Shown here in pieces: positions 1 to 64,000 of a stretch of 64,000 nucleotides of DNA; position 1 is the stretch's first letter, and the number at the start of each line of letters is the position of its first letter. The DNA is from Candidatus Latescibacterota bacterium. Its GTDB lineage: Bacteria > Latescibacterota > UBA2968 > UBA8231. The position numbers were made by a program, and so were the translations under genes. The DNA lies in assembly GCA_965223905.1 (NCBI GenBank), contig CBDCXV010000010.1, positions 1,184,001 to 1,248,000 of the forward strand, written 5' to 3'. The notes beneath the pieces are model-generated. The model made no database searches, was not told where the DNA came from, and was given only the letters and a program-made list of their open reading frames with translations.

Positions 1-1047
1 TTCGAGCTGCTCGCCCACGCCACGAGCGACATTCCCCAAGCCCTTCGCGAGGGGCTGTTCGACCTGTTCAAGCCAGACGCGCCGGTCGACGATCTGCCGG
101 GGCTGGACTTCGAGCTCGGCGAGGCGCTCGCCGCGGCCGCCCTCGAGGTAATCCGCAAGGCCGGCGCCGACCCCGCCGATGTCGACCTGATCGGCTCCCA
201 CGGGCAGACGGTGCGCCATTTCCCCGGGGCCGGCACGCCCTCGACCCTGCAGATCGGGGAGCCCGCGGTGATCGCCCAGCGCACCGGCATCACCACTGTG
301 GCCGACTTCCGGCCCGCGGACATCGCCCTGGGCGGCCAGGGGGCGCCGCTGGTGCCGCTGGTCGATCTCCTGCTCTTCGGCCATCCCGGGCGGGGGCGCC
401 TGATGCTGAATATCGGCGGCATCGCCAACGTCACCATACTGCCCCCCGGGGCCGGAGTCGACGACGTCGCCGCCTTCGATCTCGGCCCCGGCAACATGCT
501 CGTCGACGGCGCGGTCTCGTTACTGACCGGAGGCCGCGAGCGCTTCGACCGCGACGGCCGCCGCGCCGCCGCGGGCGCGGTCGACGAGGAGTGGCTGGCG
601 CGCCTCCTCGGGCACGAGTTTCTGCACCGGCCGCCGCCGAAATCGACCGGCCGGGAGGAGTTCGGCGCCGAGTACCTGTTCGAGGTGATGGCTGGAAGCG
701 GGCTAGGGGGAGACGCCCTGATCGCCACCCTGACGGCGTTCACCGCGGGCGCAATCGTTCAGGGGATCGGCCGTTTCGCCCTGGCCGGCGCCAGGATGGA
801 GGAGCTCTGGGTCAGCGGCGGCGGCGTGCACAACCGGTGCCTGATGCAGCAGATCGCGCGCGGGCTGCCCGATCTTCGCGTGGCGCCCACGGACGAACTC
901 GGGGTGCCGGCGGACGCCAAGGAAGCCCTCGCCTTTGCGGTGCTCGCCAACGAGACGCTGGCCGGCAACAGCGGCAACCTGCCGGCGGCGACCGGGGCGT
1001 CGCGCGCCGCGGTGCTGGGCAAGATCTGCCCCGGCCGAAGGGGATGA
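1..1047 (+). CDS. anmK: Anhydro-N-acetylmuramic acid kinase (5' truncated by window edge)
   Basis: Frame is open from base 1. Motifs IGSHGQT, DFRPAD..GGQGAPLVP, NIGGIAN, FDLGPGN, PPPKSTGRE, SGGGVHN and AKEALAFA. Confidence 0.93.
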   Translation, partial: FELLAHATSDIPQALREGLFDLFKPDAPVDDLPGLDFELGEALAAAALEVIRKAGADPADVDLIGSHGQTVRHFPGAGTPSTLQIGEPAVIAQRTGITTVADFRPADIALGGQGAPLVPLVDLLLFGHPGRGRLMLNIGGIANVTILPPGAGVDDVAAFDLGPGNMLVDGAVSLLTGGRERFDRDGRRAAAGAVDEEWLARLLGHEFLHRPPPKSTGREEFGAEYLFEVMAGSGLGGDALIATLTAFTAGAIVQGIGRFALAGARMEELWVSGGGVHNRCLMQQIARGLPDLRVAPTDELGVPADAKEALAFAVLANETLAGNSGNLPAATGASRAAVLGKICPGRRG

Positions 1048-1153
1048 AGGGCCGGGTGCAAGCCGGCGGCCGGGGGGGTTAGGGTGTGGCGCCGGGCAAC
1101 CCCGATTCACAACTCTCTCACCACTCACACAAGACCAACGGGACCGCACGACC

Positions 1154-4066
1154 ATGAGCCATGACTTCGAACTGATCGCCGAGCGCGACATCGCCGAGCT
1201 CGACACCCGCGGCCGCCTCTACCGCCACCGCACCGGCGCGGAGCTGCTGTCGCTTTCGAACGACGACGAGAACAAGGTCTTCGGCATAACCTTCCGGACC
1301 CCGCCCGAGGATTCGACCGGCGTGGCCCACATCCTCGAGCACTCGGTGCTGTGCGGCTCGCGCAAGTACCCGGTCAAGGAGCCGTTCGTCGAGCTCCTCA
1401 AAGGTTCGCTGAAGACCTTCCTCAACGCCTTCACCTACCCCGACAAGACCTGCTATCCCGTCGCCAGCCAGAACCTCCAGGATTTCTACAACCTCATCGA
1501 CGTCTACCTCGACGCGGTCTTCCACCCCCGTCTGACGCCGCAGGTCCTGCAGCAGGAGGGCTGGCATTACGAGCTCGAGGAGGCCAGCGGCCCCCTGGTG
1601 TTCAAGGGGGTTGTGTTCAACGAGATGAAGGGGGCGAACTCCTCCCCCGACCGGGTGATGGCGGAGTACGTGCAGCACTCGCTGTTCCCCGACAACACCT
1701 ACGGCGTCGATTCCGGCGGCCACCCGCGCGAGATACCGGGCCTGACCTACGAGCAGTTCGAGAGCTTCCACCGCGACTTCTACCACCCGGCCAACGCGCG
1801 CATCTACTTCTACGGAGACGACCCGGTCGAGCGCCGCTTCGAGCTGCTCGAGGAGTACCTGGGCGAATACGAGGCGGCCGAGATCAGGTCGGCGGTCGCC
1901 TGGCAGCCCCCGTTCGCCGGGCCGCGGCGGGTCGAGCGCACCTACGCCGCGGGTGAGGAAGGGGGCGGGGACGGCCGCGCCAGGAGCATGGTCACCGTCA
2001 ACTGGCTTATGCACGAGGAAATCGATCCGGTGACCGGTCTCGGGTTGCAGATTCTGGACCACGTGCTGCTGGGGACCCCGGCATCGCCGTTGCGCAAGGC
2101 GCTGATCGAGTCAGGCCTCGGTGAAGATCTTTCCGGTATCGGCATGGAGACCGAGCTGCAGCAGTTCTTCTTCTCGATCGGCCTGAAGGGGGTCGCCGGC
2201 GAAGACGAGGAGCGGGTCGTCGAGTTGGTCCTGAAGACCCTGGAATCGCTGGCGGAGGAGGGCATCGCCAAGGAGACGGTGACCGCGGCGCTCAACACCT
2301 CGGAGTTCCGTCTGCGGGAGAACAACACCGGCTCCTACCCCCGCGGCCTGGCGCTGATGCTCAGGGCGCTGACGACGTGGCTCTACGACCGCGACCCGTT
2401 CGCGCCGCTCTCCTACGCCGGGCCCCTGGCCGAGGTCAGGGAGCGGGCCGAGGCCGGCGGCTGGTTCGAGCAGCTGATCAGGCGTCACCTGCTCGACAAC
2501 AGCCACTGCACCATGCTCTACCTGCGCGCCGACGAGGAGCAGGCCCGGCGCGAGGAGCAGGAGGAGGAGCAGCAGCTGAGCCGCTCGCGCGCGGGGATGA
2601 GCGCGGGTCAGCTGCGGGAGATCGCCGCGGACGCCGAAGAGCTCGCCCGGCGCCAGCAGCAACCGGACGACCCTGCCGATCTCGCCAGGCTGCCGCGCCT
2701 GACCCTGGGCGACCTGGAACCGGAGATCCGCACCCTGCCTCTGGACAGGGGGGAAGTCGCCGGCGCCCCCGCCCTGTTCCACGACCTCTTCACAAACGGC
2801 ATCGTCTACGCGGACGTCGGCTTCGAGGTACGCACCGTGCCGCAGCGGCTGCTCCCCTACCTGCCGCTGTTCGGGCGCGCCCTGCTCGAGATGGGCACCG
2901 AAAAGGATTCTTTCGTCCAGCTCGCGCAGCGCATCGGCTCGCGCACCGGCGGTATCTGGCCGCACACCCTGGTGTCGTCCAGGCGCGGCTCGGAAGATGC
3001 CCTGGCGCGGTTCTTTCTGCGCGCCAAGGCAATGGTCGGCCGGGTCGGCGACCTCGTCGACATCATGGGGGACATCCTCAACACGGTGAACCTCGACAAC
3101 CGGGACCGGTTCCTGCAGATGGCGCTCGAGGAGCGCGCCGAGCAGGAGGCCGGCCTGGTTCCCGGGGGGCACGGGGTCGTCGCCCTGCGCCTGCGGGCTC
3201 AGCTCGACGAGGCGGCGTGGGTGTCGGAGCAGATGGAAGGGGTCAGCTATCTCTTTTTCCTGCGGCAGCTGGTCGCCGATATCGAGAGCGACTGGCCCGG
3301 GGTGCTCGCCAGGCTGGAGGAGCTGCGCCGCCTGCTGGTGAACCGGCGCACCCTGCTGTGCAACGCCACCCTCCCGGACGCCGACCGCCCCGGGTTCGAG
3401 AGGCAGCTCGCCGGGCTGGTCGAGGCGCTGCCGGAAGCTCCCGCGGAAGAGGCGGCGTGGGAACCGGGCTACGACAGCAAGTGCGAGGGGCTGGTGATCC
3501 CGGCGCAGGTCAACTACGTCGGCAAGGCCGCGAACCTATACGAGCTCGGGTACGAGCTGCACGGCTCGGTCGCCGTGATCACGCGCTATCTCCGCAACAC
3601 CTGGCTGTGGGACCGCGTCCGCGTCCAGGGCGGCGCCTACGGGGCCTTCTGCTCATTCGATCACTTCTCGGGGATCCTCGCCTTCGCTTCGTACCGCGAC
3701 CCCAACCTCCGGGAGACCCTCGCCAACTTCGACGACTCGGGGCGCTTCCTGCGCGAGGTCGATCTCTCCTGGGAGGAGTTGACCAAGGCGATCATCGGGA
3801 CGATCGGCGACTTCGACGCCTACCAGCTTCCCGACGCCAAGGGCTACACCTCGATGGTGAGGGAGCTCACCGGCATGGATGACGGGTTTCGCCAGCGCAT
3901 GCGGGATGCGGTGCTGGCGACCACGGCCGCGGAGTTCCGGGACTTCGCCGACGTGCTCGAACGGGTGAGGCAGAGCGGCCGCATAGCGGTGCTGGGATCG
4001 CGCGACGCCCTGGAAGCGGCCAACGCCGACGGCGGGCAGGCCCTGGAGCTGGTGCCGGTGTTGTAG
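1154..4066 (+). CDS. M16C zinc metallopeptidase (presequence protease/insulinase family)
   Basis: Inverted zinc motif HILEH, plus GSRKYPVKEPF, FLNAFTYPDKTCYP, GVVFNEMKG, RVQGGAYG and SYRDPN. ATG at 1154. Confidence 0.92.
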   Translation: MSHDFELIAERDIAELDTRGRLYRHRTGAELLSLSNDDENKVFGITFRTPPEDSTGVAHILEHSVLCGSRKYPVKEPFVELLKGSLKTFLNAFTYPDKTCYPVASQNLQDFYNLIDVYLDAVFHPRLTPQVLQQEGWHYELEEASGPLVFKGVVFNEMKGANSSPDRVMAEYVQHSLFPDNTYGVDSGGHPREIPGLTYEQFESFHRDFYHPANARIYFYGDDPVERRFELLEEYLGEYEAAEIRSAVAWQPPFAGPRRVERTYAAGEEGGGDGRARSMVTVNWLMHEEIDPVTGLGLQILDHVLLGTPASPLRKALIESGLGEDLSGIGMETELQQFFFSIGLKGVAGEDEERVVELVLKTLESLAEEGIAKETVTAALNTSEFRLRENNTGSYPRGLALMLRALTTWLYDRDPFAPLSYAGPLAEVRERAEAGGWFEQLIRRHLLDNSHCTMLYLRADEEQARREEQEEEQQLSRSRAGMSAGQLREIAADAEELARRQQQPDDPADLARLPRLTLGDLEPEIRTLPLDRGEVAGAPALFHDLFTNGIVYADVGFEVRTVPQRLLPYLPLFGRALLEMGTEKDSFVQLAQRIGSRTGGIWPHTLVSSRRGSEDALARFFLRAKAMVGRVGDLVDIMGDILNTVNLDNRDRFLQMALEERAEQEAGLVPGGHGVVALRLRAQLDEAAWVSEQMEGVSYLFFLRQLVADIESDWPGVLARLEELRRLLVNRRTLLCNATLPDADRPGFERQLAGLVEALPEAPAEEAAWEPGYDSKCEGLVIPAQVNYVGKAANLYELGYELHGSVAVITRYLRNTWLWDRVRVQGGAYGAFCSFDHFSGILAFASYRDPNLRETLANFDDSGRFLREVDLSWEELTKAIIGTIGDFDAYQLPDAKGYTSMVRELTGMDDGFRQRMRDAVLATTAAEFRDFADVLERVRQSGRIAVLGSRDALEAANADGGQALELVPVL

Positions 4067-4152
4067 GTTGTCTTTCGCTCCGACCGGGGATCTGGAGGGT
4101 TCGTTACGGTTCCCGGACTGCCAGGGTGATCCGCCTCGGACACCGTGGTATC

Positions 4153-5051
4153 TCATTCGGCAAGGCCGGACTTGATGCGGCCCCAGGAAACGGTTTCCGC
4201 AACAGTGTTGTCGTCAGGGCTCTTCACAAGAACGCCTCTGGCCCTCACCTCGGACGGCGACGGATCGAAGGTCTCATCCTCTCTCTGTCCGAACAAACCG
4301 AATGTGATATCCTCGCGGTCCGGGTCGGCGTCTGCTATCAAGAGCGAAAACAGGATCTCCTTGCCTGGGTAGAGGTCCGAGATTACGGATTCCTTCGGAT
4401 CGGCCCAGAGGAACCGATCGAACGGCGTTACGTAAAATTCGAGAACAGAAAAGATCGGCTGGCTGTCGACTATGCCGCCGCCGCCGTCGGCGTAGGGTAC
4501 CTGGTGAACCCAGGGCGCGGAGGCGCTCATGATGAACAGGGTTGCGTTGCTGTCATTGAGGTAGGTCCTTGCAAAGGCGGCGTAAAGCTGTGCTTCCTTC
4601 ATGTCCAGCGGTCCCCCCCGGGATGTTCGGGGTCGTTTGCGAGCACCCCATCGGCATCCATGTCGCCGTCCACGGAAAACCACAAGGCCCCATCGCCGAA
4701 GGGCAATGAAAAACCCTCGTCGCGTTCGTACGGGTTTTCGTGGAAATCGTGGACGAACTCCGCGGCCACGAACAGATGGTCGCCGGCATCGTGCCAGGCG
4801 AGCCAGACGCGGAAGTCGAATGACGATGGGTCGTATGATTCCCCTGGAAGGCCGGCGAAATCGAGGGGCGTCAACGTCGGCTCCCCGAGGGCGTCCGGCC
4901 AGTCCTCGACCTGACCGTCCTTGAGGTCGATGCGGGCCCGCATCTCGTCGGTCAGCTCGATGAACGGATACACCCGGTCCTGAAGCTGTGCCTCCGAAAG
5001 ATGGGCCGTCACCAGCAGGGGAATTGCAATTCCTGACGCCAGCGCTCGCAT
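4153..5051 (-). CDS. Secreted hypothetical protein ending SWGRIK; frameshifted at the C7 run 4613-4619
   Basis: RBS AAAGGAG then ATG 5051 and a signal-peptide-like start (MRALASGIAIPLLVTAHLSEA). ORFs 4599..5270 and 4153..4683 join at a homopolymer. C-terminus TVAETVSWGRIKSGLAE. Confidence 0.75.
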
Positions 5052-5152
5052 ACGGGAACTCCTTTTCCGCGGGCGGCTGGTGGTTGGTCCCAACATGCGC
5101 CGGGGTTTCTCGGCCGCAAACGAAATTGGGCGGCCCTGCAATGACAGCCAGG

Positions 5153-5444
5153 CTACTCCAACTCCAGGGAGGCCTTGATTCTTCCCCAGGTCACGTCCCT
5201 TGCGGCGGTGTCTTCCATACTCCCGCCTGCCCCGACAAGCAGTCCTCCGGACCAGGTGCTTGAATCCCACTTTTCCTGGGTAAAAGCAGTAGGAGAAAGG
5301 GCGTACGCGCTTTTCGGCTCGTTATATATGCTGGGTTCGATATCTCCAAGGACCATTCCGAAGCGAATGAACTTCCCCGGGAAAAGGTCGGAAACCTCGC
5401 TTTCTTCCGGATTTCCCAGACGAAGCGGTTGAAAGCAGTGACAT
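5153..5444 (-). pseudogene. 3' half of an interrupted paralog of the 4153-5051 gene (ends TWGRIK)
   Basis: VTAFNRFVW / NPEESEVSDLFPGKFIRF...DVTWGRIKASLELE aligns with the paralog's VTPFDRFLWADPKESVISDLYPGKEILF...SWGRIK. It begins exactly at the element end. Confidence 0.75.
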
Positions 5445-5622
5445 GAACCTGTCTCAAATTATCTGAGCCGTATCAGAACCCACTCTTTCCTTCGTCGGTC
5501 AGATTTCAGGGGCAGAGCTTGGAAACCTGGCTCAAAACGGTCTGAGCAGAACCCGATCCTCGTCATTTTCACAGTAAACCGATCAGGTTATAGGGGCTCA
5601 TTCCCGATTTCGGGACAGGTTC
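5445..5622 (+). repeat. MITE-like repeat, left copy (178 bp)
   Basis: Aligns over its length with 13271-13443. Starts GAACCTGTCTCAAA and ends with a decayed TTCGGGACAGGTTC. Internal second left end AACCTGGCTCAAAA at ~5524. Confidence 0.88.
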
Positions 5623-5672
5623 GAATCAGCAGGAGGCGGTTGCCCGGTTGGAAGAGGCGGACGCCGAGGCCG

Positions 5673-6854
5673 TCACGAGGACCCCCGGGCGCGCCACCAA
5701 CCCACCAGCACCTGGGCGGCCGGCAGCATGAAGGCGGCGTCGAGGGGCAGGCGGAAGCGGATGTGGGCGAAGAACAGGGCGTGGATGGCCGTCATGCTCA
5801 GCGCCAGCGAAGCGATGAGCCAGAAGGCGGGCTGGCCGGCCAGGCGGCTGAGGCCCCACAGCCCCAGGATCAGCACCGGGCCGCAGGAGAGCAGGGAAAC
5901 GGCCTGGCGCAGGGGGGATTCCCCTACTGCCATCGGGTTCCAGAAGTGGGCGGTTTTCAGCAGGGCCAGCCCCAGGCAGCGCAGTGGATCGGCCAGGCAG
6001 CCCTGCAACACCAGGCGGGTGCCCAGAAGCTCCTTGTCGAAGGGGTGAGCGGCCGCCGCGGTAAATTCCGCGAACAGGGCCCGGTAGTCGGTCCCCTCTC
6101 GGTAAAGACCGGTTGCTTCCGGTTCGTGGCCGATGAACAGGTTGATGCCGATGTTGGACGAAACGGGAATGAAGCGGCCTTCGAGAAGGGCATTGCGCCA
6201 GGTCCACGGAGCGATGACGAGGACCGCGGCAGCGGCGATCAGGCCTGTGTGCAGGGCTCCTGGATGGCCGCTCCTTTTGCACCTGCGCCAGGCGTCCCAC
6301 AAAAGCAGAGGCGCCCAGGCCAGGACCACGGCTTTGCACAGGGCGCCCAAGCCGAGGAGGAGGCCGATTAACGCCGCGCCAGCTGGCCTGGGAGCCTCGC
6401 CCCAGCGCAGGGTGGCCCACAGCACCGCGGTGATGAGGAAAACCAGCAAGGTCTCGCTCATCAGGGCGCCGGTAAAGAAGATGAAGAGGGGGTACAAGGC
6501 GGCCAGGGCCGCGGCGACCAGCCCGGTTTGGGTCCCGCCCAGGCGCCGGCCGCAGCCGTAGAGCAGGGCGCAGGTGGCGGTGCCCAGAAGGGCCTGCCAC
6601 AGGCGGGCGGCGGCCGCATCGTGGCCGTGCAGTTGGTAGACCCCGGCCAGCAGCAGGGGATAGAGCGGCGGCCGGTAGGGCTTGCCGTCAGGATGCAGCA
6701 GGCCCGCCAGCCAGAAGCTGCGGGCCAAGCTGTCCCAATGGCGCTCGTCAGTGGACGCGGACAGATCGCAGCGAGTCAGGCCGAAGCCGGCGCGCAGGAC
6801 CAGGGCGAGGATCAGGATCGCCAGAAGGGGGCCGCGGCTCCGTTCAGTTGGCAC
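5673..6854 (-). CDS. Polytopic membrane glycosyltransferase (ArnT/PMT-like, GT-C fold)
   Basis: Multiple TM segments with DE after TM1 (STDERHW), YRPPLYP, LMSETL, PWTWRN and HIRFRLP. Start uncertain (GTG 6854; ORF open to 6935). Confidence 0.75.
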   Translation of the reverse strand: MPTERSRGPLLAILILALVLRAGFGLTRCDLSASTDERHWDSLARSFWLAGLLHPDGKPYRPPLYPLLLAGVYQLHGHDAAAARLWQALLGTATCALLYGCGRRLGGTQTGLVAAALAALYPLFIFFTGALMSETLLVFLITAVLWATLRWGEAPRPAGAALIGLLLGLGALCKAVVLAWAPLLLWDAWRRCKRSGHPGALHTGLIAAAAVLVIAPWTWRNALLEGRFIPVSSNIGINLFIGHEPEATGLYREGTDYRALFAEFTAAAAHPFDKELLGTRLVLQGCLADPLRCLGLALLKTAHFWNPMAVGESPLRQAVSLLSCGPVLILGLWGLSRLAGQPAFWLIASLALSMTAIHALFFAHIRFRLPLDAAFMLPAAQVLVGWWRARGSS

Positions 6855-6864
6855 GTTTCTTTCA

Positions 6865-6902
6865 CGATCAGCTATATTTTCGTATTCCCGATTTTGAGAC
6901 AG
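6865..6902 (+). repeat. Degenerate third copy of the MITE right end
   Basis: CGATCAG...ATTCCCGATTTTGAGACAG matches the 3' ends of both full copies (ATTCCCGATTTCGGGACAG and ATTCTCGATTTTGAGACAG). Confidence 0.6.
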
Positions 6903-7060
6903 TGTCCCGTCATTCGTCACTGTCAACTCTCCCACAAAAGATCCACTGCCGTCCCGGCACTTCAGCGCGCGACCGAATGGAATCGGAGAGATTCGTTGAG
7001 GTAGCGCCTGTCTGCGTGCGACGCACAGGCAGGCGACACCGGATTGGGCCCGCAGCCCGG

Positions 7061-10000
7061 ATGGAGGCAGCGCGAAACCTGCTCTTCAACCGGCTCCTAA
7101 TCCTTCTCATCCTGTCGCTCCCGGGTCCGGCCCGATCCGACCTTTTCCTCAACGAACTCCTGGCCTTGAACGTGACTGCCCACGCCGACGCCCGGGGCCA
7201 GTACGAGGATTGGATTGAAATCTACAACTCCGGGGACGCCGCGGTCGATCTGGCCCGTTATTCCATGATCGACGACTGGCCCGACAAAACCCCCTGGCGG
7301 ATCCCGGCCGGCCATGCCGACCGAACCACTGTACCGCCCCGGGGCTACCTCCTCCTGTACGCCGACGGCGAGCCTTCCGCTGGAGCCGACCACCTCCCTT
7401 TCCGCCTCAGTAAGAACGGAGAGCTCGTCGTCCTGATCGCCCCGGACGGCGCCACCCTTGTGGACAGCGTCTCCTTCCCCGTCCAGTTGCGCGATGTTTC
7501 CTACGGCCGTCCCTCCGGCCGCATCCGCCCGTGGGTCTATTTCCCCGAGCCCACCCCGGGGGACGCCAACGGCAGAGGTTGGGAAACCTTTGTTCCGCCC
7601 CCTGTCATCGAGGCGGAAAGCGGCCTGTTCGACGACGGCCCGGCCGTCTCCGTGCTGGCCGCGCGCCCGGGAGATCTGGTGCGCTATACCCTGGACGGAT
7701 CCGATCCGACCGCGTCCTCGGCCCGCTATGAAAAACCGATTGAGATCGCCCTGACGACCGTGCTCAAGGCCCGTTCCTTTGCCGAAGGCGCCTTGCCGAG
7801 CGCTGTGGTCGCCCGGGTCTTTCTGGTCGACGTCCGCCACACCCTGCCGATCCTGACCGTGCTCACCGATCCGGCCAATCTGCACGACCCCGACAGGGGA
7901 ATCCTCACAAACGACCAGCCCGGACGCGCCTGGGAGCGCTTTGTCGAGCTGGCCTTTTTCGAGGGGGGACGACTCGGATTCCAAGTGCCGGCCGGCCTGC
8001 GCCTGCAGGGCAATACCGGACCGAAGGAGTACCGGAAGAAATCCTTTCGCGCCTTTTTCCGCGGCGGTTACGGCGCCGCCGACCTGGAGTACTCTCTGTA
8101 CCCCAGGGACCGCGTAGACCAGTTCAACCGTCTGGTCCTGCGCTCGGGCTATGACGACAGTCTGGAACCGACCGAAAAATCGACCAACCGCGGGGGCACC
8201 CTGCTGCACGACCCACTGGCCGCGGAAATGTGGGGCCGCATCGGCGGCCTGACCCCGCAGAGCCGCTTTGCCGTGCTCTACCTCAATGCCGGTTTCACCG
8301 GCATTTACGACCTCAAGCAGAATATCGACGAGGATTTTGTCCAGGACCATCTCGGGTACGGACGACGTCGACCTGGTGCGCACCCGCTGGGACTCGACCG
8401 AGCTGGTCCACGGCGACAAGGAGAAGTGGGGACGAGATGATCCGCTTCTTCGCCGGCCACAGCCTTGTCGACGACGAGCTCGCCGCGGCCGGACGCCTGC
8501 TCGACCTCGACAACTTCATCGACCTGCAGGCTCTGGTACACGCCATTCACTACCGCAATTGGGCGTACGGGGTATGGGCATTCAGGGAAAAGGAGGCGGA
8601 CGGCAGATGGCAGTGGACGATCTGGGACGCGGACCGAACCTTTGACAATGTCGACTGGGACGGCTTCACGACCTTGTTCAACCCGCTCAACCGCGAACTG
8701 GACAGCCTGCCTCACCAAGCGCCTGCTCGACAACGAATCCTTCCGGATCAAGTACATCAACCGCTTTGCCGATCTGTTCAATACCACCTTTTCGGGCCCG
8801 GAAGTCCTAAGCCTCGTCGATTCGCTGGCGCGGATCATAGAGCCGGAAATCCCGGGGGAAATCGACCGCTGGGGCAACACCGTGGAGAAGTGGGAGGAGA
8901 ACGTCGAACTCCTCCGCACCTTTGCCGCCCAACGCCCCCGGGCCGTGCGCCGGCAAATGGAGGAGTTCTTCCAGCTCGAAGGGCAGGTTCAATTGACTGT
9001 CGATGTCGAAGGGGAAGGGGAGGTGCAGGTAAATACCGCACGACCGGGCGAGTTCCCCTGGTCGGGGGTGTACTTCCGCAATATTCCGCTGCCGGTGCGG
9101 GCCCGCGCGGCGCCGGGACACCGCTTTGCCGGTTGGTCCGATCCGCGACTACCGGCCCGTCCCGCCGTCACCTTGACTCCGACCGGGGACCGCGTCCTCA
9201 AAGCCTTCTTCACCCCCGGGGAGGAGCCCGTCATCGCCGCGGAGCTCATCGCCCCGCAAAGCGTCCCCGCGGGCCGGCATTTTCCCTTTGTCGTGCGCCT
9301 GCGCAACCCGGACGGCAGTATTGAGCCGACTGAGCAGACCCCGATGCAGGTCCGTTTTTCAGGCGCGCGCGCCGATACCGTCATCGCCATCAAACGCGGC
9401 GCCGGAACGGGCGTGGCGCGGATGGGAGAAAGCGGTTTCACCCTCGAGGTGGAAAACGAGGCCGTGGCGACCGCTTCCAGGGATATAGCGCTGTCGACTC
9501 GCCCGGTGCAGGTCCAGGCCGGCAGCTTGCCCGCCGGCGAGGTGATCTGGGACGCGGCGGTCGATCATCTGGTCAGCGGCGATATCGCGGTCCCGGAAGA
9601 CACCCATCTCATCCTGGAGGCGGGCGCCTGGGTCGCCGTGGGGGCGCGGGTCAACTTCATCATCGACGGCCGCGTCTCGGTCCGGGGCACGGCCGCGGCC
9701 CCGGTGGTCCTCACCGCGGCCGACTGGCCCGAGCCCTGGGGGGGGATGGAATTCACCGAGGCCGAGGCCGACTTCCAGTACTGCATGGTGCTCAACGGCG
9801 GCGGCGACGACACCCGAGGGCTGTGGCACACCGGCCGGCAGCACATCTTTTTCGGCAAGGTCAATTCCACCTTCCATTTCGACCAGTGCTTCTACCTCAA
9901 CTCCCCGGGCAAGGTCTTCGGCACCTCCAATTCCGTCGCCTCGATCTCCAACTCCGTCTCCTCCTTCGTTCACCACGGCGGCGAATTTCTCCTGACCCTG

Positions 10001-11494
10001 CTGTCCTACCGCGACAGCCATTTCATGAACCTGCCCAACGACGACGGCCTGTACGAGCGCGACATCGACACCGACGGCCTGCACATCGATTTAGTCAGCG
10101 CTCGCTTCCCCCAGTACTCGGTAATCGACAACTGCTACTTTGTCACCGGCAAGGACGACGGCATCGACCACCGCGGCGCCCGCCTGCAGGTGTCAAACTG
10201 CTGGATCGAGGACTTTGCCCACGAGGGGATTGCCGCCTCTGGAGGGGATACTCTGCGCATTTTCAATACCCTGGTCCTCAACAACGACCAGGGCTTTGAA
10301 GCCGGGTACACAGAACGAGAATTCGACAGCGGGCCGCACGTTTTCATCGATCACTCGGTGGCCGTGGGCAATAATGTGGGCCTGCGCATTGGCGACGACT
10401 ACGACTGGGACGTCTGGACCTATAAGGACCGCATGACCGTGACCAATACCGTGCTCTACGACAACGCCGACAATATCCTCAACTTCGTCCACATCCTCGA
10501 CGGTCCCCTGGCCGGGGCCCTCGACATCTCGCATTCGCTGACCAACGACCCCGAATACGACGGGCGCAACGGCAATATCGCCGGGATACCGCGCTTCGAT
10601 GCCCGTTTCTATCTGCGGCCCGATTCCCCCGGCATTGCCGCCGGCCGGCACGGGGTGCCCCTGGGCCGGGGCGATCCCACCGCCTTGGAGCCGGTTGGCG
10701 TGGTGATCAACGAGGTGATGTACTCGGCGCCGGACAGCCTGGATACCGGCGACTGGATTGAGCTGTACAACCTGCTCGACAGCGACCAGGACCTGTCCGG
10801 CTGGCTGCTCAAGGACGACGACGACGACCACGTTTTCACGCTGCCCCCGGGCACACTCATCCCCGCGGGCGGGTACTGGGTGGTAAGCGCCGACACCGCC
10901 GCCTTCAGCGCCCACCACCCGGAGGTGGACAACCTGGTGGGCGAGATCCCCTTTGGCTTCGGCCGCAACGACCAGGTCCGCCTGTACTTCCCCTCGGGCG
11001 AAGTGGCCGACAGCCTGGCCTACAGGGAGATTGCCCCCTGGCCGGTGGCCGCGGCTCAGGGCTTCAGCCTGCGCTTGCTGGCCCCCCGCCTGGACAATGC
11101 GCGACCGGAGAACTGGGGCGCCTCTCACCAGTTAGGGGGCAGCCCCGGACGCCCCAACGATGACTCGGTGAGCGCGGTGCTCAATGCGGCCGCTGTCGCC
11201 GGGTCGCCGCGCCGGTTCGCCCTGGCGCAGAATTTTCCCAATCCCTTCAACCCCTTCACCCGCATCGAGTACACCCTGCCCCGTGCGGGCCGGGTCAGCC
11301 TTAGCGTCTTCAATCTGCTGGGCCAGAAAGTGGTCGATCTCGTTGACGACGAGCCCCAGGCCGCGGGCCGGTACGGCCTCGCCCTGAATGCCGGTCCCTG
11401 GTCGGGCGGCGTCTATTTCTACCGGCTCCGCCTCGACGATGGGACTGGCCTTCCCCCCCTGCAGCAGACCCGGAAAATGGTCCTGGCGAAGTAG
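7061..11494 (+). CDS. Large secreted protein: lamin-tail domain, Ig-like, CotH kinase-like, beta-helix, second lamin-tail, FPNPFN C-terminal domain; three +1 frameshifts (~8360, ~8430, ~8710)
   Basis: Signal peptide; LNELLA..DWIEIYN; RYTLDGSDP; RLQGN..KKSFR, WTIWDAD; DTDG/DDGID repeats; INEVMY..DWIELYN; LAQNFPNPFNP..RKMVLAK. Four ORF segments join by removing one extra G or C at each junction. Confidence 0.78.
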
Positions 11495-11511
11495 GGCGGC
11501 GCCCCAGGCTC

Positions 11512-13272
11512 ATGGCACTGTTGGCATTGGCCAAAGGTTTTTTCGAAACCGCTTCCCGAAAGCTCCCGTGTCCCCGTTCCGCTCCGTTCTCGCTGCTCGC
11601 CCTGCTGCCGACGGCCGTCCACGCCGTCGACTTCACCTCCTCCAACCTGCCCATTGTCGTCATCGACACCCGCGGCCAGACCATTCCCGACGAGCCCAAG
11701 ATCGACGCCTGGATGGGACTGATCGACAACGGTCCCGGGCGGCGCAACAGCCTGGGCGACCCCTTTGACGGCAGTGAGGGGCCCATCGCCATAGAGACGC
11801 GGGGCGCCAGCACCCAGGGGTTTCCCAAGAAATCCTACTCCCTTGAAACGCGGCAGCCCGACGGCGAAAACCGCAACGTCTCCCTCCTGGGGCTGCCGGT
11901 GGAGAACGACTGGATCCTCTACGGCCCCTACAGCGACAAATCGCTCCTGCGCAATGCCCTGGTCTACTGGATGGCCGCACAGATGGGGGCCTACGCCAGC
12001 CGCAGCCGCTTCTGCGAACTGGTCGTCAACCGCGATTACCGGGGGGTGTACGTGCTGCTGGAAAAGATCAAGCGCGACCGCAACCGGGTCGCCATCGCCC
12101 GGCTCGATCCCGACGAGCTGGCCGGCGACGATCTGACAGGCGGCTATATCATCCGGGTCGACCGCTATGTCGAGGGAGTCGACCGCGGCTGGTACTCATC
12201 CTACGCCTTCAGGGAAAACCGCCTGTTCTACCAGTTCTACTACCCGTCCGCGGACGACATAAAACCGGAGCAGGAAGCCTATATCCGCACCTACATCGAC
12301 AGCCTGGAGACCGCCCTGGCCCACTCCCGGGGGGACTATGACCGCTTTATCGATGCGGCATCCTTTGCCGACTATCTCATTGTCAACGAGGTGGTCAAAA
12401 ACGTTGACGCCTACCGTCTGAGCCTGTTCATGCACAAGGACAAGGACAGGGACAGCGCCGGCGGCAAGCTGACGATGGGGCCTGTGTGGGATTTCAACCT
12501 GGCCCTGGGCAATGTCAACTACAACGTCCATCCCAGCCTGGAGCTGCAAAGGCCCACGACCCACCGCTTGCAAATCGCCAACGCGGCCACCTGGTTTTCC
12601 GTTCCCTTCTGGTTCTGGTGGCGGCGCCTGCTCCAGGACGAGGCCTTCCTCGATACGCTGAAGGAGCGTTGGCACACTCATCGGAGAGGGGCTTTGCGAG
12701 GAGACAGACTGACGGCCCACGTAGACAGCCTGGCCCGAAGCCTGCAAGAGGCCCAGGCGCGCAACTTTGAGCGCTGGCCCGTTCTGGGCCAGTACATCTT
12801 GCCCAACGATTTCATCGGCCAGACCTACGCCGAGGAGGTCGCCTATCTCAAACGATGGTTGGACGAGCGGCTCAGCTATCTCGACGACTACTTTATGGCC
12901 GAGGCGCGCCGGGTGGCCGATGTGGCGGCCGATGATTTATTGCTCTTGAAAGAGCCCGATACGGCCGTTGCCCCATCCCCCCTGGGCCATCCCGCCCTCT
13001 TGGCCTTGTCCGCAAGTTTCCCCAACCCCTTCAACGGCAGCGCCGCCATCCGGTTTACCCTGCCCGGGGCTGTCGACATGGACCTGTCCATCTACAGTAT
13101 GGCCGGGCAACGAGTCGCGACGCTGGCCAGCGGGCTCCACCCCGGGGGAACGCATACTGTGCGCTGGCACGGCCGGGATGACGAGGGCGGCGAAGTTGCT
13201 TCGGGGGTGTACCTGTACCAGCTGAGGATGGGGAGTTTGTCGGTGGCGCGGAAACTCGCTCTGGTGCGCTGA
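11512..13272 (+). CDS. CotH kinase family protein with FlgD-Ig/FPNPFN C-terminal domain
   Basis: RGASTQGFPKKSY, DWILYGPYSDKSLLRN, YRGVYVLLEKIKR, NVDAY, MGPVWDFN; ends SFPNPFN..WHGRDDEG..ASGVYLY..KLALVR. Confidence 0.88.
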   Translation: MALLALAKGFFETASRKLPCPRSAPFSLLALLPTAVHAVDFTSSNLPIVVIDTRGQTIPDEPKIDAWMGLIDNGPGRRNSLGDPFDGSEGPIAIETRGASTQGFPKKSYSLETRQPDGENRNVSLLGLPVENDWILYGPYSDKSLLRNALVYWMAAQMGAYASRSRFCELVVNRDYRGVYVLLEKIKRDRNRVAIARLDPDELAGDDLTGGYIIRVDRYVEGVDRGWYSSYAFRENRLFYQFYYPSADDIKPEQEAYIRTYIDSLETALAHSRGDYDRFIDAASFADYLIVNEVVKNVDAYRLSLFMHKDKDRDSAGGKLTMGPVWDFNLALGNVNYNVHPSLELQRPTTHRLQIANAATWFSVPFWFWWRRLLQDEAFLDTLKERWHTHRRGALRGDRLTAHVDSLARSLQEAQARNFERWPVLGQYILPNDFIGQTYAEEVAYLKRWLDERLSYLDDYFMAEARRVADVAADDLLLLKEPDTAVAPSPLGHPALLALSASFPNPFNGSAAIRFTLPGAVDMDLSIYSMAGQRVATLASGLHPGGTHTVRWHGRDDEGGEVASGVYLYQLRMGSLSVARKLALVR

Positions 13273-13443
13273 TCCTATCTCAAATTGTCTGCGAAGTTAT
13301 CAGAATCCACTGTTCGTCGGTCAGATTCCATGGGCAGAGCGTGGAAACCTGTCTCAAAACGGTCTAAGCAGAACGGATCCTCGTCATTTCCACAGTAAAC
13401 TGACCAAAATATATGGGCTCATTCTCGATTTTGAGACAGGTTC
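13271..13443 (+). repeat. MITE-like repeat, right copy (173 bp)
   Basis: Decayed left end GATCCTATCTCAAA, internal AACCTGTCTCAAAA (13346-13359), intact right end TTTTGAGACAGGTTC. Confidence 0.88.
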
Positions 13444-13676
13444 ATAAACTCGACTGCACAGATTGCCGGCTGCTCGCTCACGCAGCCTTCCCCGCCATCC
13501 GCATAGGGCGGATCCAGCCAGTCGAATACCGTCCCATCCCTGAGATCCAGTCGCGCAACGTCCTCGTCGGAAAGTTCCGTTAAGGGATACACGCGGTCCG
13601 TACTTGAGGGCTGCCGGGGTCGGGTTTGCATCAGTACGGCAGATGTCGCCATGGCGACTGTGAGCAAGCTCTTCAT
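13444..13676 (-). pseudogene. 5' half of the interrupted WGRIK-family gene (with an internal deletion)
   Basis: MKSLLTVAMATSAVL..DRVYPLTELSDEDVARLDLRDGTVFDWLD matches the paralog's DRVYPFIELTDEMRARIDLKDGQVEDW. It then jumps to PYADGG..QPAICAVEF and stops at the element end. Confidence 0.75.
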
Positions 13677-13786
13677 TGTTCCATTGCTTTCTTGAAAATG
13701 GATCGCGGCGGACCTGCAAGGGAGCGCGGTCCATACCATTGTTCATTCCCTGATCGTCCGATCTGCAGGGCGTCTCGATCCGGACA

Positions 13787-14539
13787 CTATAGAGCGGACT
13801 CGGCGCGCGCGATGAAATCCCTGGCACCGGCCGCCAGCCAGGCGCCCACCGAGGTCAGGACCACCCGCGCGCCGCGGCCGACGTAGTCCTCCACCTGGTC
13901 GTTGGAGGTGGTGAAGCCGGCGACCCGCCCGGCGGCGTTGATGCGCGCGAGGGCGTCGGTGATCGTATCCTGGACCTCCGGATGCGCGGTGTCGGCGTTA
14001 TGCCCCATCGACTGGGCGAGGTCCGTGGGGGCTACGAAGAAGACGTCGATGTGATCGACCGTGAGGATCTCGTCGAGATTCCCGATCGCCTTGATGTCCT
14101 CGATCAGCACGATGAGCAGCGACTGTTCGTTGGCCTTCTCGAAGAAGTTCTCGACCCCGAATCCCTGACGACTGGTGTACATGCCGCGCTTGCCGGCCGG
14201 CGCGAACTTGCCGCCGTCGACGACGTTCTGCGCCTCCTCCCTGGTGTCGACGTGGGGTACGCATATGCCGGTGGCGCCGCAATCCAGGGTGCGGTAGATC
14301 AGCGCCTGGTCGTTCCTGTTGACGCGCACCACCGAGGTCATCCCCCAGATGTCGCAGGCGCGCGTCAGGTCGCCGAGCCGGGAGGCGTCGGCGGAGCCGT
14401 GTTCCCCCTCGAGCCAGACGCCGTCGAAGCCGTTGGGGCCGAAGGCGTCGATGCCGTCGGGGTCGGAGATGCCGCTGACGATGCAGGCGACGCCCCCGTC
14501 GGCGAGCTTCTGCTTGATCCGGTTGGGTCTGATGTTCAT
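13787..14539 (-). CDS. HpcH/HpaI aldolase family protein
   Basis: GFDGVWLEGEH, VVRV, LDCGATGICVPHV, LIEDIKAIGNLDEI, PTDLAQSMG. Confidence 0.88.
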   Translation of the reverse strand: MNIRPNRIKQKLADGGVACIVSGISDPDGIDAFGPNGFDGVWLEGEHGSADASRLGDLTRACDIWGMTSVVRVNRNDQALIYRTLDCGATGICVPHVDTREEAQNVVDGGKFAPAGKRGMYTSRQGFGVENFFEKANEQSLLIVLIEDIKAIGNLDEILTVDHIDVFFVAPTDLAQSMGHNADTAHPEVQDTITDALARINAAGRVAGFTTSNDQVEDYVGRGARVVLTSVGAWLAAGARDFIARAESAL

Positions 14540-14567
14540 CTCGTTTTTCTCCCGGTAATGGTGGTTT

Positions 14568-15650
14568 TCAACGGATCTCGATCTTCCTCCCGGTTTCGGC
14601 GCTGCCGTAGAGGGCGTCGAGGATCTTCATGAACAGGTGCGCCTCCGCTGCCGAGACCTCCGGCACGGTTTCGCCGGCAACTGCCAGGGCGAAGCGCTCG
14701 ATCTCGTGGTAGAACGGCGACGCCCCCTCGGGCGCCTCGGTCTGCTCGATATCGGATTTCTGCGGGATCTCCTCGCGCCGGTACCCCTCCCCGGTTCGAC
14801 GGAAGACCGCCTCGTTCGGCGGCGAACCGGGGGTGCCGCCCAGGCCGCAGCGGGCATTGCCGGCGATGGCCCCCTCGGTGCCGTGCAGCTCGCAGATCCG
14901 CGGCGAGTCGCTGTGGCTGGAGTTGCTGCAGTCGATCTGGATCGTCCTGCCGCCGGCGAAGCCGAGGAGGCCGCTGAAGTAGTCTTCCGAGGGGCCTTCC
15001 GGGCCGTCGTACAGGGGGTGCAGGTGGTGCTTGGCGGCGAATGCCCACTGCGGTTGAGGACAGCCCATCCACCACCAGAGCAGGTTGAGATCGTGCGACA
15101 TGTGCTGGGCGAGCACGCCCCCCTTCTGCCCGTACACGTGCAGCCAGCGGTTGGCCCCGGTGATCGTTCCCGGCGGGCTCGCGTTCTTGCTGAAGTAGCG
15201 GCCGTGGTAGGGCTCGCCGATCATTCCCGCGGCCACCGCGAGGCGCACGGCGCGGTTGTGGGGATAGTGGCGCAGGTAGTAGCAGAACTGGACGACCCTG
15301 CCGGCCCGTTGCGAGGCCGCCTCCATATCGAGGATCTCGCCTGCCCGCGTCGCGTGCGGCTTCTGCACCAGGACGTGCTTGCCCGCGGCGAGGCTGTCGA
15401 GGACCATCGGCGTGCGGATGTCGGGAGGGACGCCGAGATAGACGGCGTCGACGCGGCCGTCGCTCAGCAACTCGCGGTAGTCGGCGTAGCGGCCGGGAAT
15501 GTCGAACTCCTCGGCCACCGGGTCGCGGCGGCCCGTGTCGGTATCGGCGATCGCCGCGTTCTCGACCCGCGCCATCTGGGACGCGGAGAGCGCTGCCTGC
15601 CTGCCGGTGAAGCCGGCCCCGACGATGCCGAGCCGAAGCGGCCGCCTCAC
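14568..15650 (-). CDS. Gfo/Idh/MocA oxidoreductase
   Basis: LGIVGAG Rossmann start, GKHVLVQKP (EKP variant), GGVLAQHMSHD. Confidence 0.85.
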   Translation of the reverse strand: MRRPLRLGIVGAGFTGRQAALSASQMARVENAAIADTDTGRRDPVAEEFDIPGRYADYRELLSDGRVDAVYLGVPPDIRTPMVLDSLAAGKHVLVQKPHATRAGEILDMEAASQRAGRVVQFCYYLRHYPHNRAVRLAVAAGMIGEPYHGRYFSKNASPPGTITGANRWLHVYGQKGGVLAQHMSHDLNLLWWWMGCPQPQWAFAAKHHLHPLYDGPEGPSEDYFSGLLGFAGGRTIQIDCSNSSHSDSPRICELHGTEGAIAGNARCGLGGTPGSPPNEAVFRRTGEGYRREEIPQKSDIEQTEAPEGASPFYHEIERFALAVAGETVPEVSAAEAHLFMKILDALYGSAETGRKIEIR

Positions 15651-15675
15651 GGCCGCCTGCCCGGGGGAGCCGGCC

Positions 15676-16638
15676 TCAACAGATCGTCCCTCGATGGTGC
15701 CTGATGCCGTTTCCCGGCGGGGGATCGCCGACCCAGCGGCTGTCGATCGGCTCGGAGGCGAGCTGGTAGCGCGAGTCGGTGGAGATCCGCAGGCGGTCGG
15801 TCTGATTGTCGTGGGCGGCGTGCATGGTGTACATCGTGAAGACCAGCAGGTCCCCCATCCTGTAGTCGGCGGTCAGCCAGCGGCCTCCGAGGTCGGCGCG
15901 GGTGTCGATCGGGTCCTTGCCGTAGGGGCCGAGGGTGGTCCACCGAATGCGGTTCCTCTCTTCGCCCGTCAGCTCGCGATTCTCCGCCTTCGCCGCGCCG
16001 ATGATGGCCGCGGCCTCCCCGGAATTCTCGCAGTACAGGTTGACGTCGGCGCAGCCGTAGGTCGCCTTCAGCTCCTCCTGCAGGTGCGAGCCTTCGAGCA
16101 GCATCAGCCCGCCCATTTCAAACGGGACGTCGTCGAGGGGGGTCCAGGAGGTGTACAGGTTCCTGGTGCCGCGCGACATGAAGACGATGTCGCAGTGCGG
16201 ATCGGTGGCGATGGTCTCCCCCTTCGTCTTGGCCCGGAACCAGGTGTGGTCGAAGTGCGCCACCTGCCCGCCCAGGAAGAACTCGTAGAACTCGATCATG
16301 CGGCCCGAGTAGAGCAGCTTGTCGATCTCGGGGTTGTCGACCGGCACGTCCTGGGCCGAGCGCATCTTCGTTTCGGGCTTGAATCGCCCTTCCTCGAGAG
16401 GGCTTCCCTCCTCGAAGACCCCCGTTGCGGCGATCCGCCTCAAGGCGCTCATGCGCGCCGCGGCGACCTCGTCGCGGTCGAGGTGCCCGGGAAGGAAGAG
16501 ATAGCCGTCGGCCGCCATGCGCCGGTGCAGCTCTTCGCGGTTCCCGACAACGTCGATGGAACTGCGCAGGGGGCCGACCCCCGTCATGTCGAGTGGACGG
16601 CCGCTGAAGGTGAACTGGGGAAGTGTTTCCGTCGTCAT
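15676..16638 (-). CDS. Phytanoyl-CoA dioxygenase (PhyH) family Fe(II)/2OG oxygenase
   Basis: DGYLFLPG, HxD motif PHCD, WTPLDD, LEGSH, GDLLVF..MHAA, RISTDSRY. Likely start ATG 16638. Confidence 0.85.
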   Translation of the reverse strand: MTTETLPQFTFSGRPLDMTGVGPLRSSIDVVGNREELHRRMAADGYLFLPGHLDRDEVAAARMSALRRIAATGVFEEGSPLEEGRFKPETKMRSAQDVPVDNPEIDKLLYSGRMIEFYEFFLGGQVAHFDHTWFRAKTKGETIATDPHCDIVFMSRGTRNLYTSWTPLDDVPFEMGGLMLLEGSHLQEELKATYGCADVNLYCENSGEAAAIIGAAKAENRELTGEERNRIRWTTLGPYGKDPIDTRADLGGRWLTADYRMGDLLVFTMYTMHAAHDNQTDRLRISTDSRYQLASEPIDSRWVGDPPPGNGIRHHRGTIC

Positions 16639-16809
16639 CGGGTCCCGTTTCGATTGCGAAGGTGAGGACGAAGTACGGAAAGATAGGCCGGTGTCCGGGG
16701 CACTGCGAGCCGTGCCCCGGGAAGGATTCCGGTCTTCAGGGCTCTCGGGGGCTGCAGGCAGGACAGGCGGCAAGTGCCCTGCCGTCAAGGGTTCCCGGGG
16801 AGCCTGGCA

Positions 16810-17022
16810 GACCGGGTCCGGAACGTGGACGATCAGCTCGTCGACGCTCTCGCACCCCAGGGCGCGGTAGATGCGATCGAGGGTATCGAGGTCGATGCGC
16901 TTGATCTCGCCCCTGACCAGGCGGTTCACCTGCTGGCGCGGCATCCCGATTCTGCGGGCGAGCTCGGACTGCGTGGGCGCTCCCTTCCGCTCCAGGAGCT
17001 CCTTCAGGCGGAACTTCATCAT
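16810..17022 (-). CDS. XRE/Cro-type HTH domain (no stop; reads in frame into the PhyH gene)
   Basis: MKFRLKELLERKG..TQSELARRIGMPRQQVNRL..RIDLDTLDRIYRALGC..DELI. Lower coordinate is approximate. Confidence 0.7.
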
Positions 17023-17205
17023 GGCTCATGCCTCCGGTTCGATTACCTGGTCGTGTCCCTGCAGCCAAGGTTCCCCGGGGGGGTATACGCTGTATTCAGG
17101 AAACGATGACAACGCAGATAGCCGAAAGCTGTGTTGACATACCGATACCTGGTTGCGGGGTTCGCCAAGTGGCCAGCACCATCTGGATGCAAGGCCAACT
17201 CAGGG

Positions 17206-18336
17206 CTAGCGGGATTCCCCCCGCCTTTGCCACAGTTCCAGCACATGTTCGCGCGGTTCCAGCGGTGCCCGGACGCGCGCTTTGCGCAAGTGCGATTCCC
17301 AGGTGGCGTGAATCATCTCCAGGCAGTCACGCCCATCCCTTCCGCTGGCTGCCGGATCGCGTCCTTCCTCGATTGCGGCAATCAGATCGCGGAGCATCAA
17401 CCGCTGTAAAAACAACCTCTTCGCCGCCATGTCGCGCCGCTTGCCCTGTTCGTCGACATCCTCGTAGGAGATCGATTGAGGGGTCCACCCCTCAATGGGG
17501 GTGTGATGCGCACCGTCGTGGATGAACAAGGCGGTTCCGACACTGCCTCGCAGGGCCAGGCGCCCTTCTGTTCCGATCAGGTCGAGACCGTATGCATCGT
17601 CCTTGGCACGCGGCTCGGCAAGAAACTCCACCTGTGCATGTATTCCCGTCTTGAAACGGAAGGAAACGAATCCGCGCTCACCCAGGACGAGGCCGGAATC
17701 GCGATCGCTTGCATCGACTTCCCGGGTATGTCTGATGTCGCGGATTTCCGATTCCCTGCCGTCGAGCTGCTGGAGGTGGCCGTGTGCCCATTCCATGTCT
17801 CCGGCGAAAAGGCGAACCCAGTCGTACAAATGGGTTCCCATCTCCATCAAGGCGTTGCCGGCGCGCCTTCCCCCTTTCTCGAAAGCCTTGACCTGGATGA
17901 GCCGGCCGATCTCTCCGCTGTCGATCTGTTCCTGCACGTGGAGGTTGTACGGACTGGCCCGCTTGATGTGATTGATGGCGAGGCGCACGTCGTTGTCGTC
18001 GCAGGAGGCCACCATGGCGTCGGCCTCGGCCAGGTTCAAGGCGATAGGTTTTTCGCAGAAGACGTGGATGCCGCGTCGCGCCGCGGCCAGAGTGGCTGTG
18101 CAGTGCACGGGTGAATGTGTAGCTATGATGACGATGTCGGGCTCGAGCTCGTCCATCATCTTCTCGAAATCTTCGAAGACCGCCTTGACGGCGAAACGCT
18201 GCCGCCATTTGCGCGTTTGGTCGGGATCGACTTCGGCGGCGCCGGCGAGCTCGCAGGTTTTTTCCGCTTCTACCGCCTCGGCGTGGTGATGTCCCATGCT
18301 GCCGAGTCCGACTATGGCGATGCGATATGATTTCAC
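17206..18336 (-). CDS. Gfo/Idh/MocA oxidoreductase
   Basis: IAIVGLGSMG, HVFCEKPIA, LMEMGTHLYD. GTG start 18336. Confidence 0.88.
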   Translation of the reverse strand: MKSYRIAIVGLGSMGHHHAEAVEAEKTCELAGAAEVDPDQTRKWRQRFAVKAVFEDFEKMMDELEPDIVIIATHSPVHCTATLAAARRGIHVFCEKPIALNLAEADAMVASCDDNDVRLAINHIKRASPYNLHVQEQIDSGEIGRLIQVKAFEKGGRRAGNALMEMGTHLYDWVRLFAGDMEWAHGHLQQLDGRESEIRDIRHTREVDASDRDSGLVLGERGFVSFRFKTGIHAQVEFLAEPRAKDDAYGLDLIGTEGRLALRGSVGTALFIHDGAHHTPIEGWTPQSISYEDVDEQGKRRDMAAKRLFLQRLMLRDLIAAIEEGRDPAASGRDGRDCLEMIHATWESHLRKARVRAPLEPREHVLELWQRRGESR

Positions 18337-18394
18337 GGCTGAGCTCCCCTGTCGATTCGCCATCCACGGCCCCATCGGAACGTGGAAAGGAGGA

Positions 18395-19381
18395 TCAGGT
18401 CACCCGCAGGAGGCGGCGGCCTCCGGCAAGCAGTTTCAGCAGCCGGCTCGGGAAGGCCTCGACTGCAAAATAGGAAACCAGGCTGCCCCCGAATCCGCGC
18501 TTGAAAAAGGCGATTCCCGGCAGGTTGGCGCCGACGAAGTCGAACCGGGGAAAACCGGTCCGCTCGAGCAGCTTCCAGTACAGGAAGGAAGTGGCGCCGC
18601 TGTCGCGAAAGGCGGGATCGGCGCCGGAGACCCAGGCGTAGATGGTGTCGAAGCCGCGGGCGAATACGACCACCGACGCGGTGCGGCCAGTGCCGTCGAC
18701 GACGCGGTAGGCCTCGGTGAGTTCGCGTTTCCGCGCCTCGAAGGCGAACCGCCGCATGATATCGGCGGCAACCGGAGGTCGCCCCTGTTCGCCATAGACC
18801 ATCTCGTACTGCTGCACGAGCTCGTCGAGATCGTCGGCAGGCTCGAACCGGAATATCTCCGAGGCTTTGCGGATTACGGTGCGGGTGCGGCGCTCGAGCC
18901 GTGACCAGACCGCGGCCGAACCGCAGCGGAGGTCGGTGAGGTAGGTGTAACGGGGCGCCGCGTTCCAACCTGCCCAGGAAAACTCGCGGACGTCGTCGAT
19001 TGCAGGCGACAAGGTGAGGTGCACGTGGCCGTAGCGGCCCTCGAGGAATTCGATCAGGGCGCGGGCTTCCCCGCGGCGCTCCGATTCCTGCCGCGACGGC
19101 AGGTCGCTGGGGACCGGCCGGTGGACAAAGCCGCCGTGGGGCAGCAGGGGCGGGGTGATCAACTGCCTGCCGCGACGGCGCTCGATTCCGCTGACCCCGG
19201 CTACGAGCTGTCCCTTCTTGTAACAGCGGTAGCCGACGGCGCGGTCGCCGGTCGCTTCCTGCGCGCACTCCAGCCAGGCCCGCGTCGAGAATACCGTTCC
19301 GCCCACGGCGCTGCGCACGAACGGGTCCCAGTCGTCGGCGTTGCTCGCATCGGCGATTTCGTAGATGTCCAGGGCGGGCAT
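18395..19381 (-). CDS. GNAT/FemAB-like acyltransferase family protein
   Basis: WDPFV..GTVFSTRAWL, RYTYLTDL, RTVIRKA, FDFVGAN..IAFFKRGFGG. Confidence 0.78.
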   Translation of the reverse strand: MPALDIYEIADASNADDWDPFVRSAVGGTVFSTRAWLECAQEATGDRAVGYRCYKKGQLVAGVSGIERRRGRQLITPPLLPHGGFVHRPVPSDLPSRQESERRGEARALIEFLEGRYGHVHLTLSPAIDDVREFSWAGWNAAPRYTYLTDLRCGSAAVWSRLERRTRTVIRKASEIFRFEPADDLDELVQQYEMVYGEQGRPPVAADIMRRFAFEARKRELTEAYRVVDGTGRTASVVVFARGFDTIYAWVSGADPAFRDSGATSFLYWKLLERTGFPRFDFVGANLPGIAFFKRGFGGSLVSYFAVEAFPSRLLKLLAGGRRLLRVT

Positions 19382-19420
19382 TATCCAGCGGTCACTGTCG
19401 GCGTTGTTGACATCGTGTTG

Positions 19421-19450
19421 TTGACATCGTCCGGGGGGCCATTCTATATT
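19421..19450 (+). promoter_or_regulatory. Candidate sigma70 promoter for the ilvC-leu operon
   Basis: TTGACA (19421-19426), 18-nt spacer, TATATT (19445-19450), followed by a conspicuously AT-rich tract. Confidence 0.55.
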
Positions 19451-19495
19451 AACAAAATTAACAAAACTAAACTTTATTCTAAACACTTGGGCCGG

Positions 19496-19681
19496 TTGAA
19501 TTTGTACTGCTCTCCAGGCAAGGATCGCGAGGCGGCTCCCGCCTCGCGCAACGAACTCGCAACACCGGCCTCTCTGCGCTTCCTTCCGATTATTCCCCTG
19601 CTCCTCGGCCTTCGCCTTACCGCGCTGATCGAGTAGGCTCCGCTCTTTCGCTACCAAATAACCCGATCGAGAACGGAGCCT
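19496..19681 (+). promoter_or_regulatory. Candidate Leu/Ile-rich leader peptide plus hairpin (attenuator-like)
   Basis: The last 20 codons before TAG 19634-19636 read LRFLPIIPLLLGLRLTALIE. Stem AGGCTCCG (19635-19642) / CGGAGCCT (19674-19681). Confidence 0.45.
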
Positions 19682-19779
19682 TGATGAAAATTCAAAGGCA
19701 GTGACCGAATTGTGTCTGTCGCGATGTCTGACGATACGAGACCGATGCTTCCCTCAACACACCCCAGGAGATGACGACG

Positions 19780-20769
19780 ATGCAGATGTTCTACGACGAT
19801 GACGCCAACCTCGAACTGCTCGCGGACAAAACCGTGGCGGTCATCGGCTACGGCAGCCAGGGGCACGCCCACGCCCTCAACCTCAAGGAGAGCGGCGTGA
19901 ATGTCGTCGTCGGACTGCGCGAGGGAAGCGCCCGCCGCGCCGAGGCGGAGAGAGACGGTCTCGCGGTCGCCACCGTACCCGAGGCGGCGAAGGCGGGAGA
20001 CATCATCATGATTCTGATCAACGACGAGATCCAAGGTGCGGTGTTCAAAGCCGATATCGAGCCCAACCTGGAAGAGGGAAACGCCGTGGCCTTCGCGCAC
20101 GGGTTCAACATCCACTTCAGGCAGGTGGTGCCGCCGGCCAACCTCGACGTCTTCATGGTGGCGCCGAAGGGCCCCGGCCACCTGGTGCGCCGGGTGTACG
20201 AAGAAGGGGGAGGGGTCCCGTGCCTGCTGGCGATCGGGCAGGACGCCACGGGACGCGCCCACGAAATCGGGCTCGCGTACGCCAAGGGTATCGGCGGCAC
20301 CCGGGGAGGCGTCATCACGACGACCTTCCGCGAAGAGACCGAGACCGACCTGTTCGGAGAGCAGGTGGTGCTGTGCGGCGGCCTGACCGAGTTGATCCGC
20401 GCCGGCTTCGAGACTCTCGTCGAGGCGGGCTACCAGCCCGAGGTCTGCTACTTCGAATGTCTGCACGAGGTGAAACTGATCGTCGACCTGATTTACGAGG
20501 GCGGCATCGCCAACATGCGCTCGTCGATCTCGGACACGGCCGAGTTCGGTGATCTCACCCGCGGCAGGCGAGTGGTGACGGGAGAGACGCGGCAGCGGAT
20601 GAAGAAGATCCTCGAAGAGGTGCAGAACGGGCAGTTCGCAAAAGAGTGGATGCTGGAAAACCAGGTGGGCAGGCCGGTATACAACGCCCGCAAACGCCAG
20701 GACGCGGAGCACCAGATCGAAGAGGTGGGGGCCCGTCTGCGCGGCATGATGAGTTGGCTGGAAGGGTAG
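19780..20769 (+). CDS. ilvC: Ketol-acid reductoisomerase
   Basis: [55 protein letters not shown]. Confidence 0.97.
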
Positions 20770-20820
20770 GGCTGCCCCTGTCCTGCAACCCTTCGAGTTT
20801 CACGGTGCCATCTGTCCACA

Positions 20821-20857
20821 TGCAACTGGCGGGTGCAGCAGCTACCCGCCAGTTGCA
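20821..20857. repeat. Perfect 14-bp inverted repeat between ilvC and leuA
   Basis: TGCAACTGGCGGGT-N9-ACCCGCCAGTTGCA, with no U-tract. Confidence 0.75.
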
Positions 20858-20875
20858 ACATGAAAGGGACGAGCC

Positions 20876-22420
<1,545 letters not shown>

Positions 22421-22435
22421 GGGCGAGACTGGGAA

Positions 22436-23848
22436 ATGTCGAGGAATCTGTTCGAGAAGGTCTGGGACATGCACGAGGTGCGGCGGCTCCCCTCGGGGCA
22501 ATCGCAGCTGTTCATCGGCCTCCACCTGATCCACGAGGTGACCAGCCCCCAGGCCTTCCAGATGCTGCGCGAGCGCGGCCTGAAGCTGCTGCATCCGGAG
22601 CGCACCTACGCCACCGTCGATCACATCATCCCGACGGACCAGCGCGGGCGCCCGTTTGCCGACGGGCTTGCGGAAGAGATGATGGCTGCGCTCGAGGAGA
22701 ACGCGAGAGAGTTCGCCGTGCCCCTGTTCGACATGAACGACCCGCGCCAGGGGATCGTGCACGTGATCGGCCCCGAGCTGGGGCTGACGCAGCCGGGGAT
22801 GACCATCGCCTGCGGCGACAGCCACACCTCGACCCACGGGGCCGTCGGGTCGATCGCCTTCGGCATAGGCACCAGCCAGGTGCGCGACGTCCTGGCGAGC
22901 CAGTGCCTGGCGATGGCGCGGCCGCGGGTGCGCCGCATCGAGGTCAACGGCCGGCTCGGAGATGGTGTGTACGCCAAGGACGTCATCCTCAACATCATCG
23001 GCGAACTGGGGGTGAAAGGCGGGGCGGGCTACGCCTACGAGTACGGCGGCGAGGTCTTCGACGCCATGTCGATGGAAGAGCGCATGACGGTATGCAACAT
23101 GTCGATCGAGGGGGGCGCCCGTTGCGGCTACGTCAACCCGGACCGGACGACGTTCGACTATGTCCGGGGGCGGCCGTACGCACCGCCGGAAAGCGCCTTC
23201 GACAAGGCCTCGGAATGGTGGCGTTCCCTGGCCTCCTCGCCCGGGGCGAGTTACGACGACCGCATCGAGATCGACGGCAGGGCCATTGCCCCGACAGTGA
23301 CCTGGGGAATCACGCCCGGCCAGTCGGCAGGTGTCGACGGTGCCATCCCGCGGCTGACCTCCTTTCCGGAATCCGACCGGGCGAGCGTGAGGGAAGCGCT
23401 GGACTTCATGGAGTTCGAGGAGGGGGACAGGATCGCCGGAACGGCCATCGACGTCGCCTTCATCGGTTCCTGTACCAACTCGCGAATCTCCGACCTGCGC
23501 GAGGCGGCGAAGGTCGCCAGGGGCCGCAAGGTCAAGGGAAACATCAAGGCGCTCGTGGTTCCCGGGTCCCGCGAGGTGCGCGAGGAGGCCCAGGCCGAGG
23601 GCCTGCACGAAATCTTTCGCGAGGCCGGCTTCGATTGGCGGGAGGCCGGCTGCTCGATGTGCCTGGCGATGAATCCCGACAAGCTGCAGGGGCGGCAGGT
23701 CTGCGCCTCGTCGAGCAACCGCAACTTCAAGGGCCGTCAAGGGAGCCCGACGGGGCGGACACTGCTGATGAGCCCGGCGATGGTCGCCGCGGCGGCGATC
23801 GAGGGCGCGGTGACCGACGTGCGCGCCATGCTCGGGCAGGGAGACTGA
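22436..23848 (+). CDS. leuC: 3-isopropylmalate dehydratase large subunit
   Basis: [45 protein letters not shown]. Confidence 0.97.
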
Positions 23849-23850
23849 GA

Positions 23851-24450
23851 ATGGGAACGGCAACCGATTCCCGCAGGGGAGCGATCAGGGGCAGGGTGGT
23901 GGTGGTGCGCGGCAACGATATCGACACCGACCGCATCATTCCGGCCCGTTACCTGCGCACGGTGACCTTCGACAACCTCGGGGAGCACGCCTTCGAGGAC
24001 GAGCGCCGTTCCCGCAAACACCCGTTCGACGAGGCCCGCTACCAGGGGGCCGGCATCCTGGTAGTCAACAAGAATTTCGGCTGCGGCTCTTCCCGGGAGC
24101 ACGCTCCCCAGGCGCTGGCGCGCTGGGGCATCCAGGGGTTCGTCGGCGAATCGTTCGCCGAGATCTTCTTCGGCAACTGCGTCGCCATGGGGCTTCCCTG
24201 CATGACCGCTTCCGAAGCGGACGTGGAGCGGCTGATGCAGGCGGTGGAGGAGGATCCGTCCCTGGAGCTGGAGATCGATGTCGAGGCGCAGACCGCGAGG
24301 TTCGCGTCCGAGTCGATCGCGGCGACCCTTCCCGGGGGGCCGCGCCAGCAGCTTGTGACGGGTACGTGGGATGCCCTCGGGCAGCTGCTGGAGGCGGTCG
24401 ACGAGATCGAGAGCACGGCCCGGAAGCTGCCGTACGTTACGGGATTCTGA
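23851..24450 (+). CDS. leuD: 3-isopropylmalate dehydratase small subunit
   Basis: DIDTDRIIPARYL, NFGCGSSREHAP, SFAEIFFGN. Confidence 0.95.
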   Translation: MGTATDSRRGAIRGRVVVVRGNDIDTDRIIPARYLRTVTFDNLGEHAFEDERRSRKHPFDEARYQGAGILVVNKNFGCGSSREHAPQALARWGIQGFVGESFAEIFFGNCVAMGLPCMTASEADVERLMQAVEEDPSLELEIDVEAQTARFASESIAATLPGGPRQQLVTGTWDALGQLLEAVDEIESTARKLPYVTGF

Positions 24451-24463
24451 GGCGGGGGGCGTC

Positions 24464-24703
24464 ATGGGGTACATCGAGATGAATGGGCGGAAGATCACCA
24501 ACCCGATCTCCCGGGTGCTGGTCGCAGCCGCATTCGCGCTGATTTTCGCCTTCGGTGCAGCGGCGGTCGTCAGCGCCGTCGTGATAGAGATCGGGATCGC
24601 ACTGACTGCGGCGGTGATCGCCACGGCCGTGATACTGGTGGTCGGCCCCGTGGTTGCGGGGCTGTTCTGGCTTTCAAACCGGATCGAAAGAAGAGGGAGG
24701 TGA
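24464..24703 (+). CDS. Small hydrophobic membrane protein (79 aa)
   Basis: MGYIEMNGRKITNPISR, then ~50 hydrophobic residues and a basic tail. Fills the leuD-leuB gap and stops 1 nt before the leuB ATG. Confidence 0.6.
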   Translation: MGYIEMNGRKITNPISRVLVAAAFALIFAFGAAAVVSAVVIEIGIALTAAVIATAVILVVGPVVAGLFWLSNRIERRGR

Positions 24704-24704
24704 G

Positions 24705-25775
24705 ATGTACAGGATTGCCGTTCTGCCGGGTGACGGGACCGGCCCCGAGGTAGTGGCCGAGGGCCTGAAGGCCCTCTCCACGGTGGCCGGGAAGGTGGGG
24801 TTTGCCTACGAGACCGTCGAGTTCGATTTCGGCGGCGACCGCTATCTCGCGACCGACGAGGTGCTTCCCGACTCGGCGGTCGACGAGCTGCGGCAGTTCG
24901 ACGCCATCTACCTCGGCGCCATCGGCCACCCCGAAGTTAGACCGGGCATACTGGAAAAGGGGATTCTGCTGCGGCTGCGGTTCGAGCTCGATCAGTACAT
25001 CAACCTGCGCCCGGTGAAGCTCTACCCGAATGTGCCGACCCCGCTGAAGGACAAGGGGCCGGAGGACATCGACTTCGTCGTGGTGCGCGAGAACACCGAG
25101 GGGATCTACACCGGAGCCGGCGGCTTCCTCAAGAAGGGCACGCCGGACGAGATCGCGGTGCAGGAATCGATCAACACCCGCAAGGGGGTCGAGCGCTGCC
25201 TGCGCTACGCCTTCGAGTTCACGCGGCGGCGCGCCAGGGAGAATACGCTGACCCTGTGCGGCAAGACGAACGTGCTGACCTTCGCCTTCGATCTCTGGGA
25301 GCGCGCCTTTCACGAGGTGGGTGAGAGCGATTTTCCGCAGATCCGGCGGGACTACGCCCACGTCGACGCCATCTGCATGTGGATGGTCAAGAACCCGGAG
25401 TGGTTCGACGTGATCGTCACCGACAACATCTTCGGCGACATCATCACCGACCTCGGCGCGATGATCCAGGGAGGCATGGGGATCGCCGCGGGCGGCAACA
25501 TCAACCCGGAGGGGGTGTCGATGTTCGAGCCGATCGGCGGATCGGCCCCCAAGTACACGGGGAAGAATGTGATCAACCCGATGGCGGCGATCGCCGCCTG
25601 CCAGCTGATGATCGCCACTCTCGGGGAGCAGGAGGGGGCGGAGCTCCTCGAGGAGGCCATCGTCTCGACCCTGCAGCAGCTGAAGGGGATGGGGGCGGGC
25701 GAGATGGGGTACTCGACCTCGGAGGTCGGCGACCTCGTGGCGCAGGCGGTGGCAGACGGGCCCGCGGGAGGGTGA
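24705..25775 (+). CDS. leuB: 3-isopropylmalate dehydrogenase
   Basis: LPGDGTGPEV, NLRP, RENTEG, DNIFGDIITD, EPIGGSAP; located in the leu operon. Confidence 0.9.
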   Translation: MYRIAVLPGDGTGPEVVAEGLKALSTVAGKVGFAYETVEFDFGGDRYLATDEVLPDSAVDELRQFDAIYLGAIGHPEVRPGILEKGILLRLRFELDQYINLRPVKLYPNVPTPLKDKGPEDIDFVVVRENTEGIYTGAGGFLKKGTPDEIAVQESINTRKGVERCLRYAFEFTRRRARENTLTLCGKTNVLTFAFDLWERAFHEVGESDFPQIRRDYAHVDAICMWMVKNPEWFDVIVTDNIFGDIITDLGAMIQGGMGIAAGGNINPEGVSMFEPIGGSAPKYTGKNVINPMAAIAACQLMIATLGEQEGAELLEEAIVSTLQQLKGMGAGEMGYSTSEVGDLVAQAVADGPAGG

Positions 25776-25779
25776 GGAA

Positions 25780-27387
25780 ATGAACGATACTCTGGAAGTC
25801 TACGATGCCACGCTGCGGGACGGGGCCCAGGCCGAGGGGATTGCCTACTCGCTCGAGGACAAGCTGCTGATCGCCCGCCGCCTCGACCGCCTCGGTGTCC
25901 ACTATATCGAAGGGGGCTGGCCGAACCCGACCAACCCGAAGGACCTGGCGTTTTTCCGCGAGGTGAAGAAGCTCGATCTCCAGGCTCGCGTAACCGCCTT
26001 CGGCAGCACGCGCCGGGCAGGGGTGCCGGCGGAAGAGGACGCTACTCTGAACACGCTGCTGCTGGCGGAGACCGGCACCGTCTGCATCTTCGGCAAGAGC
26101 TGGATTCTGCACGTGACGGAGGCGCTCAAGACGACGCCCCAGGAGAATCTGGAGCTGATCGAGGACTCGGTGGGGTATCTCGCCGCCCACGGCCGCGAGG
26201 TGATCTACGACGCCGAACATTACTTCGACGGCTACTGCGAGGCCCCTGACTACGCCGTCGAAACCTTGCGCGCCGCGGCCCGCGGTGGTGCCCGCCTGCT
26301 GGTCCTGTGCGACACCAACGGCGGCCGGCTGCCGAGCGAGGTCAGCCGCATCTTCGCGGCGACCCGCGAGGCCGTTTCCCTTCCCCTGGGCATCCACACC
26401 CACAACGACTCCGGCATGGCCGAGGCAAACACCGTGGCCGCCGCGGAGCTGGGGGCCGTCCAGGTGCAGGGTACCTTCAACGGCTACGGGGAACGGTGCG
26501 GCAACGCCAACCTGTGCACCGTGATCCCGACCCTGGAGCTCAAGCTCGGCGTGCACCTCATCGGGAAGGAGAACCTCGCCGAGTTGATGGACTTCTCACG
26601 CTTTCTCAGCGAGATCGCCAACGTCCATCACGATCACCGCCAGCCGTACGTCGGGGAGAGCGCTTTTGCCCACAAGGGGGGGGTGCACATCGACGCGATG
26701 ACGAAGAACCCGCGCTGCTACGAGCACATCGACCCGCGAGCGACGGGGAACGAGCGCCGCTTCCTGGTCTCGGACCAGTCGGGCGGCAGTACGGTGGTTT
26801 CCAAGCTCAACAGGTTCTTCCCCGGGCTCAGCAAGAAGGATCCGATAGTCCAGAAGGTGTTGGGGGAAGTGAAGCGGCTCGAGCACGACGGCTACCAGTT
26901 CGAGGCCGCGGAGGGCTCGTTCGAGCTGTTGGCGCGGCGGACGATGGGACTCTACGAGGATCTGTTCCGGCCCCTGAGTTTCCGCACCATCAGCCGCAAG
27001 GACGACGGCAGCGCCGAGGTGGCAGAAGCGATCGTCAAGGTCGAGGTGAACGGGGAGAAGGTGCACACCGTGGCCGAAGGGGAGGGCCCGGTCAACGCCC
27101 TGGACCGCGCCCTGCGCAAGGCCCTCGAGGGGGCCTGGCCGAGCCTGAGACACGTCCATCTCGCAGACTACAAGGTGCGCGTCCTCGGCAGCAGCGACGG
27201 CACCGCGGCGCGGGTGCGGGTGCTGATCGAGTCCTCCGACGGCCGCGAAGTCTGGGGCACCGTCGGGGTGTCGGAAAACATCATCGAAGCGAGCTGGATC
27301 GCCCTGAACGACTCCCTCCATTTCAAGCTGATGCGGGACTCCCTGGCCGAGGCCGGGCTGTCTGCCGGCAACACCGGGACGGACTGA
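25780..27387 (+). CDS. cimA: Citramalate synthase
   Basis: DATLRDGAQAEG, EGGWP, FGKSW, DAEHYFDG, LCDTNGG, HTHND, AFAHKGGVH, GYQFEAAEGSFEL. Confidence 0.92.
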   Translation: MNDTLEVYDATLRDGAQAEGIAYSLEDKLLIARRLDRLGVHYIEGGWPNPTNPKDLAFFREVKKLDLQARVTAFGSTRRAGVPAEEDATLNTLLLAETGTVCIFGKSWILHVTEALKTTPQENLELIEDSVGYLAAHGREVIYDAEHYFDGYCEAPDYAVETLRAAARGGARLLVLCDTNGGRLPSEVSRIFAATREAVSLPLGIHTHNDSGMAEANTVAAAELGAVQVQGTFNGYGERCGNANLCTVIPTLELKLGVHLIGKENLAELMDFSRFLSEIANVHHDHRQPYVGESAFAHKGGVHIDAMTKNPRCYEHIDPRATGNERRFLVSDQSGGSTVVSKLNRFFPGLSKKDPIVQKVLGEVKRLEHDGYQFEAAEGSFELLARRTMGLYEDLFRPLSFRTISRKDDGSAEVAEAIVKVEVNGEKVHTVAEGEGPVNALDRALRKALEGAWPSLRHVHLADYKVRVLGSSDGTAARVRVLIESSDGREVWGTVGVSENIIEASWIALNDSLHFKLMRDSLAEAGLSAGNTGTD

Positions 27388-27390
27388 GCG

Positions 27391-28590
27391 GTGAGAAACC
27401 TCGAAGGCGGAGGGGTCGCTTCTCCCCAGGGCTTCCTCGCGGCGGGGATCAGTACGGGCGTCAAGGAGTCGGGGGGGAGGGACCTGGCCCTGGTGTACTC
27501 GACGCGCCCGGCGAATGCCGCCGCGGTGTACACCACCAACAAGGTCCAGGGAGCGCCGATCGCCGTCGACCGCGAGCACCTCGCCGACGGCAGGGCGCGG
27601 GCCGTCATCCTCAACAGCGGCAACGCCAATGTCTGCAACGGCGATGCCGGTCTCGACCACGCCCGGCGGATGTGCTCCCTTGCGGCATCGGAGCTCGGAC
27701 TGGGCGCGGAGGAGGTGCTGGTCTGCTCCACCGGCGTTATCGGGGTGCCGCTGCCGATCGGCAAGATCGAAGCGGGCATACCGCGGATCGTCGCGGCGTT
27801 GTCAGATGAAGGCGGGGCAGAGGCCGCCGAGGCGGTCATGACCACGGACACCGTGCCGAAGAGCTGCGCCGTCGAGGTCGAGCTGGCGTCGGGCGCTGCC
27901 GTCGTCGGGGCGATGGCCAAAGGGGCGGCGATGATCGCCCCAAACATGGCGACGATGCTGTCGGTGGTGACCACGGACGCCGCGGTGCAGGGGGGACAAC
28001 TGCAGGAGCTGCTGTCGCAGGCGATCCGGCGCACCTTCAACTGCATCACCGTCGACGGCGACATGAGCACGAGCGACACGGTGATCCTGATGGCCAACGG
28101 CGGCGCTTCTCCGGAGGAGCTGGGTGCGCGCGATGGCGAGCGCCTCTACGAGGGGATCGAGCATGTCTGCCGGCAGATGGCCCAGGAGATCGCCCGCGAC
28201 GCCGAGGGATCTTCCAAGCTGATCGCCATATCGGTGCGCGGCGCCTCCACCGAAGCGGAGGCGAGACAGGTCGGCCTCGCGGTCGCCAACTCGAGCCTGG
28301 TGAAGACCGCGGCCTTCGGCAACGATCCCAACTGGGGGCGGATCCTGTGCGCCATGGGGTACGCCGGCGTCGACTTCGACCCCGGAAAGGCGCGCGTGTC
28401 GCTGTGCGGAACCGACATTTACGGAAACGGAGCCGGACTTTCTTACAACGAGGGGGAGCTGAGCGCCGCCATGCAGGCGGATGAGATCGCCATCGCCATC
28501 GACCTGGCCATGGGCGGGGCGGCAACCGAGATATTCACCTGCGACCTCACCTACGAGTACGTGCGTCTGAACGCGGAGTACACCACCTGA
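27391..28590 (+). CDS. argJ: Ornithine acetyltransferase / N-acetylglutamate synthase
   Basis: NSGNAN, STGVIG, MTTDT, AKGAAMIAPNMATML, DPNWGR, C-terminal NAEYTT. Confidence 0.95.
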   Translation: MRNLEGGGVASPQGFLAAGISTGVKESGGRDLALVYSTRPANAAAVYTTNKVQGAPIAVDREHLADGRARAVILNSGNANVCNGDAGLDHARRMCSLAASELGLGAEEVLVCSTGVIGVPLPIGKIEAGIPRIVAALSDEGGAEAAEAVMTTDTVPKSCAVEVELASGAAVVGAMAKGAAMIAPNMATMLSVVTTDAAVQGGQLQELLSQAIRRTFNCITVDGDMSTSDTVILMANGGASPEELGARDGERLYEGIEHVCRQMAQEIARDAEGSSKLIAISVRGASTEAEARQVGLAVANSSLVKTAAFGNDPNWGRILCAMGYAGVDFDPGKARVSLCGTDIYGNGAGLSYNEGELSAAMQADEIAIAIDLAMGGAATEIFTCDLTYEYVRLNAEYTT

Positions 28591-29801
28591 TGCCGCTTTC
28601 GCAGTTCATCGAGCAGGTGCAGCCCTCGGCGACGATGGCGATCTCGGCGAGGGCCGCGGCGATGAAACGGGAGGGGATCGACGTTATCCCCCTGTCGGCG
28701 GGCGAGCCGGATTTCGACACTCCCGAGCACATCAAGGCCGCGGGCATCCGCGCCATCGAAGAGGGGTTCACGAAATACACCTCGCCGCCGTCCGGCATCG
28801 CCGAGCTCAAGGAGGCGGTGTGCCGGAAATTCAGGGAGGACAACGGCCTCGACTACTCCACCGACCAGGTGATCGTCAACTGCGGCGCCAAGCACTCCCT
28901 CTACCTCGCCGTCGCCGCGGTCCTCAATCCCGGGGACGAGATGATCGTGCCGACGCCCTACTGGGTCACCTTTACCGAGCAGCCCAAGCTGGTCGGGGCC
29001 GGGTCGGTGGTGGTGCGAACCAGGCGGGAAGACGGCCTCAAGCTGACTCCGGAGGCCCTGCGGGCGGCGATCACCCGGAGGACGCGGATGCTGCTGCTCA
29101 ACAGTCCGTCGAATCCGAGCGGCAGCGTATACACCCGGGATGAGCTCGAGCAGCTGGCCGCGGTCGCCGTCGAGCACGGCATCTACGTGCTCAGCGACGA
29201 GATCTACGAGAAGCTGGTTTACGACGGCGCCGAGCACGTATCGATCGCCTCGCTGGGCCAGGAGATCAAGAGACTCGCCATCGTCGTCAACGGGGCCTCG
29301 AAGGCGTACGCGATGACGGGGTGGCGGATAGGGTACGCCGCGGCCGAAGCCGAGGTGGTCGCGGCGATGGACAAGGCCCAGAGCCAGACGGTATCGCACC
29401 CGACTTCGATGTCGCAGAAAGCGGCCCTCGAGGCGCTGACGGGACCCCAGGATATGGTCGAGACGATGCGCCTCGAGTACGACGGACGCCGGCGCTACAT
29501 CACCGCTCGTCTCAACGGCCTGGAAGGGGTGGAATGCCCCTTGCCGCTGGGGGCATTCTACGTCTATCCCGATATGTCGAACTATTTCGGTTCGCGGTTC
29601 GAAGGTCTCGAAGGATCGCGGGAGATCGAAGACTGCACCGGCCTGTGCGAATACCTGCTCGAAGTCGGAAAAGTCGCCTGCGTTCCCGGAGTCGGCTTCG
29701 GGACCGCAGAGCATATCCGGCTATCCTACGCCACGTCGATGGAAAAGATCGCGACGGCGATGGACCGAATCGAAGCGGCCCTCTCCCTCCTGCGCAGGTA
29801 G
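28590..29801 (+). CDS. Class I PLP-dependent (aspartate-type) aminotransferase
   Basis: GEPDFDTP, NSPSNPSG, SDEIYE, SKAYAMTGWRIGY, GAFY, RLSYATS. Confidence 0.9.
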   Translation: MPLSQFIEQVQPSATMAISARAAAMKREGIDVIPLSAGEPDFDTPEHIKAAGIRAIEEGFTKYTSPPSGIAELKEAVCRKFREDNGLDYSTDQVIVNCGAKHSLYLAVAAVLNPGDEMIVPTPYWVTFTEQPKLVGAGSVVVRTRREDGLKLTPEALRAAITRRTRMLLLNSPSNPSGSVYTRDELEQLAAVAVEHGIYVLSDEIYEKLVYDGAEHVSIASLGQEIKRLAIVVNGASKAYAMTGWRIGYAAAEAEVVAAMDKAQSQTVSHPTSMSQKAALEALTGPQDMVETMRLEYDGRRRYITARLNGLEGVECPLPLGAFYVYPDMSNYFGSRFEGLEGSREIEDCTGLCEYLLEVGKVACVPGVGFGTAEHIRLSYATSMEKIATAMDRIEAALSLLRR

Positions 29802-29873
29802 GTCCGACTCGAAAACCGAACACTCCCGCGGTCCCCGGTGTCCATATTACAGATACCCGGGAGCCATGATCCG

Positions 29874-30842
29874 ATGAACAGCGACAGATCCTTCTATCTG
29901 GATTTCGAACGGCCGGTCGCAGAGCTGGAAAAACGGCTCGAGGAGATGCAGGTGCAGGCCCGGACCGACGGGCTCGATCTCGACCGCGAGCTGAAAACCC
30001 TCGAGCGCCAGATCGAGAGGCTCCGCCGCCAGACCTACACCAACCTGACGCGCTGGCAGCGGGTGCAGATGAGCCGCCACCCGCAGCGGCCCTACGCCCT
30101 GGACTACATCGAACGGATGCTCGAAGACTTCGTCGAGCTTCACGGAGACCGGTGTTTCGCCGACGATCCGGCCATCGTGGGCGGACCGGCGCGGCTCGAC
30201 GGCGAAGCGGTCGTGGTGATCGGCATCCAGAACGGACGCAACGTCGAGGAGCGCAAGTTCCGCAACTTCGGGATGCCCCATCCCGAGGGCTACCGGAAAG
30301 CCCTCAGGCTGATGCAGATGGCGGCCAAGTTCAAGCGCCCGATCCTGACCCTGGTCGACACCTCGGGAGCCTACCCGGGGATCGAGGCCGAGGAGCGCGG
30401 CCAGGCCGAGGCGATCGCCCGCAACCTGTTCGAGATGTCCCACCTGGAGGTACCGATCGTCGTCGCCATCATCGGACAGGCCTTCAGCGGGGGAGCCATA
30501 GGGATCACCGTGGGGGACCGCATACTGATGCTCGAGCACGCCTGTTATTCGGTCATCGTGCCGGAGAGCTGCTCGACGATTCTATTCCGCACCCGCGACC
30601 GCAAGGAGGAGGCGGCCGAGGCCCTGAAGCTGTCGGCGGGGGATCTGCTCGAGTACGGCATTGTCGACCGCATCATCCCCGAGCCTTTTGGCGGCGCCCA
30701 CCGGGACTACGACGCGGCCGCGGCCAATCTCAAGAAGCAGGTTGTGGAGGCGCTGGAGGAACTGCGCGGCCTGACGGGTGAGGAGCTGGTGAACAGCCGG
30801 GTCGACAAGTTCGGAGCGATGGGTGAGTTCGTCAGCGCCTGA
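29874..30842 (+). CDS. accA: Acetyl-CoA carboxylase carboxyltransferase alpha subunit
   Basis: [56 protein letters not shown]. Confidence 0.95.
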
Positions 30843-31008
30843 CAGCGCAACTGGGCAGTATCAGTACGTCGGCGCTTCGAATCGCAGTTCGTCCTGCGGC
30901 CGAACTGCCAGCCGGTCTATCGTGGACAGCGCCTGACAGCGCAACCTGACAACATCAGTAACGTCGGCGCTTCGAATGGCAGATCGCCCTGCGGCCGAAC
31001 TGCCGGCC
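30833..31008 (+). repeat. Degenerate tandem direct repeat (period 94 bp, two copies) with internal palindromes
   Basis: CAGCGCCTGACAGCGCAA..ACGTCGGCGCTTCGAAT..CTGCGGCCGAACTGCC starts at both 30833 and 30927. Confidence 0.85.
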
Positions 31009-31060
31009 CGCAACTCTGATCGGGAAGGCCGGTTCTCTCAGCCAACCGAAACTCGAAATG

Positions 31061-31097
31061 AAAAAGGCCCCCACCGGTCCGGTGAGGGCCTTTTTTT
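31061..31097. terminator. Bidirectional intrinsic terminator
   Basis: AAAAAGGCCC-CCACCGGTCCGGTG-AGGGCCTTTTTTT between convergent genes. Confidence 0.85.
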
Positions 31098-31128
31098 GGG
31101 GATTCTCGCCGCCAATCGCCGTTGGCCG

Positions 31129-31959
31129 TCAGCCCTTTCGTATGCGGTCGAACAGGCGCTCGAGTCGGTCGAAGGCGAGCTTGATCATGTCGTCGTCCCA
31201 GTCCCCGTCGATGTTGACCTTCAGCACCGATTTGAGGGTGTCCAGATAGGCGCGTTGCGCTTCGCTCAGGGTGCGCGAACCGGTGGTCGACCCGCCGCTG
31301 CCGGAAGAATCCTGGCCGCGGGGCTGCTGCGGAGATCTGGAACTCGATCCGCGATCCCTTTCCCGCTCCCCGCGCTCCCGCTCCGCTCGTGGAGGTGCCG
31401 GCGCCGGGGGAGCGGCCGGTGCCGGGCTGCCGTTGCCGCCCTCGGCTTCCCCCGTCCCTGCGTCGGGATCGGTGCAGCTTATCAGGTACTTGAAGAACAT
31501 CTTCATCCTGTTGGCCGAATCGTTCCCCATCCCCGTCTCCTTGCGGAAGAAGGAGACGATGTCGCGGTCGGCCATCTCCCCGTTCGCCCGGTATTCCTTG
31601 AGCAGCTCGGGGTAGAGGTCCTCGAGGATTTCGTCGACGGCGCCGGCGCGGGTGTCCTGGCTCACCAGCTTCTGCAGGCGATCGGTCGGCTTCTGGTCGC
31701 TGTCGATGAGTTTCATCATCCTGATTCCGCGCAGGAAGCGGTGGATCATCGAAGGCGTCCGGATAATGGCTCGAACGTAGTCGCGGTCGATTTCCTCCGG
31801 GATCCGGCTCTGAAGTCTGGCCAGGAATTTCTCGAACTGGGCCTTGGTTATGTAGGGATACCAGGTCCGGGAGTCGTTTCTGCCTTCCGAGGTATCCGCG
31901 ACCGCTTCTTCGGCCGCGTCCTGTTCCCTCTCCTCTGAATCGATGTTGCGGTTTTCCAT
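31129..31959 (-). CDS. Hypothetical protein, DUF5343-like N-terminal domain
   Basis: YPYIT..F..FL..L..RIPEEIDRDY..KLIDSDQKPTDRLQKLV, then a Pro/Gly/Ser linker and a short helical C-terminal domain. Family recalled from motif, not searched. Confidence 0.6.
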   Translation of the reverse strand: MENRNIDSEEREQDAAEEAVADTSEGRNDSRTWYPYITKAQFEKFLARLQSRIPEEIDRDYVRAIIRTPSMIHRFLRGIRMMKLIDSDQKPTDRLQKLVSQDTRAGAVDEILEDLYPELLKEYRANGEMADRDIVSFFRKETGMGNDSANRMKMFFKYLISCTDPDAGTGEAEGGNGSPAPAAPPAPAPPRAERERGERERDRGSSSRSPQQPRGQDSSGSGGSTTGSRTLSEAQRAYLDTLKSVLKVNIDGDWDDDMIKLAFDRLERLFDRIRKG

Positions 31960-32015
31960 GCGGCGGTTCTCCAAGTTGTGGGATTATTCCGTCATGCCGG
32001 CTAGGCAAATGACCA

Positions 32016-32366
32016 TCATGGATGCTCAGCCGTGACCGCGGTTCTGATCCCCCCCCGCACGTTGAAGTCGCCTGTCACAGTCATGCGTCTGGGGGCGCAG
32101 GCGGCAACCAGGTCGTCGAGTATCCGGTTGGTTACCGCTTCGTAGAAGATGCCCTGCTGACGGAAGGATCCGAGGTAGATTTTCAGCGACTTGAGCTCTA
32201 TGCAGTTCTGGTCGGGAACGTAACTGATGCGGACCGTGCCGAAGTCCGGTTGCCCGGTTTTCGGGCAGACGGAAGTGAATTCGGGACAGTCGATCTGTAT
32301 GGTGTAATCCCGATCGGGCTTGGGGTTGGGGAAAGTCTCGAGCACCGGGTCGGAATGTGAGGCCAT
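32016..32366 (-). CDS. queF: NADPH-dependent preQ0 reductase (unimodular)
   Basis: [31 protein letters not shown]. Confidence 0.95.
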
Positions 32367-32427
32367 ATTCGCTTTTTCAAACCGTTAAGAAACTAAGGGT
32401 CCCGGCAGGGCGGGCAAGGCAGCCTCA

Positions 32428-34039
32428 TCATCCGAGGAAGCGGCGCAACGCGTTGGCGGTGATGGCGGACACGACCTCGTCGGCGAGCAGGGAACTGGCG
32501 TAGCAGACGGAGCCGGCTGAAAAGACCTCGCCGCCGCTGCCGCTTTCGCAATGGACGATCTCGGCGCCTCCGCCGCCGGGATTGAGGCCTCTGGCGGCCA
32601 AGTGGACACCTGACGGCGAGCTGGCGGACCGCTTGTCCGTCTCGTGCCCCGAGGCCCCCCCGGGGATGCGCATGTGCAGGCTGCGCTCACCGAACAGATC
32701 GCCGTTGGCCAGACCGGTGCCTTCGAAGATCCAGTGATCGGCGTCGACCACTTCGTACGGTGCAGCCGTCATTATGCCGCTGTCGCTGTACACGACCCCG
32801 AGGAGGTTGGCTTCCGACTCGCAGTAGTAGTGGAAGCGGCTCTCCAGGCCGCGGCGTCCTGTCTCCCGGGCATCGCCGTTGAACACCTTCATGGTCTCCT
32901 CGTCCGGGATTTCGACCTTGCAGTTGAGACCGTTGCCGCCGAGGTAGATCAGCTTGCCGCCGCGCTCGTGCACCCAGCCCTTGACTCCGTAGTACATCTC
33001 CGCGGACCAGTACTCCGGATGCGGTCCGAGAAGGAGGACCTCGTAGTCGTCGAGAGTAAGCACGCCGTGGTGAAGCCTGCGTTTCGGAGTAGACGTCGTA
33101 TTCGAACCCCTCCTGCTCGAGCCAGCCGAGGATGCGCCACTCCGTCTCGGCGACGTGGCAGGCCGCCCGTCCTTCGATCGGGTCGTGCAGGCCGATCGAC
33201 AGCGGAATGTGGTTTATCGGCTCGGGGCGCTCGAACGACAGGGGAGCGTACTCCTCGCGGTCGTAGACGACGTTGTCCGGATCGGTGTAGCGCGGCAGAT
33301 CCTGACGCGCGTTGACGGTCGGCACGGGCGGCAGTCCGGCCGGGTTGGCGTAGTTGCTGCGGCCGCCAAAATTGTTGTAGGCGTTCCAGTTGATGTTGGA
33401 AACCAGCACCGCGAGCCGGGCCCTGGGACGGGCAGGGGCGACGATCCAGGGGAAGCTGAAGAATGCCTGCGGAACCGATGCGTCCGCGCCGGTGAAGGGT
33501 TTCCGCGTCGAGGCGTGGAAGTAGTACAGCCCGGAGCGCTCCGGAGCGGTGACGAACTGCCTGTGGTGGGGGCTGGTGTAGCCGATGGAATTCCAGCGCA
33601 CCCCGGTCCGGGTGTAATCCCCGTCCGGGGTGATCTGCACGGTCGCGCGCGGTCCGTGCTCGTCGAACCAGCCCACAGGGCGAACCAACTCCTTCTCTCT
33701 TCCGTAGCGGAACAGCTCGAGCTTGTACGGCTCGCTGGAGTGCACGCGGAATTCCGACCGCTCCCCGGAGCGGACGCACTTGGGCCAGGCGTACCCCAGC
33801 AAGCCGTCGGCGAGCAGCCGGAACTGGCAGGGCCGGCCCTCGGCGATGGTGATGTCGACCCGCTTCGAGCCGTAGCCGTCGCGGGCGATAGTCACCTTGT
33901 ACCGGCCAGGTTCGATCTCGGCATGCACCGCGCCGGAGGCGGAGGACCGGGCTTCCACCCGCCGGGTACGCCCTTCGAATTCCAGCAGGGCGTCCGGGAG
34001 GGCCACGTAACGCTCGTCGCTGACGTACCCGACAAGCAT
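32428..34039 (-). CDS. N,N-dimethylformamidase beta-subunit-like protein; +1 frameshift near 33076
   Basis: SGLYYFH, NWNAYNNFGGRSNY, PLSFERP, WLEQEGFEYDVYSE / HPEYWSAEMY, LGGNG, GASGHETD, GEVFSAGS. The two ORFs join by removing one G. Confidence 0.75.
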
Positions 34040-34722
34040 CAGCGCGGCTCCTTGGCGAAAAGGGGATCCTCTACCCCGGCTTCGCGGAACCCCCGCTGCC
34101 GCAGCTCGCAGCTGTGACACTCGCCGCAGGGAACCTCGCTGCCCACGTAACAGGACCAGGTGAGGTGCAATGGTGCGCCGAGCTTCAGGCCCCGTTTCAC
34201 GATTCCCGGCTTGTCGAGGGCGAGCAGGGGCGTCTCGATGGAGATGGCGGTTTCTGGCCGCGTTCCGGTTTCGATGGCCCGGGCGAACGCCGCGAAGAAG
34301 ACGGCGCGGCAGTCGGGGTACGGACAGTCGCGCTCGTGAGCGCCCAGGTAAACCGACCTCGCTCCGGCAGCTTCGGTCCAGGCGACGGCGATGGCGAGCA
34401 GGTTGGCATTGCGAAACGGGACGTAGGTCGAAGGGACGGGCTCTCCGTTCCGGTCACCTTCGGGAAATTCCGGGCCGGTGAGAGAAGAGCCTCCGATGGC
34501 GGTGAGGTGGCCGGCGTCGGCGACGAGCCGGTGTGAAACGCCGAAATGTCGGGCGATCCCCTCAAAAGCGGCGAGCTCGCGCTCCGCGGTGCGCTGGCCG
34601 TAGCTGACGTGGAGGAAACCGAGCGCGCCGGGGTCGCCGATGGCGAGGGCCGCTTCGGCCGCTGCCACGCAGCTGTCGAGGCCGCCGCTGACAAGGACGA
34701 CCGCCTGCAAGGGTGGATTCAT
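34039..34722 (-). CDS. queC: 7-cyano-7-deazaguanine synthase
   Basis: SGGLDS, YGQR, PSTYVPFRN, YPDCR, TWSCY..PCGECHSC. Confidence 0.94.
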   Translation of the reverse strand: MNPPLQAVVLVSGGLDSCVAAAEAALAIGDPGALGFLHVSYGQRTAERELAAFEGIARHFGVSHRLVADAGHLTAIGGSSLTGPEFPEGDRNGEPVPSTYVPFRNANLLAIAVAWTEAAGARSVYLGAHERDCPYPDCRAVFFAAFARAIETGTRPETAISIETPLLALDKPGIVKRGLKLGAPLHLTWSCYVGSEVPCGECHSCELRQRGFREAGVEDPLFAKEPR

Positions 34723-34919
34723 CGCTGCCAATATAGCATTCCCGGCCGGGAATGGGTGAACTGACGCAGGGATACATCCAGGGCGGTCATACTGGCCGCT
34801 ACTGCCCGGATTCCCTGTCTGCACGGCCCTTCGGTTTTTCCCCAGGGGGTTGCAGGTCGCGTTTGACAGGGCCCCCCGCGAACGTAGATTCAGCGGCAAA
34901 ACGGAAGGCCGCCTTAAAT

Positions 34920-36182
34920 ATGGAATACTCCAAATTCGACCGAGTGCCCAATCATTACGAGGGGGCGATCATCCAGCGCATCAAGGACTTTCGCCAGGAA
35001 GTCGGCAAGCGGTCACTGCGCTCAACCCGCCTCCCCGTCGGGGACCTAGAATTCCTGATTCCCCGGCATTTCGGCTTCTGTTTCGGCGTCGAGCGCGCCA
35101 TCCACATGGCCTTCTCCGCGCTCGAGGAACATCCCGAACGCCCGATTCACCTCGTCAGCGAGATCATCCACAACCCCCTGGTCAACAAGGACCTGAACGA
35201 AAGGGGAATCGACTTCATTTTCGATTCCGACGGGGATCGCCGCATTTCCCAGGAAGAGATCGGCGCCGAAGCCATCGTCATGATTCCCGCCTTCGGCACT
35301 ACCCTGGAGATCGAGGATTCGCTGAAGCAGGCAGGTCTCGACACCGATTCAGAGGAGTACCGCGAGCGCTACGACACCACGTGCCCGTTCGTTTCCAGGG
35401 TCTGGGACAGGGGGCAGGAACTCGGGCAGGAAGGCTACACGATCCTCATTCACGGGAAGTTCCGGCACGAGGAGACGCAGGCGACCCACTCGCACACGAA
35501 GCAGCATGCCAAGACCCTCGTAGTGCTCGACAGACAGGAGGCCACCCGGGTCGCTGCCTTCATCGCCGGCGCCCTCTCCGAGGAGGAGTTCGCCTCCGAG
35601 TTTTCGAGTAAATGGTCGCAGGGATTCGACCCTCGTACCGACCTGAATCGCATCGCCGTGGTCAACCAGACGACGATGCTCGCCGAAGAGACGAAGGAGG
35701 TCGCCAACATCATTCGCTCGGCGATGCAATGCAGGTACGGCGACGACGGCCTCGACTACCACTTCGCCGATACCAACGATACGCTCTGTTACGCGACCAA
35801 CCGCAATCAGAATGCCACCAGGGGACTGCTCGAGGCGCAGCCGGACGTCGCCATCATCGTCGGCGGCTACAACAGCTTCAACACCTCCCACCTGGTGGAG
35901 ATCTGCTCGGAGATCATGCCGAGCTACCTGATCGGCGGCAAGGAGGGGCTGTTGTCGCGGGAGCGCATCCGGCACTTCGACATCCACGCCAAGGAACTGA
36001 GGATCTCCGACAACTGGCTTCCGGCAAAGGCTCCGGTTACCATCGCCGTAACCTCGGGAGCGTCCTGTCCCGATGTCCTGATGAACGGGGTGCTTGAGAG
36101 GCTCGCCGGGTTTTACGGGTACAGCCAGCCCGATATAGAGGAAGGCCTGGAGCGGCTCAGCCTGTACGAGCCCGCGGCCTGA
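34920..36182 (+). CDS. ispH: 4-hydroxy-3-methylbut-2-enyl diphosphate reductase
   Basis: FGFCFGVERAI, EIIHNP, DTTCPFV, NQTTM, DTLCYAT, VGGYNSFNT, TSGASCP. Confidence 0.93.
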   Translation: MEYSKFDRVPNHYEGAIIQRIKDFRQEVGKRSLRSTRLPVGDLEFLIPRHFGFCFGVERAIHMAFSALEEHPERPIHLVSEIIHNPLVNKDLNERGIDFIFDSDGDRRISQEEIGAEAIVMIPAFGTTLEIEDSLKQAGLDTDSEEYRERYDTTCPFVSRVWDRGQELGQEGYTILIHGKFRHEETQATHSHTKQHAKTLVVLDRQEATRVAAFIAGALSEEEFASEFSSKWSQGFDPRTDLNRIAVVNQTTMLAEETKEVANIIRSAMQCRYGDDGLDYHFADTNDTLCYATNRNQNATRGLLEAQPDVAIIVGGYNSFNTSHLVEICSEIMPSYLIGGKEGLLSRERIRHFDIHAKELRISDNWLPAKAPVTIAVTSGASCPDVLMNGVLERLAGFYGYSQPDIEEGLERLSLYEPAA

Positions 36183-36186
36183 GCAG

Positions 36187-36987
36187 TCAGGCGGCGGCCA
36201 CCGGGTTGCGCAGCCTGCCGATCTTCTCCACCTCGATAACGACCTCGTCGCCCTCCCGCAGCCAGACCGGGGGCGTGCGGGCGAATCCCACTCCCTGCGG
36301 CGTCCCCGTCAGAATCACCGTTCCCGGCAACAGGGTCGTATCCTGGCTCAGGAAAGCGATCAGTTCGCGAACGGAGAAGATCATGTCTCCGGTGGTGTGA
36401 TCCTGCATGGTCTCGCCGTTCAGCAGCGTCCTGATGCCCAGCGTCTGGGGGTCGGGAATGTCGTCGGCCGTCACCAAAACCGGCCCCAGCGGGCAGAAGG
36501 TGTCGAAACCCTTGCCCCGGATCCACTGGCCTCCGCCCCCCTGGAGCTGCCAGGTGCGCGCCGAGACGTCGTGGCCGCAGGTGTAGCCGAGAACGAAATC
36601 GAGGGCGTTCGACTCCGAGGCGCCGCGGCAGCGCCTGCCGATGACGAGGGCAAGCTCGCATTCGTAGTCGGTCTCCTCGCCGTGCTGGCAGGAAGGCAGA
36701 CGGATCGGATCCCCGGGATGGGTCAGGGCGCTGGTCGGCTTCATGAACACGACCGGGCGTTCCGGGATGTCGACACCCGACTCTTCGGCGTGCTCCCGGT
36801 AGTTGAGGCCGATGCAGAAAATGTTCACCGGGTCGACCGGGGCCAGCAGTTTGGAGATCTTCCTCGTCTCACCTGTCGGCGTCAGCCCGGAGTACAAGTC
36901 TCCGGCCAACAGCGCCGCGCGGCTGCCGTCTCCCTCTTCCCCGAAACAGGTCTGACCTTCCTCGTCGATGAACCGGATGATGCGCAT
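36187..36987 (-). CDS. Fumarylacetoacetate hydrolase family protein
   Basis: CIGLNYREH, DYECEL, HDVSAR, KGFDTFCPLGP, LTGTPQGVG. Confidence 0.92.
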   Translation of the reverse strand: MRIIRFIDEEGQTCFGEEGDGSRAALLAGDLYSGLTPTGETRKISKLLAPVDPVNIFCIGLNYREHAEESGVDIPERPVVFMKPTSALTHPGDPIRLPSCQHGEETDYECELALVIGRRCRGASESNALDFVLGYTCGHDVSARTWQLQGGGGQWIRGKGFDTFCPLGPVLVTADDIPDPQTLGIRTLLNGETMQDHTTGDMIFSVRELIAFLSQDTTLLPGTVILTGTPQGVGFARTPPVWLREGDEVVIEVEKIGRLRNPVAAA

Positions 36988-37068
36988 CCTCTTATCCCTC
37001 CGCAATAGTCGTGTCAGGCACCAAACAATGGAGGCCGTCCCGAATACCGTCAAGCACACGGAGCCGCC

Positions 37069-38169
37069 GTGGCGCCCCCTGATCGACCCAGCGTGCTCGT
37101 AGTCGGCGCCGGGATCGTCGGGAGCTGCGCCGGCTACTTTCTCGCCTGCCGGCAGGCGCGCGTGCAGCTGATCGACCGCGACCCCGATCCGTCGGCGACG
37201 ACACGCGCCTCCCTCGGAGTCCTGACCCATTTCCAGGGCGGCGATGACCCGTACTCGACCTTCTACCGGGACGCCCACGCCCTGCACGGCGAACTGGCCC
37301 GGCAGCTGCGGGAGGAGACCGGTCTCGACGTCGGCTGGAGAGCCCTGGGTGGTATCGACCTCGCCTTCGGCGACGCGGAAGTCGAAGAGGCTCAATCCCG
37401 GCTGCGGGACCGAGGAGGCAATTGCCGCTGGGAGTGGCTCGACCACGACAGGGTGCGCCGCCTCGAACCGAAGGTGTCGTCCCAGGTCAGCGGGGGTGTC
37501 TATTTCCCCGACGATCACCGCGTCGATCCCCCGGCCCTGGCGCGGGCGCTGCGCACTGCTGCCGCCCAGCGCGGTGCCGAGGTTCGGCTCGGCTGCGAGC
37601 TGTTGCGGATCGAAGCCGGGGGCGACGGCGTAAAGGTTTGGATCGGGGAGAGGGACCAGGGCCGGGAGGAGCGTTTCGATTACGCCGTTCTCGCCGCCGG
37701 CTCCTGGACCGGGGAGCTGGTCGCGGAAGCTGCCGGCGGGCCCCGCATCCGGCCGGTGCGCGGGCAGCACTGCCGCTACCGCGGGGGAAGCGAGATCGGC
37801 CATTTGCTGCGCTGGGGGGGGCATCACCTGATCCCGGCCGGGGATACCATCGTCGTCGGGGCGACAGTGGAAGAGGTCGGCTTCGACACCCGGACCACGG
37901 AGGCGGCCGCGGCGGAGTTCGCGAGGGTGTTTGGCCGCGTGCTCGACATTGAGCCGATCCTGCTCTCGCAGGCCGCGGGGCTGCGCCCCAAGCCCCGCAA
38001 GGGACGGCCGGTGATCGGCCCGGTCGATCCGTCCGCACGGCTGTTCGTCGCCAGCGGCCACTACAGGAACGGAGTGCTTCTCGGTCCGCTGACCGGTCGG
38101 GTTCTCGCCGATTGGATCGTCGCCCGGCAAGCCCCGCGCGACATGTCCTTCTTCGGGATCAGCAGGTAG
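37069..38169 (+). CDS. FAD-dependent oxidoreductase (glycine oxidase/DAO family)
   Basis: VVGAGIVG, PVRGQ, GATVEE, GLRP, SGHYRNGVLLGP. Confidence 0.85.
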   Translation: MAPPDRPSVLVVGAGIVGSCAGYFLACRQARVQLIDRDPDPSATTRASLGVLTHFQGGDDPYSTFYRDAHALHGELARQLREETGLDVGWRALGGIDLAFGDAEVEEAQSRLRDRGGNCRWEWLDHDRVRRLEPKVSSQVSGGVYFPDDHRVDPPALARALRTAAAQRGAEVRLGCELLRIEAGGDGVKVWIGERDQGREERFDYAVLAAGSWTGELVAEAAGGPRIRPVRGQHCRYRGGSEIGHLLRWGGHHLIPAGDTIVVGATVEEVGFDTRTTEAAAAEFARVFGRVLDIEPILLSQAAGLRPKPRKGRPVIGPVDPSARLFVASGHYRNGVLLGPLTGRVLADWIVARQAPRDMSFFGISR

Positions 38170-38277
38170 CCTTTCCCCGAAGAGATGCCGGGCTTCCAAC
38201 CGGCCGCCGGTGAATTGACAACGACCGGGCTCCCGGATACCGTAGGGCCGCCAACCAAACTGGAGGAATCAGCTGCG

Positions 38278-39243
38278 ATGACAGTAATGACGAATACCGC
38301 GAGTCCCGGACTGGAGACCGACGAGCTCCGCGACGCCCTCGACACGGTGATTTCGATTCCCGTGGTGCCGTTCAGGAATGGCGAGGTCGACTTCGAGGGG
38401 CACGCGACGAACGTCGATTACCTGATGAACACCAACCATCTCGAAGGGGACCGGCGGCGCGCCATCGCCGTCGCCGGAACCAGCCTGGTTCACCACATCT
38501 CCGGCGAAGACCAGGTCCGCCTGATGGGGATCGCCGGCGAGCGCATGGAAGGAAGGGGAGTGCTGATGGCAGGCATAGCGCCGAACCCCCTTCCCGACGC
38601 CGCCCGGCTGATCGAGACCATGTCCGCACTCGACCATCCCCCTGACGTCTACCTGGTAATGCCGCTGACCGGGATCATCCAGCCCGCGGGGCTTTACGAT
38701 ACCTACATGGAGTTCGCCGAGCGGGCCGGCGAGTGCGGGGCGCGGCTGCTCTACTACCTGCGGTCTCCGGAACAGATCCCGTACGTGGTCAGGCTCGTCA
38801 ACGACTCGCCGCATTTCATAGGGGTCAAGGTCGGGACCCGGGACGAGGACGTCGTGCCCCTGGTGGAGCAGGTCGACCCCCGCCGGGGCATGGTCATCTG
38901 GGGCATCGGCGACCGCTCGACCCGGCCCGCCCAGTTCGGTGCTACCGGGCACACGTCCGGCATCAACATCGCCTTCTCGAAGGCCTCCGACGAGATCAAC
39001 AACGCCCAGCGCCGCGGCGACTACGGGCTCTCCCTCAAGGTCGAAGGAGAGCTCGCGGCGCTGGAGGAGATCCGCTTCCGCGACGGGCGCATGTACAACT
39101 ACTCCGCCGTAGTGGAGGCGATGCATGCCGGCGGCTGGCAGGACGTGGTGGCCGGCGAAGGGGGGCCGTTCAATCCCCGGGTTCCCGCCGAGGTGGCCGA
39201 GGAAGTGAGGGCGGCCATCGACGGGATCCGGCACTACCACTAG
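38278..39243 (+). CDS. DHDPS/KDGDH-like class I aldolase family protein
   Basis: IPVVPF..GEVDFEG, AGTS, LYYLR, GVKVG Schiff-base Lys, GATGHTSG. Confidence 0.72.
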   Translation: MTVMTNTASPGLETDELRDALDTVISIPVVPFRNGEVDFEGHATNVDYLMNTNHLEGDRRRAIAVAGTSLVHHISGEDQVRLMGIAGERMEGRGVLMAGIAPNPLPDAARLIETMSALDHPPDVYLVMPLTGIIQPAGLYDTYMEFAERAGECGARLLYYLRSPEQIPYVVRLVNDSPHFIGVKVGTRDEDVVPLVEQVDPRRGMVIWGIGDRSTRPAQFGATGHTSGINIAFSKASDEINNAQRRGDYGLSLKVEGELAALEEIRFRDGRMYNYSAVVEAMHAGGWQDVVAGEGGPFNPRVPAEVAEEVRAAIDGIRHYH

Positions 39244-39413
39244 GCGGGGGACACTGGTGCGGCCTGTGCGGTATCCACGAAGGCCTGCAAAGGGGATGGC
39301 ACCGGTTGGACCCGGGGTCCATCCCGACGCCCGGGCAGGGGAGAGAAATCAACCGAAAGGGCGGGGGGCGGCAGCGGCGGGTGCCGGGAGGTCGGGAAGG
39401 GGACCCGGAATCG

Positions 39414-39713
39414 TCAGGTGCGTCCGCCGAGGCGGTCGAGATACTCCGTCCATTCGACAGGGACGAGATCGCGCTTTGCAGCATTGCATCCGCTGCAGCA
39501 GGGGACGACGTTGCCCTTGACCGAGAAGCCTCCGCGAACGACAGGCACGACGTGATCCATGGTCAGCTCTTTGGGAGGGAAGCGCCCGTTGCAGTAGTGG
39601 CATCTGCCCTCGCCGCGCCGGTTCTTCCACCACTGGCTCCGGCGCAGCTCCCGCCCCTTCTGCTTCTCTCTCTCGATATGCTCTTCGGAGGCGGGGGTGT
39701 AGTAGTCGGTCAT
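39414..39713 (-). CDS. Small HNH endonuclease family protein
   Basis: CHYC..LTMDHVVP..GG..NVVPCCSGCN..K. Confidence 0.88.
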   Translation of the reverse strand: MTDYYTPASEEHIEREKQKGRELRRSQWWKNRRGEGRCHYCNGRFPPKELTMDHVVPVVRGGFSVKGNVVPCCSGCNAAKRDLVPVEWTEYLDRLGGRT

Positions 39714-39784
39714 GATTCCTGCGGACCGGCGGCAATTCGCTTCACGGAAAAGGCACCTATGGCGAAAAAAACCGCTTCCTGCCG

Positions 39785-40405
39785 ATGCTGATCCCACTGT
39801 TCCCTCTCGCCATCGTCGTCTACCCGGGACAGACGGTGCCGCTCTACATCTTCGAGGAGCGCTACAAGGCGATGATCGCCGACTGCGAGCCGGAAGGAAC
39901 CGGTGAGTTTGCGCCGTTCGGGATCTCGCTGTTCGACGATGGCGAAGTCGCCGAGGTCGGCTGCACCGCGGTGGTCTCGGAGATAGCGAAGCGTCATGCC
40001 GACGGTTCGATGCATATCGTCACCGTCGGCAGACAGCGCTACCGCACTCTCGAGGTGATCGAGGACAAGCCGTACCTGCAGGGGCGGGTCGAGCTGCTCG
40101 AGGATGCCGGCGAAACCGGGGACCCGGACTTGGCCCGGGAAGCGGGGGACGCCTACCGGGAGCTGCTTGCCCTGGCAGCTCCCGGAGCGGACGAGGAGGT
40201 CGGGAGCGACGCGACCGCCTTCGAGATCGCCGTCAATTGCGGTCTCGACCTGAAGCAGAAGCAGAGGGTGCTGGAGATGCTCAGCGAGAGCGAACGCCTG
40301 CGCTACCTCTGCGATCACTTCGAAGAAGTGCTGCCGAAGCTGCGCCTGCGCCTGGAGCAGCAGCGCCGCGTGAAATCGAACGGATACGGGCGGCCTCACG
40401 AGTAG
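39785..40405 (+). CDS. Stand-alone LON substrate-binding domain protein
   Basis: IPLFPL..VYPG..PLYIFEERY..VGC..DG..G.QRY. Confidence 0.88.
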   Translation: MLIPLFPLAIVVYPGQTVPLYIFEERYKAMIADCEPEGTGEFAPFGISLFDDGEVAEVGCTAVVSEIAKRHADGSMHIVTVGRQRYRTLEVIEDKPYLQGRVELLEDAGETGDPDLAREAGDAYRELLALAAPGADEEVGSDATAFEIAVNCGLDLKQKQRVLEMLSESERLRYLCDHFEEVLPKLRLRLEQQRRVKSNGYGRPHE

Positions 40406-40408
40406 CCG

Positions 40409-41143
40409 TCAGCCCCCGCCATTGACCAGGGCGACGAAGATCTGATCGGCGACCTCCAGGCCGATGTGGTGCTCGCACCCTCGGATCGCGATGAGCATCG
40501 AGCCGCTGAAAGGGGCCTTGTCTCGAACCTTCAGCTCGGTGCCGAGGTGAAGCCCCTGCTCGTCGAGATAGCGCAGCAGCTCGGGGCTGCGGTCGCTGAC
40601 TTGAGAGATGCAGACCACCCGTCCCGATTCGACGTCCGACAACCGCTGGTAGTCGTGGACGGCGATGGTTCCCTCCTTGGAGGGAATCGGCTCGCCGTGG
40701 GCACCCACGGTCGGGTACCCCATAGCGCGGTCGATGTGCTCCTCGAAGTCCTCGGAGATGGCGTGTTCGAGACGCTCCGCCTCGGCGTCGACACGGTCCC
40801 ACCCGTACCCGAGGGCTTGCGCGAGGTAGAGCTCGAGCAGCCGGTGGTGGCGGATGATTTCGAGAGCCATCTTTTCCCCAGCCCCGGTCAGCCGCACCCC
40901 CTGGTAGGGTCGGTGCCGGAGCAAGCGCATCTCCGCCAGTTTCTTGATCATGTTGGTCGCCGAAGCCGCCGAGACCTGCATGCGCTCGGCGAGCAGGGAG
41001 GTGGTGACCGATCCGTCGCCGGATTTCTCCGAATCCGGGCTGTTGGACAGCTTGTATATCGCCTTCAGGTAGTCCTGGACCGACTCGCTGATCGTCCCGG
41101 CGGGTGGGAGCCTGTCGCTGCCGCTGTCGCTCTTCGGGGTCAA
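40409..41143 (-). CDS. DtxR/MntR family metal-dependent repressor with FeoA-like domain
   Basis: QDYLKAIYKL, SATNMIKKL, RHHRLLELYL, EAERLEH, HGEPIP, LLRYL. Confidence 0.92.
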   Translation of the reverse strand: MTPKSDSGSDRLPPAGTISESVQDYLKAIYKLSNSPDSEKSGDGSVTTSLLAERMQVSAASATNMIKKLAEMRLLRHRPYQGVRLTGAGEKMALEIIRHHRLLELYLAQALGYGWDRVDAEAERLEHAISEDFEEHIDRAMGYPTVGAHGEPIPSKEGTIAVHDYQRLSDVESGRVVCISQVSDRSPELLRYLDEQGLHLGTELKVRDKAPFSGSMLIAIRGCEHHIGLEVADQIFVALVNGGG

Positions 41144-41192
41144 CGCCGGGTTACCTGTATTTCAACTGAATCGCGCGCAATCGAGGCTGATT

Positions 41193-41234
41193 TTTAGTCG
41201 CGACTAAACCTACGGGATGGCAGGGTGCTGTCAA
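41193..41234 (-). promoter_or_regulatory. Palindromic operator overlapping a candidate promoter of the DtxR/MntR gene
   Basis: Perfect 16-bp palindrome TTTAGTCGCGACTAAA (41193-41208). Minus-strand TTGACA (41234-41229), 16-nt spacer, TAGGTT (41212-41207). Confidence 0.72.
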
Positions 41235-41256
41235 CCTGGCCCTGGCATGGGAATTC

Positions 41257-42555
41257 ATGAAACCACTCGATGTAGTCTACCTCCATTCCCACGATACGGG
41301 CCGCTACGTGCAGCCCTACGGATACGCGGTGCCGACCCCGTCCATACAGGAACTCGCCGAACAGGGTCTGCTGTTCCGGAGCGCCTTCTGTGCGGCTCCG
41401 ACCTGCTCGCCGAGCCGGGCGGCGCTGTTGACGGGCGAGTGGGCCCACTGCGTTGGCATGCTGGGCCTGGCGCACCGCGGCTTCTCGCTGGCGGATCCCC
41501 GCCGGCATCTGGCGCGCGTACTGGCGGATGCGGGGTACCACACCGTTCTCGCCGGTGTCCAGCACGTGGGCACCGACGATGCGGAGCTGGGGTACCTCCA
41601 GGTGCTCGATACGGACTCGAACCGCGCCTCCGAAGTGGCCCCGGCCGCCGCGGAGTTCCTGGGAAACCCTCTCCCCCGCGGCCCGTTCTTCCTCGACGTC
41701 GGGTTTTTCGAGACCCACCTCGCTTTTCCCGAGCCCCGGGACGACGGCCGTCACTGCCGGCCCCCGGCGCCGCTGCCCGACGCTCCCGAGGTGCGCGCCG
41801 ACATGGCGGGGTTCAGGGAGAGCGCCCGGCTCCTCGACGATGGCGTCGGGATCGTCCTCGATGCCCTGGAGAGGAGCAGCCGCGGCCGTGAGACCCTCGT
41901 GGTCTTCACGACGGACCACGGCCTTCCTCTCCCGGGGATGAAGTGCAATCTCACCGACCACGGCATCGGGGTGATGCTCGTCATGCGCGGTCCGGGAGGC
42001 TTCGAAGGGGGCCGCGCCATCAACGGAATGGTATCCCAGATCGATCTCTTTCCCACGCTCTGCGAGCTGCTCGAAATCGAGGCTCCCGGGTGGCTGCAGG
42101 GCAGGTCGATGATGCCCCTGGTGCGCGGAGAAGCGGAGGAGATCAACGACGCCGTGTTCGCCGAGGTCACCTTCCACGCCGCGTACGAGCCGCAGCGCGC
42201 CGTGCGCACCCGGCGGTGGAAGTACATCCGGCGCTTCGAGGACCGCGAAGGACCGGTGCTGCCCAACTGCGACGACAGCCGCAGCAAGCAGTACCTGCTC
42301 GAGCGCGGCTGGAGGGAGCGGGCGCCGGAGCCGGAGCAGCTGTACGACCTGGCGTTCGACCCGAACGAGGCGCGCAACCTCGCGGCCGATCCCGGCAGGG
42401 CCGGGGTTCTGGGCATGATGCGCCGGCGCCTGGACAGGTGGAAGAAAGAGACCGGCGATCCACTGCTGTCCGGGCCGGTACGCGCCCCGGCCGGCGCCAG
42501 AATCAACGACGTAGACGGGCTGTCGCCGCGCGAGAAACCGCGGCCGATCGAATAG
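41257..42555 (+). CDS. Formylglycine-dependent sulfatase
   Basis: CSPSRAALLTG signature, TTDHG, LYDLAFDPNE. Confidence 0.92.
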   Translation: MKPLDVVYLHSHDTGRYVQPYGYAVPTPSIQELAEQGLLFRSAFCAAPTCSPSRAALLTGEWAHCVGMLGLAHRGFSLADPRRHLARVLADAGYHTVLAGVQHVGTDDAELGYLQVLDTDSNRASEVAPAAAEFLGNPLPRGPFFLDVGFFETHLAFPEPRDDGRHCRPPAPLPDAPEVRADMAGFRESARLLDDGVGIVLDALERSSRGRETLVVFTTDHGLPLPGMKCNLTDHGIGVMLVMRGPGGFEGGRAINGMVSQIDLFPTLCELLEIEAPGWLQGRSMMPLVRGEAEEINDAVFAEVTFHAAYEPQRAVRTRRWKYIRRFEDREGPVLPNCDDSRSKQYLLERGWRERAPEPEQLYDLAFDPNEARNLAADPGRAGVLGMMRRRLDRWKKETGDPLLSGPVRAPAGARINDVDGLSPREKPRPIE

Positions 42556-42691
42556 CGTATCCGGGCCGCCATCCCGCTTCTTCCGGGAAAACCCCTGGTG
42601 CGGTCGGCGCACGGCAGATCGGGATTCCCGGGTGGACGCCGTCGATTCCGAGCGCTTGAAAACCCCCTTGCATCAGTGTACCGTTCCTGCC

Positions 42692-43498
42692 ATGACGGAA
42701 ACGCGACCTACTGACTGCGAGCGGGGCTTCTTCGATTCGAAGGGGTACCTGCAGCTCGACTCGTTTCTGCCAGCGGCCCTGGTCGAAAGGCTCGCGGATC
42801 GGCTGGCCGCGGTGATGGAACGGCGCGCCGTCCTCGAGCGCGAGGGCGCCCCCCCGAACAGCCCGGGAAAGCGGATCGCCATCGAGGGGGCGGACCGGCG
42901 CATCTTCCACATCCTCGACGACGATCCGGAGTTCCTCGAGCTCGTCGACTACGGCGCCATCATGCCGTACGTGCGCACCCTGCTTCACGAGGAGGCCCAC
43001 TTCCACGCCTCCGACGCCATCTGGGAACAGGGGGTCTGCGAGCGCGAGCCGGGGTGGCACATCGACGGCGCCGACCGCGGCTACCGCAGCCTGCGTCCGC
43101 GGATTCCGCTCCTTCAGCTGAAGATTGGCTACATCCTGTCGGACATGACCCAACCGGATCAAGGGAACCTGGTGATCGTCCCGGGATCGCACCGCGACGA
43201 CGACGAGCCGGGCCCGGAGCAGCTGTCGGGATTCGATACGCTTCCAGGGGCGGTGCAGGTCTGCGGTCCTCCGGGCACCGCGGTCCTGTTTCACAACGCC
43301 CTGTGGCACTCCCGCGGCCCCAAGCGGCGACCCGGCGGCAGGCGCATCATGCTGTACTACGCCTACGAGGTCCCCTGGATCATGGGCAATCCCGAACACT
43401 GGAGCTACCCGCCCGGGTTCTACAACGCCCTCTCCCCGGAGCGCCGCAAGCTGTTCCACGGGTTTGTCTTCGATCCCCCGGAATACCGCTTCGCCTGA
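42692..43498 (+). CDS. PhyH family Fe(II)/2OG dioxygenase
   Basis: FFDSKGYL, WHID, IVPGSH, GTAVLFHNALWH. Confidence 0.87.
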   Translation: MTETRPTDCERGFFDSKGYLQLDSFLPAALVERLADRLAAVMERRAVLEREGAPPNSPGKRIAIEGADRRIFHILDDDPEFLELVDYGAIMPYVRTLLHEEAHFHASDAIWEQGVCEREPGWHIDGADRGYRSLRPRIPLLQLKIGYILSDMTQPDQGNLVIVPGSHRDDDEPGPEQLSGFDTLPGAVQVCGPPGTAVLFHNALWHSRGPKRRPGGRRIMLYYAYEVPWIMGNPEHWSYPPGFYNALSPERRKLFHGFVFDPPEYRFA

Positions 43499-43785
43499 GC
43501 GAGGTTCCGCGGGGTGCGCCTCCGATGGCTGGCACAGCGAGCGGCCAGGCACCCCGACCAGCCAGGCACTCTGCAACTCGGCTTTGCCTGAGGGAGGTAC
43601 CGGAGGTCCCCTTCGTGGGCTTCCTCGGCCGGGCACCAGGCAGAAACTCACTCCGACCGACCTGTCGGCACTCTTCAACTACTGCGAATCCATTCTCGAC
43701 ACCGATTGATTCGCAGCAGCACCCCTGCCCGAAACCTCCGGCGGCAAGCAGTGGAACTCTGACCATGCGCCGCCGCGGCAGATCG

Positions 43786-44646
43786 TCACCGGCCGCCGCG
43801 GTATCCGCCCTCCAGCCGGCCGCGCATGCGCTCGAAGCGGTCGGCACCGCGCCGCCCACCCGGATCGCCGGCCCTGGTGATCCGCCTCTCGATGTCGCGG
43901 ATGCGCTCCGCGGTCGCCGGGTGGGTGGACATCAGCTTTCCGAAATACCCCGGGCGCCGGCCTGCTTCAGCTTCGCGGAGCTTGGTGAAAAAGGTGATTA
44001 TACCCCGGGGATCGTACCCTGCGGCGATGGTGTAGGCGACGCCGTAGCGGTCGGCTTGCCGCTCGTCATCCCTGCTGAATCGGGCCATCCCGCCGGCCTC
44101 GAGGATGTCGGCCGTCAGCTCGGCGAGAAGCGCCGGGTTTTCCCCCAGGGCAATCGCCGCCAACAGCTGCAGGCCGAAGCGAGTCGCCAGCTGGTTGGCC
44201 GAGTGCCTCCCGACCACGTGGCCGATCTCGTGCGCGAGCACGCCTGCCACCTCGGCCTCGTTCTCCGCGAACAGCAGCAGGCCGGAGTAGAAGTAGATGA
44301 ACCCCCCGGGAAGGGCGAAGGCGTTGACTTGGCGGGGGTCGTCGAGGACGCGGATGCGGTAGCGGATCCCCGGCCGGTCGCGATGGCTGGCGAGGATGAG
44401 GGGCCGGCCGATCTCGGCGACGTAGCGCTGGATCTCGCGGTCGCGCAGGACCGGCTGCTCCGCTTCGATCTGCCGGGAGAGCTTGCGTCCGAGCTCGATT
44501 TCCGTTTCCGGGGGGACCAGGCTCCTCCCCAGTTGCTGGCGCACCGCGGCGCAACCGCTCAGGGCGACGAGCAGCACCAGCAGGGAGGGGGTGCCGAGGC
44601 GGCGCCGGCCGGCGGCACCTGCTACGGATCTGGAAAGGAAGGGCAT
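43786..44646 (-). CDS. M48 family metallopeptidase, probable lipoprotein
   Basis: Lipobox LSGC, VNAFALPGG, HEIGH, FSRDDERQAD, STHP. Confidence 0.9.
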   Translation of the reverse strand: MPFLSRSVAGAAGRRRLGTPSLLVLLVALSGCAAVRQQLGRSLVPPETEIELGRKLSRQIEAEQPVLRDREIQRYVAEIGRPLILASHRDRPGIRYRIRVLDDPRQVNAFALPGGFIYFYSGLLLFAENEAEVAGVLAHEIGHVVGRHSANQLATRFGLQLLAAIALGENPALLAELTADILEAGGMARFSRDDERQADRYGVAYTIAAGYDPRGIITFFTKLREAEAGRRPGYFGKLMSTHPATAERIRDIERRITRAGDPGGRRGADRFERMRGRLEGGYRGGR

Positions 44647-44741
44647 GGCGTTACTCGTGGGACGGATTTGGGCTCATTTCCGGAGTGGCGTCCATTTCGT
44701 GCGGAACCGCCTCGCAAGGCCCATGGGCGAGGCGCCGGCTC

Positions 44742-46462
44742 CTACACGAACGGGCGCGGACCGACGGCGCCGGAACAGCCTACCAGCACGTCGAGATCGA
44801 CGCCGCGGTCCGCCTGCAGCACGTGGTCGAGGTAGATGCCGACGTAGCCGCGGTCGGCTCGCGGCGGCGGCGGTTGCCAGCGTTGCCTCCGCCGCTCCAG
44901 CTCGGCCGCGGAGACGTCGAGATCGAGTCTCCTGCCGGGCACGTCGAGCTCGATCATGTCGCCGTCCTCCACCAGCGCCAGCGGCCCTCCCACCGCGGCT
45001 TCGGGAGCGACGTGCAGGACGATGGTGCCGAAAGCGGTGCCGCTCATGCGCCCGTCCGAGATGCAGACCATGTCGCGCACCCCTTTTTGCAGCAGCTTCC
45101 GGGGCAGGCCGAACTTGCCGAACTCCGGCATGCCGGGGAATCCCTTGGGGCCGATTCCCTTCAGGACAAGGACGCAGTCCTCGTCGACGTCGAGGTCCGG
45201 GTCGTCGACCCGGACCCGGTGGTCCTCGAGGCTCTCGAAGACCACGGCGCGGCCGCGGTGGCGCATGCGTTCCGGCGAGGCGGCCGACGGCTTGATCACC
45301 GCGCCGCCGGGACAGAGGTTGCCCCCCAGCACGGCGATGCCGGCTTCCTCCTGGAAGGGGGCGTCGACGGAGGCGATGACTTCCCGGTTGTAGCACTCTG
45401 CGTCAGCGACGTTCTCCCCGAGGCTCGCCCCCGACCCGGTCAGGCAGTCGGCGTGGAGCTGCCCCGACAGCTCTCCCAAAACCGCCGGGAGCCCCCCGGC
45501 GTAGTAGAAGCCCTCCATCAGGTGGTCGCCCGAAGGCATCAGGTTGACCAGCAGCGGCATGCCGCTGCCGAGACTATCGAAGTCGTCGAGCTCCAGCGGC
45601 AGTCCCAGGCGGCCGGCGATCGCCAGCAGGTGGACGACGAAGTTCGTCGATCCCCCGATGGCGGCGTTCACCCTGATGGCGTTCTCCAGCGACTTCCGCG
45701 ACACGATGTCCGACGGCCGCACCCCTTCCCGCACCAGCTCGACGATGCGGTTGCCGGCGCGGTGGGCGAGGTTCCTGCGGCGCGCGTCGGAGGCGGGGAT
45801 GGCCGCCCCGGCCGGCAGGGTCAGTCCCAGGGTCTCGACCATGCAGGCCATGGTCGAGGCGGTCCCCATGGTCATGCAGTGGCCGTCGCTGCGCGTCATG
45901 CAGCCCTCCGCCTCGAGGAACTCCTCCTCGCTGATACTGCCGGCGCGGAACTCGGTGTGGAAGCGGTGGACATCGGTGCCGGAGCCGATGTTGCGGCCGC
46001 GGTACTTGCCGGTCAGCATCGGTCCCCCGGTGACCACCATGGTCGGCAGATCGACGCTGCAGGCCCCCATCAGCGCTCCCGGGGTGGTCTTGTCGCACCC
46101 GGTGAGCAGGAGGACGCCGTCGATCGGGTTGGCGCGGATCGACTCCTCGACGTCCATGCTCAGCAGGTTGCGGTAGAGCATCGTCGTCGGCCGCATCAGG
46201 GTTTCCCCCAGCGACATTACCGGAAATTCCAGGGGAACCCCCCCCCCGCCTCGTACACGCCGCGCTTCGCCGACTCGGCGAGGATGCGCAGGTGGGCGTT
46301 GCAGGGATTGAGGTCGGACCAGGTGTTGCAGATGCCGATGACGGGTTTGCCGTCGAACATCTGCTGAGGGTGCCCGCGGCCCTTGAGCCAGCTGCGGCTG
46401 ACGAAACCGTGATGGGTGACCGGTGCGAACCAGTCGGCGCTTCTCAGTGGGGCTTTGTTCAT
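44742..46462 (-). CDS. IlvD/Edd family (sugar-acid type) dehydratase; frameshift at the C10 run 46238-46247
   Basis: LRSADWF, NTWSDLNPCN / RPTTMLYRNL, GCDKTTP, HCMTMGTASTM, IGGSTN, SDGRMSGT, HVAPE. Confidence 0.87.
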
Positions 46463-46670
46463 TCGAAGGTGATGGTGATTTTTCGGCGGGAGGGACGAGA
46501 TCGGCATCTCTGCCCGATTACAGAGGGCGCAAAGGAAACCCATCCTCCGGGGGGCGGCAATCTTGACTTCGCCCGTGACCCTGCCTTACTGATATGGCGA
46601 TTCGTTGCCGACCGGTGGCGACGGACCGTGAGACCGTTCGCGATTGTTCCGCGGACCCGGGAAAGGGAAA

Positions 46671-47318
46671 ATGAGAAAGGCGCTGATCGTATCGGGGGGT
46701 TGGGAGGGCCACCAACCCCGGCAGTGTACGGAGATCTGGGCACCCATCCTCGAGGAGGAGGGGTTCGAGGTCACGGTTTCGGAATCGCTTTCCATCTACC
46801 TCGACGATGATTTCATGCGAGGGTTGAGCCTGATCGTTCCGATCTGGACGATGGGCCGGATCGAGGGCGACGAGGAGAAGGGCCTGCTCGACGCCATCCA
46901 CGGCGGCGTCGGGGTCGCCGGCTGGCACGGCGGCATGGCGGACGCTTTCAGGAACAACTGCACCTACCAGTTCATGGTCGGCGGCCAGTTCATCGCTCAC
47001 CCGGACGGCATCATCGACTACCAGGTCGACATCTGCCGACCGGAGGATCCGATCGTCAGCGGTCTGGGCAGCTTCTCGATGCACTCGGAGCAGTACTACA
47101 TGCACGTCGATCCCGGGAACGAGGTGCTGGCGACGACGACCGTCGGCCCGCGGCGAAGCGCGCCGTGGGTGGAAGGCACGGTCATGCCGGTGGTATGGAA
47201 GCGCCGCTGGGGAGAGGGCAGGGTGTTCTATTCGTCGCTGGGGCACGTGGCAGCCGACTTCGACGTGCCGGAAGCCAGGGAGATCCAGCGCCGCGGCTGC
47301 GTGTGGGCGGCGCGCTGA
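46671..47318 (+). CDS. ThuA-like (class I GATase-fold) protein
   Basis: [37 protein letters not shown]. Confidence 0.87.
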
Positions 47319-47493
47319 CTCCGGGCTTGTCTTGAGGTTCATAGAAACTCCGCGAACAGGCAGGGCAACGGGAGCGGAGGCATTCCCCTCCGCAGGCCTC
47401 GCTGTGCGCCGGTGCAGGTGGGGATGGTGCCGGCCGCCGCATGCTGGTGCGGCCTGTCGACAAGGCGCAGGAGATCCGGGAGAATGAGACGAC

Positions 47494-48234
47494 ATGCAGG
47501 GTAGCGGGCCGAGAAAAAGGGTTCTGATCACGGGGGCGGCCGGCCGCATCGGCCAGGTGCTGCGCGGCGGCCTTAGAGACCGTTACAGCCTGCGCCTGAT
47601 GTATCACCGGACTGTGCTGCCCGCGGCCCCAGGGGAAGAGGTCTGCCGGGGGAAGATCACCGACCTCGCCTTCGTCGAGTCCGCGGTCGCCGGCATGGAC
47701 GCCATCGTCCACCTCGCCGGCAACCCCAACGTGCCGGCGACCTGGGAAGAAGTGCTCGAGGCCAACATCAAGGGCACCTACTGCCTCTACGAAGCCGCCC
47801 GCCTCCAGGGGGTGAAGCGGGTGGTGTTCGCCAGCACCAACCACGTGACGGGGTTCTACGAGCAGGAGGGCGTATACACCAGGCCGGAGATGCCGGCGCG
47901 CCCCGACAGCTACTACGGGGTCAGCAAGGCGTTCGGGGAAGACCTGGGGCAGTACTACGTCGACGAGTTCGGCATCGAGGTGATCAGCCTGCGCATCGGC
48001 TCGTTCCAGCCGGAAAAATCGGTTACCGGGCGCGACGGCGACCGCATCCTGTCGACCTGGTTGAGCCACCGCGATTGCGTGCAGCTGGTGTGGCGGAGCA
48101 TCGAGGCGGAGGTCAGCTCCGGGATCTACTACGGCATCTCGGGGAACACCCGGGCCTGCTGGGACATCTCCAACGCCCGCTCTGAGCTCGGGTACGATCC
48201 GGAGGACGACGCCGAGCGACTGGCCGGCGGCTGA
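47494..48234 (+). CDS. NAD-dependent epimerase/dehydratase (uronate dehydrogenase-like)
   Basis: ITGAAGRIG, FASTNH, YGVSKAFGE, LRIGS, TWLSHRD. Confidence 0.85.
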   Translation: MQGSGPRKRVLITGAAGRIGQVLRGGLRDRYSLRLMYHRTVLPAAPGEEVCRGKITDLAFVESAVAGMDAIVHLAGNPNVPATWEEVLEANIKGTYCLYEAARLQGVKRVVFASTNHVTGFYEQEGVYTRPEMPARPDSYYGVSKAFGEDLGQYYVDEFGIEVISLRIGSFQPEKSVTGRDGDRILSTWLSHRDCVQLVWRSIEAEVSSGIYYGISGNTRACWDISNARSELGYDPEDDAERLAGG

Positions 48235-48298
48235 AGAGCCGTCCGGATCCGGGTTCCGCGGCCCTCGCCGCCTGACTCCGCTCGCGCCGCCGCGGCGC

Positions 48299-48457
48299 TC
48301 ATTTCCCCCGGGACTTCGGAGGGCGCCGCCACCGGCCGGCGTCGAAAATGAAGACCAGGGTGCGCACCACGTCGCGCAGAATGAAGCAGGCGACGAGCAG
48401 GGTGACGATCGATATCAACCGCCGGTCGAGCAGTATGTCCAGGATCTCTTCGATCAC
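48299..48457 (-). CDS. Possible small membrane protein (52 aa)
   Basis: GAGG-like RBS then GTG; IEEILDILLDRRLISIVTLLVACFIL followed by a basic tail. Confidence 0.4.
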   Translation of the reverse strand: MIEEILDILLDRRLISIVTLLVACFILRDVVRTLVFIFDAGRWRRPPKSRGK

Positions 48458-48618
48458 GTCGTCCTCGGCTCGGCAGGGCCGGCTGGTCCTTGCCGCTATC
48501 CTGATATAGGCAGCGCAAAGCCGGTCTGCAAGCAGGTTCGCCGGTCCCGGAAGCAGCTTTGACACCCCCGCGAGCTGCAGGATATCTTGCCGGCCCCACT
48601 TCCACCGGAGAGAATCGA

Positions 48619-49347
48619 ATGTCGAAAACAGGACTGAGCAGCGAGGACCTCGAGCTGCTGTGCAAGTACGATACCCCGACCATCTGCAACGCCATCGAGC
48701 TGTTCCAGGTCAGGCCCCGGGACGCCGGCTACACCGACTCCCGCATCCAGGCATGCTACCCGGAGATGCCCCCCATGGTCGGGTACGCCAGCACCGTGAC
48801 GATGCGCGCCTCCGCCCCGGCGCAGGGGGACGTCTATTCCACCATGGACAGGCAGGTGGCCTCGTTTTCCGAGGTCCCCGGACCGCCGGTGGTCGTCTTC
48901 CAGGACCTCGACAGCCCGTCGGTGGCGGCGACCTTCGGCGAGGTGATGTGCTCCGCCTACCAGACCTTCGGCGCCGTCGGCCTGGTCACAAGCGGCACCG
49001 GCCGCGACCTCGACCAGGTGCGCGAACTCGGTTTTCCCGCCTTCACCAACGGCGCCATCGCCTCCCACGGGTACAACCACATGGTCGATCTCGGGCGCAC
49101 CGTTCACGTCGGCGGGATCGCCATCTTTCCGGGGGATCTCCTGCACGGCGACTGCAACGGCGTCGCCGTCGTTCCCAACGATATCGCCAGCGACGTCGCC
49201 CACGTCTGCGAGGAGTTCGTCGCCGCCGAGCAGGTCATCCTCGATTACCTGAAGACGGATGACCCGACGCCGGCAGGCCTCGCTGAAGCGCGGGCCGAGT
49301 CCTCCCGCCTGATATCCGCCCTCGGGGAGCGCGTCCGCGGGAAGTAA
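48619..49347 (+). CDS. RraA/HMG aldolase family protein
   Basis: DTPTICNA, VGYAST, FGEVM, GRDL, PGDLLHGDCNGV. Confidence 0.85.
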   Translation: MSKTGLSSEDLELLCKYDTPTICNAIELFQVRPRDAGYTDSRIQACYPEMPPMVGYASTVTMRASAPAQGDVYSTMDRQVASFSEVPGPPVVVFQDLDSPSVAATFGEVMCSAYQTFGAVGLVTSGTGRDLDQVRELGFPAFTNGAIASHGYNHMVDLGRTVHVGGIAIFPGDLLHGDCNGVAVVPNDIASDVAHVCEEFVAAEQVILDYLKTDDPTPAGLAEARAESSRLISALGERVRGK

Positions 49348-49403
49348 ACCCCCTCCTCTCGTCAGGCTGGTCCCCCACCTTGGGAACGGTTCGTCCCGGA
49401 CCA

Positions 49404-49601
49404 TCAATACGATCCATCCCCTTGCGGCTGGTAGGCGTCGCAGGCAACTACCGGAAGCCGGGGGTATTTCGGGAAGCGCGCGTCGCGCTCGGAGACCAGG
49501 CAGAGGTAGAAGCGGGTGTTGCGGGCAGCGACGACGCGGCAGTGACGGCAATCCCCGCAGAGTCCCGGATCGATCGGCGGAGTTTTCTCACGACCGGCCA
49601 T
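49404..49601 (-). CDS. Small Cys-rich protein (65 aa)
   Basis: GLCGDCRHCR..FYLC..FPKYPRLPVVAC; GGAG upstream of the ATG. Confidence 0.65.
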   Translation of the reverse strand: MAGREKTPPIDPGLCGDCRHCRVVAARNTRFYLCLVSERDARFPKYPRLPVVACDAYQPQGDGSY

Positions 49602-49738
49602 GGCGTCAGCTCCCGGGGCGGAATGTCTTCGGGGACGGCGGCAGGCCTGGTACTTCAGCGGCCCCAATGCCACCCTGCCGAGCCCCTGTCATCCCGGCCA
49701 TGTGCCCGTCGGCAGTGCCTCCGCGACGGGCAAGGCAG

Positions 49739-50596
49739 TCAGTTCATCACCGCCAGCCGCGACTGCAGCAGGGCGATGTCGTTGGCGATGGTCCCGGCGT
49801 CTTCCGCTCCGGGCGCCCGGCGCAGGTACTCGTCCAGACAGGAGAGGGCGCGGTGAAAGGCTCCGAGCCGGCAGTAGAGATATCCGAGATCGCGAAGGTC
49901 GGAGGCGGTCTCCGGCTGCAGCCAGAGGATCCTCTCGCCGGCGCTGACGGCGTGCTCGAACTCCTCGCGGCCGGCGTGAATCTGCCTGAGGTTGCGCAGC
50001 ATGCGGGCGAATATCTGCGCCGGGGCCGCCTCGGCAAGGAACCTGTCGTCGAGCCCGGCACCCTTTCCCGTCATCCGCGCCAGCATCCCTTCGAGAGCGT
50101 CCCGGCCGACGACGCGGCCGCCGCTGAAGGGGTCGACGAAAACCGGGTCGGGAACAGCCGCGCACCTGACGAGGAAGTGTCCGGGGAAGTTGACCCCGGC
50201 CAGGGGAAGGTCCAGCTCGCGGCCCACCGCGATGTAGAGGATGGAAAGGGTTATCGGGATCCCCAGGCGGCGGTCGAGGACGTCGTTGAGGTAGCTGTTG
50301 CGCGGGTCATCGTAGCGGTCGGCATTGCCGCGAAATCCCTGCTCGACGGCGAGAAAACGGCTCAGTTCGCGCACGGCTTCATGCCGCCCGCGGCCTTTCA
50401 CACGGGGCTCGACCTCCAGGGCGAGGCCGCGGATACGCTGCAGACAGGAGTCGATGTCGAGGCCGGGGTAGGCGTCGCGGGCGATCAGCAGGGCTCCGAA
50501 AGCGAGGTCGATGTTCTCATCCGGCTGCTGCACCAGGCGGTACAGCGGGTCCGCTGTTGGAGGTTGGTAGAAGTTGCTGGCGCTGGCAGATTCCAC
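49739..50596 (-). CDS. SirB1/YchA-like (transglutaminase-like plus TPR) protein
   Basis: GFRGN..Y.DPRNSYLNDVLDRRLGIPITLS, GVNFPGHFLV, DPF, RMLRNL, RDLG. Confidence 0.88.
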   Translation of the reverse strand: MESASASNFYQPPTADPLYRLVQQPDENIDLAFGALLIARDAYPGLDIDSCLQRIRGLALEVEPRVKGRGRHEAVRELSRFLAVEQGFRGNADRYDDPRNSYLNDVLDRRLGIPITLSILYIAVGRELDLPLAGVNFPGHFLVRCAAVPDPVFVDPFSGGRVVGRDALEGMLARMTGKGAGLDDRFLAEAAPAQIFARMLRNLRQIHAGREEFEHAVSAGERILWLQPETASDLRDLGYLYCRLGAFHRALSCLDEYLRRAPGAEDAGTIANDIALLQSRLAVMN

Positions 50597-50963
50597 AGGG
50601 TATGTCAGCTCTCCAGGTGTCCGGCGATGCTTCCGCCGGGGCTCGCGCCGAGGCGGGATCTCCGCTGCCGTTCCGGGTCGGCAGTCCGAGTCCCCATGAC
50701 GACCCGCGACCGCTCGCCGCATCCTCGCCGATGCCCGCCGCCCTGCAGGTTCCGCACAGGCTCCGGATTCCACCGGCTCGGTCGCGCTCCCTACATCGGG
50801 AGGCTTCGATGCGGCGAGTCGTTCGGGAAGGCCGCCCGGTATATTATTGGAATCGGACGCCGGGCCCGCCAGAACCGATGTCCGAAGAGCGAAAGAAGGG
50901 GAGGCGCTTCCCTTTTCGAGTATCTGAAACCCGCCCGCCGAAATGGAGCAGGGAAACGGTGAC

Positions 50964-51875
50964 ATGACAGCAGCGATCGCCCTCAATCACGTCGGCAAGC
51001 GTTTCGGCGACAAGGTCGCCGTGGACGATCTCTGTCTCGAGGTCCCGCCGGGGTGCATCTACGGGTTCCTGGGCCCCAACGGGGCGGGCAAGACCACGAC
51101 TCTGCGGATGATCGTCGGGATCTTCTACCCGGACCAGGGCAGCGTCCGCGTTCTGGGGCAGAGCGATCCGGCGGCGGTCAGGGAGCGCATCGGGTACCTC
51201 CCGGAAGAGCGCGGACTCTACGACAGGATGCGCCTCGCCGACCAGATGACCTACTACGGCCGGCTGAAGGGAATGGGCGCGCGGCAGGCCGGCGAGGTCT
51301 CCTCCCGCTTGCTGGTGGAATACGGTCTGGGCGATTGGCAGGAGAAGAAGTGCAACACCCTCTCGAAGGGGATGGCCCAGAAGGTGCAGATCCTCGCCAC
51401 CATCATGCACGGGCCGGACCTCGTCATCCTCGACGAGCCGTTTTCCGGTCTCGACCCGGTCAACCGGGACGTCATGAGGGACCTGATACTGCAGCTGAAG
51501 CGGGACGGCAAGAGCGTGCTGTTCTCCACCCATATCATGGAGCAGGCCGAGCAGATCTGCGATTTCGTGGTCCTGATCGACCGCGGCGCCAAGGTTCTCG
51601 ACGGCAGCCTGTCGTCGGTTCGCGCCGCCGCGGGACAGTCGATCCGTCTCGACTACGACGGCAACGGAAGCTCGTTGGCCCAGATCCCCGGGGTCGAGCG
51701 CGTCAACGACTCGGGCAAGCAGGCGGAGCTGTTTCTCTCCGAGGGAGGAGATTCCCAGGAGGTCCTTGAGGCCCTGATAGCCCACGGCATCCGGGTGCGT
51801 CGATTCGACCTGACCGAGCTCTCCCTGCACGAGATCTTCCTTCGCGCCGTCGGCGGCGAGGGAGCAGCGGCATGA
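50964..51875 (+). CDS. ABC transporter ATP-binding protein
   Basis: GPNGAGKTT, LSKGM, LDEPFSGLD, STH. Confidence 0.93.
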   Translation: MTAAIALNHVGKRFGDKVAVDDLCLEVPPGCIYGFLGPNGAGKTTTLRMIVGIFYPDQGSVRVLGQSDPAAVRERIGYLPEERGLYDRMRLADQMTYYGRLKGMGARQAGEVSSRLLVEYGLGDWQEKKCNTLSKGMAQKVQILATIMHGPDLVILDEPFSGLDPVNRDVMRDLILQLKRDGKSVLFSTHIMEQAEQICDFVVLIDRGAKVLDGSLSSVRAAAGQSIRLDYDGNGSSLAQIPGVERVNDSGKQAELFLSEGGDSQEVLEALIAHGIRVRRFDLTELSLHEIFLRAVGGEGAAA

Positions 51876-53440
51876 CCAAGGCCTATCTGGTCGCCAGGAA
51901 CGAATACCTGGGGACGGTCCGCACCAAGGCCTTCTGGATCGGGTTGCTGGCGTTTCCCGTCGTCATCGCCCTCGCCGCGGTGGTGCCGAGGTTGCTGCAC
52001 CAGGCCAAGGACATCCGCACCTACGCGGTGGTCGATGAGTCGGGATTCCTGCTGCGCGAAATCGACGTCCTCATCTACGAGAGGGACCTGACCGATCTGA
52101 TCGCCGCGGCCGCGGCCTGGAAGCGGGCCGGGGGGCCAGGGGGCCAACGCGAGTTCGAACGGCTCCCCGATGCAGTTCGCAAGCTGACCCTGGCCTGGAT
52201 GGAGCTCGACGAGCAGGAGAGGGCCGGGTTCGTGCACGTCCTGGCACGGCGGACGGAGAGCCGGGTGTCGGAAGGGCGGGCGCGGAGCTTCGCCAACTCC
52301 GCGAGGAGCAACGAGCTCTACGAATGGTGGCGGTCGGTCACGGCCGGCGAGCTGAAGGCGCTCGATCTCCATCTCTCGCATTCCCGCTTCACCCGCCTCG
52401 ACAACGCCGGGGACCTGTCCGTCCTCAATCGCCGCGTCGACAGCGGCGAGCTCTTCGCCTACCTGACGATCGGGGCCGACCCGGTCGGGGGCTCGCAGGG
52501 ATGCAAGTACGTCTCCAACAACCTCACCGACCGCGAGCTGCACGAGTGGTTCGCCGCCAGGGCCAACACCGTCATCCGCCAGCGCCGCATCGCCGCGGCG
52601 GAGGTCGAACCCGGAACCGCGGCCTGGATCGGGGAGCCGCTGGAGTTCGAGGACCGCAAGGTCGACTCCCACGGCAGCGAAGCGGAGGTCGCGGGGAAAG
52701 ACACGGCGCGGCAATGGGCCCCGGTCGGGTTCACCTACCTCCTCTGGATCGCGATTTTCACCAGCGCGCAGATGCTTCTCACCAGCACGATCGAGGAGAA
52801 ATCGGCGCGCATCATCGAGGTGCTGCTCTCCTCGCTCTCTCCGGTTCAGCTCATGGCGGGAAAGATCGCCGGCGCCGCGGGGGCCGGCCTCACCATGGTC
52901 GCATCGTGGGGATTCTTCATCGTTCTCGCCGCCGTCCTCCTCCCTGCGGCAGGCGGCTCGCCGGCCGCGGTCGAAACCCTGCTCGGCCTGGCCGCGGACC
53001 CGTTTTTCCTGCTCGCCTTCTTCCTCTACTTCGCGCTGGGGTACCTCCTCTACGCCACCTTCCTCGTCGGCCTCGGCTCGGTCTGCAACAACCTCAAGGA
53101 GGCGCAGAACCTCCTGCTTCCGGTGATGGTTCCGATGATGGTGGTGTTCTTTGCGATGGTGCCGGTCAGCCAGGATCCGAACGGCACGCTGGCCCGCGTC
53201 ATGTCCTACATCCCCCCGTTCACCCCCTTCGTGATGATGAACCGCGCCGCGGGACCTCCCCCCGCATGGGAGTACCTGACGACCACGGCGGTGCTGGCAG
53301 GGGGGATCTGCCTCGCCCTGCTCGCCGCGGCCAAGCTCTTCAGGATCGGCATCCTGATGACGGGGAAGCCGCCGGGAATCCGCGAAATGGCGCGCTGGCT
53401 CAGGGCCGGATCCGGGGAAGTGCCGGAGTCGAAGGAGTGA
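51872..53440 (+). CDS. ABC-2 type permease (NatB-like) with a large extracytoplasmic insert
   Basis: VRTKAFW, IEEKSARIIEVLLSS, MAGKI, IPPFTPFVM. ATGA overlap with the ATPase gene. Confidence 0.88.
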   Translation: MTKAYLVARNEYLGTVRTKAFWIGLLAFPVVIALAAVVPRLLHQAKDIRTYAVVDESGFLLREIDVLIYERDLTDLIAAAAAWKRAGGPGGQREFERLPDAVRKLTLAWMELDEQERAGFVHVLARRTESRVSEGRARSFANSARSNELYEWWRSVTAGELKALDLHLSHSRFTRLDNAGDLSVLNRRVDSGELFAYLTIGADPVGGSQGCKYVSNNLTDRELHEWFAARANTVIRQRRIAAAEVEPGTAAWIGEPLEFEDRKVDSHGSEAEVAGKDTARQWAPVGFTYLLWIAIFTSAQMLLTSTIEEKSARIIEVLLSSLSPVQLMAGKIAGAAGAGLTMVASWGFFIVLAAVLLPAAGGSPAAVETLLGLAADPFFLLAFFLYFALGYLLYATFLVGLGSVCNNLKEAQNLLLPVMVPMMVVFFAMVPVSQDPNGTLARVMSYIPPFTPFVMMNRAAGPPPAWEYLTTTAVLAGGICLALLAAAKLFRIGILMTGKPPGIREMARWLRAGSGEVPESKE

Positions 53441-53458
53441 GGCGGCGGGGTTGCCCTC

Positions 53459-54151
53459 TTACAGATCGAGACCGAGCTGCAGGTCCGGGGCGTCGACCGG
53501 GTGCACGCAGGCCGCTTCGTCGACGTCGGCGCGGTTGACGAGCGGGGACACCGGGTGCAGGCTGAGCTCTCCGGGGTAGGGGCGCAGCAGCGACAGCAGG
53601 GCGGGGAGTTCCCCGGTTTCGGGCTCGAGCCAGATTTCCGCGGCCTCCGGCGTCAGTATCGCCGGCATGCGGTGGTGCAGCCCGGCGACCGCGGGGCTCG
53701 GTTCGGTGGTGACGATGGCGCAGGTGCGCAGAACCTCGCCGTTCGGGGCCTGCCATTTTTCCGACAGGCCGGCCATGGCGAACGGTTGCCGGTCCGCGAG
53801 CTGGATGTAGTGGGGGACCTTCCCGGTGCCGCGGCGCATCCACTCGAAATAGCCGCTGGCCGGCACGATGCAGCGGCGCCGGCGGAAGGCGTTCCTGAAG
53901 GCCGCGGTATCGGGAAGCGATTCGGCGCGGGCGTTGATCAGGCGGTTGCCGATGGCCGCGGCCTTCGCCCAGAAGGGGACGAGTCCCCACCTGAACTCGA
54001 GCAGCTGGCGCTGCTGCCGCTGGATCACCACCGCCACCGGCTGCGACGGGGCGATGTTGTAGCGCGGCGGCAGGTCGAGAAAGGTCTGCTCGACCGAGAA
54101 GCGCGACACGAGCTCCGGCACCGAGTGGTGAAGGGTGAAACGGCCGCACAT
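53459..54151 (-). CDS. SOS response-associated peptidase (SRAP/YedK/HMCES-like)
   Basis: N-terminal MCGRF, RYNIAPSQ, WGLVP, INARAE, YFEW, HHRMP. Confidence 0.93.
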   Translation of the reverse strand: MCGRFTLHHSVPELVSRFSVEQTFLDLPPRYNIAPSQPVAVVIQRQQRQLLEFRWGLVPFWAKAAAIGNRLINARAESLPDTAAFRNAFRRRRCIVPASGYFEWMRRGTGKVPHYIQLADRQPFAMAGLSEKWQAPNGEVLRTCAIVTTEPSPAVAGLHHRMPAILTPEAAEIWLEPETGELPALLSLLRPYPGELSLHPVSPLVNRADVDEAACVHPVDAPDLQLGLDL

Positions 54152-54328
54152 GGGATCCTTTCTTCGAGCCAACGGCCCCGCTGATCGGATAGCACTGCAG
54201 GCGGCCGCCACCGCCCCGCCTTGTGCCGGGATTCTGCCTGAACCCGGCGGCCGTTGCGCCCTCGTTCGTGCGCTTACCTTCGCGCTCAGGCGCCAGGTTA
54301 TTTCAACCGGCCGGTAAGGGTAACCACC

Positions 54329-55369
54329 ATGGGTAGCGACATCCAGGAGTTGATCGATCCACTCAGGCGCCTGCACGAGCGCCTGCGCGACCGGGTCGTC
54401 GCCGCCTGCGAGGAGGCGGCCGGGCAGCCGGGGAAGGAAGGCCTGGCCCAGGTGCACCGCGAGGGCGCGGAGGACACGATCTACGCCATCGACCGCCTCG
54501 TCGAGGAGGAGCTGCTCGCCGGCCTGGAAAAGCTGGCGGAGGAGTCGGGCCCGCTGGTTCTGATTGCCGAAGGGCTGCCGGATGGGAGCGTCCTCCTGCC
54601 GCCGGGAGCATCTCGGCAGGAGTCGCGCTGGCGCCTGATCGTCGATCCCATAGACGGGACCCGCGGCCTGATGCATCAGAAACGGAGCGCCTGGATCCTG
54701 ACCGGGGCAGCCCCGGACCGGGGCTCCGCAACCACCCTGGCCGACCTCGAGGCCGCGGTGCAGACCGAGATCCCCCTTGTCAGGCAGCACCTCAGCGACG
54801 CGGTCTGGGCGCTCAGGGGAGGGGGCGTCCGGGCGGAGCGCTGCAACCGGCTGACAGGAGAGCGCACACCGCTGCAGCTGGCGCCGTCCGCGGCGGCATC
54901 GCCGCGCCACGGCTTCGCGACCGTGGTCCGTTTCTTTCCGGGTGCCCGCGAGCTCCTGGGCGGGATCGACGAAGAGCTGTTCGCGGCGGTTCTCGGAACC
55001 CCCTTCGACGGGCGCGCCTCCTGCTTCGAGGACCAGTACATCTCCTCCGGCGGACAGCTCTACGAGCTGATGGCCGGCCGCGACCGCTTCGTCATCGACC
55101 TCCGCCCCACGGCCCTGCGCAGGCTGTCCGGAGGCATGTACAGCGAACCGTGCGCCCATCCGTACGACCTGTGCACCGAGCTGGCAGCGCGCGAGGCCGG
55201 GGTCGTCGTCACCGACCTCGACGGGGGGCAGCTGCGCGCCCCGCTCGACGTCAGGACCCCGGTGGACTGGGTCGGGTACGCCAACAGCGAGTTGGCGGAG
55301 CTGGTCCACCCGCTGTTGCAGGAAGTGCTGCGAAGGCGTGCCCTGTGGGAGCCACCGGCGAGCCGATGA
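54329..55369 (+). CDS. Inositol monophosphatase-like family protein
   Basis: DTIYAID, IAEG, VDPIDGTRG, HPYDL, AGVVVTD. Confidence 0.8.
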   Translation: MGSDIQELIDPLRRLHERLRDRVVAACEEAAGQPGKEGLAQVHREGAEDTIYAIDRLVEEELLAGLEKLAEESGPLVLIAEGLPDGSVLLPPGASRQESRWRLIVDPIDGTRGLMHQKRSAWILTGAAPDRGSATTLADLEAAVQTEIPLVRQHLSDAVWALRGGGVRAERCNRLTGERTPLQLAPSAAASPRHGFATVVRFFPGARELLGGIDEELFAAVLGTPFDGRASCFEDQYISSGGQLYELMAGRDRFVIDLRPTALRRLSGGMYSEPCAHPYDLCTELAAREAGVVVTDLDGGQLRAPLDVRTPVDWVGYANSELAELVHPLLQEVLRRRALWEPPASR

Positions 55370-55822
55370 CGCCCTTCCGGTGAAGAGATCGAGCGCCTCG
55401 GGGACCGGGGCGCTCCACCCCTGGTGCCGGTTTTCTCCGCGGCCAAGACGCCCTCAGAGCTCGATGGAAAGCTCCGGGAACCGCCCCCGTCCGCTGCTTG
55501 TCGGGACCGGCCGCAGGGGCTATTATCGCCCCGAAAACAACCTTTGGGCACCCGGAAGTGCACCGTCCAATCGGGCTCATTGTCTGCCGGCGAAGCAGGG
55601 CAGACGGGCGGCTGGCCTCTGCCGCCGGTAGCAGCTTTGCGCTCGCTGAATTTCCATATGATTCGCCTTCCCCGCGTTTCGATTGCAGCGCCCGCACAGC
55701 GACTTTCACCACCGCAGGCAAGGGCAGGACCCGGCAAGACAGTGCAGCGTCGAAGTAAGGGAGAAAGGTTTTAGCGTGGACAGGATGGCATCCTCGAAAC
55801 AGGACACCGGAGCCGGTCGGAG

Positions 55823-58330
55823 GTGCAGATGACGCTGTCACCCGCATTAGCCGTAATGAGGGCTGCCCACGGCGATCGCGTACCGGAGGGTCGGCTGGGA
55901 GCGGATACGGTACCGCCAGCCGCTCTTGCCCTGCCGATCGAACTGGCCACCGAGGAGCTGGTGAAGCATGCCAAGACTTGTCCGGATGTCAGATGCCAAC
56001 ACGTGCCTCCCCCCCTGGGGAATCGCCGGGGGGTGCGTCCTGACAAGATTCGGACTGCCAGGCATGAAGTACACAAGCTGTTGTGGAAGTACCCGGATCA
56101 CGATCTGGTCGATTTCGTCCGCGACGAAATCCGCAGTGAGAACAAAGAGTTGATCGAGCAGATCTCGAGCGGGAGTCTCCTGGAGGGAGAAACGCTGTCG
56201 AGCTTTCTGCGGGATCAAGGAGAAGCCGGCCTGCGCCGCCTGGCCGCGGTTCTCTGGGCGTCGAAGTTCGATGGCCCTGACGCCGAAGAGCTTTTTCGAT
56301 TTCTCGTTCCTCTTGCGGACGGAAATTCCGCGCCCGGTTCGCGGCAGGATGCCGCCCACGTCGGAGACGAGAAGAAGCTGAAGAGGGAGCTACGCAAGAC
56401 CAGCAGGGCGTACAGGGAGACCAAGCGGAACTCGGAGCGGGCGGAGAAGAGTTTGCAGCGCAGGGAGCGGGAGCTCGAGAAGCTGAGGGCGGGGTACCAG
56501 GCGGAAAAAAAGGAACACCGGAAGGTCGTCGAGGAGGTCGAGCGGGTCCGGGAGCAGATCCGGAAGTCCGATGCCGCCCGTATCGACATCGAGAGGGATC
56601 TCGACAAGTCCGAGCAGACCAGGGAGGAAATCCAGCGACAGCACCGCCGGTTGGACCGGGAAAAGAAAGAGCTCGCCACCGAACGGAGCCAATTCGCCAG
56701 GCAGCTCGCCACCAAGGAACTGCGGGTGAAGGAGCTGGAATCCAGGCTCGGCGACCTCCCTCGCGGCGATCAGGCAGTTCAGCATTTCCTTCGCGAGGAG
56801 GAGGAGCGCATCAAGCGGGACCGCCTGATTCTCTCCGGTTCACCGAAGGCGCGAGCCGACGAGGAGTGGCGGCTCCATCGCAAGCTGAAGGCGGCGTTTC
56901 TCGACGCCTATCCCAAGTTCCGCGTCGCCGCTCCGAAAAAGCTGCGGCGCAAGACCTCCCTGCAGTTCGTCGCCCTCGGCGGATCCGCGGAGATCGGCAG
57001 AAGCTGCTACCTCATCGAGCTCGGCGAACGCCGGATTCTCGTGGACTGCGGCATAAAGCCGGGCGGGTCTTCCGGGTTCCATCCCGGGATCGACGGACTC
57101 GAACGGGTCGACGCGCTGATCGTGACGCACGCGCATACCGACCATATCGGTTGGATCCCCGCCCTCGTAAACCGCTTCGGCGAGCTCGACATCTTCTGCT
57201 CCCCCGCTACCAGGGCGCTGCTTCCGGTAATGCTGGAAGACGGTCACTCACACTACGTTCGCCAGCTGGCGATCCGCAGCGAGCAGGCGCAACATATCGC
57301 CAATGCCGGGGAAGTGGTCGCCGGTTACGGGGGGGATGACGTGCGCCGGGTGCCCGGGCTAGCCCTCGCCTGCGAGTTCGGGAGCGAGAAGGCCCTGCCG
57401 TTCCCCGGCGCCTCGATCCGGTTCTTCCCGGCAGGCCATATTCTCGGCGCCGCCAGCCTCCTTATCGAGGAGGAGACCGGGCGCCGTGTTTTCTTCTCGG
57501 GTGATTTCTCCTCCTTTCCCCAACTGACCGTTCCGGCCGCTAGCTGGCCCGAGGATCTCGGGGAGATCGATCTCCTCGTCCTGGAATCGACGTACGGGAA
57601 CTCGAAACACCAGGAGCCCGAGTCGACCCGGGCCGAGCTCGTCGACTTCATCAGGGATACGACGGAGAACCGCAAGGGGTCGGTGATCCTCCCCTCGTTC
57701 GCGCTGGGGCGAGCCCAGGAGCTGCTGAAGTTGATACTCAGGGCGAAGGAGGAGGGAGATCTCCGGGATGACGTCCCGGTTTTCGTCGACGGGATGATAA
57801 AGTCCATCAACCCTGTCTATCGCGAATATTCCGATTTCGATTTGCCGCAGGATGCGGTCCTCGAGGTGCATGGCGAAACAGACCGGGATGAAATCGCCCG
57901 CGAAGCCCAGAAGATACCGTCGATCATAGTGACGACGTCGGGGATGCTCACCGGCGGTCCGGTGGTCGAGTACGCCCGTCACCTGCTTCCGGATGCCCGC
58001 CACCGGATCGTCCTCACCGGCTACCAGGACGAGGGCGCGCCCAGCAGGGCGCTGCTCGACATCTCCGGCTCCGGAGGTCCGCGGGTCGTTCGCCTGCAGG
58101 GAGAGGGAGGGGAGATAAAGTTCAAGGCAGCGATGCCGGCCAAGCAGTTCGGGCTTTCCGCCCATGCGGACCGGCCCGGGCTGCTCGAATACGCCTCCAT
58201 GCTCAAGCCGAAGCAGATCGTCCTGGTCCACGGGGTGCCCTGGCAGCAGCAGGACCTGAGCAAGGGGTTGGCGCTGAGTCATCCGCGTGCCGAAATCAGC
58301 TGCGGACCTGATCAAGTCGAGGTCGGGTGA
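55823..58330 (+). CDS. MBL/beta-CASP (CPSF73/YSH1-like) nuclease with a long N-terminal helical and coiled-coil extension
   Basis: LGG..EIGRSC, VDCG, THAHTDH, AGHILG, SGD, ESTYG, PSFALGRAQE, SGMLTGG, TGYQ, LSAHAD, LVHG. Residues ~185-340 are E/K/R-rich heptads. Start uncertain. Confidence 0.85.
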   Translation: MQMTLSPALAVMRAAHGDRVPEGRLGADTVPPAALALPIELATEELVKHAKTCPDVRCQHVPPPLGNRRGVRPDKIRTARHEVHKLLWKYPDHDLVDFVRDEIRSENKELIEQISSGSLLEGETLSSFLRDQGEAGLRRLAAVLWASKFDGPDAEELFRFLVPLADGNSAPGSRQDAAHVGDEKKLKRELRKTSRAYRETKRNSERAEKSLQRRERELEKLRAGYQAEKKEHRKVVEEVERVREQIRKSDAARIDIERDLDKSEQTREEIQRQHRRLDREKKELATERSQFARQLATKELRVKELESRLGDLPRGDQAVQHFLREEEERIKRDRLILSGSPKARADEEWRLHRKLKAAFLDAYPKFRVAAPKKLRRKTSLQFVALGGSAEIGRSCYLIELGERRILVDCGIKPGGSSGFHPGIDGLERVDALIVTHAHTDHIGWIPALVNRFGELDIFCSPATRALLPVMLEDGHSHYVRQLAIRSEQAQHIANAGEVVAGYGGDDVRRVPGLALACEFGSEKALPFPGASIRFFPAGHILGAASLLIEEETGRRVFFSGDFSSFPQLTVPAASWPEDLGEIDLLVLESTYGNSKHQEPESTRAELVDFIRDTTENRKGSVILPSFALGRAQELLKLILRAKEEGDLRDDVPVFVDGMIKSINPVYREYSDFDLPQDAVLEVHGETDRDEIAREAQKIPSIIVTTSGMLTGGPVVEYARHLLPDARHRIVLTGYQDEGAPSRALLDISGSGGPRVVRLQGEGGEIKFKAAMPAKQFGLSAHADRPGLLEYASMLKPKQIVLVHGVPWQQQDLSKGLALSHPRAEISCGPDQVEVG

Positions 58331-58510
58331 AGCGGAGGGTCTTGGGGGAGGCCGGCTTGCGGGTCACGCGCGGGGCCGGACCTCGGCCGCATTTTCCACG
58401 AACCTTGCGGGGCCTTCAGCCCCGGCCCGGCTGCTGAGCCCGGCAGGTTTTTCTCACTCCACCTCAGGCAGCCGGACCCACACCCTGCCGATCGCATCAC
58501 CCAGGTCGCC

Positions 58511-59626
58511 ATGACGAAAGAGATCGGGTCGCTGCCGCTGACGAAAGTCCTGCGCGGCCTGCCTGCCGCGGTGCCGTTCGTAGGTCCCGAGGCGCTCGAG
58601 CGGCGAAGCGGCCGCCAGATCGCGGTTCGCGTCGGGGCCAACGAGTCCGCCTTCGGCATATCTCCGCGGGCCCGCGAAGCGATGCTCGCCGCGGTGGGGG
58701 AGCTCTGCCTCTACAACGACCCTGAGAACTTCGACCTCGCCGAAGCCCTCGCCGACCACCACGGTATCGACCCTGGCGTGCTCTGCATAAGCGCCGGGGT
58801 CGACGACCTGCTCGGCCTGATGGTCCGCATCGCCGTCGAGGCGGGCGACCCGGTGGTCACCTCCCGCGGTTCCTATCCGACCTTCGACTATCACGTGCGC
58901 GGCTTCGGCGGCCGCCTCGAGCAGGTGCCCTACGACGCCGACCGCGTCGACCTGCAGGGGTTGCTCGGCAGGGTCGTCGAGACGGGGGCCCACCTCGTGT
59001 ACGTCGCCAACCCGGACAACCCGATGGGCACCTGGCACTCCGGCGCGGAGATCCGGGCGTTCGTCGATTCCCTGCCGCCGCGGTGCATCGCCATCGTCGA
59101 CGAGGCCTACAACGACTTCGCCCCTGCCGGAACCGCCATGCCGGGCGCCCCCGGCGACTGCCGGGCGGTGCGCATGCGGACCTTCTCCAAGGCCCACGGC
59201 ATGGCGGGAGCGCGCGTCGGCTACGCCATCGCTGGCGGCGACGTCGTCGCGGCCCTGGACAAGGTGCGCAACCACTTCGGCGTCAACCGCGTCGCCCAGG
59301 CCGGCGCCCTGGCGTCGCTGCGCGACCCCGGTTTCGTCGCCGGGGTGGTCGACCAGGTCGTCGCCGGGCGCCGGGAGTACGAACAGCTGGCGCGGGAGCT
59401 CGAGCTGGCCGCAGTGCCGTCGGCCGCCAACTTCGTCTGCTTCGACATCGGCGCCCCGGAGGAGGCGCGCCGCATGCTGGAGGAGCTGCTGCTGCGCGGG
59501 GTCTTCGTGCGCATGCCGTCGGCGGCCCCCCAGAGCCGCTGCATCCGCGTCACCGTCGGCACCGGTCCGCAGCGTGCCGCCTTTGCCCGGGCCCTGCGGG
59601 AGGTCCTGGAGGAAACGCGGCGATGA
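58511..59626 (+). CDS. HisC-like PLP-dependent aminotransferase
   Basis: GANES, NPDNPMG, DEAY, RTFSKAHGMAGARVGY, ANFV, IRVTVG. Confidence 0.88.
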   Translation: MTKEIGSLPLTKVLRGLPAAVPFVGPEALERRSGRQIAVRVGANESAFGISPRAREAMLAAVGELCLYNDPENFDLAEALADHHGIDPGVLCISAGVDDLLGLMVRIAVEAGDPVVTSRGSYPTFDYHVRGFGGRLEQVPYDADRVDLQGLLGRVVETGAHLVYVANPDNPMGTWHSGAEIRAFVDSLPPRCIAIVDEAYNDFAPAGTAMPGAPGDCRAVRMRTFSKAHGMAGARVGYAIAGGDVVAALDKVRNHFGVNRVAQAGALASLRDPGFVAGVVDQVVAGRREYEQLARELELAAVPSAANFVCFDIGAPEEARRMLEELLLRGVFVRMPSAAPQSRCIRVTVGTGPQRAAFARALREVLEETRR

Positions 59627-60516
59627 GGGTGCTGGTCTCCGGGTCGACCGGCCTGCTGGGGTCGCAGCTCGTCCCCCTGCTGGCGCGCCGCGGCCACACA
59701 GTAGTGCCCCTCGTGCGCCGGGCTCCGGCAGCCGGGGGGGAGGCGGTGAAGTGGGACCCTGCGGCCGGGGCGCTCGCCGGGGAAGACCTGCATGGAATCG
59801 CCGCCGCCGTCCACCTGGCGGGAGAACCGATCGTGGGGCGGTGGACCCCGGACCGCAAGCGGCGTGTTCGCGACAGCCGCATCGAGGGCACCCGCCTTCT
59901 CTCGGAAACCCTGGCCCGCCTCGACCCGCGGCCGAAGGTGCTGGTCAGCATGTCGGCGATCGGCTACTACGGAGACCGCGGCGACGAGGAGCTCACCGAA
60001 GAGAGCCCCCCGGGCTGCGGCTTCCTTCCCGAGGTCGCCGGCGATTGGGAGGCGGCCGCCGGAGCCGCGGTCAGCGGCGGGATCCGGGTGGTGCTCCCTC
60101 GTCTCGGAGTGGTGCTGACGCCCCGCGGCGGAGCCCTGGCGAAGATGCTTCCGGCCTTCAGGCTCGGCCTCGGCGGCCGCCTCGGCAGCGGCGATCAGTT
60201 CATCAGCTGGATCAGCCTCGAAGATGCCCTGAGGGGAATCTGCTTCGCCCTGGAGACCGGTTCGCTGTCCGGGCCGGTCAATCTCGTGGCGCCCGGACCG
60301 GTGACGAACCGCGAATTCACCGCGGCCCTGGCACGGGCCCTGCGCCGCCCCGCGCTCGCCCCGGTCCCCGCCGTTCTGCTCGAGCTGGCTCTCGGCGAGA
60401 TGGCTCGGGAGCTGCTGCTTGCCAGCACGAGGGTGCGGCCCCGCGCCCTCCTCGAGTCCGGATTTTCCTTCCACCACACCGACATCTACGGCGCCCTCGC
60501 CGACCTGCTGCAGTAG
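59623..60516 (+). CDS. TIGR01777-type NAD(P)-dependent epimerase-like protein
   Basis: SGSTGLLG, HLAGEPI..RW, SRIEGT, SAIGYYG, GGRLGSGDQFISWI. Confidence 0.88.
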   Translation: MRVLVSGSTGLLGSQLVPLLARRGHTVVPLVRRAPAAGGEAVKWDPAAGALAGEDLHGIAAAVHLAGEPIVGRWTPDRKRRVRDSRIEGTRLLSETLARLDPRPKVLVSMSAIGYYGDRGDEELTEESPPGCGFLPEVAGDWEAAAGAAVSGGIRVVLPRLGVVLTPRGGALAKMLPAFRLGLGGRLGSGDQFISWISLEDALRGICFALETGSLSGPVNLVAPGPVTNREFTAALARALRRPALAPVPAVLLELALGEMARELLLASTRVRPRALLESGFSFHHTDIYGALADLLQ

Positions 60517-60747
60517 AAACCTTCTCGCGGCCCGCCCGGTCCCCGAGCCGCGGCGAGAGTTAGCCTGGCCAGCCCATTGGTTCGGCCGCCTCGGGCGCGT
60601 TACCCGCAGCCCTGAAGGGTTATGCGCACATAGCGACCGCAGAGCCGGAACGGATTTCCAGTAAGGCGTGGGGGCGGTGTAATCGGCGGGAGGGCGCATC
60701 CGGGAAGGGGAGCCAATGGTCCCGGCCCGGTTACGAAATGCCCGGAT

Positions 60748-61143
60748 TCAGAGCGCGGGCAGACTCCAGGGAACGAACAGGGTGGCGAGCAGCAGCAGGA
60801 TGGTCGCCGCAAAGGCCCCCAGCATGGCCTGCAAATGGAGGCGGCCCGCCTTGCGGCGCAGCCGTTCGGCCAGCTCCCGGTCCCGAATCGGCTCGGTTCC
60901 TCCCGCGGTTGCGCGTGCACCACGCGCGGCGAGCAGCACTCAGGTCGATCCGCGGGCCTGCAACAGGCACAGGATGCCCCCCCAGAGCGGCAGGAAGACG
61001 GCGACGCGCAGAGGCAGCGGACTTGCAGTCACGGTGACCAGGGCGGTGAAGCCGAGCGCGAAACAGCAGAGCAGGATCCCGAAGAAGAGGCGGAAGCGCC
61101 GGCTGTCCTCCTCGATGTTGCACAGGTCTGCGCTATTCGTCAC
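60748..61143 (-). CDS. Membrane protein with in-frame TGA (candidate selenoprotein, 131 aa)
   Basis: ORFs 60940..61143 and 60748..60939 are contiguous in one frame, separated only by TGA 60942-60940 (..LLQARGST-TGA-VLLAARG..). A SECIS-like hairpin follows. Confidence 0.7.
60903..60933 (-). promoter_or_regulatory. Candidate bacterial SECIS element
   Basis: After the TGA: 12 nt, then GCGCGTG-GTG-CACGCGC (7-bp stem, G-first loop 19 nt from the UGA), with a lower stem CTCGC/GCGGG. Confidence 0.62.
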
Positions 61144-61216
61144 GAGTGATCAGTCCGCCAAAACCGGGGCAACGGCTGCCGGGGTTTCGGGCAGCTTCGG
61201 CGAGCTGTCCCGCACC

Positions 61217-62170
61217 TCACGGCGCCGGAGCCATGGTGTTGCGGATCCAGTCGCGGATGAGGACCGCGGTTTCCTCCGGGTATTCGAGGTGGGGGGCGTG
61301 CCCGCAGTCGTCGAAAACGTGCAGTTTCGCCGCCGGCAGGTCCGCTTCGAAGCGGAGCGCGTTGAGGGCGGGCACGATGCGGTCCTGCTTTCCCCAGAGG
61401 ATCAGGGCCGGCAGCGACAATTCCGAATACTTTCGCGGAAAGGTGTCGATGTCGGGCGGGGTCAGGTTGCGCGCCGTCATCCGGTACGCGAAAGGGGTGC
61501 CGGGCATGGCGAAGTACTCGACCGCCCGGTCGACCAGCCGCTCCGGGATCCGGCGGGGATCGTAATAGATCCGGGAATAGGTCGAGCCGGCGACGCGCCG
61601 CACCAGGCCGCTGGCCACCGCCAGCCGCTGCAGCGTGGGGCTCAGCAGCAGGGCACCCGGTTTTCCAGCGAGGAGCGGGACGAATCCCGGCAGCGGCTGC
61701 GGGTACCCGGCAGCGGAGATCAGCACCAGTCCGCGCAGGTTCAGCCCGGCCGCCCAGGGACGCTCCTGCGGATCGGCACAGGCAAGCCTCAGGGCGATGG
61801 CCCCGCCGAGGGAGTTGCCGACGAGGACGAGGCGGTCGAGCTCGAGGGCGCGGATGAACTCGCCGACGCAGGCAGCCAGCCGGTCGAGTGAGTACTGCTC
61901 GGTGTCGGGCAGGGACCGGAAGCGCGGCCGGCTGCTCTCCCCGAAGCCGACGAGGTCGACGGCGACCGTCCGGAAGCGCTCGCCGAGAAAGGGCTCCACA
62001 AACTCCCAGGTCCCCTTGTGATCGAAGAGGCCGTGCAGCAGCAGCAGCGTGTGGTCGGCGGACAGGTTGCCGTTGTCGGCACAGGCCATCTCGACGGGCA
62101 GGCCGTCGTCACGGCCGACCAGGACCCGGGATGTGCTCACGGAAGGGGTTGGTGGCGCGGTCGCAGCCAC
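61217..62170 (-). CDS. Alpha/beta fold hydrolase
   Basis: LLHG, DLVGFGES, nucleophile elbow GNSLGG, WGKQD, GHAPHLE. Confidence 0.9.
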   Translation of the reverse strand: MAATAPPTPSVSTSRVLVGRDDGLPVEMACADNGNLSADHTLLLLHGLFDHKGTWEFVEPFLGERFRTVAVDLVGFGESSRPRFRSLPDTEQYSLDRLAACVGEFIRALELDRLVLVGNSLGGAIALRLACADPQERPWAAGLNLRGLVLISAAGYPQPLPGFVPLLAGKPGALLLSPTLQRLAVASGLVRRVAGSTYSRIYYDPRRIPERLVDRAVEYFAMPGTPFAYRMTARNLTPPDIDTFPRKYSELSLPALILWGKQDRIVPALNALRFEADLPAAKLHVFDDCGHAPHLEYPEETAVLIRDWIRNTMAPAP

Positions 62171-62173
62171 CGG

Positions 62174-63076
62174 CTATCCGGCGCCGGCGAGAATCGCATC
62201 GATCGCCTCGAGCTCGTCGTCGCTGAAACGCACGCCGGCGGCGCCGAGGTGATCGTCGAGCTGACCGGGGTTCTTGGCGCCGACCAGAACCGTGCTGATC
62301 GCCGGCAGCCGCAGGATCCAGGCGATCGCCAGCTGCACCAGCGACAGCCCCTTGTCCGCGGCGAGCTCCGCCAGGCGGTCGGCCACCGCGACGGTGCGCG
62401 CGAACTGCCCCCCCTGGAAATGGGCCCGCTGCGAGCGGTAGTCGTCGTCGGCGAAGCGGTGGCCCGGCCGGTACCTGCCGGTGAGAAGGCCCTGCCCCAG
62501 CGGCGAGTACGCCAGGATGCCGATGCCGCGCTCGACGCAGAACGGTATGTCCTCCGCCTCGATGCCGCGGTCGAGCAGGTTGTAGCCGGGCTGCAGCGAT
62601 TGAAAGGGAGCGGTCTCCATAGCCCGGGCCATCTGCTCCGCGTTGTAGTTGGAGACGCCGATGTAGCGGGTCTTGCCCTCCCGGCGCAGCTGCTCCATCG
62701 CCTCCATGCTGGCCTCCACCGGGTAGTCGGGGTTCCAGCTGTGGATCTGGTAGAGGTCGACGTAGTCGACGTCGAGCTGCCGCAGGCTGTTCTCCATGGC
62801 AGCGCGGATCGCCCCCGGGGAGAAGTCGCCGCTCACCTTGGTCGCCAGGAAGCAGCGCTCGCGGTAGCCGCCGGCGAGGGCGCGTCCGACGATGCGCTCG
62901 CTGGCGCGGTACGACTGCGCCGTGTCGACCATGGTGATGCCGCGGTCGATGGCGGCGCGAACGGTGGCGACGGCCATCTCTTCTGCGACGGCCCCCATGG
63001 CGCCGCCGAACGGCCAGGCTCCGAGGGCGATCGCGGGTATCTGCGGGCCGTTCTTTCCAAGCTGTCGATACTCCAT
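62174..63076 (-). CDS. Aldo/keto reductase
   Basis: DTAQSY, LATK, DLYQIH, IGVSN, AYSPL..GLLTG. Confidence 0.93.
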   Translation of the reverse strand: MEYRQLGKNGPQIPAIALGAWPFGGAMGAVAEEMAVATVRAAIDRGITMVDTAQSYRASERIVGRALAGGYRERCFLATKVSGDFSPGAIRAAMENSLRQLDVDYVDLYQIHSWNPDYPVEASMEAMEQLRREGKTRYIGVSNYNAEQMARAMETAPFQSLQPGYNLLDRGIEAEDIPFCVERGIGILAYSPLGQGLLTGRYRPGHRFADDDYRSQRAHFQGGQFARTVAVADRLAELAADKGLSLVQLAIAWILRLPAISTVLVGAKNPGQLDDHLGAAGVRFSDDELEAIDAILAGAG

Positions 63077-63171
63077 GTCTTTGATTCCTATGGTCCTGTC
63101 CCGGAAAACAGCTTGCCGAATTCGGGTGTTCCCCGCGCGCCCGAATGGCAGGATTTTGATGGGACAGGACG

Positions 63172-63897
63172 TTACATCAGGTTCAGCCAGTCGCCGAGAA
63201 GGAACCTCACGCGCCCGATCAGCAGCGACAGCCGCGCCATGATCGTGTAGCCGAAGGAGGCGCCGAAAGAGATCATCAGCACCCAGATCCCCAGCTTCGA
63301 GACCATGCCGACGGCGCCGCGGTGCTCGACGGAGAAGAAGAAGTAGACCAGTACCGAGACGACGCCGACGAGGATGATGAACAGGTCGAGCCCGGCCCAG
63401 GACAGGGTGATCGGCTGCAGGGTCGGTTCCACCTGTTTCAGAATGAACGTCGAGATGTAGGCCGGGATGGTGAACCCGGCCCCGAGGCCGAAGAAGAACC
63501 CGAAGGCGATGCGGCTGGTCCAGCCGATGCGGGTGCTGAACCGGGTCAGCATCAGGATCCCGAGCGCGGTCGGGAACAGCACCAGCCAGGCCTTTCCCTC
63601 CCAGGCGCCGGCTTCACCCAGCCCGGACAGCTTGTCGATCACCTCGCCGTAGATGGTCGGGTACCAGGTCTGCCCGAACACGTAGCCCGCGGCGACGCCG
63701 ACGAAGATGTGCTCGGCGAGCTTGAACAAGGGGTTGTCGCGGTAGAGGAAGCTGTAGAGCGCCAGGGTCAGGCCGGCGGCGACGATTATCCCGAAGCCGG
63801 TCCAGTCCGGGCTGAGCGTGCCGGCGGCGAACAGGTAGGCGTTGGCCGCGGCGAAAAACAGGAGGAGGGCAAGGAACAGAATGGAATCGCGGTTCAT
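63172..63897 (-). CDS. Polytopic membrane protein of unknown function
   Basis: LTLALYSFLYRDNPLFKLAEHIFVG, YFFFSVEH, FGASFGYTIMARLSLLIGR; about 7 TM segments. Confidence 0.75.
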   Translation of the reverse strand: MNRDSILFLALLLFFAAANAYLFAAGTLSPDWTGFGIIVAAGLTLALYSFLYRDNPLFKLAEHIFVGVAAGYVFGQTWYPTIYGEVIDKLSGLGEAGAWEGKAWLVLFPTALGILMLTRFSTRIGWTSRIAFGFFFGLGAGFTIPAYISTFILKQVEPTLQPITLSWAGLDLFIILVGVVSVLVYFFFSVEHRGAVGMVSKLGIWVLMISFGASFGYTIMARLSLLIGRVRFLLGDWLNLM

Positions 63898-64000
63898 TCC
63901 GGCCGCCTCCGCTGCCGCTGCCGCGCCGCGAAATAGGCGGCGTTCCCGACCAGGATGAAGAGGACGATGATCAGGTGGGTGACCGACTGGGCGCTCATGC
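63894..64000 (-). CDS. C-terminal end of a membrane-anchored hypothetical protein (truncated by window edge)
   Basis: ..MSAQSVTHLIIVLFILVGNAAYFAARQRQRRRPE-stop, with an ATGA overlap into the next gene. Confidence 0.65.
   Translation of the reverse strand, partial: MSAQSVTHLIIVLFILVGNAAYFAARQRQRRRPE

Follow-up and report, generated by a model that had tools for sequence, protein, structure and literature searches.

Known bacterial selenoproteins were inventoried in a 2026 review (PMC13188914), and in the parts of that review drawn on here Table 1 holds 119 selenoprotein families and subfamilies, nearly all with a PF, TIGR, NF, cd or PTHR identifier; integral-membrane selenoproteins are rare among its bacterial families. 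The passage of the review on decoding gives a consensus for the bacterial SECIS element, in which the apical loop lies 16-37 nt from the UGA and a G is found at the first or second position within the loop. The deep-Sep study (PMC12013277) put forward several hypothetical proteins as selenoproteins, for instance DG, DW and DF, and the type of criteria given in the passages considered comprises a TGA aligned with Cys, TGA-containing homologues in other users of selenocysteine (Sec), a SECIS-like stem-loop and the presence of Sec machinery. BSepDB (PMC13326102), as its text is excerpted here, searches known families only. None of the 119 entries, in the table as available here, describes a protein of the kind considered below, and the deep-Sep and BSepDB passages mention no such membrane family. 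The rows of the review table that are defined by cd or PTHR identifiers are soluble folds; the scans described below covered the Pfam and NCBIfam models. A full-text literature search found no paper on the family, to which supplementary tables could still add.

The window, by which we mean the whole stretch of 64,000 nucleotides analysed here, comes from a Candidatus Latescibacterota bacterium (GCA_965223905.1, contig CBDCXV010000010.1). The original prediction held that two small open reading frames on its minus strand are one frame interrupted by a single TGA, and direct reading and translation, together with homologues that align across the TGA, bear this out (Table 1). The frame opens with a GTG (61143-61141) and runs for 67 codons up to the internal TGA, after which 63 further codons lead to a terminal TGA (60750-60748); the read-through product has 131 residues (P0001), with the internal TGA as codon 68. 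In an ORF listing made with translation table 11 the halves come out as two ORFs, 67 and 63 aa long, and the public gene calls split the gene likewise, with 4 clusters at 67 aa and 8 at 63 aa. Public records also hold truncated clusters of the gene of 74 and 67 aa, and the only name found in these records is 'hypothetical protein'.

Table 1. Features of the locus and its upstream neighbours, in window positions.
Feature	Position	Strand	Basis or details
Read-through CDS (GTG start, proposed Sec TGA, terminal TGA; 131 aa)	60748..61143	-	Full-length homologue matches
In-frame TGA, proposed Sec codon, residue 68	60940..60942	-	TGA in 8, Cys codon in 19 related genomes
SECIS-like stem-loop	60896..60939	-	Upper stem 60927-60921/60917-60911, loop GUG 60920-60918, lower stem 60933-60929/60906-60902
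Predicted TM helix 1, about residues 19-39	61027..61089	-	AF2 helix 12-38, pLDDT 94; hydrophobic sequence
Predicted TM helix 2, about residues 47-63, ending 5 residues before Sec68	60955..61005	-	AF2 helix 50-65
Predicted TM helix 3, about residues 105-125, encoded past the TGA	60769..60831	-	AF2 helix 89-123; conserved in homologues
Alpha/beta hydrolase gene, directly upstream, 73-nt gap	61217..62170	-	Pfam Abhydrolase_1/_6
Aldo/keto reductase gene, second upstream neighbour	62174..63076	-	Pfam Aldo_ket_red, E 1e-77

The TGA itself is found without difference in contigs of three public runs from three studies, one of them perhaps the source assembly, and none of these contigs has TGC, TGT or TGG in its place. 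In a sponge metatranscriptome run (X11), one contig of 158 nt matches the 5' part of the gene (window 60989-61146) without a difference, and runs from five further studies also contain the stretch. The 158-nt contig is the sole RNA contig found, covers sequence upstream of the TGA only and comes from a type of library that can contain DNA; the match hints at a sponge-associated organism and at possible transcription, and demonstrates neither a transcript of the full gene nor read-through.

In a six-frame search of related genomes, homologues align across the TGA with E-values down to 1e-33 to 1e-68, and at the level of the frame this is far above chance. A word-based protein search returned 10 proteins, of which 7 are full-length (121-134 aa) and have Cys at the TGA column within the motif S/R-T-C-V-F-L-A-A-R-G, in agreement with the T-C-V that the original prediction gave for this site in similar small proteins. 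The two closest proteins (80% identical, 74 aa) stop exactly one residue before the column, and one 107-aa protein was left out, as it diverges after residue 46. Across 61 related genomes the six-frame search gave 19 real homologues, 7 with one in-frame TGA and 12 without, and reading their codons places TGA (7/7) and TGC or TGT (12/12) at the same column. A profile search of 168 genomes of the phylum found the family in 28, with one in-frame TGA in 8 and none in 20; at the codon level the column holds TGA in 8 and TGC or TGT in 19 (locus L080 was not parsed). Since the genomes are related to one another, they do not count as independent cases. The Sec forms occur in G000, G001, G002, G003, G015, G016, G026 and G098, which represent 6 genera and 2 families.

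When 23 of the proteins are aligned, the Sec/Cys column is one of five invariant columns (N9, R18, C/U68, V69 and G75), two of which, V69 and G75, fall after the TGA; a homologue comparison had been proposed as a check, with Cys or TGA at the column and conservation on both sides as the supporting outcome, and this is what we see. The conservation bears directly on the possibility that the locus holds two separate genes, one for a 67-residue two-helix protein and one for a 63-residue protein made from the adjacent GTG by termination-reinitiation. Such an arrangement would fit the public gene calls, which list the halves separately, and the GTG that is the codon directly 3' of the internal TGA in the window. 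However, 19 related genomes encode both halves in one unbroken ORF that has Cys where they join, G015 and G026 have GTA, which is no start codon, directly past the TGA, and the residue encoded there is the family's invariant Val. The GTG is also preceded by no ribosome-binding-like purine run, consistent with the earlier remark that the downstream half begins at the next codon without a ribosome-binding site, and we consider two genes very unlikely.

The proposal that Sec68 pairs with an N-terminal Cys did not hold up in the same alignment. Cys8 lies outside the conserved columns of the 23 proteins and is found in the rows of the window protein, G002 and P0004 only, the other rows having S, G, H, A, T, N, Q, R or V, and a Cys8-Sec68 pair is therefore not supported. 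The redox or metal site suggested along with it is putative.

An exhaustive profile search extended the family to 1844 cluster representatives at E<=0.001, of which 507 match at E<=1e-10. We examined 150 representatives, namely the best 149 of the 1844 profile matches and the window protein, from clusters formed at 50% identity. The column holds Cys in 143 (the window protein is counted here, with U read as C) and Ser, Asp or Gly in 5, and in 2 the chain ends just before it; with 5 of the 150 representatives lacking it, Cys at this position is dispensable in some members. The near-invariant residues of the set are N9, R18, Q62, T67, U/C68, A72, G75, G82 and D88. A second Cys stands nine residues past the column (window residue 77) in 28 of the 150 representatives, none of them a Sec form, and is possibly a resolving Cys. 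A scan of metagenomes, in which the column was back-translated as Cys, retrieved Cys forms only and added no Sec-form DNA, and a tblastn search of plasmids with a Cys homologue gave no match.

The eight Sec forms are themselves diverse. They differ at up to about 68% of residues, sit on separate deep branches, and require 3 changes of Sec label on the maximum-likelihood tree, 1 of which is forced when only the well-supported branches are considered. The frame is intact in all eight. For four pairs of Sec forms, pN/pS is 0.32, 0.51, 0.56 and 0.34 after the TGA, and 0.20, 0.46, 0.65 and 0.31 before it, which indicates purifying selection, and with it conservation, on both sides of the UGA. A sequencing error, or a decaying gene in which TGC or TGT has become TGA, would require only a single base change, but it would have to explain the same TGA in 8 genomes from 6 genera and 2 families at pairwise identities down to 31-33%, the absence of frameshifts, a pN/pS below 1 downstream and the unchanged TGA in contigs from three studies. 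We regard this explanation as effectively refuted, with a negligible chance of being right.

A perfect inverted repeat of 7 bp (GCGCGTG/GTG/CACGCGC) starts 12 nt past the TGA, and RNAfold adds a 5-bp lower stem to it, as had been described in the original prediction. The window loop, GUG, at a distance of 19 nt from the UGA, has G as its first base, and thus agrees with the bacterial consensus as quoted in PMC13188914, in line with the proposal that this stem-loop is a SECIS candidate. A similar hairpin is found in 8/8 Sec forms, with loops GUG, GGA, GGG or CGGGA that lie 16-19 nt from the UGA and have G in the first two positions. Taken alone, however, the window hairpin is barely above chance: in DNA of 66% G+C its z-score against shuffles is -1.95, and 9 of 200 shuffled sequences fold as well. 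Nor does folding energy discriminate the two forms, and we discarded it for this purpose, the mean MFE over the 48 nt past the codon being -17.5 kcal/mol in the 8 Sec forms and -16.5 in the 19 Cys forms. The conserved Ala-Arg-Gly-x-Arg codons are self-complementary when the DNA is rich in G+C, and for this reason several Cys forms fold much the same hairpin.

Covariation gives a similar picture. Three stem pairs are changed on both sides among the Sec forms, a number reached by 23 of 500 column shuffles; double changes preserve the stem in G098 (two, from G-C and from C-G to U-A) and in G016 (one, from U-A to C-G), and the alternating GC sequence allows a register slid by 2 pairs equally well. 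A search of window positions 60700-61200 against Rfam gave no SECIS family and two chance-level matches only (E 1.3 and 9.4). The hairpin is compatible with a SECIS element, and its energy and covariation evidence is weak; it is not counted as independent proof because of the shuffles, the slid register, the equal energy of Sec and Cys forms and the self-complementary codons.

The genome to which the window belongs (7.9 Mb, 11 contigs, 93.6% complete) was asked for selA, selB, selC and selD, as the original prediction had recommended, and all are present. The tRNA-Sec scores 72.6 bits and is called SeC with anticodon tca by ARAGORN, selA scores 541.3 bits, selB 321.6 bits (344.6 when the C-terminal part is included) and selD 367.4 bits, all above the curated cut-offs. 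Additionally, selA exceeds its cut-off in 27/27 other family-bearing genomes, so a necessary condition for Sec decoding holds in the 7 other Sec forms, and the presence of selA does not separate Sec from Cys forms. The selD gene (L023, G000:C10:1272233-1273156) lies about 24 kb past the window end and itself contains a canonical in-frame TGA, followed after 11 nt by a hairpin of 6 bp with the loop GGUC. Two FdhA-like genes, L092 (G000:C10:10525-11259) and L093 (G000:C5:718-1437), have one TGA each at the U-H motif; their hairpin, of 7 bp with the loop GGUCU, also begins 11 nt past the UGA. The 60-nt contexts of L092 and L093 are identical, which suggests a recent duplicate or assembly redundancy.

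These genes are also relevant to a reading in which the UGA is read through without Sec, by a near-cognate Trp or Cys tRNA or a suppressor, or in which TGA has been reassigned in this lineage. A frame that is open and conserved past the TGA would be expected here as well, and the hairpin, which does not tell Sec from Cys forms, is no obstacle to it. TGA is, however, the commonest stop in the window, where it ends 66/95 long frames and 3/5 Pfam-confirmed neighbour genes, and none of these frames or genes has an internal TGA. The residue aligned with the UGA is Cys, the standard counterpart of Sec, and the genome has a complete Sec machinery together with the bona fide Sec genes for SelD and the FdhA-like proteins, whose hairpins have the same geometry. 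Decoding without Sec thus appears extremely unlikely.

The two small ORFs are therefore very probably a single gene for an inner-membrane protein with three TM helices, in which UGA codon 68 is a candidate Sec codon decoded by SelA, SelB, tRNA-Sec and SelD. The original prediction that the UGA encodes Sec is supported, at the level of a candidate, by the Sec/Cys column, the Sec machinery and a hairpin that fits the consensus. In the proposed mechanism the genome's own SelA, SelB, tRNA-Sec and SelD would decode UGA 68 as Sec, guided by the stem-loop that starts 12 nt past it. As a candidate for a new selenoprotein family that uses ordinary bacterial decoding, the gene is well supported.

Similarity searches place the protein in no known family or solved fold. 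The read-through protein, like two Cys homologues scanned with it, matched 0 Pfam-A and 0 NCBIfam families at E<=1, scans of the two halves gave nothing usable, and a sequence profile search of the PDB gave a best E of 0.31. We predicted the structure with AlphaFold2 from the 150-row alignment (pLDDT 94.1, pTM 0.86), and a Foldseek search of the PDB with the predicted model gave 0 matches at E<=0.001; a structure search of the Atlas with the Cys homologue P0004 found nameless clusters from Bacteria and Archaea. The model contains a helix at 12-38, a short helix at 43-47, a helix at 50-65, a short helix at 69-73, a beta-hairpin at 76-85 and a helix at 89-123, and places Sec68 just ahead of the short helix 69-73. 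A count of Arg and Lys finds 3 ahead of helix 1, 1 within the first loop, 10 between helices 2 and 3, and none at the C-terminal end. The positive-inside rule, which is established for membrane topology, would put the N-terminus and the long Sec-bearing loop after helix 2 on the cytoplasmic side, an orientation that we infer with lower confidence than the single frame, the Sec/Cys column and the Sec machinery. The selenol would therefore sit where the membrane faces the cytoplasm, at the start of the short helix, and the other near-invariant residues, among them Asn9, Arg18, Gln62, Thr67 and Asp88, all fall in segments assigned to the same side.

The gene neighbourhood offers some additional information. 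The window gene is convergent with a TIGR01777 (YfcH-type) gene, and an alpha/beta hydrolase is directly upstream in 13/19 related loci (these are kin, so this number overstates their independence) and in 1/4 metagenome loci with scanned upstream ORFs (L086). The hydrolase neighbour does not reach an NCBIfam equivalog cut-off and therefore gives no specific substrate clue. In 6/19 loci (L030, L032, L033, L034, L036 and L041) the hydrolase is replaced by a conserved protein of about 480 aa that matches no Pfam or NCBIfam family. A cluster of aldo/keto reductase ORFs is found in 5/19 related loci, assigned by Pfam scan for the window copy and by homology for the other 4, and the reductase is directly upstream in the metagenome locus L085. 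Upstream of the reductase in the window lies a 241-aa ORF (63172-63897, minus strand) that has no Pfam or NCBIfam match. In both L038 (26-2824) and L086 (815-2875) the gene for a Crp-family regulator is followed by those for the alpha/beta hydrolase and the small membrane protein, and a cNMP-binding/response-regulator protein comes next in L038 and in loci related to it.

To our knowledge, Sec replaces solely Cys residues that are important for catalysis or redox chemistry, and on this basis the Sec forms would single out Cys68 as the family's functional residue. This makes a family of at least 1844 clusters, which has no Pfam model and no solved fold, experimentally approachable. A possible function, put forward tentatively, would be that of a single-Sec/Cys site for redox chemistry or for handling electrophiles or chalcogens, whose substrate would be associated with the membrane and which would probably act with the alpha/beta hydrolase encoded upstream; this reading draws on the identity of the residues, on rules of topology and on the neighbouring genes, and the hydrolase is absent from 6/19 related loci. 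A more specific proposal, which we consider improbable as it stands, is that the protein is the founding Sec member of a widespread three-helix membrane family whose single invariant Cys/Sec, a catalytic nucleophile on the cytoplasmic face of the membrane, would form, with the hydrolase and the aldo/keto reductase, a hitherto unrecognised module that repairs or detoxifies oxidised or electrophile-modified membrane lipids. If true, this module would be a functional, and not an ancestral, bacterial counterpart of the membrane-acting selenoperoxidases. Thiol and selenol peroxidases use a nucleophile placed at a helix N-terminus, with Arg, Thr, Gln and Asn as companions, and the predicted position of Sec68, with conserved Arg, Thr, Gln and Asn in segments assigned to the same side of the membrane, may be a similar arrangement.

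There is some likeness to the YgaP-like TM domain (PF11127, formerly DUF2892). The two share the motif N-x-G-x-x-x-R-x-x-R-x-x-x-G near the N-terminus, a membrane hairpin of two helices and a Cys that is conserved a few residues past helix 2, but the window family adds a beta-hairpin and a third TM helix, and its spacing from Gln to Cys differs. Matches to PF11127 are weak, being found in 8/150 representatives with a best E of 5.8e-4 (the gathering score is 25.3 bits), while the window protein and the whole window genome have none, and hhalign against 12 YgaP-like domains of related genomes aligns the first 21 columns only (probability 19%, E 0.0012). We therefore do not assign the protein to the YgaP-like_TM family, given the weak matches, the lack of one in the window genome and an alignment confined to the N-terminal motif. 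YgaP-like_TM proteins of small size (60-70 aa), whose tail W-C-L-M-D-D-I-L is conserved, do occur in 11/61 related genomes (loci L046-L057), the window genome not being among them. MerT-type mercuric transport proteins (PF02411) were also considered and set aside, there being no Pfam match at E<=1 and no PF02411 among the families matched by the 150 relatives. In structure, the P0004 predicted model resembles PF27892 (RAX1_C), a membrane domain at the C-terminus of fungal RGS-domain proteins, with a TM score of 0.82 by query over 122 aligned residues; that domain is eukaryotic, and the likeness is one between predicted models alone.

The putative SECIS element can be compared with those of known genes in the same genome. 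Like the elements of selD and of the FdhA-like genes (fdhF/FdhA), the hairpin starts 11-12 nt past the UGA and has a G+C-rich upper stem of 6-7 bp and a small loop that begins with G. It differs in having a loop of 3 nt, GUG, where theirs are GGUC and GGUCU, in having no evident bulged U, and in overlying the conserved Ala-Arg-Gly-Ala-Arg codons, which are partly self-complementary anyway.

Recognising the gene corrects the split annotations and adds a selenoprotein family that is absent from the 2026 inventory (PMC13188914) in the part of it considered here. With respect to the families of that review and of deep-Sep, as far as their excerpted text describes them, the window protein differs in carrying one Sec, in lacking a CxxU or UxxC motif and in being integral to the membrane. 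With the deep-Sep proteins DG, DW and DF (PMC12013277; Table 1 of PMC13188914), as they appear in the same excerpts, it shares the features on which those were put forward, the window gene having a TGA aligned with Cys, TGA homologues in other Sec users, a SECIS-like stem-loop and the Sec machinery.
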